In this document: positions 1 to 64,000 of the stretch, one piece after another
Position numbering within the stretch: the first letter of the stretch is position 1
Layout of the letters: every line of letters begins with the position of its first letter
Position numbers and translations under genes: made by a program
Assembly (NCBI GenBank): GCA_963781885.1
Contig: CAWAHW010000002.1
Span: forward strand, 1,376,001 to 1,440,000
Reading direction: 5' to 3'
DNA length: 64,000 bases
From: an uncultured Spirochaetota bacterium
GTDB taxonomy: Bacteria; Spirochaetota; Spirochaetia; SZUA-6; Fen-1364
The notes under the pieces: model-generated
Database searches by the model: none
Told to the model about the DNA's origin: nothing
What the model saw: the letters and a program-made list of their open reading frames with translations, nothing else

Positions 1-1
1 C

Positions 2-166
2 GAGCACGAAAATCGCACCATCGACCAGACGCTCGACATCGGCTGGAACATACTCGGCGCCCTGCCGCGCTCCGAGCTCTATCGCGTGAGGGAGGAGACT
101 CTCCAGAAGCATTTCCATCCTGAGACGGCAAAGACGCCGGAGCCCGCGCGGACGGGAAAGCGCTGA
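2..166 (+). CDS. V/A-type ATP synthase subunit B, 3' end (partial)
   Basis: Frame 2 reads EHENRTIDQTLDIGWNILGALPRSELYRV..., typical of the V-ATPase B C-terminus; TGA at 164-166 directly precedes subunit D. Confidence 0.85.
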   Translation, partial: EHENRTIDQTLDIGWNILGALPRSELYRVREETLQKHFHPETAKTPEPARTGKR

Positions 167-167
167 C

Positions 168-797
168 ATGGCGCGCTACGACGTCCCCCCGACAAAATCG
201 TCCCTCTTCGCGGTCAAGGAGCAGCTGACTATTGCGCGGGAAGGCTTCGAGCTCCTGGAGCAGAAGAGAGAGATACTCGTCATGGAGCTCATGCGCATGG
301 TGGAGGAAGTGAAGCTTCTCGAGCGCGACATGGAGAAGAGGATCACCACTGCCTACGGCTCCCTGCGCCAGATGATCGTCCGCATGGGCCGCGAGACGGC
401 GGACGAGGTGAGCAACGGCATCCAGTTCGCCTACGCGACACGGGAGAAGCACGGCAAGCTTATGGGCATTCCGATGCCCACTCTCGACATGGACATGCCT
501 CGCCTGGAGCTGAAGTACTCCTTCATGAGCAGCACGAGTGCCTGCGACGCGACGACGATCGAGTTCTTCGAGCTCGTGAAGCTCGTCGCACGCATGGCGG
601 AGATCCGAACGACCGTCTGGCGTCTTGCAAAGGAAGTGCGGAAGACCCAGCGCCGGGTGAACGCGCTGGAAAAGATCGTGATCCCGGATGTCGTGGACAC
701 GAAGAAGTTCATCGAAGGCGTGCTGGAGGAGAGGGAGCGCGAGGTTTTCTTCGTTCAGAAGATCCTCAAGGCACGGCTGCTGGGAGACAGGGTATGA
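168..797 (+). CDS. V/A-type ATP synthase subunit D
   Basis: PTKSSL...GFELLEQKREIL and EVRKTQRRVNALEKIVIP...LEERERE motifs. Confidence 0.95.
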   Translation: MARYDVPPTKSSLFAVKEQLTIAREGFELLEQKREILVMELMRMVEEVKLLERDMEKRITTAYGSLRQMIVRMGRETADEVSNGIQFAYATREKHGKLMGIPMPTLDMDMPRLELKYSFMSSTSACDATTIEFFELVKLVARMAEIRTTVWRLAKEVRKTQRRVNALEKIVIPDVVDTKKFIEGVLEEREREVFFVQKILKARLLGDRV

Positions 798-1276
798 AGG
801 GGATCATTCAGACGGTGCTCGTGGCGGTAAGCGGATCTTCCTCCTCCCTGGCGGCGGCAAAGTACGGCATCGTGATGGCAAAGATGCACAAATGCCGGCT
901 CGTGGCGGTCTATGTCGTGGATACGGCAACGCTGAAAGAGCTCTTGATTTCGAAAATATTCGTGGAGGACGAGAGCGCCGACTACGAAAAAAGCCTGGAG
1001 AGCAACGGCGAGCGTTACCTGAACTATATCGAGGAGCTGGCCCGCAAGAAAGGCATCCAGGTGGAAAAGACCCTGCGAAAAGGATCCATATCGACCGAAG
1101 TCGTCGAGGCGGCTCAGGAGTGCAAGGCGGACATCGTGCTGGTTGGGGGCTTCAAGGACAACGGAATACTCCACGATGCGATAAGCCGGCAGCAACGGGA
1201 TATCCTGAAAAATGCCGAATGCTCGGTGTTAGTTGTCAAACAACCCGACATTGACTCGATCTACCAGAAGCTATAA
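794..1276 (+). CDS. Universal stress protein (UspA family)
   Basis: VLVAVSGS...S...A, VYVVD, G..STEVVEAA...ADIVLVG and ILKNAECSVLVVK; ATGA overlap with subunit D. Confidence 0.9.
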   Translation: MKGIIQTVLVAVSGSSSSLAAAKYGIVMAKMHKCRLVAVYVVDTATLKELLISKIFVEDESADYEKSLESNGERYLNYIEELARKKGIQVEKTLRKGSISTEVVEAAQECKADIVLVGGFKDNGILHDAISRQQRDILKNAECSVLVVKQPDIDSIYQKL

Positions 1277-1305
1277 GGCTGCGATAGTATCAGATATATG
1301 CGATA

Positions 1306-1334
1306 TTGACACAAACCTATTATGACTATATGTT
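1306..1334 (+). promoter_or_regulatory. Sigma70-type promoter, probably leaderless
   Basis: TTGACA (1306)-17 bp-TATGTT (1329); GTG start 6 nt later, no SD. Confidence 0.6.
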
Positions 1335-1340
1335 TGGATC

Positions 1341-2012
1341 GTGGCTGATATATTACAAAGGGTGGTCAGCCTTTTCGACGACCTGATCGCTCAAGGCGAG
1401 CAATTGCGCGACGCATGCAAGAAAATGTATTTCGCCGGCGCCAAGAAAGCTATTGATGCGCAGGTATTCGAGGCGTGGCGCACGAGCTGTCTGACGCTCC
1501 TTCGATCGACTTTCGGGACCTCCAGCCCTCACTTCGACAGCTTCGTCAATCTGAAATTTTTCGATCATTACAATTCGACCCTCCTCTATCTTGGCATCCT
1601 GCAGGGCGCCCGGGAGGACCTGCGCAAAGGGTACTTCTATCACAAGGACCTGATGCTCAGCGTCAATATATTCAATTCTTTTCTGTCGCACGCCCTCGCG
1701 TTTTGCGAAAAGGGCCAGACGGAGAAGGCCGTCGGCATACTGGATTCGGTGGTGAACGACGCGCTGCGGAAGCTGGCAGAATCTCACGGGCTCGCGCCCC
1801 AGGTGCCGGACGACATCATGGCGGCGGCCGATGCGCTTGTCCGTACGGAAGCCATTTCCAGCGAAACGAAGGAAAGCCTCTGCGCGCTGCAGCATTACCT
1901 CAGCGGCGATGGGCAGGTCGAGCAGGCTTCTGGGCTCTTCCAGAAGTGGCATGACTGGACGCAGAAGTTTCTTTACGAATACCTCGGGGCGCGCATCGTC
2001 ATTGTGAACTAG
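1341..2012 (+). CDS. Hypothetical protein with degenerate HEPN/DUF4145-like C-terminal region
   Basis: W..S.L.LL...FG..SPHF...F and LGILQGAREDL..G, then KAVGILDSVVNDALRKLAESHGL resembling HEPN helix 1; no RxxxxH. Confidence 0.55.
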   Translation: MADILQRVVSLFDDLIAQGEQLRDACKKMYFAGAKKAIDAQVFEAWRTSCLTLLRSTFGTSSPHFDSFVNLKFFDHYNSTLLYLGILQGAREDLRKGYFYHKDLMLSVNIFNSFLSHALAFCEKGQTEKAVGILDSVVNDALRKLAESHGLAPQVPDDIMAAADALVRTEAISSETKESLCALQHYLSGDGQVEQASGLFQKWHDWTQKFLYEYLGARIVIVN

Positions 2013-3129
2013 CCGCAGCCTCCCGCAGCGAAATCCTGTAGAGCTTCAAGCCTCCCTGGGCAAGCAGCACGTAAAGGGCATTCGATGTGCGCGCCGCGGC
2101 AAATCCCTCGATGGGCTTTTCCCCGGACGCGATGATGGATTTCCTGTAGCGGGCGCCGCCTGCTCCGACGAGAGAGCCGGGGGCGATCAGAGAGAGCTGC
2201 GACGCCGTCACGCCGTCACCCGAGATGCGCGTTTCGTCAAACAGCATGAGGTAGCGTGCGCCTGCATCGCCGGGAAGCAGCGCGAGGGATGACGTTCCGT
2301 CGCACAGGGTCACGGTCGTCTTTGAAAATGGCGAACCGGCCGTGCTCTGTTCCTGCAGGAGGAGCCGGCGCGTCGCCTCGTCCCAGGACAGCACGGCGAG
2401 CGCCCCGCCGGGAGCCTCAAGGGATGCCTGGAGCGGCCCAGCGCCCGGCACGACGGAGGTGGTGTCGCCTTGCGAATCGCGCCGCACGACAAAAAGCTCG
2501 CGCTGGACCCTGCCGTACGCGGTAAAGACATCCGACCCCGCAATGCTCGCCCGTGACGCGGCGTCGAAAGAAGGCAGGACATCCGTGACGGGCCCCGCGG
2601 TGGCGACCGCGAGGGACTTCATCCCGCCCGCGGCCCAGTAGGCGTGGACGGAGCCGCGATTGTCGGCGAGCAGGGCAAGCGGATTCCCCGGGGGATTGAG
2701 GACGTCGAGCTCCCACTGCGTCGAGCTGCCCGTCAAAGAAGCCATTTTCAGGATAAGGCGCGCGTCCGCCTCGCGGTCCAGGTAAAGGACGCGCAGCGCG
2801 TCGCCGTCGGCAGCGAGCGCATGAGCGCCGAATGTCGGAGGGAAAGGGGCGTTCACGTCGATCTTGTCGATGATCGAGGGGATCGGCGCAACCGGCGGAA
2901 GGTGCGCGGCGTCGGGGAATGAAAAGACGTCCAGCGTCATCGTCGATCGGTCGGGGAAGACGGCCCACAGCCTGCCCCCGCTTTGCACCATGGAAAGCGG
3001 GGCACTCGGGGCAGAGGAGCCTGCAACGGGGATGGACTCCATTGTGAGAGGCGCCATCCCGCGCAGGTCCGAGCATCCGATGAGCAGCAGGAGCGCGGGC
3101 AATCCGATCAAAGCGGCGCGTTTCATCAT
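1999..3129 (-). CDS. Putative lipoprotein, beta-rich
   Basis: Start moved to MMKRAALIGLPALLLLIGC (lipobox) with GGGGAG SD; overlaps the convergent gene by 14 nt. Confidence 0.7.
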   Translation of the reverse strand: MMKRAALIGLPALLLLIGCSDLRGMAPLTMESIPVAGSSAPSAPLSMVQSGGRLWAVFPDRSTMTLDVFSFPDAAHLPPVAPIPSIIDKIDVNAPFPPTFGAHALAADGDALRVLYLDREADARLILKMASLTGSSTQWELDVLNPPGNPLALLADNRGSVHAYWAAGGMKSLAVATAGPVTDVLPSFDAASRASIAGSDVFTAYGRVQRELFVVRRDSQGDTTSVVPGAGPLQASLEAPGGALAVLSWDEATRRLLLQEQSTAGSPFSKTTVTLCDGTSSLALLPGDAGARYLMLFDETRISGDGVTASQLSLIAPGSLVGAGGARYRKSIIASGEKPIEGFAAARTSNALYVLLAQGGLKLYRISLREAAASSQ

Positions 3130-3336
3130 GTTTCTCCCCGCCGCGGTACACCGCGGCATGTGGCGCGCCTTTGACCGGAGGCGGAAACGCCGCGCGTCGG
3201 CCTTGGCCGCAATCGCGCAAAATGATGAGGGCACGGTGTTTGTCTTGACCATGTTTTTCCGGAAAACCTATACTACCGAAATGCACGGGGGGTGTACAGC
3301 GAAACCCGCGCTCGCTGCATTGCGTGCAGGCACGGC

Positions 3337-4059
3337 ATGAGCATTTCCGCCGAGAAGCATCTTGCGACGCTCCGTCAGCGCTACGGGGAGAAGAGGCTGC
3401 GGGAGGCGGCGGAGCGGCGCGCCCATCTTGACTACCAGAGGCTGTCCATTGGCGACAACCCCGGCAGCGGGCGGGTGAAGTTCCTCCTCGCCCAGATGCA
3501 CCAGACCTACTATTTCGGCTTCTCGGAGAGCGCCTGCATCCTGTCGGGAACCCTGCTCGAGCAGGGGTTGATCTATTCGCTCGGGGTTGCGCTTGACCGC
3601 AGGGGCCCGCTGCAGTTCGTGCGCGGCGCGGAGAAAAGATGGCTGCAGACGCGCCAGGACCTTTTGGAGCTCGAGCTGGTCGACATGCTGGAGCTTGCCC
3701 GCGCGGAGAAAATCCTGCGGGAAGGCCGCATCCTCCTGCTCGCGCACGAGATCCGCTGGATCCGCAACATGGTCGTGCACGAGCGCATCCCGCTTTTCCG
3801 GGCGCACGACGACACGCATCTTGAGCTGCGGGTGACGAAGAGCCGGCGCGGACGCGTGCGCTACGCGGTCATCCTGCTGGATCGCGCCGAGGTTGCCGAC
3901 CTGCGCGCGGGCGACCAGCATGCATCGGGAGAGCTGACCGCGTATTTCTGCGTGAGCAGGACCCGCATGGTCCTGCGTCACCTGTTCGATCATACTGAAG
4001 CGGAGGCGAAAAAGCACGATGAGAGTGGCGGTAGTCTTCTTCTCTGGACGGAATCGTGA
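3337..4059 (+). CDS. HEPN/DUF4145-like protein with intact RxxxxH motif
   Basis: SACILSGTLLEQGL helix, LVDMLELARAEKIL, AHEIRWIRNMVVH (R 3763, H 3778). Confidence 0.6.
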   Translation: MSISAEKHLATLRQRYGEKRLREAAERRAHLDYQRLSIGDNPGSGRVKFLLAQMHQTYYFGFSESACILSGTLLEQGLIYSLGVALDRRGPLQFVRGAEKRWLQTRQDLLELELVDMLELARAEKILREGRILLLAHEIRWIRNMVVHERIPLFRAHDDTHLELRVTKSRRGRVRYAVILLDRAEVADLRAGDQHASGELTAYFCVSRTRMVLRHLFDHTEAEAKKHDESGGSLLLWTES

Positions 4060-4432
4060 CGGGCTCATGAGGCTCTCCCAGGCAGTCGCCCGGGGCATTG
4101 ACAAGCAGGGCAGCCAGGTTGACACGTACGACGGCGCGCGCGACCCCAATGTGAAGCTCACGATGTATCAGTACGTCGTCGTCGGCGCGGAACCCATCGG
4201 CACGTTCGGCGGCAAGATCCCCGAGACGGTGAAGACCTTCCTGTCAGCCGCGGGAGCCGTCGCGGGCAAGAAGAGCTACGCATTCGTCTCCCGCGCGAGA
4301 TTCGGTGCCGCGAAGTCGCTTGCGGCGCTCATGAAGGTGATGGAAGGGGAGGGGATGCTCATCAAGACTTCCGACATCCTGCGGTCTCCGACCGAAGCGG
4401 AGGAAATCGGCAAGCGGCTGCACGTGAGCTGA
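4019..4432 (+). CDS. Flavodoxin-like protein
   Basis: MRVAVVFFS...LSQAVARGI...YQYVVVG...GGKIP...FL...GKKSYAF flavodoxin-type topology. Confidence 0.65.
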   Translation: MRVAVVFFSGRNRDGLMRLSQAVARGIDKQGSQVDTYDGARDPNVKLTMYQYVVVGAEPIGTFGGKIPETVKTFLSAAGAVAGKKSYAFVSRARFGAAKSLAALMKVMEGEGMLIKTSDILRSPTEAEEIGKRLHVS

Positions 4433-4489
4433 GACGTCCTCCGCCCGGCGTGGCCGCTCCCGGCGGAGCCGGTCAAAGACGACCCTGTG

Positions 4490-5263
4490 CTACTCCCTCC
4501 AGGGAAAGATCATGCCCTTGAGCGTGCGTTTTCCCACGCGCTCGCGGTCATCCACCAGCAGGGCGTCCCAAGGGATGCGCCGCCGGTTGGCGCCGGGGTT
4601 CTGCTCCAGCCAGTCATACTTATACAGGCGCAGCTTGAAGGCGATGTTCCACCACAGAAGGATGGACGAGATGCCGGGGAGCAGGAGAGCGGTGAATGCG
4701 GAGCCGACCAGGATGATCAGGGCGCAGAGGATCAGCCCGATGCTGAAGGCGGGATTATCGAAAAAAATCAGGAAGCTCTTGCGGAATATCTTTCGGAACT
4801 TGCGATCCAGCCGCGACTGGATGGGAAAATAGAACTGGGCCGCGAGGACGCCCGCAACGGTTACCCAGAAGAGGAGCGCGACCGCCAGAGGCCCCACGAG
4901 CGATTTCATGCCGCCGTAGAACTGGAAGGCAACGCGGACGATAAGGAGATAGCCGGTGACGAGGAGCGCGAGCAGGAGGCTCGACGGCCAGCTCTCCTTG
5001 AGAAAAGTGAAAAAATCCTGGAAACCCGGCTGTTTGTAGTCGGCGATGTCCGAGCAGAGATGGCTGACGGCACCTGTATATGCGGCAAGAACGGCGATGC
5101 CGATGGCAAGAACGGCGAAAAAGGCGACCGGCATGGAGGAAAAAAGGGGCGCAAGGAAAAAGAATATCGCAAGCACCGCGATATAGCCCAGATTCATGAT
5201 GATGATGCGGAACATGTTGTCCCACATGTCGAAAAACGCCTTTTTCACAAGAAATCCAAACAT
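4490..5263 (-). CDS. Multi-pass membrane protein (DUF624-like)
   Basis: About 6 hydrophobic segments; KAFFDMWDN N-terminus, FPW C-terminus. Confidence 0.75.
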   Translation of the reverse strand: MFGFLVKKAFFDMWDNMFRIIIMNLGYIAVLAIFFFLAPLFSSMPVAFFAVLAIGIAVLAAYTGAVSHLCSDIADYKQPGFQDFFTFLKESWPSSLLLALLVTGYLLIVRVAFQFYGGMKSLVGPLAVALLFWVTVAGVLAAQFYFPIQSRLDRKFRKIFRKSFLIFFDNPAFSIGLILCALIILVGSAFTALLLPGISSILLWWNIAFKLRLYKYDWLEQNPGANRRRIPWDALLVDDRERVGKRTLKGMIFPWRE

Positions 5264-5269
5264 GCGCCC

Positions 5270-5298
5270 ACAGTAACACTCTTTGCTCCGGTGGTCAA
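5270..5298 (-). promoter_or_regulatory. Sigma70-type promoter, probably leaderless
   Basis: Minus strand TTGACC-17 bp-TACTGT-6 nt-ATG(5263). Confidence 0.55.
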
Positions 5299-5382
5299 AC
5301 TCCCAGGGGTCGCGTCACCCGGTCCTGCGCCCCGCCTTGACAACGACGCCCGATTTTACTATCGTACGGACAGCATTTGCCC

Positions 5383-6192
5383 ATGGTGAATTACTACGAG
5401 ATCCTTGGTATTGCCCAGGACTCCACGGCGCAGGAGATCAAAAAATCGTTTCGCAAGCGGGCAAAGGAGATACACCCCGATGTCCGCCCCGACGACGATA
5501 GCCGATCGGAGGAGGAGATGCGGCTCCTTCTCGCGGCCTACGAGGTGCTGAGCGACATCGAGAAGCGCGGCGAGTACGACCGCTCGCTGCATTCCTTCCT
5601 CCGCGTCAGGGGTTTCGACTACCGCGAGTTCCTCCGCCGCCGCGGAGACGATCCCCTGAGTCAGTCCAAGCTCATCTTCCACGACCTGCTCGCCAATCAC
5701 CAGGACGAGGCGCTCGATCTGTATGAAAGGATCACCGCGGGCGATCGGGACGCGCTGGAACGCTACCTGTCGCGCGAAGACTACATGGACTGCGCGTTCC
5801 TCCTCGCCGAAGTGTTCGAGACGCGGCACCGCTATGCGGAGGCGTACACCCTCTATCGGCAGCTCTGCTTCCTGGAGGAGGACAAGCCGTATTTCCACCA
5901 TTTCATCGATGAGGTGATCGATCGGCTGCGCACCCTTCTCTGCTTCAAGATGCTGCCGGAGCTTGACGCCGCCGATGCCATCGCGCGGCTGAAGGAGCTC
6001 GTGCGGATGAGCTTCTCCCGCAAGGACGACGCCTTTTTCTACAAGAAGCTCGCCGAGGTCTATGCGGGCCTCGGACAGCAGGAGACGGCGTTGCAATACC
6101 TTCAAAAGGGGCTACAATTGGATCGGAAGCTTTCCGGGGTGAAGAAGCTCATGGACCGCATCGGATGCCCCGTGTGCCTTGACAATTCCTGA
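5383..6192 (+). CDS. DnaJ-domain protein with C-terminal TPR
   Basis: NYYEILGI...IKKSFRKRAKEIHPD...AYEVLSD...R.EYD J-domain; TPR-like helices; upstream TTGACA(5337)-17-TATCGT. Confidence 0.9.
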   Translation: MVNYYEILGIAQDSTAQEIKKSFRKRAKEIHPDVRPDDDSRSEEEMRLLLAAYEVLSDIEKRGEYDRSLHSFLRVRGFDYREFLRRRGDDPLSQSKLIFHDLLANHQDEALDLYERITAGDRDALERYLSREDYMDCAFLLAEVFETRHRYAEAYTLYRQLCFLEEDKPYFHHFIDEVIDRLRTLLCFKMLPELDAADAIARLKELVRMSFSRKDDAFFYKKLAEVYAGLGQQETALQYLQKGLQLDRKLSGVKKLMDRIGCPVCLDNS

Positions 6193-6260
6193 GGCGTTCG
6201 CTTAACTGGCCAGGTCGTCGATCCTCGCCTGAAAGAGTCCACAAGGAGCGGTAGATCACC

Positions 6261-7316
6261 ATGAAGAAGTTGATATTCTGTGCGGCGATGGCATGCGCGC
6301 TCGTCGTGTCCCTCGGCGCACAGGTGCTCGACAAGCCCGCCGCGACGGTCCGGTACACCAGGACCGAATCCATCACGGTAAGCCAGCTCCAGAAGCAGGT
6401 GCAGGCCTTTGAGAAGACCGCCGGCCGCGTCCTCACGACCGACGAGCGCAAGCAGGTCCTCGATTCGATGATCGGGCAGACCCTCCTCCTCCAGGCGGCG
6501 GAGAAGGAGAACGTGGTCGTGTCCGACCCGCAGTTGAAGGCGGCGCTGCAGACCTACGAGCAGCAGCTCGGTCAGGGCTATGGTCTGGGCCGGCCGCTCA
6601 CGGATGCGGAGCTCCAGCAGTACGTGAAGAGCACCGGCCAGACCTATGACGTGTTCCTGAAGGCCCTGCGCGATCAGCAGACCGCCTACAGCTACATCCA
6701 GAAGAAGCGCCCGAATATCGCCGACAGCGTGAAGCAGCCGACCGACCAGGACATCCAGGACTACTACGACCAGAACAAGCGCCAGTTCTTCATGGACGAC
6801 ATGATCACTTTCCGCCACATCTTCGTCGATACCACGCAGCTCACCACCAAGGATGACCGGGACAAGGCGGCAAAACACGCCGACGACATCCTGAAGGAGC
6901 TGAAGGCGGGAGCTGCCTTCACCGATCTCGTCACGAAGTATTCCGACGATTCCCGATCGAAGTACAACGGGGGCCTCTATCCCAGCGTCTTCCGCAATGA
7001 CGAACAGCGGCGCCAGGCGTTCGGCGCGGCATTCTTCGATTCCCTCTTCAAGATGAAGAAGGGGGAGACCAGCGGGGTCCTGCAGTCCAACGCGGGTTTC
7101 CACATCGTGCAGATCATGGATCGTATCGATGCGCGCCTGCTCGGGCTGGACGACAAGATTCCTCCGCAGAATACCGCCACGGTGCGCGATACGGTGAAGA
7201 GCGCCATTCTCATCAACCGGCAGAACGCCGCGTGGACGCAGGCGCAGAATGACCTCGTCGCGGAGCTGAAGAAGACCGCGGAGATCAACATCTTCAACGA
7301 CAACATCTCCTGGTAG
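6261..7316 (+). CDS. Periplasmic parvulin-type peptidyl-prolyl isomerase (SurA/PrsA-like)
   Basis: Signal peptide, FRHIFV, F.DLV.KYSDD..SK.NGG, SGVLQSNAGFHIV; AAGGAG SD. Confidence 0.9.
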   Translation: MKKLIFCAAMACALVVSLGAQVLDKPAATVRYTRTESITVSQLQKQVQAFEKTAGRVLTTDERKQVLDSMIGQTLLLQAAEKENVVVSDPQLKAALQTYEQQLGQGYGLGRPLTDAELQQYVKSTGQTYDVFLKALRDQQTAYSYIQKKRPNIADSVKQPTDQDIQDYYDQNKRQFFMDDMITFRHIFVDTTQLTTKDDRDKAAKHADDILKELKAGAAFTDLVTKYSDDSRSKYNGGLYPSVFRNDEQRRQAFGAAFFDSLFKMKKGETSGVLQSNAGFHIVQIMDRIDARLLGLDDKIPPQNTATVRDTVKSAILINRQNAAWTQAQNDLVAELKKTAEINIFNDNISW

Positions 7317-7343
7317 GCGCCGGGCGGCGCTCGGCGGAGGATC

Positions 7344-7772
7344 ATGGGCGCGCGCAGGAAGGGCCGGATCATTGCATTCCAGTCTCTCTATCGCCATGAC
7401 TTGTCGGGCGCGCCCCTCGCGGAGCTTCTGGACTTCTCCTGGCTGCAGGGCGAGCGTGCGGCCGTCCCACCCGAAGAAACGCTTCTCTTCGCGCGGCTCC
7501 TCATCCAGGGCGCCCTGGAGAACCTGCCGAGGATCGACGAGGTCATCAAGGGACAGCTGGAGAACTGGGATTTCGGCCGCCTCAACAAGGTGGACCTCGC
7601 CCTCCTGCGCATGAGCGTCTATTGCCTTCTCTACCAGCCCGAGATTCCCCCCACCGTGACGATCGACGAGGCGGTGGACATCTCGAAGACGTACGGCACC
7701 GCGGATTCCTACCGTTTCGTCAACGGTGTGCTCGACGGCGTCCGCAAGAAGCTCAATCTGCCGGGCGATTGA
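7344..7772 (+). CDS. nusB: Transcription antitermination factor NusB
   Basis: RRKGRIIAFQSLY, NWDFGRLNKVDLALLR, TIDEAVDISK, FVNGVLD. Confidence 0.97.
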   Translation: MGARRKGRIIAFQSLYRHDLSGAPLAELLDFSWLQGERAAVPPEETLLFARLLIQGALENLPRIDEVIKGQLENWDFGRLNKVDLALLRMSVYCLLYQPEIPPTVTIDEAVDISKTYGTADSYRFVNGVLDGVRKKLNLPGD

Positions 7773-9421
7773 TGACAGTCCGCTTGCCCGTCAGGGTGGG
7801 GATCGGCGTTGCAGCCCTGGCCGTGATCGCGGCCGCTCTCTTCCTCTTCATTCGCCCTTTTCGTCCGTCCCCATCAGTCCGGTTGCCGCCGTATGCGCAA
7901 ATCGATGCGGCGATCGCCGGCGGATACGTCGCCACAGCCGGCGAGCTTCTATCCGCGGTTCCCGTCCTGCCGTCGTCGGAAAACGACCTGCTGCGGCTCC
8001 TGAAGCGCGCCTACCAGGTCTGCACCGAGACGGGTGACTACACGCTGCTTGCCGACATGGCGGGACGGGCTCTTGCCCTCCAGGGGAGGAGCGCGCGCAT
8101 CCGGGCAATCGCCGGCTATGGCGCCATGAGGGCCTCGCGGCTGGCGGATGCAGAACGCGCCCTTTCGCGCGGCGCGCTGCCGCCCGGCACCGGCGACATC
8201 CTGCGGGGTGAAGCCGCCCTGCGACGCGGGCGCGCGTGGCCTGGCGCCGATGCCCTCACGCGCGACCTTGTTGCCTTGACCGGCACGGAGGACGCGGCCG
8301 CGTACGCACGCGCGGCGCTGCGTGCGGGCGACCAGAGGCTTACGCTGGACGCCGCGCTCCTGGACATGAAGCAAGGTGCGCTTATGCAAGCCCGTCTGCT
8401 CGTCCTGGGCTCACTTGGCGAATCACGCTTCGACGAGGCGTCCGGATTCATGCTCTACGATGCAGGTGACTTCGCAAATGCGCTGCGGCGGCTGTCAAAT
8501 CTCCAGGCATCGCAGCCGCAAAGCGCATCCTTTGCGCTTTGCCTTGCGGACATTTCCATGGCCGGGGGAAATGCGGCGGATGCAGAGTCGTGGCTGCTGA
8601 AGGCTCTTCCCCTCGGACCGTCGGCGAGCTGGACCGCATACGCCGACCTTGCGCTTTTTGACCTTCAACGCGGCGCGCTTCCGGCTGCCGCCCGTCGCAT
8701 CAACGACGGCCTTGCCTTTTTTCCCCGGTCCCGCGAGCTTCGGTTCCAGCAGGCGCAGATCGCAGTCGCGATGGGGCAGAAAGACCAGGCCGAATCCATC
8801 GTCCGCGCGCTCGCCGCGGAAAATCCCGCTGATGCCGATGCCGGGCTCCTCCTGCTCGCCCTTCGGGCGCCTTCCCTCTCACCGGAATCTTACCGAGGCG
8901 AGCTCTGGACGCTTTTCAACCATGCCCCCGCGAGTCGGGCGGTCTTCGGCGCCTTGTCGGCCGCGCTTTTTGCAACGCACGACTGGGAAGGGGCGGAGCT
9001 CGCCCTCCATCAGTTCGAAGCGGCGCAGGGGGAGCCTGCCGCCGACACACTGCTCGTTGCGGGCATGGTCTCGGCGCAGAAGGGCGACCCCGCGGCAGCC
9101 ATTGCAGCGCTACGAAAGAGCATGCTCCTGGCCCGCGATCCGCGCGCGCTCTATGACCTGGGGCTCGTCTACCTGTCGCAGGGCAACGCGCGCGCGGCGC
9201 GCGCCGAGCTGGACGCCGCCGCGGAAGAATATCCGCCGCCGGGAGAGGCGCCTGACGCGCGCGCGGCGATGGCCCGTATCGAGACATTCCGCGGCACGGC
9301 CCACCTGCTCGATGGCGACCTGACGGCGGCGCGCACCGCTCTCGAACACGCGCGCATGCTCGATCCGCGGAATCTTCGCGCCGCGCTGGAATTGCGGAAA
9401 CTTGAAGCGGGGAGGCAATAA
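7772..9421 (+). CDS. Membrane-anchored TPR protein
   Basis: TGATG coupling to nusB; N-terminal TM helix followed by Ala/Leu-rich TPR repeats. Confidence 0.75.
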   Translation: MTVRLPVRVGIGVAALAVIAAALFLFIRPFRPSPSVRLPPYAQIDAAIAGGYVATAGELLSAVPVLPSSENDLLRLLKRAYQVCTETGDYTLLADMAGRALALQGRSARIRAIAGYGAMRASRLADAERALSRGALPPGTGDILRGEAALRRGRAWPGADALTRDLVALTGTEDAAAYARAALRAGDQRLTLDAALLDMKQGALMQARLLVLGSLGESRFDEASGFMLYDAGDFANALRRLSNLQASQPQSASFALCLADISMAGGNAADAESWLLKALPLGPSASWTAYADLALFDLQRGALPAAARRINDGLAFFPRSRELRFQQAQIAVAMGQKDQAESIVRALAAENPADADAGLLLLALRAPSLSPESYRGELWTLFNHAPASRAVFGALSAALFATHDWEGAELALHQFEAAQGEPAADTLLVAGMVSAQKGDPAAAIAALRKSMLLARDPRALYDLGLVYLSQGNARAARAELDAAAEEYPPPGEAPDARAAMARIETFRGTAHLLDGDLTAARTALEHARMLDPRNLRAALELRKLEAGRQ

Positions 9422-9483
9422 TGCTATCATTCAACCGGCCGGGAGCCGGGCGTCAGGACCCGACAGCGGGAAAAGGAGAAACA

Positions 9484-9948
9484 ATGCCGAACAAGAACGA
9501 CTCGACGAACTGCATCATCGGCGAAGGATCCATATTCGACGGGCGTTTTTACGTCAACGGCTCCATTCTCATCGAGGGCAAGTTCCAGGGCGACATCCGC
9601 ACCGACGACCAGCTTATCGTCGGCCCGACGGGAAAGGTGAAGACCGACATCCAGGCGCGCAAGGTGACCATCGCGGGCACCCTCATCGGCAACATCACGG
9701 CCACCGAGGAGGTGACGCTCCTCCACACGGGCAAGGTCCTGGGAAACATCTCCACGCCCAAGCTCAGCGTCGAGCAGGGCGTCATCACGGAGGGCAGGGT
9801 CACCATCACGTCCGGCCAGGCGGAGGACACCCGCAAGATCATCGAGGAGTCGTTCGGCACGGAAACGGAGGACGCATTCGGCTCTCTCATCAAGGAGAAG
9901 AAAAAGGAAAGGATCCGGGAGAAGGAAAAAGAAGAATCCGGCAAATAG
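9484..9948 (+). CDS. Bactofilin (polymer-forming cytoskeletal protein)
   Basis: IIGEGSIFDG...I.IEGKFQGDI...VG..GKV..DI.A..V.I.G...GNI.A beta-helix; AGGAG SD. Confidence 0.92.
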   Translation: MPNKNDSTNCIIGEGSIFDGRFYVNGSILIEGKFQGDIRTDDQLIVGPTGKVKTDIQARKVTIAGTLIGNITATEEVTLLHTGKVLGNISTPKLSVEQGVITEGRVTITSGQAEDTRKIIEESFGTETEDAFGSLIKEKKKERIREKEKEESGK

Positions 9949-9955
9949 GCGCCGC

Positions 9956-10705
9956 ATGATCCGCTTGAAGAACCAGAAGGAGATCGAAGGCATCCGGGAG
10001 TCCGGCAGGCTCCTTGCCTGGACTCTCCGCGAGATTGCCAAAATGGTCGCTGACGGCATCACCACACGCGAGCTGGATTCATTCGCCCGTTCATGGATCG
10101 AGGGGCACGGCGGAAAGCCCGCCTTCCTGGGCTACCAGAATTATCCCGCTTCAGTCTGCATATCGCTGAACAACGAGGTGATCCACGGCATTCCTGGGTC
10201 TCGGAAGCTCCGCAAGGGCGATCTGGTGAGCATCGACCTCGGCGTCATCCTCAATGGCTATTTTTCCGATTCCGCCGTCACGATGCCGGTGGGAGCAACC
10301 ACGGAGAAGCGGGAGAAGCTGATGCGCGTGACGCGCGAATGCCTGGAACTGGGCATCGCAGAAGCGGTCGTCGGCAATCGCATCAGCGATATTTCCCGCG
10401 CCGTCTATGCCCATGCGGCCGGCAACGGCTACGGAGTGGTGCGGGAGTACTGCGGCCACGGAACGGGTTTCGCCATGCATGAAGATCCCCAGGTGCCCAA
10501 CTACGTGGGAGCCGGACCCAATCCGCGGCTGAAAGAGGGGATGGTGCTCGCCATCGAGCCCATGGTGAACGCCGGAACGGGCGACATCGAACTTTTGGAC
10601 GATGAATGGACCGTCGTCACCGCGGACGGGGCGGATTCGGCACATTTCGAGCACACCGTTGCCGTGCTTCGCGATCGAATGGAAATCCTCACGCTTTTCT
10701 ATTAG
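9956..10705 (+). CDS. map: Methionine aminopeptidase type I
   Basis: CISLNNEVIHGIP, DLGV...G.FSDSA, GHGTG..MHEDP, AIEPM, SAHFEHTV. Confidence 0.97.
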   Translation: MIRLKNQKEIEGIRESGRLLAWTLREIAKMVADGITTRELDSFARSWIEGHGGKPAFLGYQNYPASVCISLNNEVIHGIPGSRKLRKGDLVSIDLGVILNGYFSDSAVTMPVGATTEKREKLMRVTRECLELGIAEAVVGNRISDISRAVYAHAAGNGYGVVREYCGHGTGFAMHEDPQVPNYVGAGPNPRLKEGMVLAIEPMVNAGTGDIELLDDEWTVVTADGADSAHFEHTVAVLRDRMEILTLFY

Positions 10706-10717
10706 AATTACCGGTAC

Positions 10718-11308
10718 ATGCGCAAGGAATTCCTCAACTATCAAACGGTGCGCAATGACGCACTGAAGCTGGCGCACCGTATACACGGGGAAGGCTTCCT
10801 GCCCGATGTCATCTACGTCTCGTTGCGCGGCGGGGCGTACATGGGGAACGTCATCAGCGAGTTCTTCAAGATGAAGCGCAAGGATCGCCGGCCCGTCTAT
10901 TACGCCGCCGTGGTGGCCCGCTCCTACCGCGATGTCGGCCTCCAGGACCGCGTCCGGGTCGACGGATGGACCTATGACCCCCGTTACCTGCGCAGCGGGG
11001 ACCGCGTGCTCCTGGTCGACGACATATTCGATTCGGGAAGGACCGTGAACCATCTCGTCGAGATCATCATGGACCAGGGCATCCCGCGGGAAGACGTCCG
11101 CGTGGCCGTCCATGACTACAAGATCCGCCAGTATCTCGCCCGGCAGCTTCCCGTGCAGCCGGACTACTGGTGCCGATTCCACGAGCTCGCGTCTCCCGAG
11201 GACGACTTCTGGATCCACTACACGAGCCATGAACTGGTCGGTCTCTCCGAAGCAGAAAAGAAGGAGCACTACTACGCAGAGGACCCCGAGCTCACCGGCC
11301 TGTTCTAG
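10718..11308 (+). CDS. Type I phosphoribosyltransferase (purine-salvage-like)
   Basis: SLRGG and PRPP loop VLLVDDIFDSGRT. Confidence 0.88.
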   Translation: MRKEFLNYQTVRNDALKLAHRIHGEGFLPDVIYVSLRGGAYMGNVISEFFKMKRKDRRPVYYAAVVARSYRDVGLQDRVRVDGWTYDPRYLRSGDRVLLVDDIFDSGRTVNHLVEIIMDQGIPREDVRVAVHDYKIRQYLARQLPVQPDYWCRFHELASPEDDFWIHYTSHELVGLSEAEKKEHYYAEDPELTGLF

Positions 11309-11321
11309 CCTCGCGCACGCC

Positions 11322-14300
11322 TTGAGCCGGGGGTTCGCCCGCGCGCTCCTTGCAACCGCGCTCCTCCCGGTCCTCACGGTCCTTGCGTGGCCGCAGACGC
11401 CGGAGGGCGCTGCCGCCGCGCGGTCGGGATACATCTTTCTCTCCCTGATTTCGGGCACCTACAACCAGGACCAGACGCTGCGCGTCGAGCCGGTCGGCTC
11501 GATGTTCACATTGCGGTACAGCTTTCGGGACGTGGACGGCAGTGAAGGGCCGTGGATCCGTTTTCGCGAGCCGCTGGTGCTTTCCGCGGCGCCGGGCGAG
11601 GACCGGGAATATCGCCTGATCGTCCGCGCGGAGGGGCAGGCGGGGGAGCTGGAGCGCCGCGAGCTTCAGATACGAATCGACAAGAGGCAGCCTGCTCCGC
11701 CTGCCATCCTTCCCGCGGCGGGTATGTATGGGGACCCGGTGAAGGTGCAATTCCAGTCGGCGCCGGGCACGACGATCTCTTACTCGGTGCAGGGTGACGT
11801 CATGCAGTCACCCGTGGCGTGGGATGGGAGCCCGATCGCGGTCGGCAGGCCGGAAGAGAAAGCGGACTATTTCGTCCAGGCCTACGCGGAGGACGCGGCG
11901 GGAAATCGCAGTACGGTTGCAACCGCGCGATATTCCATCGACACGATGGCTCCCGGACTCGATGTGCTGAGCCCCGTCACCGGGACATTCGGCAACCCGC
12001 AGATCCTTGCCCTCTCATTTCGAAATCTTTCATGGGTCAGATACTCCGACGACGGCTCGGATCCGGCGACAAATGGCATTCCGTACACCGGCCCCGTGAT
12101 GCTGCGCAAGCAGGGTGCGACCCTCATCCGCGTTGCCGCGCAGCCGCGCAGCGCCTCCCAACCGGTCGTCCGTCGCGAGATAAGCTTCACCTATGCGCCC
12201 GAGCCGGGCAACGGCCTGCTTCTCGACGTCGACAGCGGCGCCTACCCGCAGGGGGTGACGGCGCATGTGCTTTCCGCCCCGGCAGGAAGCGTCTATTACA
12301 CGCTCTGGGAGAAAACGCCGTCGGACTCCGATTTCCTTGCCACGACGGGCATCGATTTGCCGGCGAGCGACGCGGTCCCCCGCACGGCAACCCTGCGCAT
12401 GCGCGCCCTCTCGGACGCGGGCGCCTGGGGAGTGGAATACCGATACTTCTATTTCCTTGGCCGTTTCGCGGCTACCCCGCCGACATTCGTGCTCGCCGAT
12501 CCCGAGCCGCTTCGCGGCCCGTCGCGCTTCCAGGTGAGCGCGCCCGAGGATGCACTGGTGTCGGCGACCGTGGATGGGTCGGTTCCCAATCCGCGCGCGC
12601 CGACCGGAACTGATTTCATCGCGATTCCCGCTTCCGCATCGGTCACACTGCGCGCCGTGGCTTTTAATGGGTCGGGTGTGATCGGAACGATGGCGGAGAA
12701 GAAGGTCTCTGTCGCCACGGACGCTGCCGTGAAGCCGGTCCTCAGCGCGGCGGACGGACCTGTGCGCGGAACCTCGGTCTTGACCGCTTCCGCCGCGCCC
12801 TCCGCGGGGCTGGTTTTCGAGATGACGTCGGACGGATCGGACCCGCCGGCGCCCGTATCCGGTTCTCCGCGCCTCTCGCTTCCGCTTGTTTTGCGCGTTC
12901 CCTTCGGCATGCAGCGTACGTTCAAGATCAGGCCGGCATCCATCGACGCCTTCGGTCGGATCGTTGCCCCGGGTGACGTCACGACGGTCGTCCTCAAGCA
13001 GAGGCCGCCGGGGCAGCCTGCGATCTCACCGTTGCCTTCTTCGATCGCGCTGGACGAACCGGCCTCTCTGGCTTTCGCCTCCCCGGCAAAAGCCTTCGTC
13101 ACGATCAGCAATGACGGCACCGACCCGCGCGATCCGGATCCGGCAAAAGACACGCCATCGACCTCCGTCCCGCTGCCGGGGGCGGAAGGCGCGGTCGTTT
13201 CCTACAGGATCAAGTGCCTTGCCGTCGACGACGCAGGGCTCGCAAGCGACGTCTTCGGACCATTCACGTACGTCGTTGACCTGCGGACGCCGCAGCTTCC
13301 CGCCGTGACGGGAATTGCTGACGGCGGAACCTACAACGCACGCCAGATCGCGCCGGCCGTCGTGGACAGCCCGTGGACGGTGCACTACACCTCGAGCGCC
13401 GACGGCACGGTGCCGCCGGCACCCGATGCCCATTCCCCCCTGCTCGCCGGCGCGAGCTTCCGCGGGGAAGAGGGCAGCATCACCACCTTCAAGGTCCGCC
13501 TTCTTGCCGTGTCGAGAAACGGCAAACGCACCGGCGAGCAAAAAGACCTGAGCTTCACGATCGATCTGAAGCCGCCGGATGTGCCGCAGCTTTCCGGCGC
13601 ACCGGACGGCAGCATCTACGCCCGACCGGTGGTCCTGACTCCGGACGCCATGCCGGCGGGCGACACGCTGTACTACTCGGTGGGGACAGGCGGGGCGGAC
13701 GCCCCGGATCCTGTCGCTCAGGGACAGAAGGTTTCCGGGTCGCTGAAATTCGACTCCCCGGATGGGGCGCGCACCGACTATCTCATCCGCGTCGCCACGC
13801 AGGATGAAGCGGGAAACCGCTCCCTATACGATCGGCGCTACCATTTCAGCGTGGATCGCTCCGTTCCCGACGACCCCGAAGTGAGCGGTGCGCCCGATTC
13901 CGGGCTGACGGACAGGCCCGTGACGCTTGCGCTCGCGGCAAGCTCCCCGACGATCGTCTACGAGCTTACCGACGATGGATCGACGCCGCGGCTTCCCACC
14001 CCGTCTTCAACGGCGTACGCATCGCCCATCCTGCTTGCAGGCAAGACAGGCGCGGCCGTGACGTATCGCCTCCTTGGGCGGGCTTTCAATACCCTGGGCA
14101 CGCCCAGCCGCGCAGCGCGAATCGTGACCGTGACAGTGGACCGCACGACGCCAGATGCGCCGGGTGTACCCCGCATGGTCCAGAGCCCCGGGAATCCGTC
14201 CGTGGCGTATCTGGTGTGGGATGCGCCATCCTATGGCCAGGTCTATTACCGCGTCCTCTCCGCAACAGGGAAGGCGGCAGATTATGTGCCTTATGTGGGC

Positions 14301-16648
14301 CCGGTCTCGGTGATGATTCCACCGCCGGGTGGGTCAACCATTGCAGGGGACGCCGTTGTGAAAAGTCCGTCCGGGGCGCAAAGCGCTCCCACGGCATTCA
14401 CGCTTTCCGTCGAAACGCAGCTTGCGCCGCCCACGGTACGCGGAGCCCGGGACGGCGCCCTGGTGACGCAGAAGACCGAGCTCAATATCGCGGCGCCCGC
14501 GGGCGACGTTCGCTACGAGATCGCCACGGACGGGAGCTATCCCCCGGCGGTGACGGCGGCATCGCCGCTCGTGCCCAATCCGCTCGTGCTCGATGCCGCG
14601 GACGGACAGACGGTGAGCGTCATGGTGGCGGCGCGCGCCTTCGATCCCCAAGGAATAGCCCTGCCGTCCACGGAGCTGCGCTTCAGTCTCACCATCGACA
14701 AGACGCCGCCGGATCCGCCCGTTGCGGCGGGCATCGAGGATGGCGCCTACTATCAGGACTCGCAGAAGGTCACGCTGCTCGCCCCGGAGGGGACGATCTA
14801 TTACACGGTTTCAAATGGAACGTCGGTGCAGCTTCCATCGCAAACTCCGGCCGACAAGTACGCCGGGGAGTTCACCCTGGACCCGGACCTGGGCCGCGCG
14901 GTGATCTATCGCATAATCGCCTTCACGGTCGACGATGCCGGAAACAGGAGCCGTGAGATTCGATCGTGGACCGTCACGATCGACCAGCAGATGGTCTACG
15001 TGTCTCCCACCGGCAACGATTACGCGGAAGGATCGCGGGGGCAACCGGTGCAGAGCATCGGCCGCGCTCTCCAACTTGCGTCCGTCATCGTCCCGCAAGA
15101 TGATACTCGCGGCGGCGGGTCGAATACCCGGTGAGCGATCCGATTGCCGTCTCGGGGGACATCTCCATCGTCGGCGGCATGGACCCGTCGACCTGGGTCT
15201 CGCTGGGTTTCGAGAGGTATTCCACGCTGACCGCGGGATCGGGATGGAAGTCCGGGGACGCGTTGATGATCGCAAGCGGGGGAACAGTGTCACTTCGCGG
15301 GCTGGAATTCCTGGGGACCTCGGACAACCCTCCCGCTCTTCTTGCCGTCCACGACGGCGCGGTGCATGCGGAGAAGATCGCCGTTAGCCTGGCGGGACCC
15401 GGCGCGGGCGCGGGGTTGCAGGTAAGCGGCGGCTCTCTTTCCGTTCTCGACAGCAGCCTGAAGGCAACGGGCTCCTGGACGGGGAGCCTCATCTCGCTGA
15501 CGGGCGGCACGGCCACGGTCACCGGCACGGAGCTCGATGGGCCCGCGCAGTCCGCCGACTTTGCCTGCCTGGATCTCACGGATGTAAAAGGCGTTCTCCT
15601 CCAGGGCGTGACCATCAATCCCGGCGCCGGGCAGAAGACGCGCGGCATCCGGGCTCTTCGAGCTGGATTCACGCTCCGTGACAGCAAGGTGCAATCAGGG
15701 TCCGGCGCGCGTGAAGCCGTCGGAGTGGACCTGCGCGAGAGCCAGGCGGAGATAGACGGGACAGATGTCGCGGGCTCGGCCCAGGGTCTTTCTCCCACGG
15801 CGATCCTTGCAAACGGCACGTCGCTGATTGTGACGCACAGCAAGGTCACGGCCGCGGGCATCGCAAGCGCCGTCGGCATCAGTGCGAGGGGCGGAAACCT
15901 CGTGGTGTCCCGCAGCACGTTGCAGGCAAAAGCCGTTGCGGAATACGTCGCCCTGGCGCGCGTGGAAGACGCGCAAGCACTGCTTGCGAACAGTATCATG
16001 CTCGGCGGGAATGCCGGCGAATCCATCTGCGTCCTTTTCAAGGGGGGCCAGGCCGACCTGATCAACAACACGATCCTGGCTGGCACGGGCTCCACATTGA
16101 CTGCCGCATTGTTCGTGCAGGGAGATCAGATTCCGCGCATCATCAACAACATCATCGACCGCGCAGGACCCCGGAAGGGAAACGCGATTGTCGTGATCGG
16201 CGCGGGTCGCCCGGTCTTTGTCCCCGGCGGCCAGGGGCCGGTGATGGTCGCAAACTCCTTCTCCGGCTGGCAGAGCGTGATGCACGTGGATTCCGCGCAG
16301 GGCGCAGGGCCCACGGGCGCGGACATTCCGGACTCCGATGCGCTCAACAATACAGACGCGAGCGCGCCGACGGGCACCGTCCGCGGCAATATCGGCAAGC
16401 CGCCGGAGGCGAGCTTCCAGCAGCCAAGCGGTCCCGACTACAGGCTGGCCGCAAGCTCGGCGTGCATCGACGCAGGAGTCGATGTCGGCGCGCTGACCGG
16501 TCCAGACGGCGCTCCGGCCATAGAGAGCGCGCAAGGGATGGACGTGATCAAGGATTTCGTCGACAGCCCTCGTCCCGCGGCTCAGCCTCGGGCCATACCG
16601 GGACCGCCCCGAGGGTGGGACATAGGAGCGTACGAATACTCTGACTGA
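11322..16648 (+). CDS. Very large secreted protein (about 1770 aa): tandem chitobiase/CHB_HEX_C-type Ig-like repeats plus C-terminal beta-helix; split by two apparent +1 errors near 15084 and 15121
   Basis: TTG start and signal peptide; repeated Y(T)xDGSxP and D.AGN.S motifs; VYVSPTGND..EGSRGQPVQSIGRAL; frames rejoin as LASSSSRKMILAAAGEYPVSDPI; ends SSACIDAG...WDIGAYEY. Confidence 0.8.
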
Positions 16649-16654
16649 CGCCTG

Positions 16655-17791
16655 TCAGCTCGAGGGTCCGGTCCAGGCGGTGCCGCTCAGCACGTCTCCC
16701 GTGCCGGGATCGAATGTCGCGCTCCAGACGCCCTCGCTGTTCGTGCCAACCAGCACAAAGTGGTTGACGCTGTCAACGAGTATTCTCCGGACCGATTCGG
16801 AATAGAGCGCGATCGTGGTCATGCTCATCCGCGACAAGGTCAACGTGCTTGTATTAAAGGTGTAGTAACCGTCGCCGTCAGAGCCTGCAAGGTATATGGC
16901 GTTCCCTCCATCCACGGCATTTGAGACCGTGAGGAAACCGACCGTCACCGAGTTTATCTGGGGAGTGGTGATGGCGGTCCACGATCCACCGCCATTCGAG
17001 GAATAGAAGATGCCGAGAAGCTTGGTGGGAAGGAAAAGCCATCCGTTCTGGCCCACGGTGATGCCGCGGATACTATCGGATGAAGTAATTCCCGTCGGTT
17101 GGACGGCCGCGGCACTGAAGCTCGAAGGGTCACCAGCCGGGCTGCTGTAGACGGTGATGCCCGAGACGGCCCAATATTTCGTCCCATCCCAGGCTACCCC
17201 GGAGATGGGGACTCCAGTGACTCCCTGCAGCCCCGCGGAAGGACTCCACGCGGTGCCGTTGGTGGAATAATACAAACCGAAGCTTCCGTTGGATTCTATG
17301 CAGACGGCAAAGAGCACGTTGTTGCCGTTTGGCGCAGAAAGCAGGTAGATCTGCTTTCCGGTGATGTTGCCGTTGGTGTCACCAGCAGACGTGCTGCTTG
17401 CAAAGGAGTACGACCCGTCAGATTTTTCAAGCCCGGGTATCGTGCCGTCCGGAAGATAGAAGCCACCCCAGGTTGCGCCGTTGAATGTCACAAGGGCGTT
17501 GCAGAGCGCACCGTTTGTCGGGTTGTAGGGGTATCCCGCGACGTTGTTGTTCGGGTTCCAGTTTATCGTTCCGCTTGCAAGCGTCCCCTGGTAGATGCCG
17601 CCGGCCGCGACGTAGTAGTTGTTGTCAGGCGCCTTGGTAATGTCGTATCCCGTCAGCGTCGTCGGCAGGTAATTGTCCACCGTCTTTACTTCGGTTTCTA
17701 TGGTGGAGTATATATTGCCGCCGTCCGCGGTGCAGGAAATGAGACCCGCGGCGGCCAGGATCGCAAAAAGCAGGAGTATACGTGCTTTCAT
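16655..17791 (-). CDS. Lipoprotein, probable beta-propeller with Asp-box-like repeats
   Basis: Lipobox LISC; YYSTNGTAW and YSSNGGGSW motifs. Confidence 0.75.
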   Translation of the reverse strand: MKARILLLFAILAAAGLISCTADGGNIYSTIETEVKTVDNYLPTTLTGYDITKAPDNNYYVAAGGIYQGTLASGTINWNPNNNVAGYPYNPTNGALCNALVTFNGATWGGFYLPDGTIPGLEKSDGSYSFASSTSAGDTNGNITGKQIYLLSAPNGNNVLFAVCIESNGSFGLYYSTNGTAWSPSAGLQGVTGVPISGVAWDGTKYWAVSGITVYSSPAGDPSSFSAAAVQPTGITSSDSIRGITVGQNGWLFLPTKLLGIFYSSNGGGSWTAITTPQINSVTVGFLTVSNAVDGGNAIYLAGSDGDGYYTFNTSTLTLSRMSMTTIALYSESVRRILVDSVNHFVLVGTNSEGVWSATFDPGTGDVLSGTAWTGPSS

Positions 17792-17800
17792 TCCATTCCC

Positions 17801-18421
17801 CTAGAAGTGGTAGAGCGCGCTGAGCGAGACGGCAAGGAAATTGCCGATCCGCTGGTTCGCCGGTGTCGTGGCGTTGAACTGGATGTCGAACCAGTAGTCC
17901 AGATTGACGCCGAACGACCACGATGAGCTGTAAATCCAGTAGAGACTGATGCTTGGCCGCAGGAGAAGGTCGATGGTGGACATGTCGACGTATTTCACGA
18001 TATTCATGCCCGCGCCGAACGTGAGCGGTATCTCGAACGGGTAGAGCGTAAAGACGTATGAAGCTTTTACGATCAAGGGCAGCATGAACAGGGAGTTCAG
18101 GTTCGGCGACCATGTCCCGTCGAAGCCAAACTCTCCGCCGATGCGAATCTGCGGGGCGACATATGCCGCCCACGCCAGCGACAGGATGGGACCTACGGAG
18201 AGATGGGAGGCTGAGCCGGAACCGCCGCTCGGGGCAAGGAGCCATTCGCCGCTGGGGAGGAGGAAAAGGGGGATGAAAACGCCCGCGTTTATCGAGAGCG
18301 TCTGGTCCCCGAGGGAATACTGCGACGGCTGCGCGGTGGTCTTGTCCTCCGCAAAAAGCGGACCGGCGGCGCCGGCAAGCGCGATGAGGAGGGCGCAGAT
18401 CACGACGAGGTGTTTCTTCAC
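17801..18421 (-). CDS. TP0733-family (OmpW-like) outer-membrane beta-barrel protein
   Basis: GTG start with GGGAG SD, signal peptide, YSLGDQTLSINAGVFIPLF, amphipathic strands, terminal LSALYHF. Confidence 0.75.
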   Translation of the reverse strand: MKKHLVVICALLIALAGAAGPLFAEDKTTAQPSQYSLGDQTLSINAGVFIPLFLLPSGEWLLAPSGGSGSASHLSVGPILSLAWAAYVAPQIRIGGEFGFDGTWSPNLNSLFMLPLIVKASYVFTLYPFEIPLTFGAGMNIVKYVDMSTIDLLLRPSISLYWIYSSSWSFGVNLDYWFDIQFNATTPANQRIGNFLAVSLSALYHF

Positions 18422-18471
18422 GATTTCATACTCCCGGTGTCCTTGAATCGTAGCACGCGCGTTCTTCTTAT

Positions 18472-19326
18472 TCAAGTTTCGGCAGCCTCGTCGATGTCCA
18501 GCACCAGGTTGCGCAGCGGTCCATCGACGTCGATCTCCACGCTCCCGCGGGAATCAGGGGTGCGCGGGGTGACAAGGGAGCCGTCCTGCTTCTTTTCCAG
18601 GTCTCCCTGCGGGTAATCGACGCGGCAGAATGGATTGAGGAGACGAACGCGGGCGAAAACGCGCGCGGGAAGGAGGACCGAAAGGCTGCTCCCGGATGCA
18701 TAGATCTGGCCGCTCAGCTTGCGCTGGGGCCGTCCGAGCAGGAGCTCCTGGTTGCCGGATTCCGTGCGCAGGTCGAGAGTTTCGACGTCAAGCTTGCGCA
18801 GGTCCATCCGCGAATCCGCTTCGTGGAGCTGGAAGAAAAGACGCAGAGGGAGCCCGGAGGGCAGGTCCAGTCTCCAGGTATTCTTCAGGTGGATATTCGA
18901 CGGAAAGATGGGCTGGTTCATGGCGATGGAGACCTCGCGGCGCTCGCCGACGATCTCCTGGCTGATGGTGGGCACCCCGCCGGCCCCGCGATGCTCCGTG
19001 ACCAGGCGCGGGGCGTCACTCGACCACGCGGCGAGCAGCCGGCCGTAGGAGAACTGCACGCGAAAGGCGAGCTCCGATGAGGCGTCGTCCACGGCAAGCG
19101 GGAATTGTTCCGTGGTAACGCTCACGACGTCGGCGAAGACCCTTTTTTTCGCCGAGTCGGCAACGAGCATGAACCCGGCGATTACCAGGAGCACGGGCCA
19201 GAGATTCAGGGCGATGGTGATGGCGCCCTTCGATATGAGGAGGAGGTTGTAGCCCAGGAGGAAAACCCCGATGACAAGGGAGAAAACCGACACCAGGAGG
19301 GCGATTCGCTTGGCCAGGGGCTGCAT
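18472..19326 (-). CDS. Membrane protein with LiaF/LiaI-like TM region and beta-rich C-terminal domain
   Basis: GVFLLGYNL...NLWPVLLVIAG TM signature; upstream TTGACA-18-TAGAGT-6 nt-ATG. Confidence 0.6.
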   Translation of the reverse strand: MQPLAKRIALLVSVFSLVIGVFLLGYNLLLISKGAITIALNLWPVLLVIAGFMLVADSAKKRVFADVVSVTTEQFPLAVDDASSELAFRVQFSYGRLLAAWSSDAPRLVTEHRGAGGVPTISQEIVGERREVSIAMNQPIFPSNIHLKNTWRLDLPSGLPLRLFFQLHEADSRMDLRKLDVETLDLRTESGNQELLLGRPQRKLSGQIYASGSSLSVLLPARVFARVRLLNPFCRVDYPQGDLEKKQDGSLVTPRTPDSRGSVEIDVDGPLRNLVLDIDEAAET

Positions 19327-19436
19327 GCGTATACTCTAGGGGGATTGCGCGGGCCCTGTCAACTCAAACCGCAACGGCGTCTCTGGACACGTCCAAGGGG
19401 GGCTGTGTACATTGATGATGGTGAGGGAGGAATTGC

Positions 19437-19796
19437 ATGAGTGATATTGTCCCCAGGAGCAAACTGTCGAAGCAAGGCGTGCAGGGGGTCGTTTCCCTTG
19501 CGGGCGGGGTGGGTGCATTTATCCTTGCCGGCATCACCGGCGGTTTCCTGGGCATCATCATCGGGGGCGTGGTCACCGTTGCCGGTATACTCCTTGCCGG
19601 ATCGAAGCACGAGCGGGGGGCAGGAATCGTCACAACCGTCGTCGGCGCCGCGACGCTTGTCGCGTCACTCCCGGTGCTTCACAGCATCTTCGGCGGGCTG
19701 GTTCACGGGGTCATGATTGGCGCGGGCATCATCCTGGTCGGCGTCGGCGGCTGGTCGCTTTTCAAGTTTTTCCGCGGTTTGAAGACGAGGTCCTGA
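19437..19796 (+). CDS. Small Gly-rich membrane protein
   Basis: GGAGG SD; 4 Gly-rich hydrophobic segments. Confidence 0.75.
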   Translation: MSDIVPRSKLSKQGVQGVVSLAGGVGAFILAGITGGFLGIIIGGVVTVAGILLAGSKHERGAGIVTTVVGAATLVASLPVLHSIFGGLVHGVMIGAGIILVGVGGWSLFKFFRGLKTRS

Positions 19797-19804
19797 TCTG
19801 CCCG

Positions 19805-21117
19805 GTGAGCCAGCCCCGCAAGGTCTGGATGGAGACCTACGGATGCCAGATGAACAAGGCGGAATCCGAATCCATCCTGATCGCGCTCACCGAAGCGGGA
19901 TGGGCGGAAGGAAGCGCCACCGACGCGGAACTTGTCATCCTGAACACGTGCTCGGTACGCGAGACTGCGGAAGAGAGGATACGCGGCCGGCTCGGGTACT
20001 ACCGGCACCAGAAACAGCATCGCCCCCTCACGCTCGTTCTCACCGGATGCATGGCGGAGCGTCTCAAGGCAAAGGTGATCGACGAGCATCCCGAGGTGGA
20101 CGTCGTGGTCGGCACCTTCAGCAAGCGGGAGCTGCTCGCCGCGGTGCGAAGCGCGGAGGAAAAGCAGGCGCCGGTCGTCGCCGCGGCGGAAGAGGAATAC
20201 GCGTTTGCGCCGCTGCATTCGTCGCGCGGCACAAAGGCATTCGTCCCCATCATGCACGGGTGCGACAACTGGTGCACGTACTGCATCGTGCCGAGGGTCC
20301 GCGGCCGTGAAATCTCGCGCTCTCCGGACGCGATCGTCGCGGAAGTGACGGCCCTCTCGCGCCGCGGAGTCAAGGAAGTCACGCTCCTGGGGCAGAACGT
20401 GAACTCGTATGCGTGGCCCTCGGGAGACGGCGCGATTCTTTTCCGGATCTGCTGCGGCAGGTCGAGCAATGCGCGGGGTCCGTGGAATGGCTCCGCTTCC
20501 TCACGTCACATCCCAAGGACCTCTCAGGGGAGCTTCTGGCCGTGATGGCGGAAAGCCGTATCCTGTGCCGGCATATCCATCTCCCGCTCCAGAGCGGCTC
20601 CACCCGGATCCTCGGCCTGATGAACAGGGGATATACCGCCGACCAGTATCGCGAAAAAGTGCGCGCCATACGGTCCTCGCTCAGCGGCGCTTCGATTACG
20701 ACCGATATTCTCATTGGCTTCCCCGGTGAGACGGAGGAGGACTTCGAGGAGACCCTCGCCATGATGGGCGAAATCGGCTTCGACGACGCCTTCACCTATC
20801 ATTACAACCCGCGGGAAGGCACGCCCGCCTTTGACATGCCGGATGCCGTCCCGCCGGACGTGAAGCGCGAGCGGCTCGACCGCGTGATCGAGGCGCAGCG
20901 TTCCATCGGCGCGCGAAAGGCCTCCGAAAGGATCGGCAGGGAAGTTGATGTACTGGTCGAGGGGATATCGAAAAAAGACTCCGGCGAGCTTCTTGCGCGC
21001 ACCGCGTGGGACGCCATGGTGGTCTTCCGCGGAACACCCGACAGAATCGGCGGCTTCGCGCGCGTGCGGCTCGCGTCGCTCGCGGGGAACACTTTCCGCG
21101 CGGAAGCCCTGGCGTAG
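19805..21117 (+). CDS. miaB: tRNA-2-methylthio-N6-dimethylallyladenosine synthase MiaB (frameshift near 20440, likely sequencing error)
   Basis: TYGCQMN, NTCSVR, GCMA, radical-SAM CDNWCTYC; continues in another frame with RFLTSHPKD, HLPLQSGS, GFPGETEEDF and TRAM domain; one T missing in a T run. Confidence 0.92.
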
Positions 21118-22270
21118 ACTCATCCTGGTTGCGCTTTTCTGCGCAGCGGCGACCCTGCCATACGCTGAGCCGCTTCTCGCGCACGCCCGCGCGCGGGAAA
21201 AAGCCGGTGACGCGGCCGCCGCTTCCGAGCTCTATGCCGCCTGGCTTGCGGCAAATCCTGGCGCCCCGGGCGCGCCGGCCGTCTTTTCAGACTGGTTCGG
21301 CGTGGAACAGGATTTTCCGCGTCTCGTCGACCTTTCCGTCTGGTTTCTCGATACGGCAAAGGGCGCGCCGGGAGCTGCCGTGCAATTCCTTCGGATTGCC
21401 CGGCTCCTGGATGTCTCGGCGCGCAGCGAGGAGGCCGCACGGGCATACCTGGCTGCCTACCGTGAAGGCGGACCTCCCTCGGCGCTCCTTTCCGCGTTCC
21501 TTCTTTCCCTGGAAATGAACGACATGCCCGGCATGGAAACGGCCCTGACGCAGCTCAACGGAAAAGGCGGTGCCGCGGAGCTCCTGCTTCGCGCTCTGCG
21601 TGCGCTGCAAGCCGGTGACGACGCTTCAGCGCAGGCGACGCTGGTCGGGCTTGCGGCCCAGACGGGCGAGCCCGATCTGGCCCTCAAGGCGATGTGGATC
21701 CTCTACCAGCGATCGGTCGCGCGCGGCGACGATGCGGGGCAGGCGGCGGCACGGTTGCGCCTCTCAACGCGTTTTCCAGATTCGCCCGAAACCGCCCTTG
21801 CCGTTGGCGCGCCTGTGTCGGCGGGGCATTCGGAGGTCGTGCTTTCTCCCACACCGGTGCCCGATCTTTTTTCGTTGCAGGCTGCGCCGCCGCCCGCCTC
21901 GGAAGGAACGCAGCCCCCGCTCTCTGCCCCGGCCGCACCGGTGAGTGCCGCGCCGGCTCCCGTGCCGGCGCCCGCCCAACCGGCGGCGGCCGCGCCCGCC
22001 GCATCGGCAAGCCCCGCGCTACCGGCGCCTGCCGCGGTTCAGCTTTACTCCGTGCAGGTCGGCGCATTTCAGATGCAGGAGAATGCCGACAACCTCGTCA
22101 ATGAATTGAAACAGCATGGCATCGCGGCCACCGTCATCCACGAAACGGCGCAGGGCAGGGACAGATACCGGGTGATGGCCGCAACAGGGCAGAATGCCGA
22201 TGAAGCGCGTGCAATGCTCCAGAAGCTGGGAAAGCTCGGCTACAGCGGATTCATCGTCGCGGACAAATAG
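21092..22270 (+). CDS. SPOR-domain protein with N-terminal helical/TPR-like region (start uncertain)
   Basis: Signal-like RRLILVALFCAAA, Pro/Ala linker, C-terminal YSVQVGAF...ENA...YRV...A......L.KLGYSGFIV. Confidence 0.8.
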   Translation, partial: LSARKPWRRLILVALFCAAATLPYAEPLLAHARAREKAGDAAAASELYAAWLAANPGAPGAPAVFSDWFGVEQDFPRLVDLSVWFLDTAKGAPGAAVQFLRIARLLDVSARSEEAARAYLAAYREGGPPSALLSAFLLSLEMNDMPGMETALTQLNGKGGAAELLLRALRALQAGDDASAQATLVGLAAQTGEPDLALKAMWILYQRSVARGDDAGQAAARLRLSTRFPDSPETALAVGAPVSAGHSEVVLSPTPVPDLFSLQAAPPPASEGTQPPLSAPAAPVSAAPAPVPAPAQPAAAAPAASASPALPAPAAVQLYSVQVGAFQMQENADNLVNELKQHGIAATVIHETAQGRDRYRVMAATGQNADEARAMLQKLGKLGYSGFIVADK

Positions 22271-22274
22271 CGGA

Positions 22275-23829
22275 TCAGCTCTTTGCGCTGTTCGATGCCT
22301 GCTGGAAAGTCAGCGTATCTCCGCTCGCGTCGACATAGCCGTCGACGGTGAGCTGAACGGGCGACAGCGTGAGCGTGCGCAGCGTGGCGCCGTTGCCCTT
22401 TTTCTGTTGGAAATCGAGCAGCCAGGAGCTTATCTGGCCGTTGGGCCGTGTCGGCGAAAAGAACCGGACGGTCATGATGGTCTTTCTTCCAAGCGTGAAG
22501 AGCACGTAGCTCCCGCTGCGATGGCCGTTCGCGTCGCTCCACGCGAGCTGGGGCGACTGGAAAACGATCGTGGCACCGGTGGCATCCGTGTACGTGCCGG
22601 AAAGGGCGAGCGCCGAAAGCCCGACATGCGCATCGGGTCGGTCGAGAAGCTTGGCCTGGATATCGGCATTCACCTTGGTGTATGTGACGGGATCGGCAAA
22701 ATTATACTCGTCACCGCTCACGATGCCGCTCATGGCGACGTCGATGGTGTCGATCGCTTCGATGGTGATCTTGAAGCGGCGCTCCAGCTTGAACTGAGGA
22801 ACGATTTCGCTCACACCGGTGGCCTGGATGGTCTTGTAGATCGTGCGGTGGGACTCCTGCCACGAATAAGCCTCTTGCGCGTTTCCCGAAAGGATGCTGA
22901 TCGTCCTCCCCGCGGGATCGAAATCGATGATCTGGCCGTAGGTGTCCTCGCCGCGGCCGCCGGCGGCGGGAATGACCTGCACCCAGGAGCCGGAGATGAA
23001 CTGCTCGAATGCCTGGTCATTGGAGCTCGTGAACAGCGCCTGGAGCTGCGCCGCCTGCACCGTGTCGGCAGGGATCTTTTCCGCGGCGCCGGGCACGTAG
23101 CGTCCTTCCGCCGCATTCCAGGTGTAGCGGATGCGCACGAGGTCCATCACGTTCTGCGAGTCGGGGTCCTTCAGGAGAACGGTGATGGGGAAGCTCGGTC
23201 CCGGGCCCTGGTTGCTTGCATAGCTGTCGGGCCGGTCCGTCTGGTCGATGGAGATTTCATCTGCCTCGATCTGGCAGATTGCCTTGTACGTCAGGCCCTT
23301 GCCCTGGCTGGCCGGAAGGGGGCGGAAGACGTCGAGGGTGAGCTTTCCCGCCTCGTTCATGCCGCTGGCGACGATCTGGGTCGTGTGGTCGCCGATGAGG
23401 TCTTCCAGGCCCAGGGAAAAGGTGCGGCCGTTTGTCGCCGTGAGGTTTGTGTCCCAGCTCTGAAAATAGTAGTTGCCGTGGCCGGAATCGGTGTCCGCAA
23501 TGAACAGGTGCACGAAAGAGCCGATATCGTCCATGCGCTTCGCGGCAATAACCTGGTCCTGGTCGCTGTTCGCGTCGAGATTCGCGTTCGCGACCTGAAG
23601 GATGGTGTAGGACGGGTCGATGGAGATCCGGGGACGGGACGCGGCCTGGTCCGCGCTCATCTCCGCGTTGCTGCCCCCGGGGGCATTCGCCGCGACGCCG
23701 CCCGGCGGCTGCGGCACGATGCGCACCGGCCCGGCGCTTTCCGGTGCGCTGGCAGGCGATGCACGCCGCGCAAAGGAAGACAATGCCGGCTGTCCGCAGG
23801 AGAGCCGCCAGGCGCCGTGACGCGCTCAC
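22275..23829 (-). CDS. Pallilysin-related adhesin-like lipoprotein (frameshift near 23742)
   Basis: GTG start overlapping upstream stop; lipoprotein signal ...VFLCAACIAC in one frame, mature domain (NLDANSDQDQVI, DLIGDH...I..SG, DLVRIRYTWN) in the next. Confidence 0.7.
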
Positions 23830-24808
23830 GTGAAATATGCCTTCAGCCTGTCGAGCACGATTTTCTTTGTCGCCTCCAGGCCGTCCCGGCATTTGAAGCC
23901 CGCGGCCGTCTTGTGGCCGCCCCCGCCGAATATCTGGGCGATCTCGGCGACATCGATATTTCCCTTGGAGCGCAAGGAACAGCGGAGGAGACCCTCGAGG
24001 TTCTCCTTGAAGAATACGGACACGCGGATATCCTCGCTTTTGAGGGGGATATTGATCAACTGGTCGGCTTCCTCGTAATTGGCACCCGAATCAATGACCA
24101 TCGTCCTTGAGCATTGTCAAGATCGAGACGTGATTGTCGTAGACGAGCTCCAGCGTGGAGAGCACGCGCGACTGGAGCACGAGCGCGGAGATGGAGTTGC
24201 TTTCGTAGATCTTCGCATAGACGTAATTCGGCTCCACTCCCCGGGACACGAGGTCACGCGCGATCTCGAATGTGAGGGCGGTTGTTTTCGGATAGATGAA
24301 AGAACCGGTGTCATAGACGATGCCCGTGAAGAGCGCAAGTGCAATCTCGTAGTCTATCGCGACGCCCATGGCGACGAGGATGCGGTAGATGATTTCCGAC
24401 GTCGAGGAGGCGCTCTTCTGGATGAAATTCCCCGTTGAGATATCCTCTTCCTGCTCGTGGTGATCGATGATGAAATGATCGCGCGACGCGCGGGAGAACA
24501 AGCTTCGCGATCTGGCCGATGTTGTTCACGTCATTCGTGTCCAGCATCAGGAGCGACCACTGCGCGATGTCCGCGGGGAGCTGCTCCTCCCTTTCCAGCA
24601 CGCCGACGATCTTGTCGGAATCCAGGTAGGCGAATTTCCGCGGCGTCGGATCCGCGTTGAGGATGATGGCTTTCTTGCCCTGGCTTCGCAGCGCCCGCAG
24701 CATGGCGCATTCGCTTCCGATGGCGTCCCCATCAGGGGTCTCGTGCGCCGTGATGACGAAACGTTCCGTGCGGGTGAGGAAATCGATGGCGGTCTGGAAT
24801 TCGTTCAT
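23826..24808 (-). CDS. nrnA: DHH/DHHA1 phosphoesterase (NrnA-like oligoribonuclease/pAp phosphatase); two apparent +1 errors near 24485 and 24106
   Basis: HETPDGDAIGS, LDT, IIDHH, SSTSEI, GIVYDTGSF, SLRSK, GGGGHKTAAG distributed over three frames. Confidence 0.85.
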
Positions 24809-25987
24809 GCCGATTCCCCGGCTTCCGTTGCGACGGCCAGGCGCCGCAGGCGCGGGGTCGCCGAGGATGCTCGTGCCGCGGCGCAGCACCTTCAGCTTGC
24901 GCAAAGTGGACGGGGAGACGCCCTGCGCCACGTAGCTCGCTGCCTCCGCCTGGAAACCATTGGGAATGTCGACATTGGCGCCGATCACCGCGATGCCGTC
25001 CCGGATGTGCGTGGGGAAATCGGCGTTTTTCATGGACGATGTCTTTGCGCCGATTGCGCAATTGTCCCCGATATTCGGACCCGTGCGCGGCGCGTCCGAC
25101 GCATAGGGGAGAATGAGCGCGTTGTGGATCTCGGTGCCGCTGCCGATGCGATTGCCGTTCAGGACGACCGAATGGGAAACGAGCGCATGACGGCGGACCA
25201 CCACGTTGGGGAAAATGATGGAATCCTCCACCCGGCCTTCCACCTCGACGCCCGAGGCAAGCCATGAGTTCCTGATGCTCCCCTTTTCACCGATATGGGA
25301 TTCGGCACCCTTGTCGGCGAGCTCGGGCAAGCGGGCGACGGCCGTGTGGAACCGGGCGTCCTCGCAGTGCGAGACGACCCAGATATTGTTCGTGTAGTAA
25401 TCCATGAGATCGTTGTAGAAAAGGATTTCCCCCGGAAGGTCTTCGATCAGGTCGATGGCCCCGTGCAGCACCCCCTCGAACAGGCCGTCGCGAAGACCGC
25501 GGCGCCCCCCGTTGCGCTCCGCGGCCGCCGCCAGGAGACGCGTCATGCGGGGACGCGGGGCGCAGTACATGTCAATGGGCGTGCGACCCACCGATATCTT
25601 GACCAGCTGGTCGGTCGTTGCCGAGACGAGGCCGCGCAGCGCACCCGCCTCCATGAGGCAGACGCTGGAAAGCGCCGCCAGCACGATGTGGTCCGCTCCG
25701 GATGCCTCCACCATGGTCGCGAGCTCGGCGAGCCCTCCCTCCAGCACGTGCGCGCGTACGATCTGCTTTTTCCAGCGCGAGGTGAGCGCCAGGGCCGCGT
25801 CGCGGGTGCCCTCCTCCAGCACGATGCTGAACTGGAGCTCGGGGCCAAGGCCGAAATTCGCCAGGGCGAAATCGATCAGGCAATGGGAGCCCCAGAAGGG
25901 GAGGAGAGAAAAATGAAAAGTATCCCCAAAACCCGGCAGACCCTGCTGCGGCCCGATATCGAAGAAAAATACGGCGGTCGTGCCCAG
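24809..25987 (-). CDS. GlgC/GlgD-like protein (degenerate nucleotidyltransferase plus left-handed beta-helix); reads in frame into the DHH gene
   Basis: ORF extends upstream to a CTG at 25987: LLPFWGSHCLIDFALANF resembles AVPFGGRYRLIDFALSN; LbH repeats IRNSWLASGVEVEGRVEDSIIFPNVVV; no GGxGxRL loop. Confidence 0.65.
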
Positions 25988-25988
25988 T

Positions 25989-27377
25989 CTATTTCTTCCT
26001 TTCCTTCGACTGCACCTTCATCGTCAGGGCCTTCCCGTCTTCCGCGCGCAGGGCAAAGGATTTGCCGCGCGCATCAGGGGGAATATCCGTGAGCTTCGGG
26101 AAACGGTCCTTCTTCAGAACCCCTAGCAGGATCCTGCCGTCCTTCAGAGAGAATTTCGCGATGCTCCGGCCCGTCCTGTTGCCGACCAGCGTGAAGGCGC
26201 CCTTGCCCTCCGTGAGGAAAAGCTCGCGCCGGCCGCGCAGCGCCACAGGCGCATCGGTGAGGGGCTTGTCCTGGATGAGCACGCCGAACCGGACGGGCTT
26301 TCCCGCGGTGAGGCGCCAGATCAGATAGATCACAGCGGCAACGATGATGAGCAGGAGGACGATCGCGGCAATGAGGACGATCAGGTTGTTCTGTATCCAG
26401 CCGGCAACGGTGAAGGATACGGAAGGCTCGGCCGGAGAGAAGCTCTGGCCGGCGCCGAACGTGAAGAATATCGTTCCGCTCAGGCTCCCCGGCTGCGGTA
26501 CGGAAGGGAAGGCAAGCGGAATGGAGACGGCAGTCGACCCGATCTTCTTCACCGTGAAGGTGAAGGGGGCCTTGAGGATCTGGGGGGCGGGGGTCATGCC
26601 CGTCCGCGCCTCGATACCAACCACTGTCACCTTCGTATCGTCCTTCAACCCGCTCGATGTCAGGGTGAATGAAACGCTGCTGCTGCCGTCCGCCCTGATG
26701 GGGCTGACGCGGGCAGCGCCTTTCATCTCCACGGTGGCGAAGAGGCTGCCCGCCTGCTGGTCCATCGCGCCGACGTTCGTGATCTCGTTGTACGATCCCT
26801 GGAGCTCCTTTGCGAGATCTTTTGCCGCGGTGTCCGTTCCGATGCCGAGGATCATCACCTTCCATCCTTTTTGCTGGATGGTTTTCGTATTGGTGAGGAA
26901 CTCGTGGTTGAACTGCCCGTTCTTTGAGTAGTACTTGCTCGTGGCGGGCGCCTCCTGGATACCATCAGTCAGGAGGAGGACGTATTTCTCCCGCCCATCG
27001 GATTCCCGCGCCGCCACCTGGGCCTTCACCGCGTCGAGCGCGTTGCCGATGTCCGTGAAGGCGCCGTTCCCCTTGATGCCGGATATCAGCTTCTTCAGCG
27101 CCGTCTTGTCCGCATCGTCCTTGATCTGCTGCGAAACGATGACGTCAGCCTTTCCGTAGAACTCGACCACGATTAAATAGTCACCGGGGATGAGCAACTG
27201 GTCGACAATGGAGCTGTTGACCCACGATTCCACCGCGCCGATCTTGTTCTCCATCGACAGCGACTTGTCGAGGGCGATTACGACGTCGATGTTGCTTGTT
27301 CGGGTATCCGCCAGAAGAGGGGCCGCAAGGCCTGCGCAAAGCGCCGCGACGATCAAAAAGGCTTTCCGGACTCTCAT
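25989..27377 (-). CDS. Exported VWA-domain protein with TM anchor and cytoplasmic tail
   Basis: Signal peptide; MIDAS DKSLSM, FTDIGNAL, LLTDG; TM helix LIVLIAAIVLLLIIVAAVIYLIW. Confidence 0.88.
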   Translation of the reverse strand: MRVRKAFLIVAALCAGLAAPLLADTRTSNIDVVIALDKSLSMENKIGAVESWVNSSIVDQLLIPGDYLIVVEFYGKADVIVSQQIKDDADKTALKKLISGIKGNGAFTDIGNALDAVKAQVAARESDGREKYVLLLTDGIQEAPATSKYYSKNGQFNHEFLTNTKTIQQKGWKVMILGIGTDTAAKDLAKELQGSYNEITNVGAMDQQAGSLFATVEMKGAARVSPIRADGSSSVSFTLTSSGLKDDTKVTVVGIEARTGMTPAPQILKAPFTFTVKKIGSTAVSIPLAFPSVPQPGSLSGTIFFTFGAGQSFSPAEPSVSFTVAGWIQNNLIVLIAAIVLLLIIVAAVIYLIWRLTAGKPVRFGVLIQDKPLTDAPVALRGRRELFLTEGKGAFTLVGNRTGRSIAKFSLKDGRILLGVLKKDRFPKLTDIPPDARGKSFALRAEDGKALTMKVQSKERKK

Positions 27378-27512
27378 GTGGCCACCTCTTTGAATAATTT
27401 ACTTGTAGGATGCACCAAATTTGGATAAAATGGAAGGGGAGAAAAAAGTGCTTGCCAGAGATAGCCTTTTGTGGTCTACTAGGTTCGAATAAACTGAGAA
27501 AAGGAGATAACT

Positions 27513-29546
27513 ATGGCTGCTATTGACCTTCCGAAAAGCCCGAATGTGTTCCATCCGGAAAAGCCGAGCGCCGTCGGTTCTCGAAACTCGCTGGCCCAGG
27601 AGTTCAGGGACCAGCAGGCCGAGGTCGACCTCCTCATGTCGGAAGAAGTCGACAAGGTCATGAACCATATCTCCTCCAAGCTCCCCAAGGAAGTGGCGGA
27701 CAAGCTCGACATCATGGGCGGCATCAAGGAGAAGCTGTACAACTACTTCAACCAGAACTACCAGAACATGTTCAACCGCTTCATCGTCACATCGGAAGAC
27801 GAGATGGTGAAGAAGGTCAGGAACTTCATCGACAAAGAGGAAATGAAGACCCTGGCCCGCTACACCCCCAAGGAGATCGCCGCGCTCCTGGACCAGGTCG
27901 GCGGCATCGACAAGTTCAACACGGGCGAAATCGAGAAATCGATCGTCAACATGTACGGCCATTTGCAGGGCCACATCCAGCGCGGGGTGAACGACCTTGA
28001 GAACGTCACCAACTCCCTCCTGCGCCAGAAGACGGACGTCGGCGCGTTCATCCGCGGTGAGAACGCCTATTCCATCGTGAAGTGCTCCTTCAAGGACAGC
28101 GCCTTCAAGCCGAAGACGGTCACCGACGTGAAGCTCTCCGTGAACATCCTCGACTCGGAGCTCATCAGCCCCATCTTCCACTACCAGGTGACGGTGGAGT
28201 TCCTGGTGAAGGACCTCATCTCCAAGAACATCCTCGACCTGATCGACAAGGAGATCGAGAAGCTGAAGGACCAGGTCGTTGATGAAGGGCGGGAAGAGCT
28301 CTCGGACGGCGAGATCCTCTTCGAGAAGATGAAGAGGGTGGAAAAGTTCACCTCGGATGAAAAGGACGACGCACGGTCCAAGAGGTACTCTTTCTTCGCC
28401 AAGGCTCTGATGGACAAGATCGAAGGCCTCCGCGCGGAGATCGATCCCGAGGAATATGATCCGGTGAACATCCGTGAGAACCTGAAGCGGATCATCGACA
28501 TCGAAAACATCAGGAACCGCGGCTTCAACACGGCCATCAACTCCATCACGTCCATCCTCGACACCTCGAAGATGGGCTACCAGCACGTGGAGAACCTCAA
28601 GAACGCCCGTGAGCTGATCCTCCGCGAGTATGAGGACACGGACGACGCGCACCTGCCCGACGAGCGCTACGCCATCCGGCTGAAATATTACGATCAGGCG
28701 CAGCTCCTGGAAGAGCGCAAGGCCTACGACGTGCAGGCAAAGAGCTTCGAGGTGGAAGTGCTGCACGTGTGGGACGTGCTGGACATGGTGTATGAGGATT
28801 CGAAGTTCCTGAAGGGCGTCGTGGATTTCGAAGACCTCGCGCGCAAGCTGAAGGGGAAGATCAAGAGGCGGATCAAGGCGCGCACCGGCGACCCGCTCTA
28901 TGAAGACATCGAAAAGAGCTGGACGGAAGTCACCTTCATCAAGCCGGGGGACACGGACGTCGAGCGCATGAACCGCACCTATATCTCGGAGAAGGACGAC
29001 CTGAAGCGCCGCATCATCCTGATGCGCGACAAGCTGCAGAAGCTGTATGGCTACCGCTACCCCATCCAGCGCCGCGTCATTGAAGACAGGGTCGCGTTCC
29101 TTGAAAAGCAGTTCCTCAGGTTCGAATACCTCATCAACCCGTACCACATCCAGCCGGGGCTCCTCCTGGACGTGAATATCACGTCCATCAAGAGGAAGAA
29201 GGCCACACTGGACGGAATGGCGAATGTTTTGAACGAATTCCTCTACGGCGTATCCAAGGGATTCCAGGACGCGGCATTCGCATCCTTCTCCCGCCGCCGC
29301 TCGACGGTTCGCGCGGACATCGCGCAGTCCTTTGCCGCCAGCGCGCCGGAAGCCCCGGCCGCCGAAGGCAAGAAGTCGGAGTACCTCGACATGCTCAACG
29401 TTCCGGCCGCTGATGCAAAAGTAGCAAAAGCTGCGGAGCAGGGCGTCGTCGACGTGGCACCGCGCCGCCGGCGCGGCCGCCCTGCCAAGCAGGCGCGGGG
29501 GAGGCCGCGGAAGGGCTCCGGAGACGTAGGGCTCCGAGAAATCTGA
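27513..29546 (+). CDS. cfpA: Cytoplasmic filament protein A
   Basis: N-terminus [30 protein letters not shown] matches treponemal CfpA as I recall it; 677 aa, coiled-coil rich; AGGAG SD; strongly biased codons. Confidence 0.95.
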
Positions 29547-29561
29547 TTAGGCGGGTAATCG

Positions 29562-29597
29562 AATGGTGACCCTTCGGGGTCACCATTTTCATTTCTA
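29562..29597 (+). terminator. Intrinsic terminator or stabilising hairpin after cfpA
   Basis: 11-bp stem AATGGTGACCC-TTCG-GGGTCACCATT followed by TTCATTTCT. Confidence 0.75.
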
Positions 29598-29659
29598 TCG
29601 CGCGCGTGCGCATTTTCCTTTCCAGCGCGGCGTACGCGATGAGGATAGAGGGGAAACAG

Positions 29660-30739
29660 ATGCCGGAACAAGTCCATGCTTTCGACGAGCTTGCCACACG
29701 GGACGGTTTCAACCGATCCCTCAGGCACTTCAAGTTCATTTCAACAGTCATCGGGGCTTTTGAATCGAGGCGCAACATCGCCGACACCTTGAGCGAATGC
29801 CTTGCCGACAAGAGCATCGAGCCACGGCAGGTGCTGCCGACGCTCAACGCGATCCTCGTCGACAAGTATCACTATCTCTGCCGGTCGCGAAACCTCACGG
29901 AAAGCTTCGAAGATTTCGACTCCCTCACGCAGACGGTGGGCACCTGGCGCGCGGTGGACCTCGTGGTGGCATACTTCCACCCCGAGCTCGGCGTCGTGGT
30001 CGTCAACCCGAAGAACCGCGAGCATTGGGAGGTCGTCCGCGCGCTGAAGAAGAACGAGCTTGTCGCCGTCTTCGCCGGCGCATTCGGCGAGACGGAGGAT
30101 CACGACAAGAAGTACGCCGACGCCATCACGCTCCTGATCGCCCTCATGGAGGGCGGGAAGGTGAAGACGCCGGCCGTCCTCACAAAAGGCAAGTTCGTGT
30201 TCAAGAAGGCAGCGCCCGTGGCGCCGCCGGCTCCTGCAAAGGCCCCGCGCAAGGCGACGCGGGGAAGACCCGCCAAGGCGTCGCGCATCGACCTGAGCGC
30301 CGCCGTCGCCGCGGCTCCTGCCGCGAGCCTTCCCGCGTACTCGTCGGCGCCGACGACGGCCCTCGCGCCCGCGCCGTCGGCCGCCCCCGCCGCGCCTTCC
30401 GGCGCGCCGAAAAAGATGACGCCGATGTATTCCATCCCCGTGACGAATGAGCTCTTCCACAACGGCAATGTGGAGGCGTGGAAGAAGATCATTCAGAGCT
30501 ACACCACGAAGTATCCGGGGCTGGACGTGTACGTCTTCTACGAGGGGGAACGCATCCACGACATCAACACCCTTTTCAAGTGGGGGAAGGTGAAGCACGG
30601 CAGCGCCATCATGATCGCGGTCGCCGGCGACGACATCCGGGACGTGGCGAAGCTCCAGCGCTACCTGAAGCAGGGCGCCAGCCACATGTTCGAGGCATTC
30701 CTCAAGGCGCAGGTCGGCGCGATCCTGAACCTGTTCTGA
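29660..30739 (+). CDS. cfpA-adjacent conserved protein: N-terminal domain of unknown function, Ala/Pro linker with AT-hook, C-terminal HPr-like domain
   Basis: C-terminal VTNELFH...KYPGLDVYVFYEGERI...NTLFK..GKVKHGSAIMIAVAGDD aligns by eye to HPr; GAGGG SD. Confidence 0.75.
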   Translation: MPEQVHAFDELATRDGFNRSLRHFKFISTVIGAFESRRNIADTLSECLADKSIEPRQVLPTLNAILVDKYHYLCRSRNLTESFEDFDSLTQTVGTWRAVDLVVAYFHPELGVVVVNPKNREHWEVVRALKKNELVAVFAGAFGETEDHDKKYADAITLLIALMEGGKVKTPAVLTKGKFVFKKAAPVAPPAPAKAPRKATRGRPAKASRIDLSAAVAAAPAASLPAYSSAPTTALAPAPSAAPAAPSGAPKKMTPMYSIPVTNELFHNGNVEAWKKIIQSYTTKYPGLDVYVFYEGERIHDINTLFKWGKVKHGSAIMIAVAGDDIRDVAKLQRYLKQGASHMFEAFLKAQVGAILNLF

Positions 30740-30759
30740 TCTGAAAGGGAAGGACACAG

Positions 30760-33405
30760 ATGAAGAAGAATATCCACTTCTTTGACCAGGGCGAAGCGAA
30801 CGTCAAACCGCAGGTTCTCGAGCGCATCGGCATCCGTGGCCGTCTTGCCATGGAGCTGGCGGATCTCGACCTGCCCATCCTGCCCGGTTTCATCATCGAC
30901 GCCGAGGTGGCGGCGCACCTGAAAGACTACGATATCTGGGCGGCGCTCTCGCCCTGGTTGGACCGGCTTGCAAAACTGACGGGAAAATCCTTCGGGGACG
31001 TGGAAAATCCGATGTTGGTGAAGATCGTCATCAGCCCCAACCTCGTCATTGCCTCCTACCCGACGCTGCACAACTTCGGGCTCACGGACACCACCGTGCC
31101 GGGATTCAACCACTATGTCGGGGAGAACTTCGGCTGGCACGAGATGCAGTTCCTCACGAGCGGAAGCCTGGAGATCGAGCTCGCCATCGCGGAGCTGGAG
31201 AACAGGGAGAAGGACGCCAAGGCGATCAAGCAGACCATCAAGGAGCTGGGCGCGGAGCTTTCCTCGGAGCGCGACTCGAAGAAGCGCAAGGAGAGCGTGG
31301 CGCGCTGCATGAAGATGCTGCCGGAGGGGTATTTCGCGGACCCCATGGACCAGCTTGTCATCGCCCTGAAGCGCATCAGCCACCTCCTGTCGATCACCGA
31401 TCAGAACCAGGAAGACACGGCGCTGATCATCCAGCCCATGGTGTACGGCAACTACGGCAAAGACTCCCTGAACGGGCAGTTCTATACCCGCAACATCGTC
31501 ACCGGGGACAAGGAGATCCAGGGCGAGTATTTCCAGAACAAGTTCAACGCCATCGGCACGGCGGGATCCGACATCTCCAACATCGCCAAGACCTATCACG
31601 CGGAGCTGGAGAAGATCGCCCGCGCCGTGGAGGACCATTTCCGGGAAATACGGTCCATCCGCTTTACCGTTGAAAACAAGAGGCTCTGGCTGATCGATCA
31701 GCGCTCCGTCATGACAAAGAGCACGCAGGCGGACATCCGCCTCCTGCTGGATCTGCATGCGCGCAAGATCGTTGATGACACCTACGTCGTGAGTCAGATC
31801 AAGCCGGGGCAGCTCAACGAGATCCTGCACCCCATCATCGATTTCACGTCGGTGAAGGGCCTGCCCTGCTTGACGGGCGGCATCACGGGTGCGCCGGGAG
31901 CCGCAATCGGCAGGATATTCTTCTCCACGGAAGGGCTCCTGGAGGCCCACAAGCTCGCCCAACAGAAGGGCCATGACACGAAGCTCATCCTCTGTCTCGT
32001 CTCGTCCTTCGCTGAGGACGTGAAGGCGATAGAAGTGGCCACCGGCGTGCTTTCCACGGAAGGCGGATACTCGGCCCATGCATCGGTCGTGGCGCGGCAG
32101 TATGGCAAGGTGTCGCTCGTCAAACCCGAGATGAGGATCAAGGGCAACAAGGCCACGATCGGGGAGCGAACAATCAAGGAGGGGGACTACATCACGCTGA
32201 ACGTCCCCTTTTACGGCGCCCCTTCCATGTACCTCGGCAAGGCGGAGCTCATCGAGCCGGATCCCGAGGAATCGGGCATGCTCGATTTCCTCGCGCTTGT
32301 GGAGAAATTCGTGAAAGGCTTCCACGTGCGGGCGAACGCGGACAAGCCGCGCGATGCCGCCCTGGCGCGCAAGTTCGGCGCAAAAGGCATCGGCCTGGTG
32401 CGCACAGAGCACATGTTCTTCGACGAGAAGCGCATCAACGTCTTCCGCGAGATGGTCCTTTCGGACTCGGTGGAGGATCGCAGGAAGGCCCTGGCGAAGC
32501 TTCTTCCCATGCAAAAGGCGGATTTCTACAAGCTGCTGAAAATCATGGAAGGCTATCCCGTCATCATCCGCCTGCTCGATGCGCCGCTGCACGAGTTCCT
32601 GCCGCACAACGACCAGGAGCTCGAGCGTTTCATGAAGTACTTGAATGTCGGAAAGACCGGCGCCAAGCGTATTCCGGAAAAGGACGTCCGCGCGCGCTCA
32701 GAGGCGCTGCACGAGTTCAACCCCATGCTGGGACACCGCGGCTGCCGCATCGCCGTTTCCTATCCCGAGATCTATGAGATGCAGGTGCGCGCGATTTTCG
32801 AGGCGGTCTACACGCTGCGTAAGGAAGGCGTGCACGTCGAGCCGGAGGTGATGATCCCGATCATCATGAACGAATCGGAGCTGAAGCTCATCGTCTATGG
32901 CAAGAAGATCGAAGGGAAGCACATCCGCGGCCTCGTCGACATCGAGCTGGAGGTACGGGAAAGCTTCAAGGCAAAACCTGCGCCCTACAAGATCGGCACG
33001 ATGGTGGAGCTGCCGGCCGCCGCGCTCGGGGCGGACCAGCTTGCGCGCTACGCGCAGTTCTTCTCCTTCGGGACGAATGACCTCACCCAGACGACAATCG
33101 GGTTGTCCCGGGACGATTTCAACGCCTTCATGCCAGACTACACCCAGTTCGACCTCCTGGAGGGGAACCCCTTCCAGATGCTCAACCCGCAGGTGCGCGA
33201 GCTGATCGCCCTGGCGGTGAAGAGGGGCAAGATGACCCGACCGGACCTCGAGGTGGGACTCTGCGGAGAGCACGGGGCGGTGCCGGACAACATCCGCTTC
33301 TGCATGGAAGCAGGGCTGGATTACGTTTCCTGCTCGCCATACCAGGTGCCACTGTCGAAGCTTGCAATCGCCCAGCTGGAGATCGAAAAGAAAGCGGCAA
33401 AATAG
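30760..33405 (+). CDS. ppdK: Pyruvate phosphate dikinase-like PEP-utilising protein with degenerate ATP-grasp domain
   Basis: Phospho-His GGYSAHASVVAR, GIGLVRTEHMF, IRLLDAPLHEF, EFNPMLGHRGCR, FSFGTNDLTQ, GLCGEHG intact; N-terminal nucleotide-binding motifs altered. Confidence 0.85.
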   Translation: MKKNIHFFDQGEANVKPQVLERIGIRGRLAMELADLDLPILPGFIIDAEVAAHLKDYDIWAALSPWLDRLAKLTGKSFGDVENPMLVKIVISPNLVIASYPTLHNFGLTDTTVPGFNHYVGENFGWHEMQFLTSGSLEIELAIAELENREKDAKAIKQTIKELGAELSSERDSKKRKESVARCMKMLPEGYFADPMDQLVIALKRISHLLSITDQNQEDTALIIQPMVYGNYGKDSLNGQFYTRNIVTGDKEIQGEYFQNKFNAIGTAGSDISNIAKTYHAELEKIARAVEDHFREIRSIRFTVENKRLWLIDQRSVMTKSTQADIRLLLDLHARKIVDDTYVVSQIKPGQLNEILHPIIDFTSVKGLPCLTGGITGAPGAAIGRIFFSTEGLLEAHKLAQQKGHDTKLILCLVSSFAEDVKAIEVATGVLSTEGGYSAHASVVARQYGKVSLVKPEMRIKGNKATIGERTIKEGDYITLNVPFYGAPSMYLGKAELIEPDPEESGMLDFLALVEKFVKGFHVRANADKPRDAALARKFGAKGIGLVRTEHMFFDEKRINVFREMVLSDSVEDRRKALAKLLPMQKADFYKLLKIMEGYPVIIRLLDAPLHEFLPHNDQELERFMKYLNVGKTGAKRIPEKDVRARSEALHEFNPMLGHRGCRIAVSYPEIYEMQVRAIFEAVYTLRKEGVHVEPEVMIPIIMNESELKLIVYGKKIEGKHIRGLVDIELEVRESFKAKPAPYKIGTMVELPAAALGADQLARYAQFFSFGTNDLTQTTIGLSRDDFNAFMPDYTQFDLLEGNPFQMLNPQVRELIALAVKRGKMTRPDLEVGLCGEHGAVPDNIRFCMEAGLDYVSCSPYQVPLSKLAIAQLEIEKKAAK

Positions 33406-33419
33406 TCCTTCGAAGTCAT

Positions 33420-33453
33420 AAAAAAACGGCCGGGAAACCGGCCGGTTTTTTTT
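33420..33453. terminator. Bidirectional intrinsic terminator
   Basis: A7-CGGCCGG-GAAA-CCGGCCG-G-T8 between convergent genes. Confidence 0.9.
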
Positions 33454-33465
33454 GAAAAGCTCGTT

Positions 33466-34017
33466 CTATTTGTTCCAGATCGTGAACCGGTGCATTCCAT
33501 CAACCACAAGCTGGCTTGCTTTGACGGCTTCCGCCTTCGGCACGCCGGCCTCCTTGTTGAGCGTCGCGGAAAAAAACTTCCCAACCGTCTCGTAGACGTC
33601 CGGCAGATTGTAGAAAACAAAGGAGAAATTGATGCCGCTGGGCTTGAGGACAGTGAAGGACCCATAGGTCATGAGCGGGCTCTTGCTCACCATGACCTTT
33701 GTCTGGTTCCGGGTGGTAAGGATGTCCAGCTCCGCGAATCGGTGGGGGATCTGGTCCTTTGCCGTCCGCCGGAAGGGCTCCAGGTGCTTCTGCGCATAGG
33801 AAGGGGGTTCCGCCAGGACGAAAAGTTTGTTGCCGTCGGTCTGGAACGTGAGCCCCTCTTCGGTCAGGACGATTGATTTCACCCCGTTGTAGGCAACCAC
33901 CTCATAGCGCGCATACGACGAGTTCTCGTCGAGGAAAGAGGATACGATGTACCCTCCGTCACTGGGCAGCTGACTGTCGGCGTAGGCCTTGAACAACTCG
34001 AGTGCTTTCGGCTTCAT
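33466..34017 (-). CDS. Hypothetical cytoplasmic protein
   Basis: Start MKPKALELF with GGAGG SD; typical codon usage. Confidence 0.75.
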   Translation of the reverse strand: MKPKALELFKAYADSQLPSDGGYIVSSFLDENSSYARYEVVAYNGVKSIVLTEEGLTFQTDGNKLFVLAEPPSYAQKHLEPFRRTAKDQIPHRFAELDILTTRNQTKVMVSKSPLMTYGSFTVLKPSGINFSFVFYNLPDVYETVGKFFSATLNKEAGVPKAEAVKASQLVVDGMHRFTIWNK

Positions 34018-34091
34018 CCGTTTCCTCCATGGTTCCGTCCCATAGTATAGTCGGATTTTACCTGCACGCAATGAAAAGTGCAGCCGGTCTT

Positions 34092-34228
34092 GCGGCGCCC
34101 CAATCCGCCGGAATACGGCGGCGCCCCAATCCGCCGGAATACGGCGGCGCCCCAATCCGCCGGAATACGGCGGCGCCCCAATCCGCCGGGATACGGCGGC
34201 GCCCTAATCCGCCGGGGATACGGCGGCG
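34092..34228. repeat. Tandem repeat, 5 copies plus a partial copy of 26-bp GCGGCGCCCCAATCCGCCGGAATACG
   Basis: Units start at 34092, 34118, 34144 (identical), 34170 (1 change) and 34196 (27 bp, contains the TPR gene stop). Confidence 0.95.
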
Positions 34229-36114
34229 TGGTATTCCGCCGCTTTAGCGAGGAAGGTCTCCGCAAAAGAGTTGTTGCCCATGGCCCGGTAGACCATTCCG
34301 AGATTGCGGTTGGCGCGCCAATCCCTTGGCGCGAGCGAGATGGCCCGTCGGAATGTCTCCGCCGCTTTTTCCAGCGCCTTGTCCTGGAATTGCAGCACGC
34401 CGAGCATGAGGATGAGCGACAGTCTTTCCCCCTGCTTTTTCATGAAGCTTTCCAGCGCTTTCATACCGACGCCGCGCGCGCCCAGGCGATCCAGACAGTA
34501 GACGGCCGCCTTCATGTGCTCCTCTGCGTCGGGCGCTTCTGTCAGGAGGTCGCGCAGGAGAACCAGCGCCTCCGCGTACTTTCCCGTCCGCCGGTAGCAC
34601 ACGGCAAGCGCCGATTTCAAGCGCGCGTTGCGCGGCTCGTGCGGCAGGAGCCGGTTGATGTGATCCGCCGCTTCGGCAAAACCGTCCTCCTCCAGCAGCA
34701 GGCGAACAAGCCGCCGCCGCGCCGCCCTGTCGTCCGGCTCGACGGCCAGGTAGCGGCGGAAGACATCGGCGAGCATCTCCTTCTTTCCCAGCGCCTCGTA
34801 GACGTCGGCCAGGGCCTGGAGCATCTCGGGGTCGGGCTCGGCGACCTTCATCGATCGTTCGTACCAGCCCGCGGCGAGCTCCGGAAGCCCCGCGCGCGCG
34901 TAGGCCTGGCCGAGCTCGCCCATGAGGACCGGGTCGGGACCCCGAGCCTTGACTTGCGCCTGCAGCTCTGCAAGAACCTGCTCGATCGCCGCGCCTGTCC
35001 GGGAGAGCGCGAGGCTGTGGAAATAGGTCCCTGTCGCGTCGCCGCGATTTTTCTGCAGAACTCGTGCCGCTTCCGCGAGCAGCTCGTCGTATTCGCGTCG
35101 TTCCCAGAGCACGGCAAGCAGGCCGTAGCGCAGCTCCAGCGACGCCCGGTCCTTCTCAATGGCGCGATGGTAGTGGTTCTTCGCCTTCAGCAGCTCGCCG
35201 AGATTGCGGTAGGCCTCTGCCACGAGGGCGTGCATCTGCGGGTCATCGTAGGCCCCGCGCAGGAGCTTCGTGCCGTAGAAAATCGTCTCGCGGAAGCGTC
35301 CTTCGCGGAAAAGGTTCACCGTGATGAAGCGCAGGACGTCCTCCGGCGACCCCTGCGGGGCCACCGTGGAGCGCAGAAGCTGCGCGCCGCTTCTGATCTC
35401 AGCGGCAGCCCCCGTCTTGTCGCCCTGGGAGAGCAGGATGATTGCTTTCTGCAGGTGGAGGAAGGGGTCCTGGGGAGAGATGCGCGAGGCTGCATCCATG
35501 TGGTAGAGGGCAAGACTGTCCTTGCCGAGCTCCCGGTAGATGGACGCGAGGTAGAGGTGCGGCAGGATGCTCGCGCGCCTCTGCTCCAGAACCTCCGTGA
35601 AAAGGCGCGCGGCGTCATTCAGATCGCCGCGGTAGAACAGGCGGATGCCGAGGACAAGCGCCGTGTTCAAGTAGCCGGTCTGGAGGCGCTTGTTCTGCGG
35701 GTCAATCTCCAGCGCGCGCGCGAACCACCAGATGGCCTTGTCAGGTCGGCGGATCTTCAGGCAGGCAAGACCCAGGAGGCCGTACGCGGGCGAGAACCCG
35801 GGGGTCTTCTCCACCACGCGCGTGAGGTGCCTGATTGCCTGCGGGTAGGATTCCAGCCCGAGATACGCGCGGCCGAGGAAGAATCGCCCGGGAACCGAAT
35901 CGGGCTTCCGCCGCAAGAAAAAAGACAGGGCCTGGACGGCGCGGGCGTAGTCTCCCAGCGCGTGGTAGGACCGTCCCAGGTAGAGCAGGGCGAGCGGGTG
36001 GGCATCCGTGCTGCCGACGATCCGGGTCAGCAGCTCCACCGCCCGCGGGTAGTCGCGCGCACGGCCCGCTTCCATGGCTTGATCGAACATCTCCGCATAG
36101 TTCGTCGCGCGCAT
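34204..36114 (-). CDS. Multi-TPR protein
   Basis: Many TPR units (ALLYLGRSY, FFLGRAY, NLGMVY); upstream TG-G-TAGAAT. Confidence 0.88.
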   Translation of the reverse strand: MRATNYAEMFDQAMEAGRARDYPRAVELLTRIVGSTDAHPLALLYLGRSYHALGDYARAVQALSFFLRRKPDSVPGRFFLGRAYLGLESYPQAIRHLTRVVEKTPGFSPAYGLLGLACLKIRRPDKAIWWFARALEIDPQNKRLQTGYLNTALVLGIRLFYRGDLNDAARLFTEVLEQRRASILPHLYLASIYRELGKDSLALYHMDAASRISPQDPFLHLQKAIILLSQGDKTGAAAEIRSGAQLLRSTVAPQGSPEDVLRFITVNLFREGRFRETIFYGTKLLRGAYDDPQMHALVAEAYRNLGELLKAKNHYHRAIEKDRASLELRYGLLAVLWERREYDELLAEAARVLQKNRGDATGTYFHSLALSRTGAAIEQVLAELQAQVKARGPDPVLMGELGQAYARAGLPELAAGWYERSMKVAEPDPEMLQALADVYEALGKKEMLADVFRRYLAVEPDDRAARRRLVRLLLEEDGFAEAADHINRLLPHEPRNARLKSALAVCYRRTGKYAEALVLLRDLLTEAPDAEEHMKAAVYCLDRLGARGVGMKALESFMKKQGERLSLILMLGVLQFQDKALEKAAETFRRAISLAPRDWRANRNLGMVYRAMGNNSFAETFLAKAAEYHAAVSPAD

Positions 36115-36181
36115 CTGGTTCGTATTCTACCACGGCGGCCGATTGCTTTACAAACGGGGGTCTTTCCTCTACAACTAACCC

Positions 36182-37591
36182 ATGCGAGGGGTCAAAAGCT
36201 TCGCCCAGATCGCGGGGGAAGAGACGAGCCTTTCCGACCGCCTGAGCATCGGCGTGCGCCTGGGAGCCACGGCGGTGATTCTCATCATCGCCCTTTCGGC
36301 CCATCGCACCACGGCAGTCATCGTGGATGCCGCCGCTTTGATCGCCCTGGGCCTCATCTCGCTGATCGTTGGCGTGCGGCTTATCCGCAAAGAGCCGGCC
36401 ACCCCGCTGTTCCTGCTCTGCCTGATCGCAGACCTCATCTGCATGCTCGTCATGGCGTTCTTCATCCTGGACCAGGAAAAGATCGTCGACAGCCTCTCCT
36501 CCCTGATCACGCTGGAAGCGTACGCCATGAGCGTTGCCCTCCTGGCGTCGTTTCGCATCTCGCTGCACGACTGCATCCTCGCGACCTGCGTCGCGGTCCT
36601 CGTGCCGATTTTCGCCGTCATCGTCGCGGTCCTTCGATTTCCGGGAACGTTCGCCTACGCGTTGATCGTCGTGCCCTTCCTGAACGTGCTGGTCGGCTCT
36701 TTCGCCTCCCTGCAGTGTCAGCGCTACGCCAAGGCCTTGAAGGAAAACCTCATCACGGAGGATCTCCTGCGGGCGAGCAGGCGATTGAAGATGACGATGG
36801 ACATCGTCACGGCGTCCATTTTCAACCTCCACCAGCTCATCAACAAGCTGGGTGACGTCTCGACCACCGTGAACGAAGGCGCCCGCAACCAGTCCGCGGG
36901 AATAGAGCAGGTGACGACGGTGGCCGCGCAGCTCCAGGAAGCCATGGAGCGGCTGTCGCAGTCCACGGAAAGGTCGGCCTCCACCATCGGCACGACCGCG
37001 CAGTTCTCGGAGAGCGGCAACACCATCGTGAAGAAGGTCATCGAGGAAATACTCGGGATACACGACGTGGTGGACAAGATGGTGACGGCGCTCGCGAGGA
37101 TCAACGACATCGCCGACCAGACGAACCTGCTCGCCTTGAACGCGGCAATCGAGGCGTCCCGCACCGGTGACGAGCAGAGCGGCTTCTCCGTCGTCGCGGA
37201 CGAAATCCGTCAGCTTGCGGAGAAATCCGCCGCGACGGCGTCCGAGGTGAGCAAGTGGGTCCGCCAGATCGAGACCGTGATCGAGAGGGGAGGGGAATCC
37301 TCCCGCGAGGCGGGGAAGATCTTCGATACGATTGCACGGGACCTTGGGGCCTACGCCGGGTTCATTCACGAGCTCTCGAATTCCGTGAAGAACCAGCTCG
37401 GCGCAAACCGCGAGGTGACGGGCGCGATCGAGAGCATCGGGTCGGTGGTGGAGGACAACCGCTTCTCCGCAGAGGCCGTCACCCGGATCATCGGCGATCT
37501 GAAGAAGGAGATGCTGAAGCTGGAAGCGCTTGTCGGCGACAAGGTGCAGGAAGCGGAAAAGCTGTATCGCAGCGCAGAGGGCGCGACGTAG
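36182..37591 (+). CDS. Methyl-accepting chemotaxis protein with polytopic membrane sensor
   Basis: About 6 TM helices then INDIADQTNLLALNAAIEA...GFSVVADEIRQLAEKS. Confidence 0.92.
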   Translation: MRGVKSFAQIAGEETSLSDRLSIGVRLGATAVILIIALSAHRTTAVIVDAAALIALGLISLIVGVRLIRKEPATPLFLLCLIADLICMLVMAFFILDQEKIVDSLSSLITLEAYAMSVALLASFRISLHDCILATCVAVLVPIFAVIVAVLRFPGTFAYALIVVPFLNVLVGSFASLQCQRYAKALKENLITEDLLRASRRLKMTMDIVTASIFNLHQLINKLGDVSTTVNEGARNQSAGIEQVTTVAAQLQEAMERLSQSTERSASTIGTTAQFSESGNTIVKKVIEEILGIHDVVDKMVTALARINDIADQTNLLALNAAIEASRTGDEQSGFSVVADEIRQLAEKSAATASEVSKWVRQIETVIERGGESSREAGKIFDTIARDLGAYAGFIHELSNSVKNQLGANREVTGAIESIGSVVEDNRFSAEAVTRIIGDLKKEMLKLEALVGDKVQEAEKLYRSAEGAT

Positions 37592-37595
37592 CTTC

Positions 37596-39035
37596 ATGGA
37601 AAAGCGCGACATATTCCTCAATATCTCCCCCTTGGACCACCGCTATTCGCTTTCCAACCCCGCTCTGTGGGCTTCCCTGAGTGAAATCCTGGGGGAAGAG
37701 GCATCCGTTCACTATTGCGCCCGAGTCGAGATTGCCTTCCTGAAAGCGCTTCTTCGCCATCTGCCGGGAAAAGTCGGCCCCGAGGACCAGGGCGCGGCGC
37801 TCGATGCCGCGGCGGGCGCCCTGACGTCTGAGGAAGTCTACGCGGAGGAGCAAAAGACCCAGCACAATATCCGGGCGCTGGTGAACGTGCTCAAGGGGCA
37901 TCTGCCCGCGTCGGTGAGGCCGTTCGTTCACCTGGGGGCAACATCGGTGGACATCCTCGACACGGCCGCCGCTCTTCGTTACCGCGACGCCGTGGAAAAG
38001 GTCGTCCTTCCGCTGCTCTTCGACCTGGAAGAAGAGCTTATCGCGCGTGTGCGCGCCGAGGCGGAGACCCCGCAGATCGGCCGCACGCACGGGCAGCACG
38101 CGGTGCCGCTCACCTTCGGCTTTGCCCTGGCGGCATATGTTTCCCGGTTGGGAAAGAGCATCGCGCGCATACGGGAAAAAGCCACCGGCCTCCGCGGAAA
38201 GCTCTCGGGTGCCGTGGGCGCCTACAACGCCACCTCGCTCCTGGTGAAGGATCCGCAGGAGCTGGAGCGTGAGGTACTCGCAGAGCTCGGTCTTGCCGCA
38301 TCCGAGCATTCCACGCAGCTCGTCGAGCCGGAATACCTCCTGCAGCTCCTGCTGGAGCTGAATACGGCTTTCGGGATCATCGCCAACCTCGCCGACGACC
38401 TGCGGAATCTCCAGCGCTCGGAGATCGGCGAAGTCCGTGAGGAGTTCACCGACACCCAGGTGGGCTCTTCCACGATGCCCCAGAAGCGCAATCCCTGGAA
38501 CTCAGAGCACGTGAAGAGCCTCTGGAAGGCATTCAGTCCCCGGGTGCTCACGTTTTTCATGGACCAGATCTCGGAGCATCAGCGGGACCTCACCAACTCC
38601 GCCTCCTCGCGATTCGTCGGAGAGTTCGTCGCGGGATTCGCGTCGGCAGCAGACCGGATGCGGGCCGTCATCCACTCCCTGTTTGTGGACCGTGCGCGGA
38701 TGGCGGATAACCTCGCGCACTCGGGGGACCTCATCTTTTCCGAGCCGGCCTACATCCTTGTCGCCCTTGCGGGCGATGCAGACGCGCACGAGCGGGTGCG
38801 GCGTGCCACGCTGAAAGCGGAGCAGACGGGGGCGCGTCTGGTCGACGTCTTGCGTGAGGACACCGCCGTATGGGACATCCTTTCGCGCCAGCTTGCCCTC
38901 ACCCGCGGTCTGGACGCGCGTGCGTTCTTCTCCGAGCCGGCGCGCTACCGCGGCATTGCGGCAGAGAAGGCGCGGGAGATTGCCGACGCGCATGAAAAGG
39001 CGGTCGCGCAGATGCGCAAAGAGCTCGCGCGCTGA
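37596..39035 (+). CDS. purB: Adenylosuccinate lyase
   Basis: ISPLDHRY, HLGATSVDI, GRTHGQHA, GSSTMPQKRNP, HQRDLTNSA. Confidence 0.95.
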   Translation: MEKRDIFLNISPLDHRYSLSNPALWASLSEILGEEASVHYCARVEIAFLKALLRHLPGKVGPEDQGAALDAAAGALTSEEVYAEEQKTQHNIRALVNVLKGHLPASVRPFVHLGATSVDILDTAAALRYRDAVEKVVLPLLFDLEEELIARVRAEAETPQIGRTHGQHAVPLTFGFALAAYVSRLGKSIARIREKATGLRGKLSGAVGAYNATSLLVKDPQELEREVLAELGLAASEHSTQLVEPEYLLQLLLELNTAFGIIANLADDLRNLQRSEIGEVREEFTDTQVGSSTMPQKRNPWNSEHVKSLWKAFSPRVLTFFMDQISEHQRDLTNSASSRFVGEFVAGFASAADRMRAVIHSLFVDRARMADNLAHSGDLIFSEPAYILVALAGDADAHERVRRATLKAEQTGARLVDVLREDTAVWDILSRQLALTRGLDARAFFSEPARYRGIAAEKAREIADAHEKAVAQMRKELAR

Positions 39036-40588
39036 TGGACAGCATCCTCATACTGGACTTCGGCGGACAGAGCACGCAGCTCATCGGCCGCCGCATCCGC
39101 GAGCTCGGGGTCTATAGCGTCATCGTCCACGGCGATTCGCCCTTCGACAGGCTGGACCTCACGGGCGTGAAGGGCATCATCCTCTCGGGATCGCCCTATT
39201 CCGTCTACGAGCCGGGCGCGCCGGAGGTGGACGCGCGCATCTACAAGGCAGGGTTGCCCATCCTGGGCATCTGCTACGGCCTCCACCGGCTTGCCGCGGA
39301 TCATGGCGGCACGGTGGCATCGCTGGGCCGCAAAGAGTACGGCCGGGCGCAGGTCACGCTGGACGAGCGCACCCAGCTTTTTTCCCGGATCCCTGCCGGG
39401 GGCTTCCTGTCGTGGATGAGCCACGGGGATTCCCTCACCGTCGTGCCGCAGGGATTCCGCGTGATTGCGCGATCCGACAATGGGCTGCCCGCGGCGTTCG
39501 CGAGCACCGATCGGCGGATGTGGGGCGTGCAGTTTCACCCCGAGGCGAGCCACTGCGAGCACGGCATGGACATCCTTGAAGCCTTCGCGGTCGACATCTG
39601 CGGCGCGGCGCGGTCGTGGAACATGGAAGCATTCCTGGAGACTGCCCGGCAAAGCCTGCCGCAGCGCGTCGGGGAGAGGCCCGTGGTCCTCCTGATCTCC
39701 GGCGGCGTGGACTCCTGCGTCGTTGCCGCGCTGCTCTTGAAGAGCCTCCCCGTGGAGCAGGTCCATCTCATGTACATCGACACGGGTCTCATGAGGCTGG
39801 ACGAATCGCGCGAGGTGCTCCAGAGTCTTGGCACGCTGGGGGCGCGGCACGTGCACGCCATAGACGCTTCCCGCAGATTCTATGACGGGCTCGCCGGCGT
39901 CGATGATCCAGAGAAGAAGCGCCGCATCATCGGCGACCTGTTCATCAGGACCCAGGAAGAGGAGATCGGCAAGCTGGGCATCATGGAATCGTTTCTCGCC
40001 CAGGGCACCCTCTACACGGATCTCATCGAATCAGGCAGGGGTGTGGGGAACAAGGCTAATCTCATCAAGACGCATCACAATGTGCGCTCGCCGCTCGTGG
40101 AGGCCAAGCGGGAAGCGGGGCTCGTGATCGAGCCGCTTTCTTCCCTGTACAAGGATGAGGTGCGCGCTCTGGGAAAGGTGCTGGGCCTCGCACCCGCGCT
40201 CGTCGGCCGGCACCCGTTCCCGGGGCCCGGTGTGGCGGTGCGGATCGTTGGAGAGGTGACGAAGGAAAAGTGCGATCTCCTGCGGCGCGCCGATGCGCTC
40301 TTCATCGGGGAGCTGCGCGCGCGCAACCTCTATGACAGGATCTGGCAGGCGTTCTGCGTTCTCCTTCCCGTCCGCTCGGTGGGCGTCTCAGGGGATATGC
40401 GACGCTACGGTCACGTGCTCGCCCTGCGCGCCGTCGCCTCTCTGGACGCGATCACGGCCGATGTCTATCCCTTTGCCATGAGCGACCTCCTGGAGATATC
40501 GTCGCTGATCACGAACAGGATCCCCGAAATCGGCAGGGTGGTCTACGATGTTTCCAGCAAGCCGCCTGCCACGATCGAGTGGGAATAA
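39035..40588 (+). CDS. guaA: GMP synthase (glutamine-hydrolysing)
   Basis: LDFGGQ, GICYG, QFHPE, SGGVDS, QGTLYTD, KTHHNV, HPFPGPG, SKPPATIEWE. Confidence 0.98.
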   Translation: MDSILILDFGGQSTQLIGRRIRELGVYSVIVHGDSPFDRLDLTGVKGIILSGSPYSVYEPGAPEVDARIYKAGLPILGICYGLHRLAADHGGTVASLGRKEYGRAQVTLDERTQLFSRIPAGGFLSWMSHGDSLTVVPQGFRVIARSDNGLPAAFASTDRRMWGVQFHPEASHCEHGMDILEAFAVDICGAARSWNMEAFLETARQSLPQRVGERPVVLLISGGVDSCVVAALLLKSLPVEQVHLMYIDTGLMRLDESREVLQSLGTLGARHVHAIDASRRFYDGLAGVDDPEKKRRIIGDLFIRTQEEEIGKLGIMESFLAQGTLYTDLIESGRGVGNKANLIKTHHNVRSPLVEAKREAGLVIEPLSSLYKDEVRALGKVLGLAPALVGRHPFPGPGVAVRIVGEVTKEKCDLLRRADALFIGELRARNLYDRIWQAFCVLLPVRSVGVSGDMRRYGHVLALRAVASLDAITADVYPFAMSDLLEISSLITNRIPEIGRVVYDVSSKPPATIEWE

Positions 40589-40664
40589 AATATCGGCATT
40601 TTTCCTCCGCCCCTTTAGAAAATAGCCATGCGTTGCCGATAAGGAACGTAACGAGGTACGTGCA

Positions 40665-41063
40665 ATGCAAGGAGAATTGCCAGAAGATCCTCCCGTCCGG
40701 GAAATGCTCGAATGGTTGATGTCGACGTGGGGCATGACCAAGTCGGACCTCGCCCGCATGTTCCAGCGCACGCAATCGACCATCCACCATTGGCTGAACA
40801 CAGGGCAGGTGTCGCATCGCAACCTGATGAAGATACGCTCCAGCTACTACTTCCTCCACGATTCGCGCGATCCGCACGCGAACGAGAGAAAGTGCGAGCG
40901 GTGCGGGAAATGGCTGCCGCAGAAGGAGTTCCGCGAGGGCAAGGCGATCTGCCATTCCTGCGAAAACTCCCGCACGCTCCAGTACTACTGGACGCACCGC
41001 GACGAGCAGCTGACGAAGAGGAAAGCAAAGAACTGGTACAATCGACGCATCGCCTCGTCATAG
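40665..41063 (+). CDS. XRE/Cro-type HTH protein with C4 zinc finger
   Basis: MTKSDLARMFQRTQSTIHHWLNTG HTH; CERC...F...CHSC; basic tail; GAGGT SD. Confidence 0.75.
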   Translation: MQGELPEDPPVREMLEWLMSTWGMTKSDLARMFQRTQSTIHHWLNTGQVSHRNLMKIRSSYYFLHDSRDPHANERKCERCGKWLPQKEFREGKAICHSCENSRTLQYYWTHRDEQLTKRKAKNWYNRRIASS

Positions 41064-41156
41064 GGTCGCGCCCGATCGGGGAGGGAAGCCCCCGCTTCTC
41101 CCGATGCACTGGCAATGCGCGATCTATTCCGCTATAGTACCGCCTGAGGAAACAAC

Positions 41157-41768
41157 ATGCACAAGATAGCTGCACTCTGCGTCGCTGTTCTGCTTTTGGC
41201 GTCTTGTGTGGGAATCGACAGCACGCTCACGATCCACGACAACGGATCCGGTACCCTTGACCTGTCCTACAGGGTTTCCCAATCCGTCGCCCAGCTCGGT
41301 CTGTCGACCGCGGGAAAACCCGTCATTCCCCTTCCCATCTCGCGCTCCGATTTCGACAGGTCGCTTGCGCCGACAAACGGAAAGGTGAAGCTCACAAAGT
41401 TCGAACGGACGGAAAATGAGAAAGACATTACGATTAATGCCCAGCTTTCATTCGATTCCCTGGATTCCCTGTCGCACGTGGCGGCTTTTCACGACTCCGA
41501 CTTGAAGGCCGGTACGGACGGGTCGCGCAGGACCTTTTCCCAGGTGATCGGACGCGCCCTTCCCACGCCTCTCACCGACGAGACAAAGCGCATGATCGAA
41601 GCTCTGTTCACGGGCTACGATCTGTCTTTCACGGTCAAGGCACCCCGCGCTATACAAAGCACGAGCCTTGGCGCCCTTTCCGCCGACAAGCAGTCGGTCA
41701 CGTACAAGGTTTCAGTCATCGATGTTCTGGAGACAAAGAGCGATCTGGTCTTGACCTTGAGCTGGTAG
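41157..41768 (+). CDS. Lipoprotein (LppM/DUF3153-like)
   Basis: Lipobox LASC followed by IDSTLTIHDNGSGTL; GAGG SD. Confidence 0.75.
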   Translation: MHKIAALCVAVLLLASCVGIDSTLTIHDNGSGTLDLSYRVSQSVAQLGLSTAGKPVIPLPISRSDFDRSLAPTNGKVKLTKFERTENEKDITINAQLSFDSLDSLSHVAAFHDSDLKAGTDGSRRTFSQVIGRALPTPLTDETKRMIEALFTGYDLSFTVKAPRAIQSTSLGALSADKQSVTYKVSVIDVLETKSDLVLTLSW

Positions 41769-41884
41769 TGGATGGCCTCAACGAGGACGAGCTTGGAGAG
41801 ACCAAGAGGCTGCATAAACCAATTTCTCATGTTGTACGATTATTGGGACGAATGTTCCTGGGCACAAAGCGGAGATGAATCCTG

Positions 41885-42787
41885 ATGTGGCGCGTGCGAG
41901 CGCTGGTCGTCATTATTGTCCTCGCCTCGCCTGGTGCTCTATTTGCGCAGAATAAGCCAAACCAGAGCTGGCTGATGTTTGAGCAAGGAAACGCGGCCGC
42001 CGCGCGCAAGGAGTATGGACTTGCGCTTCAACTTTACAAGGAAGCCGTATTAAACGCAGGACCATTCCCAGAAGCCGAGGTGGCAATTGGCGATGTCTAC
42101 ATGGAGGAGGGCGAGGTTGACTTAGCTTCGGCTCAGTATCAAAAAGCATACACATTAAGAAATGCCTTTTATGTTCCAGATATGCAATATACTGTCCTGT
42201 ACAAGCTCGCTCACGTATATGAAGGTCAGGGTCTCTACAAGCAGATGGAGGACGAGCTTGTAACCATCGTGAATGACGACAAGAGATTTTCCGAAACAGA
42301 AACCTTGCGTCTCCGCACGCAAATCGAAAAGAATTTCTTTGACAAGGGTTTGGACAGGGTACTCATTCTCTATCGATACTCTGACACCTTCGCCGCCTCT
42401 GCGCATTCCCAGCTCGGCCTTTTTTATTATCGAACAGGACGTTATGCGCAGTCCGCGTCTCATCTGCTTTTCTCTGCCTTATACCGCATGAGCGCTATGG
42501 AGCAGTTTCTTGCCGACCGGGACGTGGATTACCAGTATTCGAGCTTGGATAGCATGATTGTTGAGATCCAAAGGAATGCGGATCTTTTGCGATACGCAAA
42601 CGACGCGCAGCTTTTTCGGGACCTCTACTATTTGGCCGGCTCTACATTTGCTCTTGGCTATCCCGAGCGAGCCGCGTCTATTTGGAAGACGCTTTCCCTT
42701 GCAGATGTCGCGGGCAGCTTCAAGCAGCTTTCACTGAAGCAGCTCAAGTCTCCCTCAACGGAGCCCTTGCTGAACATTTCTCCGTGA
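41885..42787 (+). CDS. Exported TPR protein
   Basis: Signal peptide, TPR units; lower GC than flanks. Confidence 0.8.
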   Translation: MWRVRALVVIIVLASPGALFAQNKPNQSWLMFEQGNAAAARKEYGLALQLYKEAVLNAGPFPEAEVAIGDVYMEEGEVDLASAQYQKAYTLRNAFYVPDMQYTVLYKLAHVYEGQGLYKQMEDELVTIVNDDKRFSETETLRLRTQIEKNFFDKGLDRVLILYRYSDTFAASAHSQLGLFYYRTGRYAQSASHLLFSALYRMSAMEQFLADRDVDYQYSSLDSMIVEIQRNADLLRYANDAQLFRDLYYLAGSTFALGYPERAASIWKTLSLADVAGSFKQLSLKQLKSPSTEPLLNISP

Positions 42788-42819
42788 GGACTTTGGCCCC
42801 CCTTAAGAAATACCCTCTT

Positions 42820-42847
42820 AGTAGACAGAATATTTATTATCGGAAGT
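42820..42847 (-). other. dif: Putative dif site (XerC/XerD chromosome dimer resolution)
   Basis: Minus strand ACTTCCGATAA-TAAATA-TTCTGTCTACT; 22/28 identical to B. subtilis dif as recalled (ACTTCCTAGAATATATATTATGTAAACT); intergenic between convergent genes. Confidence 0.75.
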
Positions 42848-42984
42848 TGGAAAATTGCCAAAACGGCCCTTTAAGGCATTACCCTTTAGACCACTGCCAT
42901 CATTCACTTTGAAGTGCGTTTCTGCCTTGGGGCCGATTAGAGCGATCACCTCCGCCAGAGATTTTCCGAGCTTCATGCATTTGA

Positions 42985-43185
42985 CTATCCGCCCAATATC
43001 TCCTGCACCCTTCCCACCTCCCCTGTTTCCAGGCGCACCTTGATTCCATGTGGATGCGTGGGTGAGCTCGTGAGAATGTCACGGACGACCCCGGTCGTCC
43101 TGCGGCCCGTCCTCTGATCCTCTTTCTGGACGATGGAAACCCTGGCTCCAGGGGAAATGTTCGCTCTGACATGTCCGTCGCTCAT
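42985..43185 (-). CDS. YwbE family (DUF2196) protein
   Basis: V.IVQKEDQRTG..T.GVV.DILTSS..HPHGIKVRL..G.VGRV. Confidence 0.9.
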   Translation of the reverse strand: MSDGHVRANISPGARVSIVQKEDQRTGRRTTGVVRDILTSSPTHPHGIKVRLETGEVGRVQEILGG

Positions 43186-43195
43186 GCTCGTTTCC

Positions 43196-43474
43196 TCAGC
43201 GTGGGTAGCTCGCTTTGGAGAGCAACCAGATCATCAGGAGCGATGTAGCGAGCGCGGCAAAGACATTCACGGAGTTCACATCGGCAAGGTACTGGATGAC
43301 CTTTGTGAAAAGCTGGTCGATCAGGCCGCCGAGGAATGAACCCACCAGGCCGACAATGACTGCGCCCCAGAGCTTTCCCAGCACCGGCTTCTTCACAACG
43401 AAGAAGAAAAAGACGGCGGCCGCCACGCCAATTGTCACATACGTAAGCCCGACCTTGAAATAATAGAACCACAT
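43196..43474 (-). CDS. Small membrane protein (GlsB/YeaQ/YmgE-like)
   Basis: 3 TM segments; IVGLVGSFLGG motif; GAGG SD. Confidence 0.7.
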   Translation of the reverse strand: MWFYYFKVGLTYVTIGVAAAVFFFFVVKKPVLGKLWGAVIVGLVGSFLGGLIDQLFTKVIQYLADVNSVNVFAALATSLLMIWLLSKASYPR

Positions 43475-43487
43475 GCCGAACCTCTTT

Positions 43488-44214
43488 CTAGTTTACTTGA
43501 ACGTAGAGATACCCGAGATAGACGGGCGTCGACCAGGTCGGTGTCGTCCCTCCGGCCAGGCCATAGCTCATGACATACATCGCGAGGTAGGCCGAATCCC
43601 CCATTTGCGCTCACGCAATTGGAAAAAAGCTGAACGCTCATGTCCGTATCCGTGCTTGAGCCGTAATTGGCCTGCCGGACGCTGTTCGGCGCGAAGTTCT
43701 TGCAACCATATCCAAGGTTCGGATCTGCCACGTCCCTCCTCAGCTCTACGGACACAAGAGTCCCGGTTGAAGGCGGCGTATACGAATAATCGGAGAACGG
43801 ATTCTGCGCATTGGGATAATTGAAGAAAGCGTCAACCGTGAAGCTGTCCACGCGCACACTTGTTGCAACGGGAATGACCGGGGATGCGCGGGTGGGAGGC
43901 GAGGTGTCGTTCACGCTGCAAACCGGCAGGAACCCGTTGTTCAAAAGCTGCGAGACCGGGTCGTTGTAGTTGGTGTTGTCATAAGCATTGACGTTTATCT
44001 CGCTTGAGTTTGCATAGAACCGGTAATACAAGTCGAAGCCCTGAAAGGATACGTCCAAGTCGGCAGAATGGTCTGGGTTGACAAAAGCGAAGTTGGTGCT
44101 TGTCTGTGTTGCGACGATCTGCCCCGGCGGCGCAAGGAAATATGTGTCCGGCAGCCCGCACCCTGCCAGAAGCGGCATGAACAGGAGGAAACGAAGGAAT
44201 GAAAGGGACCTCAT
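43488..44214 (-). CDS. Lipoprotein (frameshift near 43592)
   Basis: Lipobox LAGC-GL; removing one G gives the C-terminus ...YLAMYVMSYG...WSTPVYLGYLYVQVN stopping at 43488-43490. Confidence 0.7.
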
Positions 44215-44219
44215 CCAGT

Positions 44220-46655
44220 CTAGGCTCCGGCCTTGCTCCCGTTTCCTCCGGCCACCGCGACCGGAGGCTCGAGACCGTCCAGCACGTCGACCAGCTCGTA
44301 GATGAGGACCGGCTTGTTCTTGCCTTTCACGCGGATGTTATCCAGCTCGCGGGCGACAACCCTGTCCTTCACCTGCGCGTAGGTGAACTCGCTCATGATG
44401 ATCGTCGACATGTACTGCTTGTTCGTACCCTCCAGACGCGCGCCGAGGTTCACATTGTCGCCCATCAGGGTGTAGTTCATACGGCCGATGGACCCCATGT
44501 TGCCTACCGTCATGATGCCCGTGTTGAGCCCGATCCCGATGGAGAGCCTCTTTTCCGCCGGCCAGCTGGTGTTCATCTTGTTGAGGGTCTCGATCTGCTT
44601 CACCGCGCATTTGCAGGCAAGCAGGGCGTGGTCCGACTCGGGGATCGGCGCGCCCCAGAAGCACATGATTTCATCGCCCACGTACTTGTCCAGGGTGCCC
44701 TTGTACTCGAGGATGAGGTCCGTCATTGCCGTGAGGTACTGGTTGAGGTGATTCACGAGCTCCTGCGGGGAAAGGCTTTCAGAAAGAGTGGTGAATCCGC
44801 GGATGTCGGAGAAGAAGACGGTGATCTCCTTGTCGATGCCGCCCAGCTCGGGAGGATTCTGGAGTATTTCATCGACCACGGCGGGGCTTACGTACTTGCC
44901 GAACATGTCGCGGATGCGGCGCTTGTCCCTCTCCTCGAAGACCGTGCGATATGCCACGACGGCCAGGAAGGAAAGCAGGACCCCGAAGACCGGCGCCGAG
45001 AGCGTGAGGATATAGTCGTTCAGGTCGAATACCAGCAGCACGACGAAGAAGTAGACCAGGATCATGCCCAGGGAGACGAGCAGCGACCAGAGCGTGGACA
45101 GTCGCGAGACCATGAACGCGGTGAACATCACCATCAGCAGGAGGATCAGGATATTCACCCAGGCCGGGGCATAGTGCAGGAAATTGTTCGTGAGGATCGT
45201 GTTGAGCGCGTTGGCGTGTATTTCCACGCCGTACATCAAGCCGAACGGCGTCGGCTTCTGGTCCGAGGCGACGCCCTGCGAAAACGCCCCGACCAGCACC
45301 AGCATGTTGCCCAGCTTCTTGGTATTGGGCCATTTGGCAGGGTCGGCAACCGGCGGATTGGCGGCGTAGCCGGAGAAGGACCGCACGGTGAATGTCTGGG
45401 CTTCGTCGGGATTCGGGCTGGAAGGTGCCCCGACGAAATTGATGAGCATGTTGCCGTTCGCATTGATCGGGATGCGGATCTCGGGGACCGGCTTGTACGT
45501 GGCTTCTTTTACAACGTTTCCGTCGGCGTCCAGCACCGCGGGCTTGACGATGAGCTTGTACGGCACCCATTGCTGGGTGGACAGGTCGAACATCTGCGGG
45601 GACGGGATGATCACGGAGTCCCCCAGTACGATCTTGATGTCGGCAAGGGTTTTGTGGAAATAGTCCAGCGCGAGGACCAGGTCCATGGAGGGAATGAGCT
45701 GGTCGCGATACTTGTCTACGACATAGTAATACTTCATGTTCTGCCCGTTTCCGTTGACGTCTTCCGCCTTCAGGGGGGCGCTCTTCTGCATCTGCTTCCG
45801 CAGGCTGTCCAGGACGCCGCGCGTCAGGGGATAGGGCACGTCGTGCTCGATATTGTTCTTGTCGACCCACGCCAGCCGCTCGAGATTCCCACGGTCGATC
45901 GGCTCGTCCACGGTCAGATCGTCAAGGGGTATCTCCTTTACCATCTGCTGAACCTTGCCGATCAGCGGGAGCTGACGGAAGACCTGGTCGTCGTCGCTCA
46001 GGAAATTGGCGTGCCCGTACTGGTGGGCCGCCCTTCCGTAAGGCATGAGCGGAGGGGTGTTGCCCTTGAAGGCGCTGATCTTTGTCCAGTCGCCGACGAT
46101 GTTGGTGACCTTGCCGAACTGCTGGAACAGGAGGTCCTGGCGCGCCCGGTATGCTTCGTCCACGCTCGCCGGGTTGTTCTCATCGTTGAGGACCGTTTCC
46201 AGAAAAACGCGGCCGCTCGCCTTGATGCCGTCGAGGAACTGCGTGTCCTCCACGGCGGTCTTGTCGGGATCGGCGAAGAAGACGTCGAGGAAGACAGCCT
46301 GCTCACGATCCGCCTGGTTCTTGATGCGCGAGAAGCTGTTCAGGAGGTCCGCGTAAAGATGCCGCGGGAACGGCCACTTGCCCAGCCGCGCAATGGACTT
46401 GTCGTCGATGCCGACGATCAGGATGTCCGGGGATACCTTGCTGCTCTGCTGCACAACCGCCACGCCCTGCTGGGCGCGGTTGGCGGTCACGGCGTTCTTC
46501 ATCCGGAAGTCCAGGTCGAGCATCTTGAGCTCCATGCTCCGCACGATGATGGTGCCGAAGCTGAGCGCGAAGAGAATCAGAAATACCACGATGCCGAGGA
46601 CGATTCCGAAATACTTCGTTTCCAGGAATTTCTTGAAGCGATCCTTCTCCGCCAT
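44220..46655 (-). CDS. CHASE2-domain class III adenylate cyclase
   Basis: IVGIDDKSI..LGKWPFPR, YGVEIHAN, 3 TM, FSDIRGFT, DKYVGDEIM, YTLMGDNVNLGARLE. Confidence 0.95.
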   Translation of the reverse strand: MAEKDRFKKFLETKYFGIVLGIVVFLILFALSFGTIIVRSMELKMLDLDFRMKNAVTANRAQQGVAVVQQSSKVSPDILIVGIDDKSIARLGKWPFPRHLYADLLNSFSRIKNQADREQAVFLDVFFADPDKTAVEDTQFLDGIKASGRVFLETVLNDENNPASVDEAYRARQDLLFQQFGKVTNIVGDWTKISAFKGNTPPLMPYGRAAHQYGHANFLSDDDQVFRQLPLIGKVQQMVKEIPLDDLTVDEPIDRGNLERLAWVDKNNIEHDVPYPLTRGVLDSLRKQMQKSAPLKAEDVNGNGQNMKYYYVVDKYRDQLIPSMDLVLALDYFHKTLADIKIVLGDSVIIPSPQMFDLSTQQWVPYKLIVKPAVLDADGNVVKEATYKPVPEIRIPINANGNMLINFVGAPSSPNPDEAQTFTVRSFSGYAANPPVADPAKWPNTKKLGNMLVLVGAFSQGVASDQKPTPFGLMYGVEIHANALNTILTNNFLHYAPAWVNILILLLMVMFTAFMVSRLSTLWSLLVSLGMILVYFFVVLLVFDLNDYILTLSAPVFGVLLSFLAVVAYRTVFEERDKRRIRDMFGKYVSPAVVDEILQNPPELGGIDKEITVFFSDIRGFTTLSESLSPQELVNHLNQYLTAMTDLILEYKGTLDKYVGDEIMCFWGAPIPESDHALLACKCAVKQIETLNKMNTSWPAEKRLSIGIGLNTGIMTVGNMGSIGRMNYTLMGDNVNLGARLEGTNKQYMSTIIMSEFTYAQVKDRVVARELDNIRVKGKNKPVLIYELVDVLDGLEPPVAVAGGNGSKAGA

Positions 46656-46877
46656 CCCGTCCCTCCGCCTGGAAAGAGCAACGTAGCGCGCGGTTTCCCG
46701 CCCATCGGGGCAACCGGCCGCCATCAAGCGTATAATCGTTCAGTTTTCGAGTTTTGTCCACATCTCGGGCGCAAAGAAAGGCCCCCTCGATGCTTTGACC
46801 AAAGGGGCCGATGATAAGCATTGAAATGGGCGGTCGACGCCGGGGAAGGAAAATCCCCGCCCGGCCACGGACCGGTG

Positions 46878-47594
46878 CTACTTGATCTTTCCCAGCACCT
46901 TCAATTCGACCAGACGGTTCTTTGCCAGCTTGTTCCAGAGGCTCTGGCCGTAGTCGGTGTCGATCGATTCATACGTCTTTTGCGCGGAGGCCCAGTCCTG
47001 CTTGCCTTCGTAGAGCCGCGCGGCGTTGAACATGGCGCGCGGGGTGACGGTCGAATCCTTGTACCCCTGGAAGGCGCGCAGGTAGAGGGCAAGGGCGGCA
47101 TCCGCGTCGCCCTTCTCTTCCGCGCAGATTCCGGCATCGAAAAGGCTGATCGGGGCAAGGTAGCTCTTCGGGAAATGGTCCGCGAGCGCCTGGTAGTCCT
47201 TCAGGGCGTCGTCCCAGGACTTGTCTGCATAATGCAGATCTGCGCGCATCAGGAGGCCGCGCTGGCCGCCGTACTGGTGGGGATAGCGCGAAATGAGCGC
47301 GCCCAGCCGGGGCAGGAGGTCCTTTTCCAGCGCCGCCTTCTTTGTCGCGTCGGTTTCCGACTGCCAGGTGTCGAATGCGGTCTGCGTGTCCTCGGCCATG
47401 CGCGTCGAGTCGGCAACCAGCTTCTTCGATATCTCCCCGTAGATGAAATAGCCGACAAGAAAGGCCGCTGCCGCGATGAGGACCACCAGGAGCGCAATGC
47501 GGAAACGATCGACCGTGCGCGCCAGAAAATGGGCGATCCGCCGCCGCATGGGCTCCTGCGGCGTCTGCTGTCCCTGCTGTTGTACTGCCTGCAT
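46878..47594 (-). CDS. Membrane-anchored TPR protein (YfgM-like)
   Basis: N-terminal TM helix then TPR repeats; GGAG SD. Confidence 0.8.
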   Translation of the reverse strand: MQAVQQQGQQTPQEPMRRRIAHFLARTVDRFRIALLVVLIAAAAFLVGYFIYGEISKKLVADSTRMAEDTQTAFDTWQSETDATKKAALEKDLLPRLGALISRYPHQYGGQRGLLMRADLHYADKSWDDALKDYQALADHFPKSYLAPISLFDAGICAEEKGDADAALALYLRAFQGYKDSTVTPRAMFNAARLYEGKQDWASAQKTYESIDTDYGQSLWNKLAKNRLVELKVLGKIK

Positions 47595-49119
47595 TAACGC
47601 TCCACTCCTCTTTCCTTCATGATCCCGAGCTCCTTCACGAGCTTCGACAGGTAGCTCCTCTGGATGTCGAGGGCCTTCGCTGTCCGTGTCTGGTGCCAGC
47701 CATTTGTTTCCAGAGCCTTCGTGATAAAGTGTTTCTTGAATATATTCAACGCCTCGTGGAGCGTCCGCTCCCCGTAGACTTCATCGTCGGCCGCCCGCGA
47801 TCCGGCCAGGGTGAGGGAGTCCGCGCGGATCCTGTCGTCCTGGGCGAAGACGACCGCCCGCTCCACCGCGTTTTCCAGCTCCCGGACATTGCCCGGCCAC
47901 GAATAGGATAAAAGCTGCTCCATTGCCTCATCGCTGAAGCCGGCGAGCTGTTTCTTCATCTCCCGCGAGTGCTTCTGCAGGAAAAACTCCGCCAGGAGCG
48001 GGATATCCTCCCGGCGTTCCCGCAGGGGCGGGATCTGGATGGGAAGCACGCTGAGCCGGTAAAAAGATCCGCGCGGAAGGTCCCCGACGCGACCTGCCGG
48101 GAAAGGTCATGATTCGTCGCGGCGATGATGCGGACATTCACCTGCACCGACTCGCTCGCGCCGATTCGTTCGAATGTCTTCCCCTGCAGCACGCGCAGAA
48201 GCTTTGCCTGGAGCGCGAGGGGCATGTCGGCAATCTCGTCGAGAAAGAGCGTGCCGCCGTCCGCCAGCTCAAATCTGCCGCGCCGATCCGCGATGGCATC
48301 CGTGAAGGCGCCCTTCACGTGCCCGAAAAGCTCGCTTTCAAGGAGCGCTTCCGGTATGGCCGCGCAGTTCACCCGGATGAATGGCCCGGCCCGGCGTGGG
48401 CTGGCGAGGTGGATCTGCTCCGCGAAAAGCTCCTTGCCCACCCCACTCTCCCCCAGGAGGAGCACGGAGGCGTCCGCCTCTGCCGCCTTGCGGGCGATCT
48501 CGAGCTTTTCCTTGATGATCCTGCTTTCGCCCACGAACGTATGCCAGCCTTCGACATTCGTGACCTTGTCCTGCAGAGCGCTGAGCTCGGCCCTCACCTT
48601 CTGAAAGGATTGGGCATTCTGCACCGCGATGGCCGCCTGCGTGGAAAAGATCTCCAGCCACTGCAGGTCCTCCTCCGTGAACTTCTTGCCCCCGCGCTTG
48701 TTGAGGATCTCGATCACCCCGACGAGTCTCTCCTTCACCCGCATGGGCACGGCAAGGATCGATGTTGTCGGGAAGCCGATCTTCTGCGCGATCGCGGGCA
48801 ACCAGCGGGCATCGCTCTGCGCGTCGTTCACGATCAGGGACGTGTTCTTCTCCGCGACCCAGCCCGCGATGCCTTCCCCCATGTTCACGGAATACGACTT
48901 GAGGCTCGCCCCTTTCGGCCCGAGGGCGATTTCAAAGTACAGCTTGTTGTTCTCGGGGTTGACCAGCATGAGCGACGATGCCTCGCCCTCCGTCAGCTCC
49001 GTCGCGGACTCCAGGATCCTCGTGAGCAAGACTTTGATGTCCGCGTAGGTGGAGTTGATCCGCGCGTAGATATCGAACAGGACTTCCAGCTTTTCCCGGT
49101 CAGCTGCAAATCTCAGCAT
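47594..49119 (-). CDS. Sigma54-dependent activator (GAF-AAA+-Fis HTH); frameshift near 48062
   Basis: GAF domain; GESGVGKE, LESELFGH.KGAFTDA, LFLDEI, AATN, FRADL; restored YRLSV then WPGNVRELEN and HTH; one base missing in an A/T run. Confidence 0.92.
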
Positions 49120-49152
49120 GCGCGGATCGCTTCGGGTGAGCCCTCCCCGGGG

Positions 49153-50854
49153 CTACCCCTTGATCTTGTCCTTCAGCATATCGCCAAGGGAGACCGTATC
49201 CTGCTTCGATTCGTCGTGGATGTACTTGTCCATCTCTTCGCGCTGCACGCGCTTCACGTAGTCCTTCAGGGAGAGGGACAGCTTCTGCTTCGCGGGGCTG
49301 CATTCCGTCACGACCGCCTGCACCGCGTCGCCCACCTTGTACTTCGCCATGGCGACTTCCAGCGGCTCCACCCGGTCGTCCACGATGTTCAGCTTGTGCA
49401 CGAGCCCCTCGATGCCGCCCTGGACGCGCACGAAGAAACCGAAATCGGTGATGTTGGTGATTTCCCCGTTGATCACGCTGCCGCGCGGGTAGGCGCGCGC
49501 GATGGATTCCCACGGGTCCTCGGAGAGCTGCTTGACGCCCAGCTGGACCTTGCCGCGCTCCTTGTCGATGCCGATCACCATCACCTCGATCTCATCGTCC
49601 ACCTTCGCGAATGACGAGGCGTTCCTGATCTTCTTGGTCCACGACATGTCGTCCACGTGCATGACCCCGTCGATGCCTTCTTCGATATCGAAGAAACAGG
49701 GCGTAGGGGCTCGCCCGCACGACCTTGCGGGTGAGGCGCATGCCGACCGGGTAGCGCTGGTCGATGTCGTCCCAGGGGTTGGGCAGCACCTGCTTCAGGC
49801 CCAGGGAGAGCTTGCCCTGCTGGATATCGTAGTTGAGGATCTTCGTCTCCACGACGTCGCCGACCTTCAGCACCTCGCGGGGATGCTTCACCTTGCGCAC
49901 CCAGGAGAGCTCGGAGATGTGCGCGAGGCCCTCGATGCCCTCTTCGATCTCGATGAAGGCGCCGAAATCGGCGAGCTTCGTGACCTTGCCCTTCACCACG
50001 TCGCCGATATGGTACTTCTCTTCGAAGTGGTTCCAGGGGTCTTCCGTGAAATGCTTCAGGCTCAGGTTGATGCGGCCGTCCTGCGCCTCCAGGCGGATGA
50101 CCTTCAGCTGGATGGACTCTCCGAGCTTCACGAAGTCCTTGGGCCGTGTCACGTGGCCCCAGCTCATGTCGTTGATGTGAAGGAGGCCGTCGAAACCGCC
50201 CAGGTCCACGAAAGCGCCGAAGGACGTGAAGCTCTTCACAATGCCTTCCACGGTGTCGCCGATCTTCACCTGGCCGAAGAACTCGTCGCGGCGCTTCTTG
50301 ATGTCCTCTTCCATCCAGTCACGGCGGGACACGACGATGTTCGTCTTGCCCTTCGCGTACAGCCGGTCGATGTAGAATGAGGACTTCACGCCGACGTAGT
50401 CGGAGTTTTCGCTGGGCCGCTTCACGTCCACCTTGGAAAGCGGGAGGAACGCGCGGATGTCGTTGCCGAGGTCCACCTCGTAGCCGCCCTTGATCTTGTG
50501 GGCGATGGTGCCCTGGACGGGCTTGTGCTCGTCGAAGGCGATCCGCAGGTCCTTCCAGAATATCTTTTCGTCCGCCTTGCGCTTGGAGACGATGACCTGT
50601 CCTTCGCGGCCTTCCTTGCGGACGAGGATGACGTACACCGTCTCGCCCATCTGCGGCTTCGTATCGAACTCGTTGCTCGCGATCTTTCCCTCTGACTTGT
50701 ATCCCACGTCGACATAGACGTAGTCGTCATCCACCTCGATGACGCGGCCAGGGATCATCTGCCCCTCCTCGATCGGCTGGAGGGACTGAACGTACTGCTC
50801 CTGAAGCTGGTTCTCAGCTTCCGGCGCGAGCTTCTTCTTGTCTTCTGTGCTCAT
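49153..50854 (-). CDS. rpsA: 30S ribosomal protein S1 (frameshift near 49695, likely sequencing error)
   Basis: VDVGYKSEG, FGAFVDLGGFDGLLHI.DMSW, successive S1 domains continuing in the second frame. Confidence 0.95.
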
Positions 50855-50856
50855 AG

Positions 50857-51516
50857 TCAGCGTATATCTCCCGGATTATTTCTGCTCACGAGAATAGCTT
50901 CACGTACTCTCTCACAAACTTGTTCTATGGTCAAGAGCGAGGTGTCGATATGGAGGGCGTCCGGGGCGGCAACGAGCCTGCCCGTAGGCTTGTTCCGGTC
51001 CACATTGTCCCTGTCCTGGATGGTCTTCTCGATCTCACCCAGTGACAGGCTGCTCACGCCCTGCTCGTGGCGCCGCGACGCGCGGGTGGCGACGTCCGCA
51101 TCGAGGAAGATCTTTACCGCGGCATCGGGAAAGACCACCGTGCCGATGTCGCGGCCTTCCACCACCGCGTTGCGCCCGGCCGCAAGCTCCCGGAGCCTGC
51201 GGTTGACCACGTCGCGCACGCCGGGAATCGATGAAAGCGCGGCAACCCCGTTGTCGACGTCATCTCCGTGGAGGAGGTCTTCCACGTTGCGGCCATCCAG
51301 CATGAGGTCAGCCCCGGAAAGCTCCAGCCGCGCGTCCTGGGCCGTTTTCTGCACGAGCGCCGGATTATCCGGAGGTATGTCCTTCTGGAGCACCGCAAGC
51401 GTGATGGCCCGATAGAAGCTGCCGGAGTTGATGTACAGAAAGCCCGCGTCCTTTGCCGCCCGGCGGGCGACGGTGCTCTTGCCGACGCCCGCCGGGCCGT
51501 CTATCGCCACTACCAT
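50857..51516 (-). CDS. cmk: Cytidylate kinase
   Basis: AIDGPAGVGKST, SG.FYRA, EGRDIGTVVFPDA; GGAGG SD. Confidence 0.95.
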   Translation of the reverse strand: MVVAIDGPAGVGKSTVARRAAKDAGFLYINSGSFYRAITLAVLQKDIPPDNPALVQKTAQDARLELSGADLMLDGRNVEDLLHGDDVDNGVAALSSIPGVRDVVNRRLRELAAGRNAVVEGRDIGTVVFPDAAVKIFLDADVATRASRRHEQGVSSLSLGEIEKTIQDRDNVDRNKPTGRLVAAPDALHIDTSLLTIEQVCERVREAILVSRNNPGDIR

Positions 51517-51527
51517 GCTCCCTCCAC

Positions 51528-52256
51528 TCAGGCGTGCTCCATGAACCACCGGACCTCGCGCTCCGTGAGGCGGCGGAAGTGGCCGGCGGGGATGCCGCGC
51601 AGCGTGAGCGGGCCGATGCGCACGCGGTGGACTCTCTTCAGCCGGATGTTGCGGCTGGCAAAGACGTTGCGCAGCTCGCGGTTTTTTCCTTCCACGAGCG
51701 TGATGGTGGCCGAGTGCGGACTGCGCAGCCGGTAGCTGGTGCAGCGATACGTGATGTCGCCGACCCGCATGCCCTTCTGGTATTGGCGGAGGAAATCTTC
51801 ATCGATGGCCCTCCCCGTCTCCACGAGGTACTCCTTTTCGATGCGGGACCGGGGGTGGGAGACGATCTTCGTGAACTCTCCGTCATTCGTGTAGAGGATC
51901 AGGCCGCTGGAAAGGAAGTCGAGCCTTCCGACGTGGAAGAGCCTCTCCTTGATCGCGGAGCTGTAGAGCGTGCGCGCGACGGGCCTTCCTTCCGGATCGG
52001 TGTTGGCACAGATGAAGCCCGCTGGCTTGTGCAGGGCGATGTAGACGTGCGTGCGCGCGGGGGTGACTTTCCGCCCGTCCATCGTGACGCGGTCCGCGGG
52101 CTGGACCTTCTCTCCCAGCCGGGTCACGGTCTGGCCATTGACCTGGATCCTTCCGTCCGTGATGAACGTCTCACAGGTACGGCGCGAGCCGACCCCGCAG
52201 CGCGCGAGATAGAGCTGGAGGCGAACCGGGGCCGACGGCGCGCTATTCCCGCTCAA
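51528..52256 (-). CDS. rluB: rRNA pseudouridine synthase (RluB/RsuA family)
   Basis: S4 domain RLQ.YLA..GV.SRR; VGRLD..SSGL..TNDGE; EGKNRELR. Confidence 0.9.
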   Translation of the reverse strand: MSGNSAPSAPVRLQLYLARCGVGSRRTCETFITDGRIQVNGQTVTRLGEKVQPADRVTMDGRKVTPARTHVYIALHKPAGFICANTDPEGRPVARTLYSSAIKERLFHVGRLDFLSSGLILYTNDGEFTKIVSHPRSRIEKEYLVETGRAIDEDFLRQYQKGMRVGDITYRCTSYRLRSPHSATITLVEGKNRELRNVFASRNIRLKRVHRVRIGPLTLRGIPAGHFRRLTEREVRWFMEHA

Positions 52257-52779
52257 AGCGTTCCTTCTCCAGGCCGTCGAGCTTCGGAAGGTCGGAAATC
52301 GTCGCCAGGCGGAACGCCTTCAGGAACTCGCGCGTCGTGCCGTACTGGACCGGCTTTCCCGGCACGTCCTTCTTGCCGACCTCGCGGATGAAGCTGCGGC
52401 TCACAAGGAGCTTGATCATGCCGTCGGCGGAAACGCCGCGGATGCTCTCCACCTCGGCGCGCGTGATGGGCTGGGAGTAGGCGATGATCGCCAGCGTCTC
52501 CAGGGCGGCCTTCGACAGCCTGTTCTCCGCGCTTTTTCCGTAGCGCTCGCGCAGCTGCTCCCACAACGACTTGCGGGGGGCGAAGGAGTAGCCGCCGCCG
52601 ATCTCCACGATCTCTATGCCATGGCCGTCCGCCTCCAGCGCCGCGCGCAGATGCTGAAGCGCTTCCTGCACGGCATCGGCGGAAAGCCCCGTGATGTCGA
52701 TGAGCTTCCGTGTCTCCACCGGGTCGTTTTCGAGCAGAAGGACCGCCTCGATGAGGGCCGCCTCCCTAGTGATTTCCAT
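52243..52779 (-). CDS. scpB: SMC-Scp complex subunit ScpB
   Basis: LSKAALETLAIIAYSQPITRAEVESIRGV, GKPVQYGTT..FL. Confidence 0.96.
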   Translation of the reverse strand: MEITREAALIEAVLLLENDPVETRKLIDITGLSADAVQEALQHLRAALEADGHGIEIVEIGGGYSFAPRKSLWEQLRERYGKSAENRLSKAALETLAIIAYSQPITRAEVESIRGVSADGMIKLLVSRSFIREVGKKDVPGKPVQYGTTREFLKAFRLATISDLPKLDGLEKERFERE

Positions 52780-53587
52780 GATCTTCAGATCCCTCCGGCA
52801 GCGCACTCGTCCTCATTTGCTCGAGGCCCTCAATCTCCGGCAGAAGCGGCGGAGGCGCGGTCTCTGCGCGGCGGGCCCGTATCCTGATATCCCCGAAAAG
52901 CCTGTTCTGCAAGACCACGATCCGTCTTTCCTTGACGAGCTCCAGCACCGCCCAGAACGAGCAGACGATCTCCAGGAGCGTCCTCTTCTTCACGAGATCG
53001 GTGAACATGAACTCGTCGTGCTCCTCCAGGAGCTCGGAGACAAGCGTGATCTTCTCATTGACGCTCACCTCCTCGTAGAGATCGATGATCCGCTCCGAGG
53101 AGAGATTGGACAGGAGGGAGGAGAATGTCTGGAGGAGGTCCCAGACGCTCACCTGCTCCCAGATGCCTTCATCGGAGAAGGGCAGGATGCGCTGGCTGCG
53201 GGTGCGCTCGATGATCCACTCCACCTCCCCTTCCCTGTCGGCCATCAGGTCGGAGAGCTTGCGGAAGCGCTGGTACTCGATGAGCTTGTCCACCAGCTCC
53301 TTGCGGGGATCTTCGAACTCGTCGTCGAGGCTCAGCTCGACGGGCAGGAGCATCTTGCTCTTGATGTAGAGGAGCGTGGAAGCCATGAGATAGAACTCGG
53401 TCATTGTGTCCAGATCCACCTTCGTGGCAAAACCCAGGAAGGAGAGGTACTGCTCGGTGATGGAGGCGATGGGAATGTCGTAGATGTTGACCTCGGATTT
53501 CCGGATCAGGAAGAGCAGGAGGTCCAGGGGGCCGTCGAACTGGCCGAGATGGAAATGCTGCTTTTCGCTCGCGTTGGGGTCAGACAT
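52766..53587 (-). CDS. scpA: Segregation and condensation protein ScpA
   Basis: FDGPLDLLLFLI...DIPIASITEQYL, MASTLLYIKSKMLLP, FWAVLEL. Confidence 0.96.
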   Translation of the reverse strand: MSDPNASEKQHFHLGQFDGPLDLLLFLIRKSEVNIYDIPIASITEQYLSFLGFATKVDLDTMTEFYLMASTLLYIKSKMLLPVELSLDDEFEDPRKELVDKLIEYQRFRKLSDLMADREGEVEWIIERTRSQRILPFSDEGIWEQVSVWDLLQTFSSLLSNLSSERIIDLYEEVSVNEKITLVSELLEEHDEFMFTDLVKKRTLLEIVCSFWAVLELVKERRIVVLQNRLFGDIRIRARRAETAPPPLLPEIEGLEQMRTSALPEGSEDHGNH

Positions 53588-53608
53588 CGCTCCGAGGCTT
53601 CGCTCCCT

Positions 53609-54169
53609 TCATGGTGTTCGTGCGGACGGCGGTATCGGGTCAGTATAGTCACCCGGACCGTAAAGGTAAACACCCTCCTCTGCGCCCGGCAGGGCGCGAA
53701 GCTCCGCGGCATGGTCCGCAAGCTTCCGTCCCGTGAGTGGATGAACGAGGAGTGGGGCGAGCTCCAGAAGCGGGATGAGCGCGAAAAGACGCTCTGATAG
53801 ACGGGGGTGCGGAATGACCAGGGTGAGGGTATGCATGACGAGGTTTCCGCAGAGCAGGATGTCGAGGTCCAGGGTGCGGGGGCCCATCCTGATCTCCCGG
53901 CTGCGGTCCCGGCCGAGCTCCTTTTCGATTCGCTGGAGAGCCTCCAGCAGCTTCTGGGGCGGAAGGTCGGTGAGAAGCTCACCGACAGCGTTCAGGTACA
54001 GCGGCTGGTCGGTGACATACATCGGCCGTGTTTCGTAGATCGAAGAAAGCCTCATGAAGGAGCAGAGCGGGTTAAGGCGCCGCCAGCCTTCCCGCAGATT
54101 GCCTTCGCGGTCCCCGAGATTGGCGCCGAGCGCCACGTGGTAGCGGCGTGCCTTTTCGGGCGGCGCCAA
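53609..54169 (-). CDS. folK: 2-amino-4-hydroxy-6-hydroxymethyldihydropteridine pyrophosphokinase
   Basis: ALGANLGDR, SSIYETRP, QPLYLNAV, GPRTLDLDIL, IPHPRL.ER.F. Confidence 0.95.
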   Translation of the reverse strand: MAPPEKARRYHVALGANLGDREGNLREGWRRLNPLCSFMRLSSIYETRPMYVTDQPLYLNAVGELLTDLPPQKLLEALQRIEKELGRDRSREIRMGPRTLDLDILLCGNLVMHTLTLVIPHPRLSERLFALIPLLELAPLLVHPLTGRKLADHAAELRALPGAEEGVYLYGPGDYTDPIPPSARTP

Positions 54170-54187
54170 TGTGTCCGGAACTGTCAG

Positions 54188-55369
54188 CTAGAAGAGCTCC
54201 TTTCCTGGATCCCCTCCCCCGGTGTCCTCGTCCGCATACTCCGATGGCGGAGCCGCCGACCGGGTCTTTGTAGGAAGAGGCTGGATGACGGGAGCCGCGG
54301 GCGGCTCGCTGGATGGTGCAGGACCGTTTCCCGGCTTGGGAAAGAGCGTGTCCCGCACCTTCTTTTCCACTTCCGCGTAGACCGCGGGATTGGATTCCAG
54401 GAAGAGACGGGCATTCTCCACGCCCTGGCCGATGCGCTCCTTGCCGTAGGAGTACCAGCTGCCCGCCTTTTCAACGAGGTTGATCTGGAGGGCTGCATCC
54501 AGGAGGCTTCCCACGGCGGATATGCCTTTCCCAAACATGATGTCCATCTCCGCCTTGCGGAAAGGAGGCGCGACCTTGTTCTTGACGACCTTCACCCTCA
54601 CCTTGTTGCCCACGACCTCGTCGCTGCCGTGCGCGATGCTTTCCACCTTGCGGATCTCAAGGCGCAGGGATGAATAGAACTTCAGCGCGAAGCCGCCCGT
54701 GGTCGTCTCAGGGTTGCCGAACATGACGCCGATCTTCATGCGGATCTGGTTGATGAAGATCAGGACGGTGCGCGTCTTGGAGATGGTTCCCGTGAGCTTG
54801 CGCAACGCCTGGCTCATCAGGCGCGCCTGCAGACCCATGTGGGAATCTCCCATGTCGCCTTCTATCTCCGCGCGGGGCGTGAGGGCCGCCACCGAGTCGA
54901 CGACGATGACGTCCATGGACCCCGAGCGGACCAGCGCCTCCACGATCTCCAGCGCCTGCTCCCCCGTGTCCGGCTGCGACACCCAGAGCTCGTCCACGTT
55001 CACGCCGAGGTTTTTTGCATAGACGGGGTCCAGGGCATGCTCCGCGTCCACGAAGGCGGCGATGCCCCCCTGCTTCTGAGACTCCGCGATTGCATGGAGC
55101 GCGAGCGTGGTTTTCCCCGAGGATTCGGGGCCGTATATCTCCACGACCCTGCCGCGCGGGTACCCGCCGACGCCGAGCGCCGCGTCCAAGAGGATTGAGC
55201 CGGAGGGGATGACATCCACGTCTGCCCGGCGGATATTGTCCCCGAGCTTCATGAGGGAACCCTTGCCGAACTGCTTCTCTATCTGCAGCCGGGCAGCCTC
55301 CAGGGCGCGCGACTTTTCCTCATGGACGCTGGAGCTCTTCTCCGCGGGGGGAGCCTCTTTCTTCGCCAT
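54188..55369 (-). CDS. recA: Recombinase RecA
   Basis: [45 protein letters not shown]. Confidence 0.99.
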
Positions 55370-55458
55370 TCTGCCTCAGCCTCTCTTTACCCGTAATACG
55401 CCGGAAATGACTGGTCGATTGAGCAACGGGTCCGATAAGTATAATCGGAAGCCCGACG

Positions 55459-56145
55459 ATGTCCAGTGGAGCGGCGCACGGCGCCATCATATCCATCGCA
55501 TTTCTGCTCGCGGCGGTGACGCTCGCCGCGCAGGACTGGGAGGCCTTTGCCGCCGGCAGCGGCAGCGCCCAGGACCCGGTGCTCCTGTCCGCAATGGCGG
55601 CGGGGGACCTGCAGACAGCCCTGGGCATCTGCCGCGGGGTGAGCCGCCGCTCCGATCCTTCGATGGTCAATTTCATCCAGGCGCTCACAAGCACCCCGGC
55701 ACGAGCCCCCTGGCGAAGCGAGCTCCTTCTCCGCATACTGCTGGAGCCCTTGGCCGAGGCGGGGACAAGCGAAGATTTCCGCAGCGCGCGCCTCCAGGCG
55801 AACGCAAGCGCCCTCAACGATCTGTATTCCCGCATCGATGACTGGAAAGACGCCCAGCTTGCCGCGGCGCTCGTCCGCATTGCGCCCTTTGCGGCAACAC
55901 CAGCATCCTTGCAGGCCGTCATGCGCGTCGGGGCGCGCGTGATCGCGGAGCTACAAAAAGGCAACGGCCTCATCCCTTCCGAGGAGACCGCGCTCGCCCT
56001 TGATTGCGTTTCATCCGCTGCCGCACTGCGTCGGCCGGAAATGGCCGAGCTGTGCATGCAAATGGCCCGGCTTTCACATGAGCCGGTCCTCGTGAAGGCG
56101 GCGCGCGCCGCGGCTGCCACCCTGCTTTCGCTTCCTGCTCCGTGA
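55459..56145 (+). CDS. Hypothetical exported helical (HEAT-like) protein
   Basis: Signal peptide, Ala/Leu-rich helices; TATAAT at 55440. Confidence 0.6.
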   Translation: MSSGAAHGAIISIAFLLAAVTLAAQDWEAFAAGSGSAQDPVLLSAMAAGDLQTALGICRGVSRRSDPSMVNFIQALTSTPARAPWRSELLLRILLEPLAEAGTSEDFRSARLQANASALNDLYSRIDDWKDAQLAAALVRIAPFAATPASLQAVMRVGARVIAELQKGNGLIPSEETALALDCVSSAAALRRPEMAELCMQMARLSHEPVLVKAARAAAATLLSLPAP

Positions 56146-56203
56146 GGGCGTGGACGCCCTTCTTCCGTGGACTCCCCCCCGCGTTTCTGGTAGATTCACC
56201 CCC

Positions 56204-57310
56204 ATGCGCGGCAGGCTGAAAATATTCTCCACGCGAGCGCTCTCCGACTATCACCAGGAGGTGAGCCGGGCGCTGCACGCGCAGGACCTTTTCCAGGAAG
56301 GGCACGGGGCGGCGGATTTCGACGGGGAGCTTTCGATCTCGAAATTCGCCGACGGCGAGATGGAGGCGGAGCTGGGCACGTCCGTACGCGGCTGCGACGT
56401 TTTCCTCTTTGCCGGCGGCGCGCGCTGCGCGGGCGGCGCCACGGTGGAGGAGAACAAGCTGGAGACCTATCACGCCGTCGACGCCTTGCGCCGCGCGCAG
56501 GCCCAGCGCATCACCGTCTTCGAGCCGTACTGCAGCCCGGGGAGGTCGGATCGGCTCACGCGACGCAACTCGGTGGGGCTCTGGCTGCACTTCAAGATCC
56601 TCATCAGCCTCGGCACCGATCACTACATCACGTTCCAGCTCCACTCCGAGAAATCCAAGACATTCATCGATCCGGCGCACTGCTCCGTCGACGACATGCC
56701 CGGACAGGCGCTCCTCCAATCATACATATGCGACAACATCGTCCAGTCGCGCGATAGGCTCCACGGTGAAGTGCGGCGGCAGTGGCTCTTCTGCTCCGTG
56801 GACGCCGGCGGCGAGGCGCTTGCAAAGAAGTTCGCCGCCTCCTTCGGCACGAAGATCATCATCTCCCACAAGCAGCGCGACTACTCGACGGCGAACAAGG
56901 TGGAGTCGATCAGCATCCTCACCTCCGAGCCCATCGAGGGGAAGACGGTCTGGATCATCGACGACATGATCGACACGGGTGATTCCATGTGCAAGCTCGT
57001 CCACGAGCTGGCACGCTACTCCCCTGCCGCGATCAACATCGCCGTCGTGCACGCGGTGTTCTCCCCGCCGGCGATCGAGCGGATCGGCGAGCTGTGCGAC
57101 CGCAAGCTCATCGGCACGCTCCTGGTCTCCGACACCGTCGCCTGCACGCAGCAAGTGCTGCAAAAGCTGCCCTGCGTGCGCGTCGTCTCCTCGACGCGTC
57201 TGGCGGCGGAGATCATCTACCGCCTCCACGCGGAGCTTGCCCTGTCGCCGCTTCTCGCGCAGTTCAACGCGGATGATTACCTGAAGGAAAATCGGCCTCT
57301 CGAGGCCTGA
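56204..57310 (+). CDS. prs: Ribose-phosphate pyrophosphokinase (divergent)
   Basis: FADGE, SVRGCDVF, R.DR, LHS, DAGG, K.R, IIDDMIDTG, HAVFS. Confidence 0.88.
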   Translation: MRGRLKIFSTRALSDYHQEVSRALHAQDLFQEGHGAADFDGELSISKFADGEMEAELGTSVRGCDVFLFAGGARCAGGATVEENKLETYHAVDALRRAQAQRITVFEPYCSPGRSDRLTRRNSVGLWLHFKILISLGTDHYITFQLHSEKSKTFIDPAHCSVDDMPGQALLQSYICDNIVQSRDRLHGEVRRQWLFCSVDAGGEALAKKFAASFGTKIIISHKQRDYSTANKVESISILTSEPIEGKTVWIIDDMIDTGDSMCKLVHELARYSPAAINIAVVHAVFSPPAIERIGELCDRKLIGTLLVSDTVACTQQVLQKLPCVRVVSSTRLAAEIIYRLHAELALSPLLAQFNADDYLKENRPLEA

Positions 57311-58086
57311 AGGAAGCCTTCCCGGACGAGCTGGTCCAGGGCCGCATCCAGTCTCGCGTCGGCGTTTCCCAGCGCTCTTGCGATCTGTGCTTTTGTCGCC
57401 GACCGGAGGGAAAGAATTGCCTCGAGTATGCGCCCACGGAGCTGGCGCACGGAGCCTTCGAATGCGGGCTGTTTCCTGTATCGCGCGCTGCGCTTGTTTG
57501 CATCCCTGTCCTTTGCGGCGAGCATCGCGCCATAGTCCATGAGGGCATAGAACCACTCGCGCGGATTGCCGCGGTCCATCGTCGACTCGACAAGGGGCAT
57601 GATGCGCGAATCTGTCACCGCGATCTGCCCGGGGAAGTAGAAGTGCAGGTAGACGCGCCGCACGTTCGTCTCGATGAAGGCAATGGGCAGGTTGAAGGCA
57701 TAGACAAGCACGGCCGCCGCCGTTGCGTGACCGATGCCGGGAAGCGCTTCCAGCTCGGCGAGCGTGCGGGGCAGCCTGCCCCCGTGCTCCCGGCAGATGA
57801 TGCCCGCCGTCCGCAGGAGCGCCAGGGCGCGGCGGTTGTACCCGAGCCCTTTCCAGGCGGCAAGCACCTCCGCCACGCCGGCCTGCGCCAGCTTCTGCAT
57901 CGTCGGGAAGCTCTTGAGAAACGCGCCATACTTTGTCATCACACGCGCGATGCCCGTTTGCTGGAGCATGAGCTCCGACACGAGAACCCTGTACGGCGAA
58001 CGGGTGAAGCGCCAGGGCATGGGCCGATAATGATCCCGGTACCAGGACCAGATGCGGGCGCGAAAGGCGCGGGGCGAAGGGATCAG
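57277..58086 (-). CDS. HhH-GPD DNA glycosylase, short MutY-like form without Fe-S cluster
   Basis: Frame extends upstream to a CTG at 58086 (FRARIWSWY...MPWR); SELMLQQT, W.GLGYNRRA, LPGIG..TA, ETNVRR; no cluster cysteines. Confidence 0.85.
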   Translation of the reverse strand: MIPSPRAFRARIWSWYRDHYRPMPWRFTRSPYRVLVSELMLQQTGIARVMTKYGAFLKSFPTMQKLAQAGVAEVLAAWKGLGYNRRALALLRTAGIICREHGGRLPRTLAELEALPGIGHATAAAVLVYAFNLPIAFIETNVRRVYLHFYFPGQIAVTDSRIMPLVESTMDRGNPREWFYALMDYGAMLAAKDRDANKRSARYRKQPAFEGSVRQLRGRILEAILSLRSATKAQIARALGNADARLDAALDQLVREGFLQASRGRFSFR

Positions 58087-58532
58087 AACCTTTTCTCCGT
58101 GTCCAGGAGTATCGTGACAGGTCCCATGTTCGTATAGGAGACTTCCATGGACGCCTGGAATTCGCCTGACGCGACCGTGAGACCGGAGCCCTGGAGCATG
58201 CGAAGCGCCGTCTCATAGAGAACGCGCGCCACGGCAGGCTCCGCGGCCTCCGTGTAGGAGGGCCTGCGGCCATCCCGCGCGTCGCCGAAAAGGGTGAACT
58301 GTGAAACGACGAGCAGCGCCTTGGCGTCATCGAGCGCGGAGCGATTCATCCTGCCATTCTCATCCGTGAAGATGCGGAGGTTGACGATCTTGTCGCAGAG
58401 AGCGCGCACGTCGCGCTCGGTGTCGGAGCGCCCGACTCCGAGATAGACCAGAAGGCCGTCCTCGATGCGTCCCTTCAGGATGCCGTCGACATGAACGGCG
58501 CAGGCGCGGACACGCTGAACGACGGCGCGCAT
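58083..58532 (-). CDS. dtd: D-aminoacyl-tRNA deacylase
   Basis: MRAVVQRV, LRIF.D..G.MN, SQFTL, GRRPS, N.GPVT. Confidence 0.96.
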   Translation of the reverse strand: MRAVVQRVRACAVHVDGILKGRIEDGLLVYLGVGRSDTERDVRALCDKIVNLRIFTDENGRMNRSALDDAKALLVVSQFTLFGDARDGRRPSYTEAAEPAVARVLYETALRMLQGSGLTVASGEFQASMEVSYTNMGPVTILLDTEKRF

Positions 58533-58542
58533 AGCGGTTCCT

Positions 58543-59616
58543 TCAGGGCGAGACGAGCGCGTGCACGGAGATGCCGTTGAGCGTGATCGCCGTGCCATGG
58601 ACCACCACCTGGCCGAGGACCTCCAGCGCGGAGCCGTTGGAGAGTTGCGCGGCAAAACCGAGCGTGACGGGAACGATTCCTTCGAGCTGCTTTTCCTGAT
58701 CGTAGCCTTCCAGCAGGTCGAAGGTGATCGCGTCTTTGCCGTTGTTGAGATTGGCGATCTTGCCCTTCCACCGGATCGTGCAGCCGTCATAGAGGGCGGG
58801 CTGGTGGGAGACCGTGGCATAGGAATACGGGTCGCGGAACGTGTCGAATGTCGGCAGGGTGACAAAACCCTTCAGCATGCGCGCCCGCTCCTTGACCGCG
58901 GGAGCCGCGTTTGAAAGCAGGATGCGGTTGATCTCCACGGTTGCCGGGTTGTCGCGGTAGGCAAGCAGGTAGCTCTTTGCGCTCTGGAAGGACTTGCGCA
59001 CGTCGCGTTCCGACAACACAAACGTGAAGTCCGTGCCCGTGTCGATGTAGGAGCCGATGTCGCTCGGTATCTCGATGGCGGAGACGCCCGGCCGTTGTGC
59101 CTCCGGCGGCCGCATGCTCCGCACGACGATGAACGCGCCGCCGGCAAGAATCAGGACCCCGAGGACTGCGATGATGAGGGAAACCGGCACGGCGCGGCGC
59201 GGCAGGGGCGGATAGAGAAGCTTCAGACGGCCCGTGTCGATGAGCTCCTGGAGCTGGTCTGGCGTGAGCCCGCGGCGCAGGATGTCCAGGCCGCGGCGCG
59301 CCGTTGGGTTGGACGGCTGGCTCTCCAGCACGGAGAGCCACCGCTTGAGCGCCGTCTCGTTCTCTCCCTTGCGGAAGTGGACCGCGGCGAGCCCCAGCAC
59401 GACATTGATGTCCTCGTCGTCGATCTGGTGGGCGCGGCTGATATAGGAAAATGCTCCGCCGAGGTCACCGGTGTGCAGGCACGAGAAGCCCAGCAGCTGG
59501 AAATACTCGAAGCTCTCCCGGTACTTGAAGACGTCGGGCTCAAGCAGGCGAATGACCTCCGCGAAGCGCCGGGCCCGATAGAGCTGGCGCGCCTCTGTCA
59601 GGCTCTTCACCTTCAT
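58543..59616 (-). CDS. TPR protein with TM helix and C-terminal OB-like domain
   Basis: N-terminal TPRs, TM IIAVLGVLILAGGAFIVV, C-terminal WKGKIANL beta domain. Confidence 0.75.
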   Translation of the reverse strand: MKVKSLTEARQLYRARRFAEVIRLLEPDVFKYRESFEYFQLLGFSCLHTGDLGGAFSYISRAHQIDDEDINVVLGLAAVHFRKGENETALKRWLSVLESQPSNPTARRGLDILRRGLTPDQLQELIDTGRLKLLYPPLPRRAVPVSLIIAVLGVLILAGGAFIVVRSMRPPEAQRPGVSAIEIPSDIGSYIDTGTDFTFVLSERDVRKSFQSAKSYLLAYRDNPATVEINRILLSNAAPAVKERARMLKGFVTLPTFDTFRDPYSYATVSHQPALYDGCTIRWKGKIANLNNGKDAITFDLLEGYDQEKQLEGIVPVTLGFAAQLSNGSALEVLGQVVVHGTAITLNGISVHALVSP

Positions 59617-59628
59617 CGGTGTGTCGTC

Positions 59629-60711
59629 CTACTTGCCCGTCGTCGCGTAGTGCGAGGATCGCCCGTTGAGGTCCGCAAGCGCGCGCGTGAGCGCGGCAAG
59701 GTCATCGTCGGAGATTGTCGCTCCTGCCGCAACGGCCGCATCAATGCGCGCAAGGATCTGGTCCACCGTCTGCAGGTCCACGCGCACCGCCTGACCGGTG
59801 TCGGGCGCCGTCTGGGCGGCGGCGAGGGACTGCTGGAGGCTTGAAGAGAGATCCACCGCAGGCGTCGTCCCCGCGTTGAAACCGGCCTTCGCATAGACGC
59901 CCATCGCAATCGTGATTGTCGCCTCGCCGGCCCGGGGAATAGGACGGGGGTCGTAGTACTGCGCGGCCGCCGAATCGTTCACCGAATAGGGAAGCAGGCT
60001 GAAGTTGCGGACCGTGGACGTCTCATAAGACCACGTGGAGTCGCTCAGGCGTTTCCAGTTGGCAAAGATCACCCGATCGGGGACCGTGACGCCCTGGCCG
60101 GACAGCATCACCTGCAGTCCGAAATTGTCTGCGTCCCCCGTGAGCGGGGAAACCCAGTATGCCGCCTTGTCCGCTGCCGCGAGAGTCAGCTCGTGCGTGA
60201 GCTGGGTCATCGTATCGGTGCGGAAATGAACGAAGCTCGATTCGCCCAGATACGTGTCGAACAGGTAGCGAGCGCCGGCCGTGATGTCCTGCTCCGAAAG
60301 ATTCTTGATGTTGAGGTCGATGCGGACGCCGTCCGAGACCGGAGACCCGCTGGAAGCGACGAACGTGAATGTTTCCGTCACCTGGAGAAAAGGGGACTTC
60401 CAGACGAAGCGTCCACCACCGGGTGTTTTCTCCGCTTTTTCGGAGAACTCGGAGCTCTCACCCATCCGGTAGACCTTGTTCCCGATGACGATGCTGAGGC
60501 TCGTTGTCCGCGGGTCCTGCGAAGCCAGAAGCGGAACGAAAACGCCGCTGCCGCCCTTTGTCTGGCAGGAGAGGGAAAAACGGCCGATGCCTTCGTTCAG
60601 CGTCAGTCGCACGCGGCCGTCCGCCAGATCCAGCCCCCACGAAACCACCGGGGCAGCGAGGATCAGGACGGCGGCAACGAGGAATGCAGTGGTGCGCACC
60701 TGCTGTTTCAC
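59629..60711 (-). CDS. Hypothetical exported protein
   Basis: GTG start overlapping the upstream stop, GGAGG SD, signal peptide; FDTYLGE, FANWKRL, NDSA motifs. Confidence 0.72.
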   Translation of the reverse strand: MKQQVRTTAFLVAAVLILAAPVVSWGLDLADGRVRLTLNEGIGRFSLSCQTKGGSGVFVPLLASQDPRTTSLSIVIGNKVYRMGESSEFSEKAEKTPGGGRFVWKSPFLQVTETFTFVASSGSPVSDGVRIDLNIKNLSEQDITAGARYLFDTYLGESSFVHFRTDTMTQLTHELTLAAADKAAYWVSPLTGDADNFGLQVMLSGQGVTVPDRVIFANWKRLSDSTWSYETSTVRNFSLLPYSVNDSAAAQYYDPRPIPRAGEATITIAMGVYAKAGFNAGTTPAVDLSSSLQQSLAAAQTAPDTGQAVRVDLQTVDQILARIDAAVAAGATISDDDLAALTRALADLNGRSSHYATTGK

Positions 60712-61715
60712 TGTTCCACCTCCGCATGCGCTTCCAGCCACGCCAGGTATTTCTCTTTCAGGCTAAGGGCGTCCGCCTTTGCCGCGAGAAGCGTCGCGAG
60801 GCGCGCATTCTGCGCTGCCTGGTCGGACGTCGGCGCGGCTGCCGTTGCGCTGGTCGGGGTCGGCGTGACCGGCGCAGGCGCGAACGCCGCCGGCGCGGAG
60901 GCCGCAGCGGCAGACTGCGCAAGCTTTGCGCTGAGCTGCGCCGCTTCCGCCGTCTTCTGCGCCAGCTGCTGCTGGAGACTCGCGATGGTCTGCTGGTCGT
61001 CGCTTGCGCCGGTGGATGCAAGCCTCTTCTGGTAAGCCGCGATGGCCTGCTCGTACGTTTTTTCCGTGTTTTGGTATTCCTCGACGCTGCGGAGGAAGTC
61101 CTCATGGCTCCACGTGAGGAGCTTGGAGAGCTCGACCTCCTTTTTCTGGAGCTGGATGAGGGAGACCTTGTACTGGGCCGCTTCCGTCTTCACGCTCGAC
61201 GGATAGTCGGTCACGATCTTCTGGTAGACCGCCAGGGCGTCGTCGAGGCGGCCCAGCCCGAAAAGGCTTTCTCCCACCCAGAACCACGCGCTGGAGAGGA
61301 AGCTCGACTTTGGATACGCGGCGATGAATGACTGCAGGCCCTTGATCGCATTCTCGAAGTCGTTCTGGAGAAACAGGAGCCTCCCCTTCTGGTAGAGCGC
61401 CTCTTCGATGTCGGGCGCCGAGGGATAGGTCGCGATGTAGAACTCGAGGTTGCGATCCGCATCGTCCAGCTTTCCAAGGGCAATGTAGGACTTGGCGATC
61501 AGGAGATAGGCCGCCGGCTTCTGGTCGGACGCCGCGGGATCGAGGATGACGTTGTGAAAGAGGAGTATTGCCTTGTCGTACTGGCCGTTCCTGAACTGGT
61601 CGATGCCGTCCTTCATGTCCGAGCCGGGGTTTGACGATTGCGCCCCGAGCGCGAGCGGGGCAAGGCAGAACAGGACGAGCAACGTCGGGACGAGTGCCTT
61701 CCGGGAATAGCTCAT
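60708..61715 (-). CDS. Exported TPR protein (CpoB/BamD-like) with coiled coil
   Basis: Signal peptide; F..FI..YP.S....A.FWVGE TPR motif; GGAGG SD. Confidence 0.8.
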   Translation of the reverse strand: MSYSRKALVPTLLVLFCLAPLALGAQSSNPGSDMKDGIDQFRNGQYDKAILLFHNVILDPAASDQKPAAYLLIAKSYIALGKLDDADRNLEFYIATYPSAPDIEEALYQKGRLLFLQNDFENAIKGLQSFIAAYPKSSFLSSAWFWVGESLFGLGRLDDALAVYQKIVTDYPSSVKTEAAQYKVSLIQLQKKEVELSKLLTWSHEDFLRSVEEYQNTEKTYEQAIAAYQKRLASTGASDDQQTIASLQQQLAQKTAEAAQLSAKLAQSAAAASAPAAFAPAPVTPTPTSATAAAPTSDQAAQNARLATLLAAKADALSLKEKYLAWLEAHAEVEQ

Positions 61716-61776
61716 GAGCCTTTTTCTCTCCTCCCTAAGACTTTCGACCTTCGTGGGGGCAAACTCAAACCCGATT

Positions 61777-62487
61777 TTACCATGGCCGCCGAAGGAATGC
61801 TACTTCGCCCGCCGGATCGGCGGCCGAAAAGAGCGCCGAACCGGCCACGACGACGTCCGCACCGGCCCGCAGCGCCTCCGGAATGGTTTCCCGGTTGATG
61901 CCGCCGTCGACCTCGATGAGGAAATCCAGGCCCGCCGCGCGCCGCATCTCGACGAGCTCCTCCACCTTGCGCAGACAGCGGGGGATCATCACCTGCCCGC
62001 CGAAACCGGGGTTCACGGTCATTACGAGCACCAGGGAGACCATCGACAGCAGCTCGCTGAGAGCGGCCGCCGGCGTCGACGGCACGATGGCGATTCCTGG
62101 GCGCGCCCCTTTTTCCGCGATCGCCGAAAGAACGCGGTGCGCGTGCGTGGTTGCCTCCAGGTGCACCGTGAGATAGTCCGTGCCCGCCGCGCAGAACTCG
62201 TCGATGAAACCCTCCGGCCGGCAGATCATGAGGTGCACGTCGAATGGCAGGCGGCTCAACGGCCGCAGGTCCTTCACGGCCTTCGGGCCGAAGGTGATGT
62301 TCGGCACGAAACAGCCGTCCATGACGTCCAGGTGGATGAAATCGCCCCCCATCCGTTCGACCTGGCGGACTCCTTCCCCGAGGTTTCCGAAATCTGCCGA
62401 GAGGACCGATGGCGCAATGCGCACGGCCGCCTTTTCACCGTTTGCAGGCTCCGCACGGGCACGCTGTGGCGGGTGGCGTGGTTCCAT
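61777..62487 (-). CDS. rpe: Ribulose-phosphate 3-epimerase
   Basis: IAPSVLSADF, HLDVMDG.FVPNITFG, DVHLM, MTVNPGFGGQ, VDGGI, VAGSALF. Confidence 0.97.
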   Translation of the reverse strand: MEPRHPPQRARAEPANGEKAAVRIAPSVLSADFGNLGEGVRQVERMGGDFIHLDVMDGCFVPNITFGPKAVKDLRPLSRLPFDVHLMICRPEGFIDEFCAAGTDYLTVHLEATTHAHRVLSAIAEKGARPGIAIVPSTPAAALSELLSMVSLVLVMTVNPGFGGQVMIPRCLRKVEELVEMRRAAGLDFLIEVDGGINRETIPEALRAGADVVVAGSALFSAADPAGEVAFLRRPW

Positions 62488-62620
62488 CGTGCCGCATCAT
62501 AGCAGAAGCGCGGCATTGACGAAAGACACTGACGCATGCGATACTTTTCCACGGGCGTGAAAGACGGTAAGTGCGGTTCCCGGCGAAGATTACGGTGATT
62601 CGGTCCATCGGTGGAACGCG

Positions 62621-63610
62621 GTGGAAAGGAAATCCACCGGGAAAGGCGTGCGCGTGAGGGAGGGGCGGCCCATCCTGAAGGAAGAGAAACCGGGCCGGCT
62701 CTTCGATGCCGTCTGTCAGGCGATGCGCGAAGGGCAGTTTTCAGAGGCCATCGACCTGCTGGAAGGCATCCTTGAGCGCGATGTGGAGCGCCCGGGGGCA
62801 GCGTCCGCCCTGAAATGCGCGGGGTTCTGGAAGGAGAGGCTCGAGCAGGAGCATCCGCAGCTCGACAGCTTCGAGAGCGGGGAGTTGCTTCTTGGTCAAT
62901 GGAGGCTCTTCCGCGCCTTTGTGGAGCGGCTGGCGGACGTTCCGGAGAGGTGCCTGTTCGCCATCAAGCAGTTCATCTTCTCCACCGCTCTGTCCTTCTA
63001 CCTCGCCGCGGCGCCCGAGTCCGAGCAGGGCGGCGACCCGGATGTGCTCCTGCAGATCGGGCGGTGCTGCAAGGGCACGGGCAACTACGAGCGCGCCATA
63101 GAGAACCTGGAGCGCGCCAACCGGGAAAGGAGGGACGACCCGGTCATCATGGCGGAGCTCGCGGACTGCTACTCGCTGGTGAATGAGTCCCGGTCGGCGA
63201 AGGCGTTTTTCCGGGAGGCCCTGTTCGTGGACCCGCAGGCGGTCGACCGTGAATGGATGGAGTCACCGCTCATTCTCCGCCTCGCGGAGAAGCTTTCGAC
63301 GCGGGGCTTCTCCGGGCCGGCGCTCAACGAATGGCTGCCGGTGTACGGCGCGATCTGGGGCGTCCTGAACGTGAAACGGGAGATGAAACCGCTGGAGTTC
63401 GGCAAGCTCAAGCAGGCCATTTACCGGTTGGAAAAAGAGTATCGCGGGGGAACGGCCGTCCGGGACCGCACGGCGCCGCGGCTGATCAACCGCTATATCT
63501 GGCTGATCGATCACTACATGTCGGTCGGCGAGCCGCGCGAACGGATCGAGGAGGTTCTGCAGAAGATCCGGGACATCGATCCCGGCGTCCACGACGAATA
63601 TACGCGCTAG
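62621..63610 (+). CDS. TPR-containing hypothetical protein (start uncertain)
   Basis: TPR pair LQIGRCCKGTGNYERAI / AELADCY; upstream TTGACG(62516)...TG-C-GATACT. Confidence 0.75.
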   Translation: MERKSTGKGVRVREGRPILKEEKPGRLFDAVCQAMREGQFSEAIDLLEGILERDVERPGAASALKCAGFWKERLEQEHPQLDSFESGELLLGQWRLFRAFVERLADVPERCLFAIKQFIFSTALSFYLAAAPESEQGGDPDVLLQIGRCCKGTGNYERAIENLERANRERRDDPVIMAELADCYSLVNESRSAKAFFREALFVDPQAVDREWMESPLILRLAEKLSTRGFSGPALNEWLPVYGAIWGVLNVKREMKPLEFGKLKQAIYRLEKEYRGGTAVRDRTAPRLINRYIWLIDHYMSVGEPRERIEEVLQKIRDIDPGVHDEYTR

Positions 63611-63640
63611 CGCGGCATCATCGTACAAAGGGAGAAACGA

Positions 63641-64000
63641 ATGGCAACGGAATTGCTGAAGACGATCACCGACCTTCTCAACGAAGAGAAGTGGACCCGG
63701 GCGACCCTCAACAGCTACTCGATCACGAACTTCAAGGATCTCGACGTCCTCATTGAGCAGGCGCGCACGGAGGGCATCGTGGAAGAGGTGCAGGAGCTCA
63801 CCGGCGAGCACCTCAAGCACACGAGCAACTCGATCATCGCCCTCTATATCGCGGGCGTGCTCGCCCTGTCCCGCGAGCTGGTGGACGACACGAACCTGAT
63901 CATGCTGATCGGGATTTTCATGGACAACCACAAGTGGAACATCGTGGAATACCTTGCCGAGCGCATCCTCGCCTATGGGGAGAACAAATACGCGCTGCGC
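63641..64000 (+). CDS. greA: Long spirochaetal-type transcription elongation factor GreA, N-terminus (partial)
   Basis: MATELLKTITDLLNEEKWTRATLNSYS; LNEEKWTRA is the N-terminal signature I recall for the about 900-aa spirochaete GreA; GGAG SD. Confidence 0.75.
   Translation, partial: MATELLKTITDLLNEEKWTRATLNSYSITNFKDLDVLIEQARTEGIVEEVQELTGEHLKHTSNSIIALYIAGVLALSRELVDDTNLIMLIGIFMDNHKWNIVEYLAERILAYGENKYALR

Follow-up and report, generated by a model that had tools for sequence, protein, structure and literature searches.

A TP_0747-family protein, encoded between cfpA and the pyruvate phosphate dikinase gene (ppdK) in the 64,000-nucleotide window (the whole stretch of DNA that was analysed), can be read, with a probability of about one half, as an adaptor of the CfpA cytoplasmic-filament system that binds other proteins. 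Ribbons of CfpA are a hallmark of treponemes and related bacteria, and no partners of the filament are known. The reading starts from the computed gene, architecture, fold match, conservation, co-occurrence with CfpA, and operon layout. Both globular domains of the protein are predicted to be HPr-like, and the chain would thus be composed of a helical cap, two HPr-like heads, and a flexible tether, which is 40–78 residues long in the orthologues listed out of 102. Together, the two predicted domains show a known fold in a new form and context. The C-terminal HPr-like fold had been proposed in an earlier, sequence-only reading of the window, whose observation is partly confirmed and whose interpretation is partly supported by our results, whereas we add a second HPr-like fold, that of the N-terminal part. 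The locus contains the following features, given in window coordinates:

27513–29546, plus strand: cfpA, encoding cytoplasmic filament protein A, 677 residues (NCBIfam NF040882 cfpA_ASD, 1162.8 bits, cut-off 500).
29561–29588, plus strand: terminator-like hairpin in the interval between cfpA and the TP_0747-family gene, whose 12-pair stem precedes a T-rich tail.
29660–30739, plus strand: TP_0747-family gene, 359 codons and a stop codon by translation; the open reading frame spans 29606–30739.
29660–29866, plus strand: N-terminal helical segment, residues 1–69, with helices 7–11, 14–35, 40–49, and 55–69 in the full-length model.
29873–30160, plus strand: first predicted HPr-like fold, residues 72–167, from the structural match.
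30206–30409, plus strand: low-complexity tether, Ala/Pro-rich here, residues about 183–250, with pLDDT below 50 over residues 188–192 and 194–249.
30416–30736, plus strand: second predicted HPr-like fold, residues 253–359, the domain proposed earlier, from the structural match.
30458–30460, plus strand: codon of His267 (His15 of the C-terminal domain), directly before helix 1, from the translation and the model.
30569–30571, plus strand: codon of Thr304 (Thr52 of the C-terminal domain), first residue of helix 2, a variable column.
30760–33405, plus strand: ppdK, encoding pyruvate phosphate dikinase (PPDK), 881 residues (PF02896, 1.4e-72; PF00391, 2.1e-6).
33427–33444, no strand assigned: two-way terminator-like hairpin 3' of ppdK, with seven G-C pairs and T runs on both strands.

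The start of the TP_0747-family gene was placed at the ATG at 29660, because all 23 aligned orthologues begin with M-[PALST]-[ED]-x at that point. The gene is single-copy, with one match in its own genome. The four strings on which the sequence-only reading built its alignment to HPr (VTNELFH, KYPGLDVYVFYEGERI, NTLFK, and GKVKHGSAIMIAVAGDDIRD) are all present in the translation, and the histidine codon that it singled out is correctly positioned. Its limits for the C-terminal domain are right at the end, since the stop codon finishes at 30739, but the start, 30417, falls on the second position of the Met253 codon (30416–30418) and would give a wrong reading frame. The Ala/Pro linker of about 70 residues that it described corresponds to the tether. 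The combined content of Ala and Pro in the tethers, among the orthologues listed, is 46–64 % in the closest loci and 14–57 % in the others.

The protein belongs to a family that has already been catalogued but is uncharacterised. Its relatives comprise 2955 proteins at E ≤ 0.001, and the 120 listed of these all carry PF27497.1 and are 57–94 % identical to it in the best local alignment. In Pfam 38.1, PF27497 goes by the name TP_0747_N, after the gene TP_0747 of Treponema pallidum, and it is present in 94–98 % of the members of the nearest clusters of a protein-language-model atlas; the assignment of the window protein to TP_0747_N is indirect, through the annotation of these relatives and clusters. 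The N-terminal domain, described earlier as unknown, is thus catalogued, and its best structural match is HPr. Pfam lists no family for the C-terminal domain and, judging by its name, PF27497 covers the N-terminal part. Our literature search found no paper that gives TP_0747 or TDE0843 a fold or function, the only mention being in the T. denticola array paper. Three proteins of 797, 3505, and 904 residues (P0212, P0219, and P0246), matched to the 107-residue C-terminal domain at E values of 1e-19 to 3e-4, were rejected as relatives and treated as false positives because they match through many short repeated stretches and look like translated tandem repeats.

The order cfpA, TP_0747-family gene, ppdK is found in the window as in the family. 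A scan of one genome per species identified at least 593 related stretches, and the best 80 loci, all from Spirochaetota, were taken as the close set. cfpA is located upstream in all 73 close loci that reach that far, and the remaining seven of the 80 are cut by a contig end. ppdK directly follows in all 80 close loci and in 28 of another 30, or 108 of 110 in all; the two exceptions (G086 and G103) encode PPDK elsewhere in the genome. In Treponema denticola, TDE0843 is the gene between cfpA and the PPDK gene, in the same order as in the window, and according to Table 5 of PMC3914990 the three genes TDE0842–44 (cfpA, conserved hypothetical, PPDK) are jointly repressed.

Within the window, ppdK starts 20 nucleotides past the stop codon of the TP_0747-family gene, and no terminator-like site was found between the two genes. 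The RNA of positions 29545–29625, 3' of cfpA, has a folding energy of -30.3 kcal/mol (z of -3.97 relative to shuffled sequences). The hairpin at 29561–29588 would permit the expression of cfpA far above that of both downstream genes. The PPDK has only a weak match to Pfam PPDK_N (21.9 bits, cut-off 27), restricted to residues 274–324, and its nucleotide-binding domain is therefore divergent. It has no match to PF05524, the HPr-binding helical subdomain.

The occurrence of the TP_0747-family protein follows that of CfpA. In a sample of 121 Spirochaetota genomes, the TP_0747-family protein is encoded in 48 at E ≤ 1e-80 and CfpA in 47, and all 47 genomes with CfpA have both; a weak forty-ninth match (G066, E of 1.8e-4) was set aside. 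The one extra genome without a CfpA match (G048) has its TP_0747-family gene at a contig end. The two genes are both kept when they are on different contigs (G011, G039, G073, G115, G076, G086, and G103), and also in G010, where 7 kb separate them. HPr and EI-type domains are each present in 120 of the 121 genomes and therefore cannot explain a protein that occurs in 48. A linkage of the TP_0747-family protein to the sugar phosphotransferase system (PTS) was rejected on these grounds: the protein tracks CfpA, not PTS.

The close linkage to ppdK raises the alternative that the protein serves PPDK only, as an accessory or regulatory subunit, and that its tie to CfpA reflects shared operon history and lineage. 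We consider this quite unlikely. Four loci (L119, L130, L135, and L137) keep ppdK without cfpA within 1.5 kb, and the 20-nucleotide gap together with the hairpin 3' of cfpA suggests that the TP_0747-family gene and ppdK form the tighter transcription unit. However, the two genomes with ppdK elsewhere (G086 and G103) have kept the TP_0747-family gene and cfpA, and the TP_0747-family gene is confined to genomes with CfpA (47 of 48, the exception being the gene at the contig end).

Conservation was measured as the identity of the best tblastn segment, with the window sequences as reference. In the close loci, the identity is 75–100 % for the C-terminal domain, 63–96 % for CfpA, 53–96 % for PPDK, and 36–94 % for the N-terminal domain; the corresponding values in the phylum sample are 57–71, 47–71, 36–50, and 31–40 %. 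By this measure, the C-terminal domain has evolved the most slowly of all parts of the locus and is at least as conserved as CfpA.

The C-terminal domain was modelled by AlphaFold2 from the last 107 residues and an alignment of 83 diverse relatives, selected from 125 matches of the representative search after fragments and repeat proteins had been left out. The best model has a mean pLDDT of 92.7 and a pTM of 0.87, and the mean pLDDT of all five models is 90.8–92.7. The model is composed of strand 5–8, helix 16–32, strand 37–42, strand 45–47, helix 52–55, strand 64–70, helix 77–87, and helix 90–95. This predicted structure has the β-α-β-β-α-β-α open-faced sandwich of the HPr fold, with the helices on one face of a four-stranded sheet, and the model agrees with the earlier proposal that the last 105 or so residues form an independent domain. 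Foldseek comparison of the model with 350,542 PDB chains placed HPr at ranks 1–35 among the matches listed and Crh at ranks 37–39; the HPr matches have a best E value of 4.7e-3, probabilities of 0.84–1.00, and TM-scores to the target of 0.50–0.68. The top 30 matches of a second aligner are also HPr or Crh, so the structural comparison proposed for this domain bore out the expected match with both programs. The matched PDB entries include complexes of HPr with HprK/P, CcpA, Rsd, FruR, and glycogen phosphorylase. In the atlas, a cluster named 'HPr domain-containing protein' is at rank 3 with a score of 0.80, which we regard as a lead only. As modelled, the last 107 residues thus form an independently folding, unusually conserved HPr-fold domain, and the fold part of the adaptor reading, taken alone, is probably correct.

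The model of the full-length protein has a mean pLDDT of 68.2, with values of 82–92 in 10-residue blocks over residues 21–140; within the N-terminal helical segment, the blocks from residue 21 onward have values of 82–91. Residues 72–167 of this model also have the β-α-β-β-α-β-α order. VIA-align of the full-length model placed its HPr matches on residues 72–167 and not on the C-terminal domain. Foldseek of the same model returned only HPr at the top, without residue ranges to specify the domain that was matched. VIA-align instead paired the C-terminal region with ferredoxin-like, KH, and aIF2-alpha entries, and the pLDDT blocks of this region in the full-length model are 58–74; these matches call for caution in assigning the HPr fold to the C-terminal domain. 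Over the two aligners and both domains, 77–84 of 83–89 target residues are covered, with rmsd values of 2.2–2.9.

The structural likeness has no counterpart in sequence comparisons. PF00381, the HPr family of Pfam, does not match the 359-residue protein or its 107-residue domain at E ≤ 10, and a six-frame search of the genome with PF00381 at E ≤ 1 detected the canonical HPr alone (112 bits). The genome encodes this separate HPr beside HprK, and EI elsewhere. Pfam and NCBIfam scans of the TP_0747-family protein provided no route to HPr. PDB sequences searched with the profile of the 83 relatives contained no HPr match, the best being ribosomal L23 (E of 0.76), and neither did a phmmer search of the PDB with the protein itself, in which a low-complexity match to bestrophin was the best (E of 0.006). 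In hhalign, the profile of the C-terminal domain had a probability of 1.0–2.0 % against 30 spirochaete HPr sequences, as compared to 0.2–0.7 % for a helical control region. The by-eye alignment to HPr in the sequence-only reading is accordingly not significant in the PF00381, PDB-profile, or hhalign comparison. Judged from sequence, the HPr likeness of the C-terminal domain does not exceed chance, and the TP_0747-family protein is not a member of the PTS HPr family. An internal duplication as the origin of the two domains was considered and not shown, the hhalign probability between the N- and C-terminal domains being only 0.6 %.

HPr (PtsH), Crh, and NPr (PF00381) have the same order of elements as the two predicted domains, of which they are the best structural match, and are of similar size (about 85–105 residues). 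Unlike HPr, the C-terminal domain lacks a profile match and a conserved equivalent of Ser46, contains Gly in place of Arg17, and has a helix 1 that is about five residues longer than that of HPr. The TP_0747-family protein additionally differs from HPr in that two copies of the fold are combined with a helical cap and a long tether in one chain, in that it has an extra, conserved C-terminal tail with L-x-L-F at its end, and in that it tracks CfpA and not PTS. FPr and DhaM also use an HPr-type fold as a module of a longer chain. These fusions keep the PF00381 signature and the His-Ala/Thr-Arg-Pro site and are accompanied by PTS domains, whereas the TP_0747-family protein has no PF00381 signature, active-site motif, or PTS-domain company.

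The C-terminal domain has stand-alone homologues of 108–147 residues, which match it with E values of 1.6e-13 to 1.1e-4 and 28–37 % identity. In common with the C-terminal domain, they have the motifs G-N-x-E-A-W, S-Y, and K-L-x-R and a final L-F, but they do not contain the N-terminal domain, and only one of 11 has the His. Myxococcota is the commonest phylum in their atlas cluster. The loci L143, L149, and L157, on high-GC metagenome contigs, show no cfpA or ppdK near these genes. An AICARFT_IMPCHas-like gene is located upstream in L143 and L157, a UbiE/COQ5 methyltransferase gene is directly downstream in all three loci, and a gene of an SLT/LysM lytic transglycosylase lies beyond the methyltransferase in L143 and L149.

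The quite different gene context of the stand-alone homologues, and the lack of a sequence signal in the Pfam, PDB-profile, six-frame, and hhalign searches, are consistent with an HPr likeness that arises from convergence on a widespread small α/β sandwich, or as an artefact of modelling, and has no functional meaning. The C-terminal domain would then do something unrelated, for example bind nucleic acid or a small ligand, and the finding would shrink to a well-conserved, filament-linked protein without known function. This explanation is unlikely, since HPr came first for two separate domains with two aligners and near-complete coverage of the targets, and all five models of the C-terminal domain have high mean pLDDT.

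HPr serves all its many unrelated partners through one face, formed by helices 1 and 2 around His15. Its site motif is His-Ala/Thr-Arg-Pro, and the regulatory Ser46, positioned before helix 2, is the substrate of HprK/P. In the model of the C-terminal domain, the His at domain position 15 directly precedes helix 1 (residues 16–32). The aligned ranges (residues 1–2 of the model against residue 1 of the chain) permit a one-residue offset of this His relative to HPr, and its placement on HPr His15, derived from such ranges rather than from a residue-level superposition or the sheet order, is therefore good to about one residue. The conservation expected of this His was found in all 110 genome loci (80 close and 30 from the phylum sample), but did not extend to the 83 representatives, 69 of which have it and 14 of which have replaced it. 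The proteins without the His include, as read from their sequences, ten of the 11 stand-alone proteins as well as divergent forms with both domains (for example Gln in P0214 and Asn in P0216); the best match of P0214 in 401 genomes is only 42 % identical. In the first HPr-like fold, Asp85 occupies the place of the His and is neither invariant nor nearly so among 23 orthologues.

The loss of Arg17, which had been deduced from the H-N-G-N that replaces the canonical site, is borne out: Gly is found at this position in 75 of 83 representatives and in all 110 loci. The column of Thr304, proposed as the equivalent of Ser46, contains Thr, Ser, and Ala in 56, 16, and 8 of the 80 close loci, Ala, Thr, and Ser in 17, 7, and 6 of the 30 phylum-sample loci, and Ser, Ala, and Thr in 32, 20, and 19 of the 83 representatives. 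The mixture rules out a conserved regulatory Ser or Thr in this column, contrary to the proposal. The neighbouring column is Asn, and a low-confidence hhalign alignment places HPr Ser46 opposite Asp49. Columns kept in at least 90 % of the 83 representatives are G17, N18, E20, A21, W22, I25, Y29, L53, L80, L84, L106, and F107. The two best-conserved stretches are H-N-G-N-x-E-A-W, where helix 1 starts, and L-F-K-W-G-K-V-K, which includes helix 2 and the following loop.

It is very unlikely that the C-terminal domain works as a phosphocarrier or a phospho-sensor, with His267 phosphorylated by the phospho-histidine domain of PPDK or by the cell's own EI, which would couple PEP/pyruvate status to the filament system. 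PPDK is a phospho-histidine enzyme and a relative of Enzyme I. The PPDK of the window contains the PEP-utilizers mobile domain (PF00391), but not the subdomain through which HPr would be bound (PF05524); its gene is next to that of the TP_0747-family protein, as in 108 of 110 loci, and in the window no terminator-like site intervenes. EI-type domains are available in 120 of 121 genomes, yet the TP_0747-family protein tracks CfpA and not PTS. The HPr-like fold and the His directly before helix 1 would suit a carrier, as would the retention of the His in 110 of 110 genome orthologues; however, an invariant His says little, because most columns of the C-terminal domain are invariant. The near-universal Gly at the Arg17 position argues against phosphotransfer, as does the absence of the His from 14 of 83 representatives, including two-domain forms that have kept the other motifs of the family.

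A more specific form of this idea, in which the tandem HPr-fold protein is a phospho-histidine link from PPDK to the CfpA cytoskeleton and His267 receives its phosphate from PPDK~P or EI~P, is highly improbable. If it were true, phosphorylation of His267 would alter the binding or cross-linking of CfpA filaments, the PEP/pyruvate/PPi state would set filament organisation or division, and an HPr-type relay would operate outside PTS, acting on the cytoskeleton. A prediction of the complex of PPDK (881 residues) with the C-terminal domain had a score of 0.00 in two runs, with controls not folded, and is evidence neither for nor against such a contact. His267 and the neighbouring PPDK provide a specific place to test the reuse of HPr-type chemistry outside sugar transport.

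In the adaptor reading, the two best-conserved stretches of the C-terminal domain are on the face that HPr uses to bind partners, and the protein is therefore read as a tethered, two-headed adaptor. The C-terminal head would dock a partner through this face, and the tether would allow the second head to cross-link filaments or to retain a client. The co-transcribed PPDK is the obvious candidate client, which may be held to the CfpA filament system. That the protein binds, which partner it binds, and that it transfers no phosphate are inferred. The invariant His of the 110 genome orthologues, which would also suit a catalytic role, and the linkage to ppdK, which is tighter than that to cfpA, speak against the adaptor reading. 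The TP_0747-family gene accompanies cfpA in every CfpA-bearing genome of the sample, and the HPr-like fold predicted for both domains provides a concrete, testable idea of how the protein works. Components that bridge on treponemal filaments have reportedly been seen by cryo-tomography, and partners of TP0747 may be listed in a two-hybrid interactome of T. pallidum.

Several additional observations concern the surroundings of the gene and its relatives. Several genomes (G086, G103, G076, and G011) carry a second PPDK-like gene. In one locus (G332:C1:2508037-2508956), the N- and C-terminal parts of the TP_0747-family protein match in separate open frames of 274 and 126 residues, which may reflect a natural split, a frameshift, or an error of assembly. 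A 462-residue open reading frame on the minus strand (25989–27377), divergent from cfpA, has a signal-peptide-like start and one hydrophobic stretch; its position is kept in the related loci that reach that far, with 28–70 % identity. The C-terminal tail of CfpA (29400–29546) is basic and contains repeated GRP/RGR motifs that resemble AT-hooks. Such motifs are present in the tails of 65 of 91 CfpA orthologues (L001–L080 and L114–L142), and most of the tails listed end with G-L-[RK]-E-I. Among 102 loci, 32 encode a TP_0747-family protein whose tether has GRP-like motifs as well.

Follow-up and report, generated by a model that had tools for sequence, protein, structure and literature searches.

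A PPDK-like protein with a remodelled ATP-grasp site is encoded beside the cytoplasmic filament gene cfpA in spirochaetes

Four groups of described enzymes are close to the protein studied here. PPDK (EC 2.7.9.1; structures 1dik and 1kbl from C. symbiosum, 1vbg from maize and 5jvj from Flaveria) has the same fold, catalytic His and PEP/pyruvate site, but the PPDK-like protein has replaced nucleotide/phosphate-site residues, a clade of its own and a location in the cfpA operon. The PEP-utilizers_C and mobile His domains are common to it and to PTS Enzyme I, which carries a helical HPr-binding subdomain, whereas the N domain of the PPDK-like protein is an ATP-grasp derivative. As in the Enzyme I/HPr pair, the PPDK-like gene adjoins a gene whose product is modelled with an HPr fold in which a conserved His would open helix 1, and the mechanism that we propose, from PEP to His to His, is alike. 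In rifampin phosphotransferase and PEP synthase a phospho-His domain swivels between two distant sites and a third domain sets the acceptor (PMC4844700); these enzymes keep a working ATP-grasp domain and vary another one, while in the PPDK-like protein it is the ATP-grasp domain that is changed. VadK/Rv1127c of M. tuberculosis, reported to be a kinase evolved from PPDK, gives a precedent for a PPDK homologue recruited to another function. The VadK-type model NF004531, of 534 residues, aligned only to residues 216–454 of the PPDK-like protein. The VadK type has therefore kept the N and His parts, whereas the PPDK-like protein has kept its His and PEP parts and has a remodelled N domain.

In treponemes, PMC10013896 and PMC8525777 treat TP0746 of T. 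pallidum as Ppdk, and the former states that it 'most likely' turns PEP, with AMP and PPi, into pyruvate and ATP. The main text of a preprint on a metabolic model of T. pallidum (PMC11601652) contains none of the terms dikinase, PPDK, pyruvate kinase, phosphoenolpyruvate and oxaloacetate, and the part of the Trimastix glycolysis paper PMC1665464 that was available has nothing on treponemal PPDK. Our literature search, with subscription papers and supplements outside its scope, returned no description of the altered ATP site of this clade or of an HPr-like fold in TP0747/TDE0843. Here we describe the locus that encodes the PPDK-like protein in the window, the whole 64,000-nucleotide stretch of DNA that was analysed (Table 1).

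Table 1. Features of the cfpA locus in the window
Feature	Position	Strand	Basis or remark
cfpA (product cytoplasmic filament protein A, 677 aa), opening the conserved trio	27513..29546	+	NF040882
12-bp-stem hairpin in the gap between cfpA and the 377-aa gene	29561..29588	+	Terminator-like scan; possible attenuator
377-aa protein, TP0747/TDE0843 family, two predicted HPr-fold domains	29606..30739	+	AF2 and VIA-align; GTG start uncertain
PPDK-like ORF	30760..33405	+	881 aa, frame intact, full-length PPDK homologue
N domain (residues 1–335), remodelled ATP-grasp	30760..31764	+	1dik alignment, MAFFT mapping, AF2 model
Linkers and swivelling His domain (residues 336–505), His440 in GGYSAH	31765..32274	+	
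PEP/pyruvate-binding TIM-barrel domain (residues 506–881 and stop codon)	32275..33405	+	PF02896, 1.4e-72
G+C-rich hairpin with T runs on both strands, terminator-like operon end	33427..33444	.	Terminator-like scan

The ATP-grasp, His and PEP sites of the PPDK-like protein

The PPDK-like protein aligned colinearly and over its full length with C. symbiosum PPDK 1dik (501.6 bits), and the three-domain PPDK architecture of ATP-grasp, swivelling His domain and PEP barrel was present. Its AF2 model (pLDDT 88.9) retained this three-domain fold, with Foldseek TM values of up to 0.72 (PPDK 5jvj_A) and an ATP-grasp fold in the N domain. Pfam searches gave 244.8 bits for PEP-utilizers_C and 27.7 bits for the mobile His domain; PPDK_N, for which the cut-off is 27, reached only 21.9 bits. 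The PPDK equivalog TIGR01828 was also below its cut-off (661.2 versus 843.45 bits), as was the PTS Enzyme I model TIGR01417 (107.9 versus 341.7 bits), which matched residues 651–876 only. Against the canonical PPDK of the same genome, the PEP domain was 45% identical and the N domain only 25%. The PPDK-like gene was fragmented, with in-frame TGA, in four MAGs of the family (G008, G014, G018 and G021), three of them in the window's genus.

We mapped residues from the C. symbiosum numbering to that of the PPDK-like protein by full-length alignment to 1dik and by MAFFT. K22, R92, R135, E323 and Q335 serve in the nucleotide/Mg/phosphate site, as mutagenesis of the C. symbiosum enzyme is reported to have shown. 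PPDK mutant structures listed in the PDB include K22A and R337A, and the role of K22 is stated in PMC4844700. The initial annotation had flagged positions 30760–31720, which are residues 1–320 and thus the N-terminal domain, for substitutions at K22, R92, D321/E323 and Q335, and the mapping bore these out, with R337 itself kept. In the PPDK-like protein K22 was replaced by R26, R92 by V90, M103 by Y100, R135 by F131, T253 by N238, D321 by S299, E323 by R301 and Q335 by D313, and G101 by a gap or Ala in a shortened loop. The set K22, R92, R135, E323 and Q335 is therefore absent, its places being taken by R26, V90, F131, R301 and D313. R337 was retained as R315, with R or K at this position in relatives. 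Among 89 thinned relatives the replacement residues were conserved at 1.00 (R26), 0.97 (V90), 0.98 (Y100), 0.96 (F131) and 0.98 (R301); the equivalent positions in 59 canonical PPDKs held K at 1.00, R at 1.00, M at 0.88, R at 0.95 and E at 1.00. The newly conserved N-domain residues were largely basic (R26, K88, H104, R298, R301, Q314 and K320), and R26, R301 and R315 were not kept in more distant members of the clade, of which ten representatives yielded almost no taxonomy in a cluster look-up. With no more than a K-to-R change at K22, and with R or K still present at R337, the protein may have retained a pocket that binds phosphate.

The catalytic His and the PEP site were retained, as first annotated. 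H455 corresponds to H440, conserved at 1.00 in the 89 thinned relatives, and the regulatory Thr (T453) is S438. The RTEH, IRLLD, MVE, GTND and CGEH motifs were all present, and R548, E550, R604, D607, E750, N773, D774 and C835 were each conserved at 1.00 in the same relatives; the PEP/pyruvate site of PPDK comprises R561, R617, E745, N768, D769 and C831. Across 66 pairs among 12 coding sequences, dN/dS was 0.063 in both the His and the PEP domain and 0.099 in the N domain. Purifying selection thus acts on the N domain, and its new basic residues are invariant. Since the replacements are conserved in the 89 thinned relatives and the N-domain dN/dS is about 0.10, the gene is not decaying, and the description of its ATP-grasp domain as 'degenerate' was misleading: the ATP site has been remodelled and then conserved. 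The further claim that the substitutions are not sequencing errors held, the same replacements recurring clade-wide. We ruled out a pseudogene or a sequencing error by the intact frame, the dN/dS of 0.06–0.10 and the hundreds of relatives.

A FastTree analysis of 128 rows placed 34 rows in one clade with support 100, and in an IQ-TREE analysis of 51 rows a branch with SH-aLRT 100 set 26 rows apart from the others. These trees, a check which the initial annotation had proposed, indicate that the PPDK-like protein belongs to a clade separate from canonical PPDK. Another check proposed there, a search for a second ppdK or a pyruvate kinase, returned both: the same genome encodes a canonical PPDK (TIGR01828, 1214.9 bits) and a pyruvate kinase, which ruled out a genome lacking other PEP-to-pyruvate routes. 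A canonical PPDK was also kept in most genomes that carry the PPDK-like gene. The observation of an altered ATP site is thus confirmed and its earlier interpretation partly supported overall; going by its residues, the PPDK-like protein may have lost ATP/AMP/PPi chemistry.

The cfpA locus and its HPr-fold gene

The 677-aa protein scored 1162.8 bits with the NCBIfam model NF040882 (cfpA), above the cut-off of 500, and its counterparts in 19 of 20 order-level loci were 74–94% identical. At that level cfpA lay upstream of the PPDK-like gene in 19 of 20 loci and the 377-aa gene in all 20, and the complete trio of cfpA, the 377-aa gene and the PPDK-like gene was found in 17 of 20 phylum-level loci. 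We fetched 80 loci with cfpA; 60 had a downstream PEP-domain ORF, and the canonical K/R/E/Q set was absent from every full-length one (55/55). The VWA, LbH/DHH and TPR neighbours were likewise conserved at the locus, and the conserved gene order may in part be general synteny. In 301 Spirochaetota genomes, both genes occurred in 109, the paralogue only in 2, cfpA only in 2 and neither in 188, so that the two were together in 109 of the 113 carrier genomes, a count that overstates the signal because related genomes are not independent.

A promoter scan at the locus found none. The terminator-like scan returned six sites versus 6.9 in shuffles, and the T tail of the hairpin behind cfpA was weak. 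In metatranscriptome contigs, relatives of cfpA were heavily covered and the 377-aa gene and the N domain thinly, and one RNA contig (X8, record 23, window positions 30431–30813) spanned the junction between the 377-aa and PPDK-like genes; these data count for little, since contigs cannot prove a single transcript or rank genes. In T. denticola, TDE0842 (cfpA), TDE0843 and TDE0844 were co-repressed (PMC3914990, Table 5), and TDE0844 and CfpA were bands 1 and 3 of an envelope fraction (PMC3931704, Table 2).

The AF2 model of the 377-aa protein (pLDDT 80.8) contained predicted HPr-fold domains at about residues 90–185 and 272–362, with a disordered Ala/Pro-rich linker between them. VIA-align comparison of the predicted model with HPr gave Z 9.7 and rmsd 2.1 Å for residues 90–183 (79/83 aligned), and Z 7.9 and rmsd 2.2 Å for residues 272–359 (79 aligned), where a Z under 8 can reflect a common arrangement and unrelated rows here had Z of at most 6.3. 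The modelled secondary-structure order of the C-terminal domain was β-α-β-β-α-β-α, with His285 at the start of helix 1. This His lies in a 12-residue motif, NELFHNGNVEAW, that was identical in 104 of 120 loci. It stands directly before the modelled helix 286–302, and the alignment of 272..359 with HPr 1..86 puts it near residue 14–15, a tentative match to HPr His15 based on ranges and secondary structure instead of coordinates.

Sequence searches with the 377-aa protein gave no Pfam or NCBIfam match, and none to PF00381 (HPr) at E up to 10. With hhalign, comparison with 29 spirochaete HPr sequences gave probabilities of 2.7% and 5%, and one local match (query 33–76 versus HPr 27–70, E 0.017) was in register but weak. 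Foldseek with the model returned nothing at E ≤ 0.001, the best E-values being 0.07 or worse. In the ESM Atlas the C-terminal part matched spirochaete clusters only, one of them at 0.82 with PF27497 TP_0747_N, which we take as a lead only. The predicted likeness to HPr is thus at the level of fold only: the 377-aa protein differs from HPr in its two HPr-fold domains, in lacking a PF00381 match and in being without the H-A-R-P motif, and canonical HPr genes are found elsewhere in the same genomes. The proposal of the initial annotation that the N domain might be a docking module would fit a conserved operon with a protein of two modelled HPr-fold domains.

Treponemes and the function of the PPDK-like protein

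TP0746 of T. pallidum and TDE0844 of T. denticola, both called PPDKs, were of the same altered-site type, and the PPDK-like protein is the only "PPDK" of T. pallidum. The doubt raised in the initial annotation about the PPDK label in metabolic models was thus justified, TP0746 being called Ppdk in the literature and carrying the same signature. The 1.1-Mb genome G128 encodes a PPDK-like protein identical to the one that NCBI lists for T. pallidum. We found no pyruvate kinase candidate and no TIGR01828 match above the cut-off in this genome, and its PEPCK_GTP and OAD_beta matches scored 544 and 504 bits. An exact look-up of the G128 proteins and of three proteins from the window matched no named entry. 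There, PEP could be converted to pyruvate by GTP-PEPCK and oxaloacetate decarboxylase.

The rebuilt ATP site, the linkage to cfpA and the position as sole "PPDK" of T. pallidum make a different job for this protein probable. We tentatively favour a neofunctionalised PPDK paralogue of the cfpA operon that acts as a PEP-driven, Enzyme-I-like phosphotransferase and not as a dikinase, a reading to which we give nearly an even chance. PEP would still phosphorylate His440, and the enzyme would no longer make or use ATP, AMP or PPi. The phospho-His domain would swing to the rebuilt N domain, where the product of the adjacent HPr-fold gene would dock and receive the phosphoryl group on its invariant His285. 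The CfpA filament system could in this way be the target of a relay that senses PEP or is driven by it. Somewhat doubtful is the fuller version, that the cfpA operon encodes a complete, unrecognised PEP-driven His phosphorelay, in which docking at the former ATP site and a tandem-HPr-fold carrier would make the filament ribbon, in its assembly, anchoring or function, responsive to the PEP level of the cell. It would follow that T. pallidum is without any PPDK and routes PEP otherwise, for example through GTP-PEPCK and a Na+-pumping oxaloacetate decarboxylase.

The invariant new residues are mostly basic (R26, K88, R298, R301, K320 and H104) and the PEP and His sites are intact, which would also suit a PEP-dependent phosphotransferase that uses a small anion in the basic pocket. 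The acceptor might be Pi (PEP + Pi to pyruvate + PPi), with the PPi supplied to PPi-dependent glycolysis, or it might be a nucleoside diphosphate, giving a pyruvate-kinase-like net reaction by way of phospho-His. PPi has a role in treponemal glycolysis, and G128 is without pyruvate kinase. We consider such an acceptor unlikely, as it would explain neither why the gene is so tightly linked to cfpA and the HPr-fold gene and co-occurs with them, nor why TDE0844 is abundant beside CfpA in the envelope fraction, and we know of no enzyme with this activity.

That the protein is still a true PPDK, its new basic residues rebuilding an ATP/AMP/PPi site and the enzyme carrying the glycolytic flux from PEP to pyruvate as assumed for T. 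pallidum, is distinctly unlikely. Although all three domains and the swivelling His are kept, with R337 unchanged and K22 replaced conservatively, R92, R135, E323, Q335, M103 and T253 are all replaced, the G101 loop is shortened, and the PPDK_N and TIGR01828 scores are under their cut-offs. The lack of pyruvate kinase and canonical PPDK in G128 would speak for a dikinase, but the PEPCK and OAD bypass is available there, most carrier genomes have a canonical PPDK as well, and presence of the gene tracks cfpA rather than glycolytic need. The reading agrees with the naming of TP0746 as Ppdk in PMC10013896 and PMC8525777, and with the Mg-ligand mutant Glu297Ala of rifampin phosphotransferase (RPH), reported as still active (PMC4844700).

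A non-catalytic pseudoenzyme that bridges or anchors CfpA filaments is highly unlikely: co-occurrence with cfpA, the 'bridging and anchoring components' of cytoplasmic filaments to which Izard et al. 2004 reportedly refer in their title, and the presence of TDE0844 and CfpA in one envelope fraction of T. denticola (PMC3931704) would suit it, but a catalytic His and PEP-site residues that are all conserved at 1.00 where checked, together with the lowest dN/dS in the His and PEP domains, are unexpected of a scaffold.

Significance for spirochaete metabolism and filaments

Many spirochaete genomes carry members of this clade under the annotation PPDK, and papers on T. pallidum and T. denticola follow that annotation. 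If the protein is not a dikinase, the last glycolytic step of the syphilis agent and its ATP/PPi balance will have to be re-examined. The favoured reading, a PEP-driven phosphotransferase of the cfpA operon, supplies concrete candidate partners of the treponemal cytoplasmic filament and, if true, would show that an ATP-grasp active site can be turned to another use within a swivelling-domain machine that is otherwise retained.

Substitution and conservation at the nucleotide site

The initial annotation described an intact frame for the pyruvate phosphate dikinase (PPDK)-like protein, and the ORF call agreed. Pfam detected a PEP-binding domain (244.8 bits) and a mobile His domain (27.7 bits); at 21.9 bits, the PPDK nucleotide-binding domain fell below its cut-off of 27, and the NCBI PPDK equivalog TIGR01828 scored 661.2 bits, below 843.45. 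The protein aligned end to end with solved PPDKs (501.6 bits for 1dik), and substitutions were taken from the 1dik alignment together with MAFFT mapping. All of those originally listed were real (K22R, R92V, D321S, E323R and Q335D, C. symbiosum numbering), as were the retention of R337 and the catalytic His and the change of the regulatory Thr to Ser. Further changes were R135F, T253N and a shortened G101-M103 loop with M103Y. The roles of these positions come from C. symbiosum mutagenesis, and the PDB lists the PPDK mutant structures K22A, R337A and T453A. PPDK Lys22 contacts the ATP γ-phosphate, as stated in a passage of PMC4844700.

Conservation was compared between 89 relatives (thinned from 293 at 85% identity) and 59 canonical PPDKs. 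His440 and all PEP-site residues checked were conserved at 1.00, in agreement with the kept motifs noted before. The ATP-grasp domain had been called systematically degenerate; the substitutions stood but the degeneracy did not, because the replacements were themselves conserved among these relatives (R26 1.00, V90 0.97, Y100 0.98, F131 0.96, R301 0.98). K88, H104, R298, Q314, K320 and S321 of the same region were also clade-invariant and absent from the canonical enzymes. R26, R301 and R315 were not retained in more distant clade members (37-49% identity). Median dN/dS (Nei-Gojobori, 66 pairs from 12 coding sequences of the genus) was 0.099 in the N domain; the His and PEP domains each gave 0.063. 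The N-site is remodelled, not decayed. The AlphaFold2 model, built on 63 sequences, was confident (pLDDT 88.9), least so at the former R92-M103 loop and the nucleotide loops, and superposed on PPDKs with TM scores of up to 0.72.

The source genome also has a canonical PPDK whose motifs are all intact, a pyruvate kinase and a third PPDK_N-bearing ORF. Compared with this PPDK, the PPDK-like protein is most similar in the PEP domain (45% identity), less so in the His part (31%) and least in the N domain (25%). FastTree placed 34 of 128 full-length proteins in one clade apart from canonical PPDKs (support 100), and IQ-TREE put 26 clade members of 51 rows on one side of a branch (SH-aLRT 100). The PPDK-like gene is a paralogue, not the source genome's PPDK. 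On the canonical side of the tree, the K22/R92/E323/Q335 set was also missing in 28 of 94 representatives (P0160-P0258) in several separate groups, and ATP-site residues may have been lost repeatedly among PPDK homologues. In the canonical PPDK, the last ~85 aa form an Ala/Lys-rich tail with weak matches to the histone H1-like models NF038052 (28 bits) and NF038053 (26.9 bits); its genus relatives also have long open frames (972-1085 aa).

Features of the window and of compared genomes
Feature	Coordinates	Strand	Length	Evidence
246-aa ORF	19805-20545	+	246 aa	UPF0004 and start of radical-SAM domain
Flanks of the trio	24311-27377; 33466-36114	-		VWA-domain, left-handed-β-helix/DHH, 229-aa family-less and 636-aa TPR proteins
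cfpA	upstream of PPDK-like gene	+	677 aa	NF040882, 1162.8 bits
RGRP motifs, CfpA C-terminus	29480-29546			AT-hook-like
RGRP motif, linker of 377-aa protein	30250-30290			AT-hook-like, TRGRPAKASR
PPDK-like ORF	30760-33405	+	881 aa	ORF call
Canonical PPDK, source genome	C2:714905-717613			TIGR01828, 1214.9 bits; C. symbiosum, 971 bits
Canonical PPDK, open frame	L001:1237-4221 (G000:C2)	-	994 aa
Second PEP-utilizer match, G128	C1:625850-626932		711-aa open frame	112.6 bits

Linkage to the cytoplasmic filament gene

Between cfpA (cytoplasmic filament protein A) and the PPDK-like gene lies a 377-aa ORF without a family match, all three on one strand; the gaps within this trio are 59 and 20 bases, and downstream of the PPDK-like gene is a terminator-like hairpin. 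At order level the 377-aa gene was found in 20/20 loci and cfpA in 19/20, the contig of the remaining locus ending before cfpA. Phylum-wide, 17 of 20 loci held the trio, one lacked a cfpA match and two (family f50) had the paralogue alone. With CfpA as query, 60 of 80 loci from named species genomes had a downstream PEP-domain ORF, and all 55 full-length ones bore the altered signature, including MAGs labelled Treponema, Treponemataceae and Rectinemataceae. Among 301 Spirochaetota genomes (>=90% complete; paralogue counted at >=45% identity), the paralogue and cfpA each occurred in 111, with both in 109, paralogue only in 2, cfpA only in 2 and neither in 188; these are plain counts, since related genomes are not independent. 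Some genera of family f9 had both genes; others had neither, yet kept canonical PPDK.

The altered signature was common to proteins named for T. denticola, T. phagedenis, T. pedis, T. putidum and T. vincentii. PMC3373638 and PMC10013896 give TP0746 (901 or 885 aa) the name Ppdk and identify TP0748 as CfpA. Table 5 of PMC3914990 records joint repression of TDE0842 (cfpA), TDE0843 and TDE0844, the last annotated 'pyruvate phosphate dikinase, putative', and Table 2 of PMC3931704 gives TDE0844 as band 1 and CfpA as band 3 of a T. denticola envelope fraction.

The genes flanking the trio are widely syntenic too, and one genome (G045) matched cfpA at full length three times, on different contigs. 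The RGRP motifs hint at possible DNA contact by the filament proteins. The 246-aa ORF resembles MiaB/RimO-type methylthiotransferases and seems short for that family.

The partner protein and possible functions

The 377-aa protein (TP0747/TDE0843 family) was alignable over 36 loci and contains an invariant stretch of 12 residues, NELFHNGNVEAW, which is identical in 104/120 loci; the other 16 were mostly truncated, plus the two f50 loci. In its predicted structure (pLDDT 80.8), a disordered linker joins two folded domains. Foldseek gave no match at E <= 0.001, and its top 50 rows were mostly HPr and Crh. In VIA-align, residues 90-183 matched HPr with Z 9.7 (rmsd 2.1 Å, 79/83 residues) and residues 272-359 with Z 7.9, against Z <= 6.3 for unrelated folds. 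His285 directly precedes helix 1 of the modelled C-terminal domain, which would be the place of HPr His15, judging from ranges and secondary structure. The likeness is at fold level only, in a predicted model, and was invisible to sequence methods; canonical HPr genes with an H-A-R-P motif lay elsewhere in 3/3 genomes checked.

From its residue changes, we infer that the PPDK-like protein has lost dikinase chemistry, and by analogy it would act like Enzyme I toward its operon partner. One rival is a still-active dikinase. In rifampin phosphotransferase, Mg-ligand loss need not kill activity (reported in part of PMC4844700), a precedent against the lost-dikinase, Enzyme-I-like reading. G128 is a closed genome of 1.1 Mb from the same class. 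The paralogue is its sole PPDK-type copy (TIGR01828, 608.5 bits), and no pyruvate-kinase candidate was found; the genome carries the cfpA trio, GTP-PEPCK and oxaloacetate decarboxylase β subunit. Its 901-aa paralogue is identical to P0282, named 'putative PEP-binding protein [Treponema pallidum]' (NCBI) and 'Pyruvate, phosphate dikinase' (UniRef). The second PEP-utilizer protein of G128 is possibly Enzyme-I-like.

Also against the Enzyme-I-like role are the fold-level-only HPr likeness of the modelled partner and the general synteny that may explain part of the cfpA linkage. The PPDK-like gene is in pieces in several genomes of the family (G008, G014, G018, G021, G023 and G009), and fragmentation in the first four, which have an in-frame TGA, counts against it as well; these could be MAG assembly errors or real pseudogenes, and G021 belongs to a different genus. 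Transfer to a small-anion acceptor, Pi or NDP, or a role as scaffold are the other rivals. The PPDK-like gene is a conserved, selected paralogue whose PEP-to-His half is intact and whose N-site is rebuilt, genetically tied to cfpA and to a protein of predicted HPr fold.
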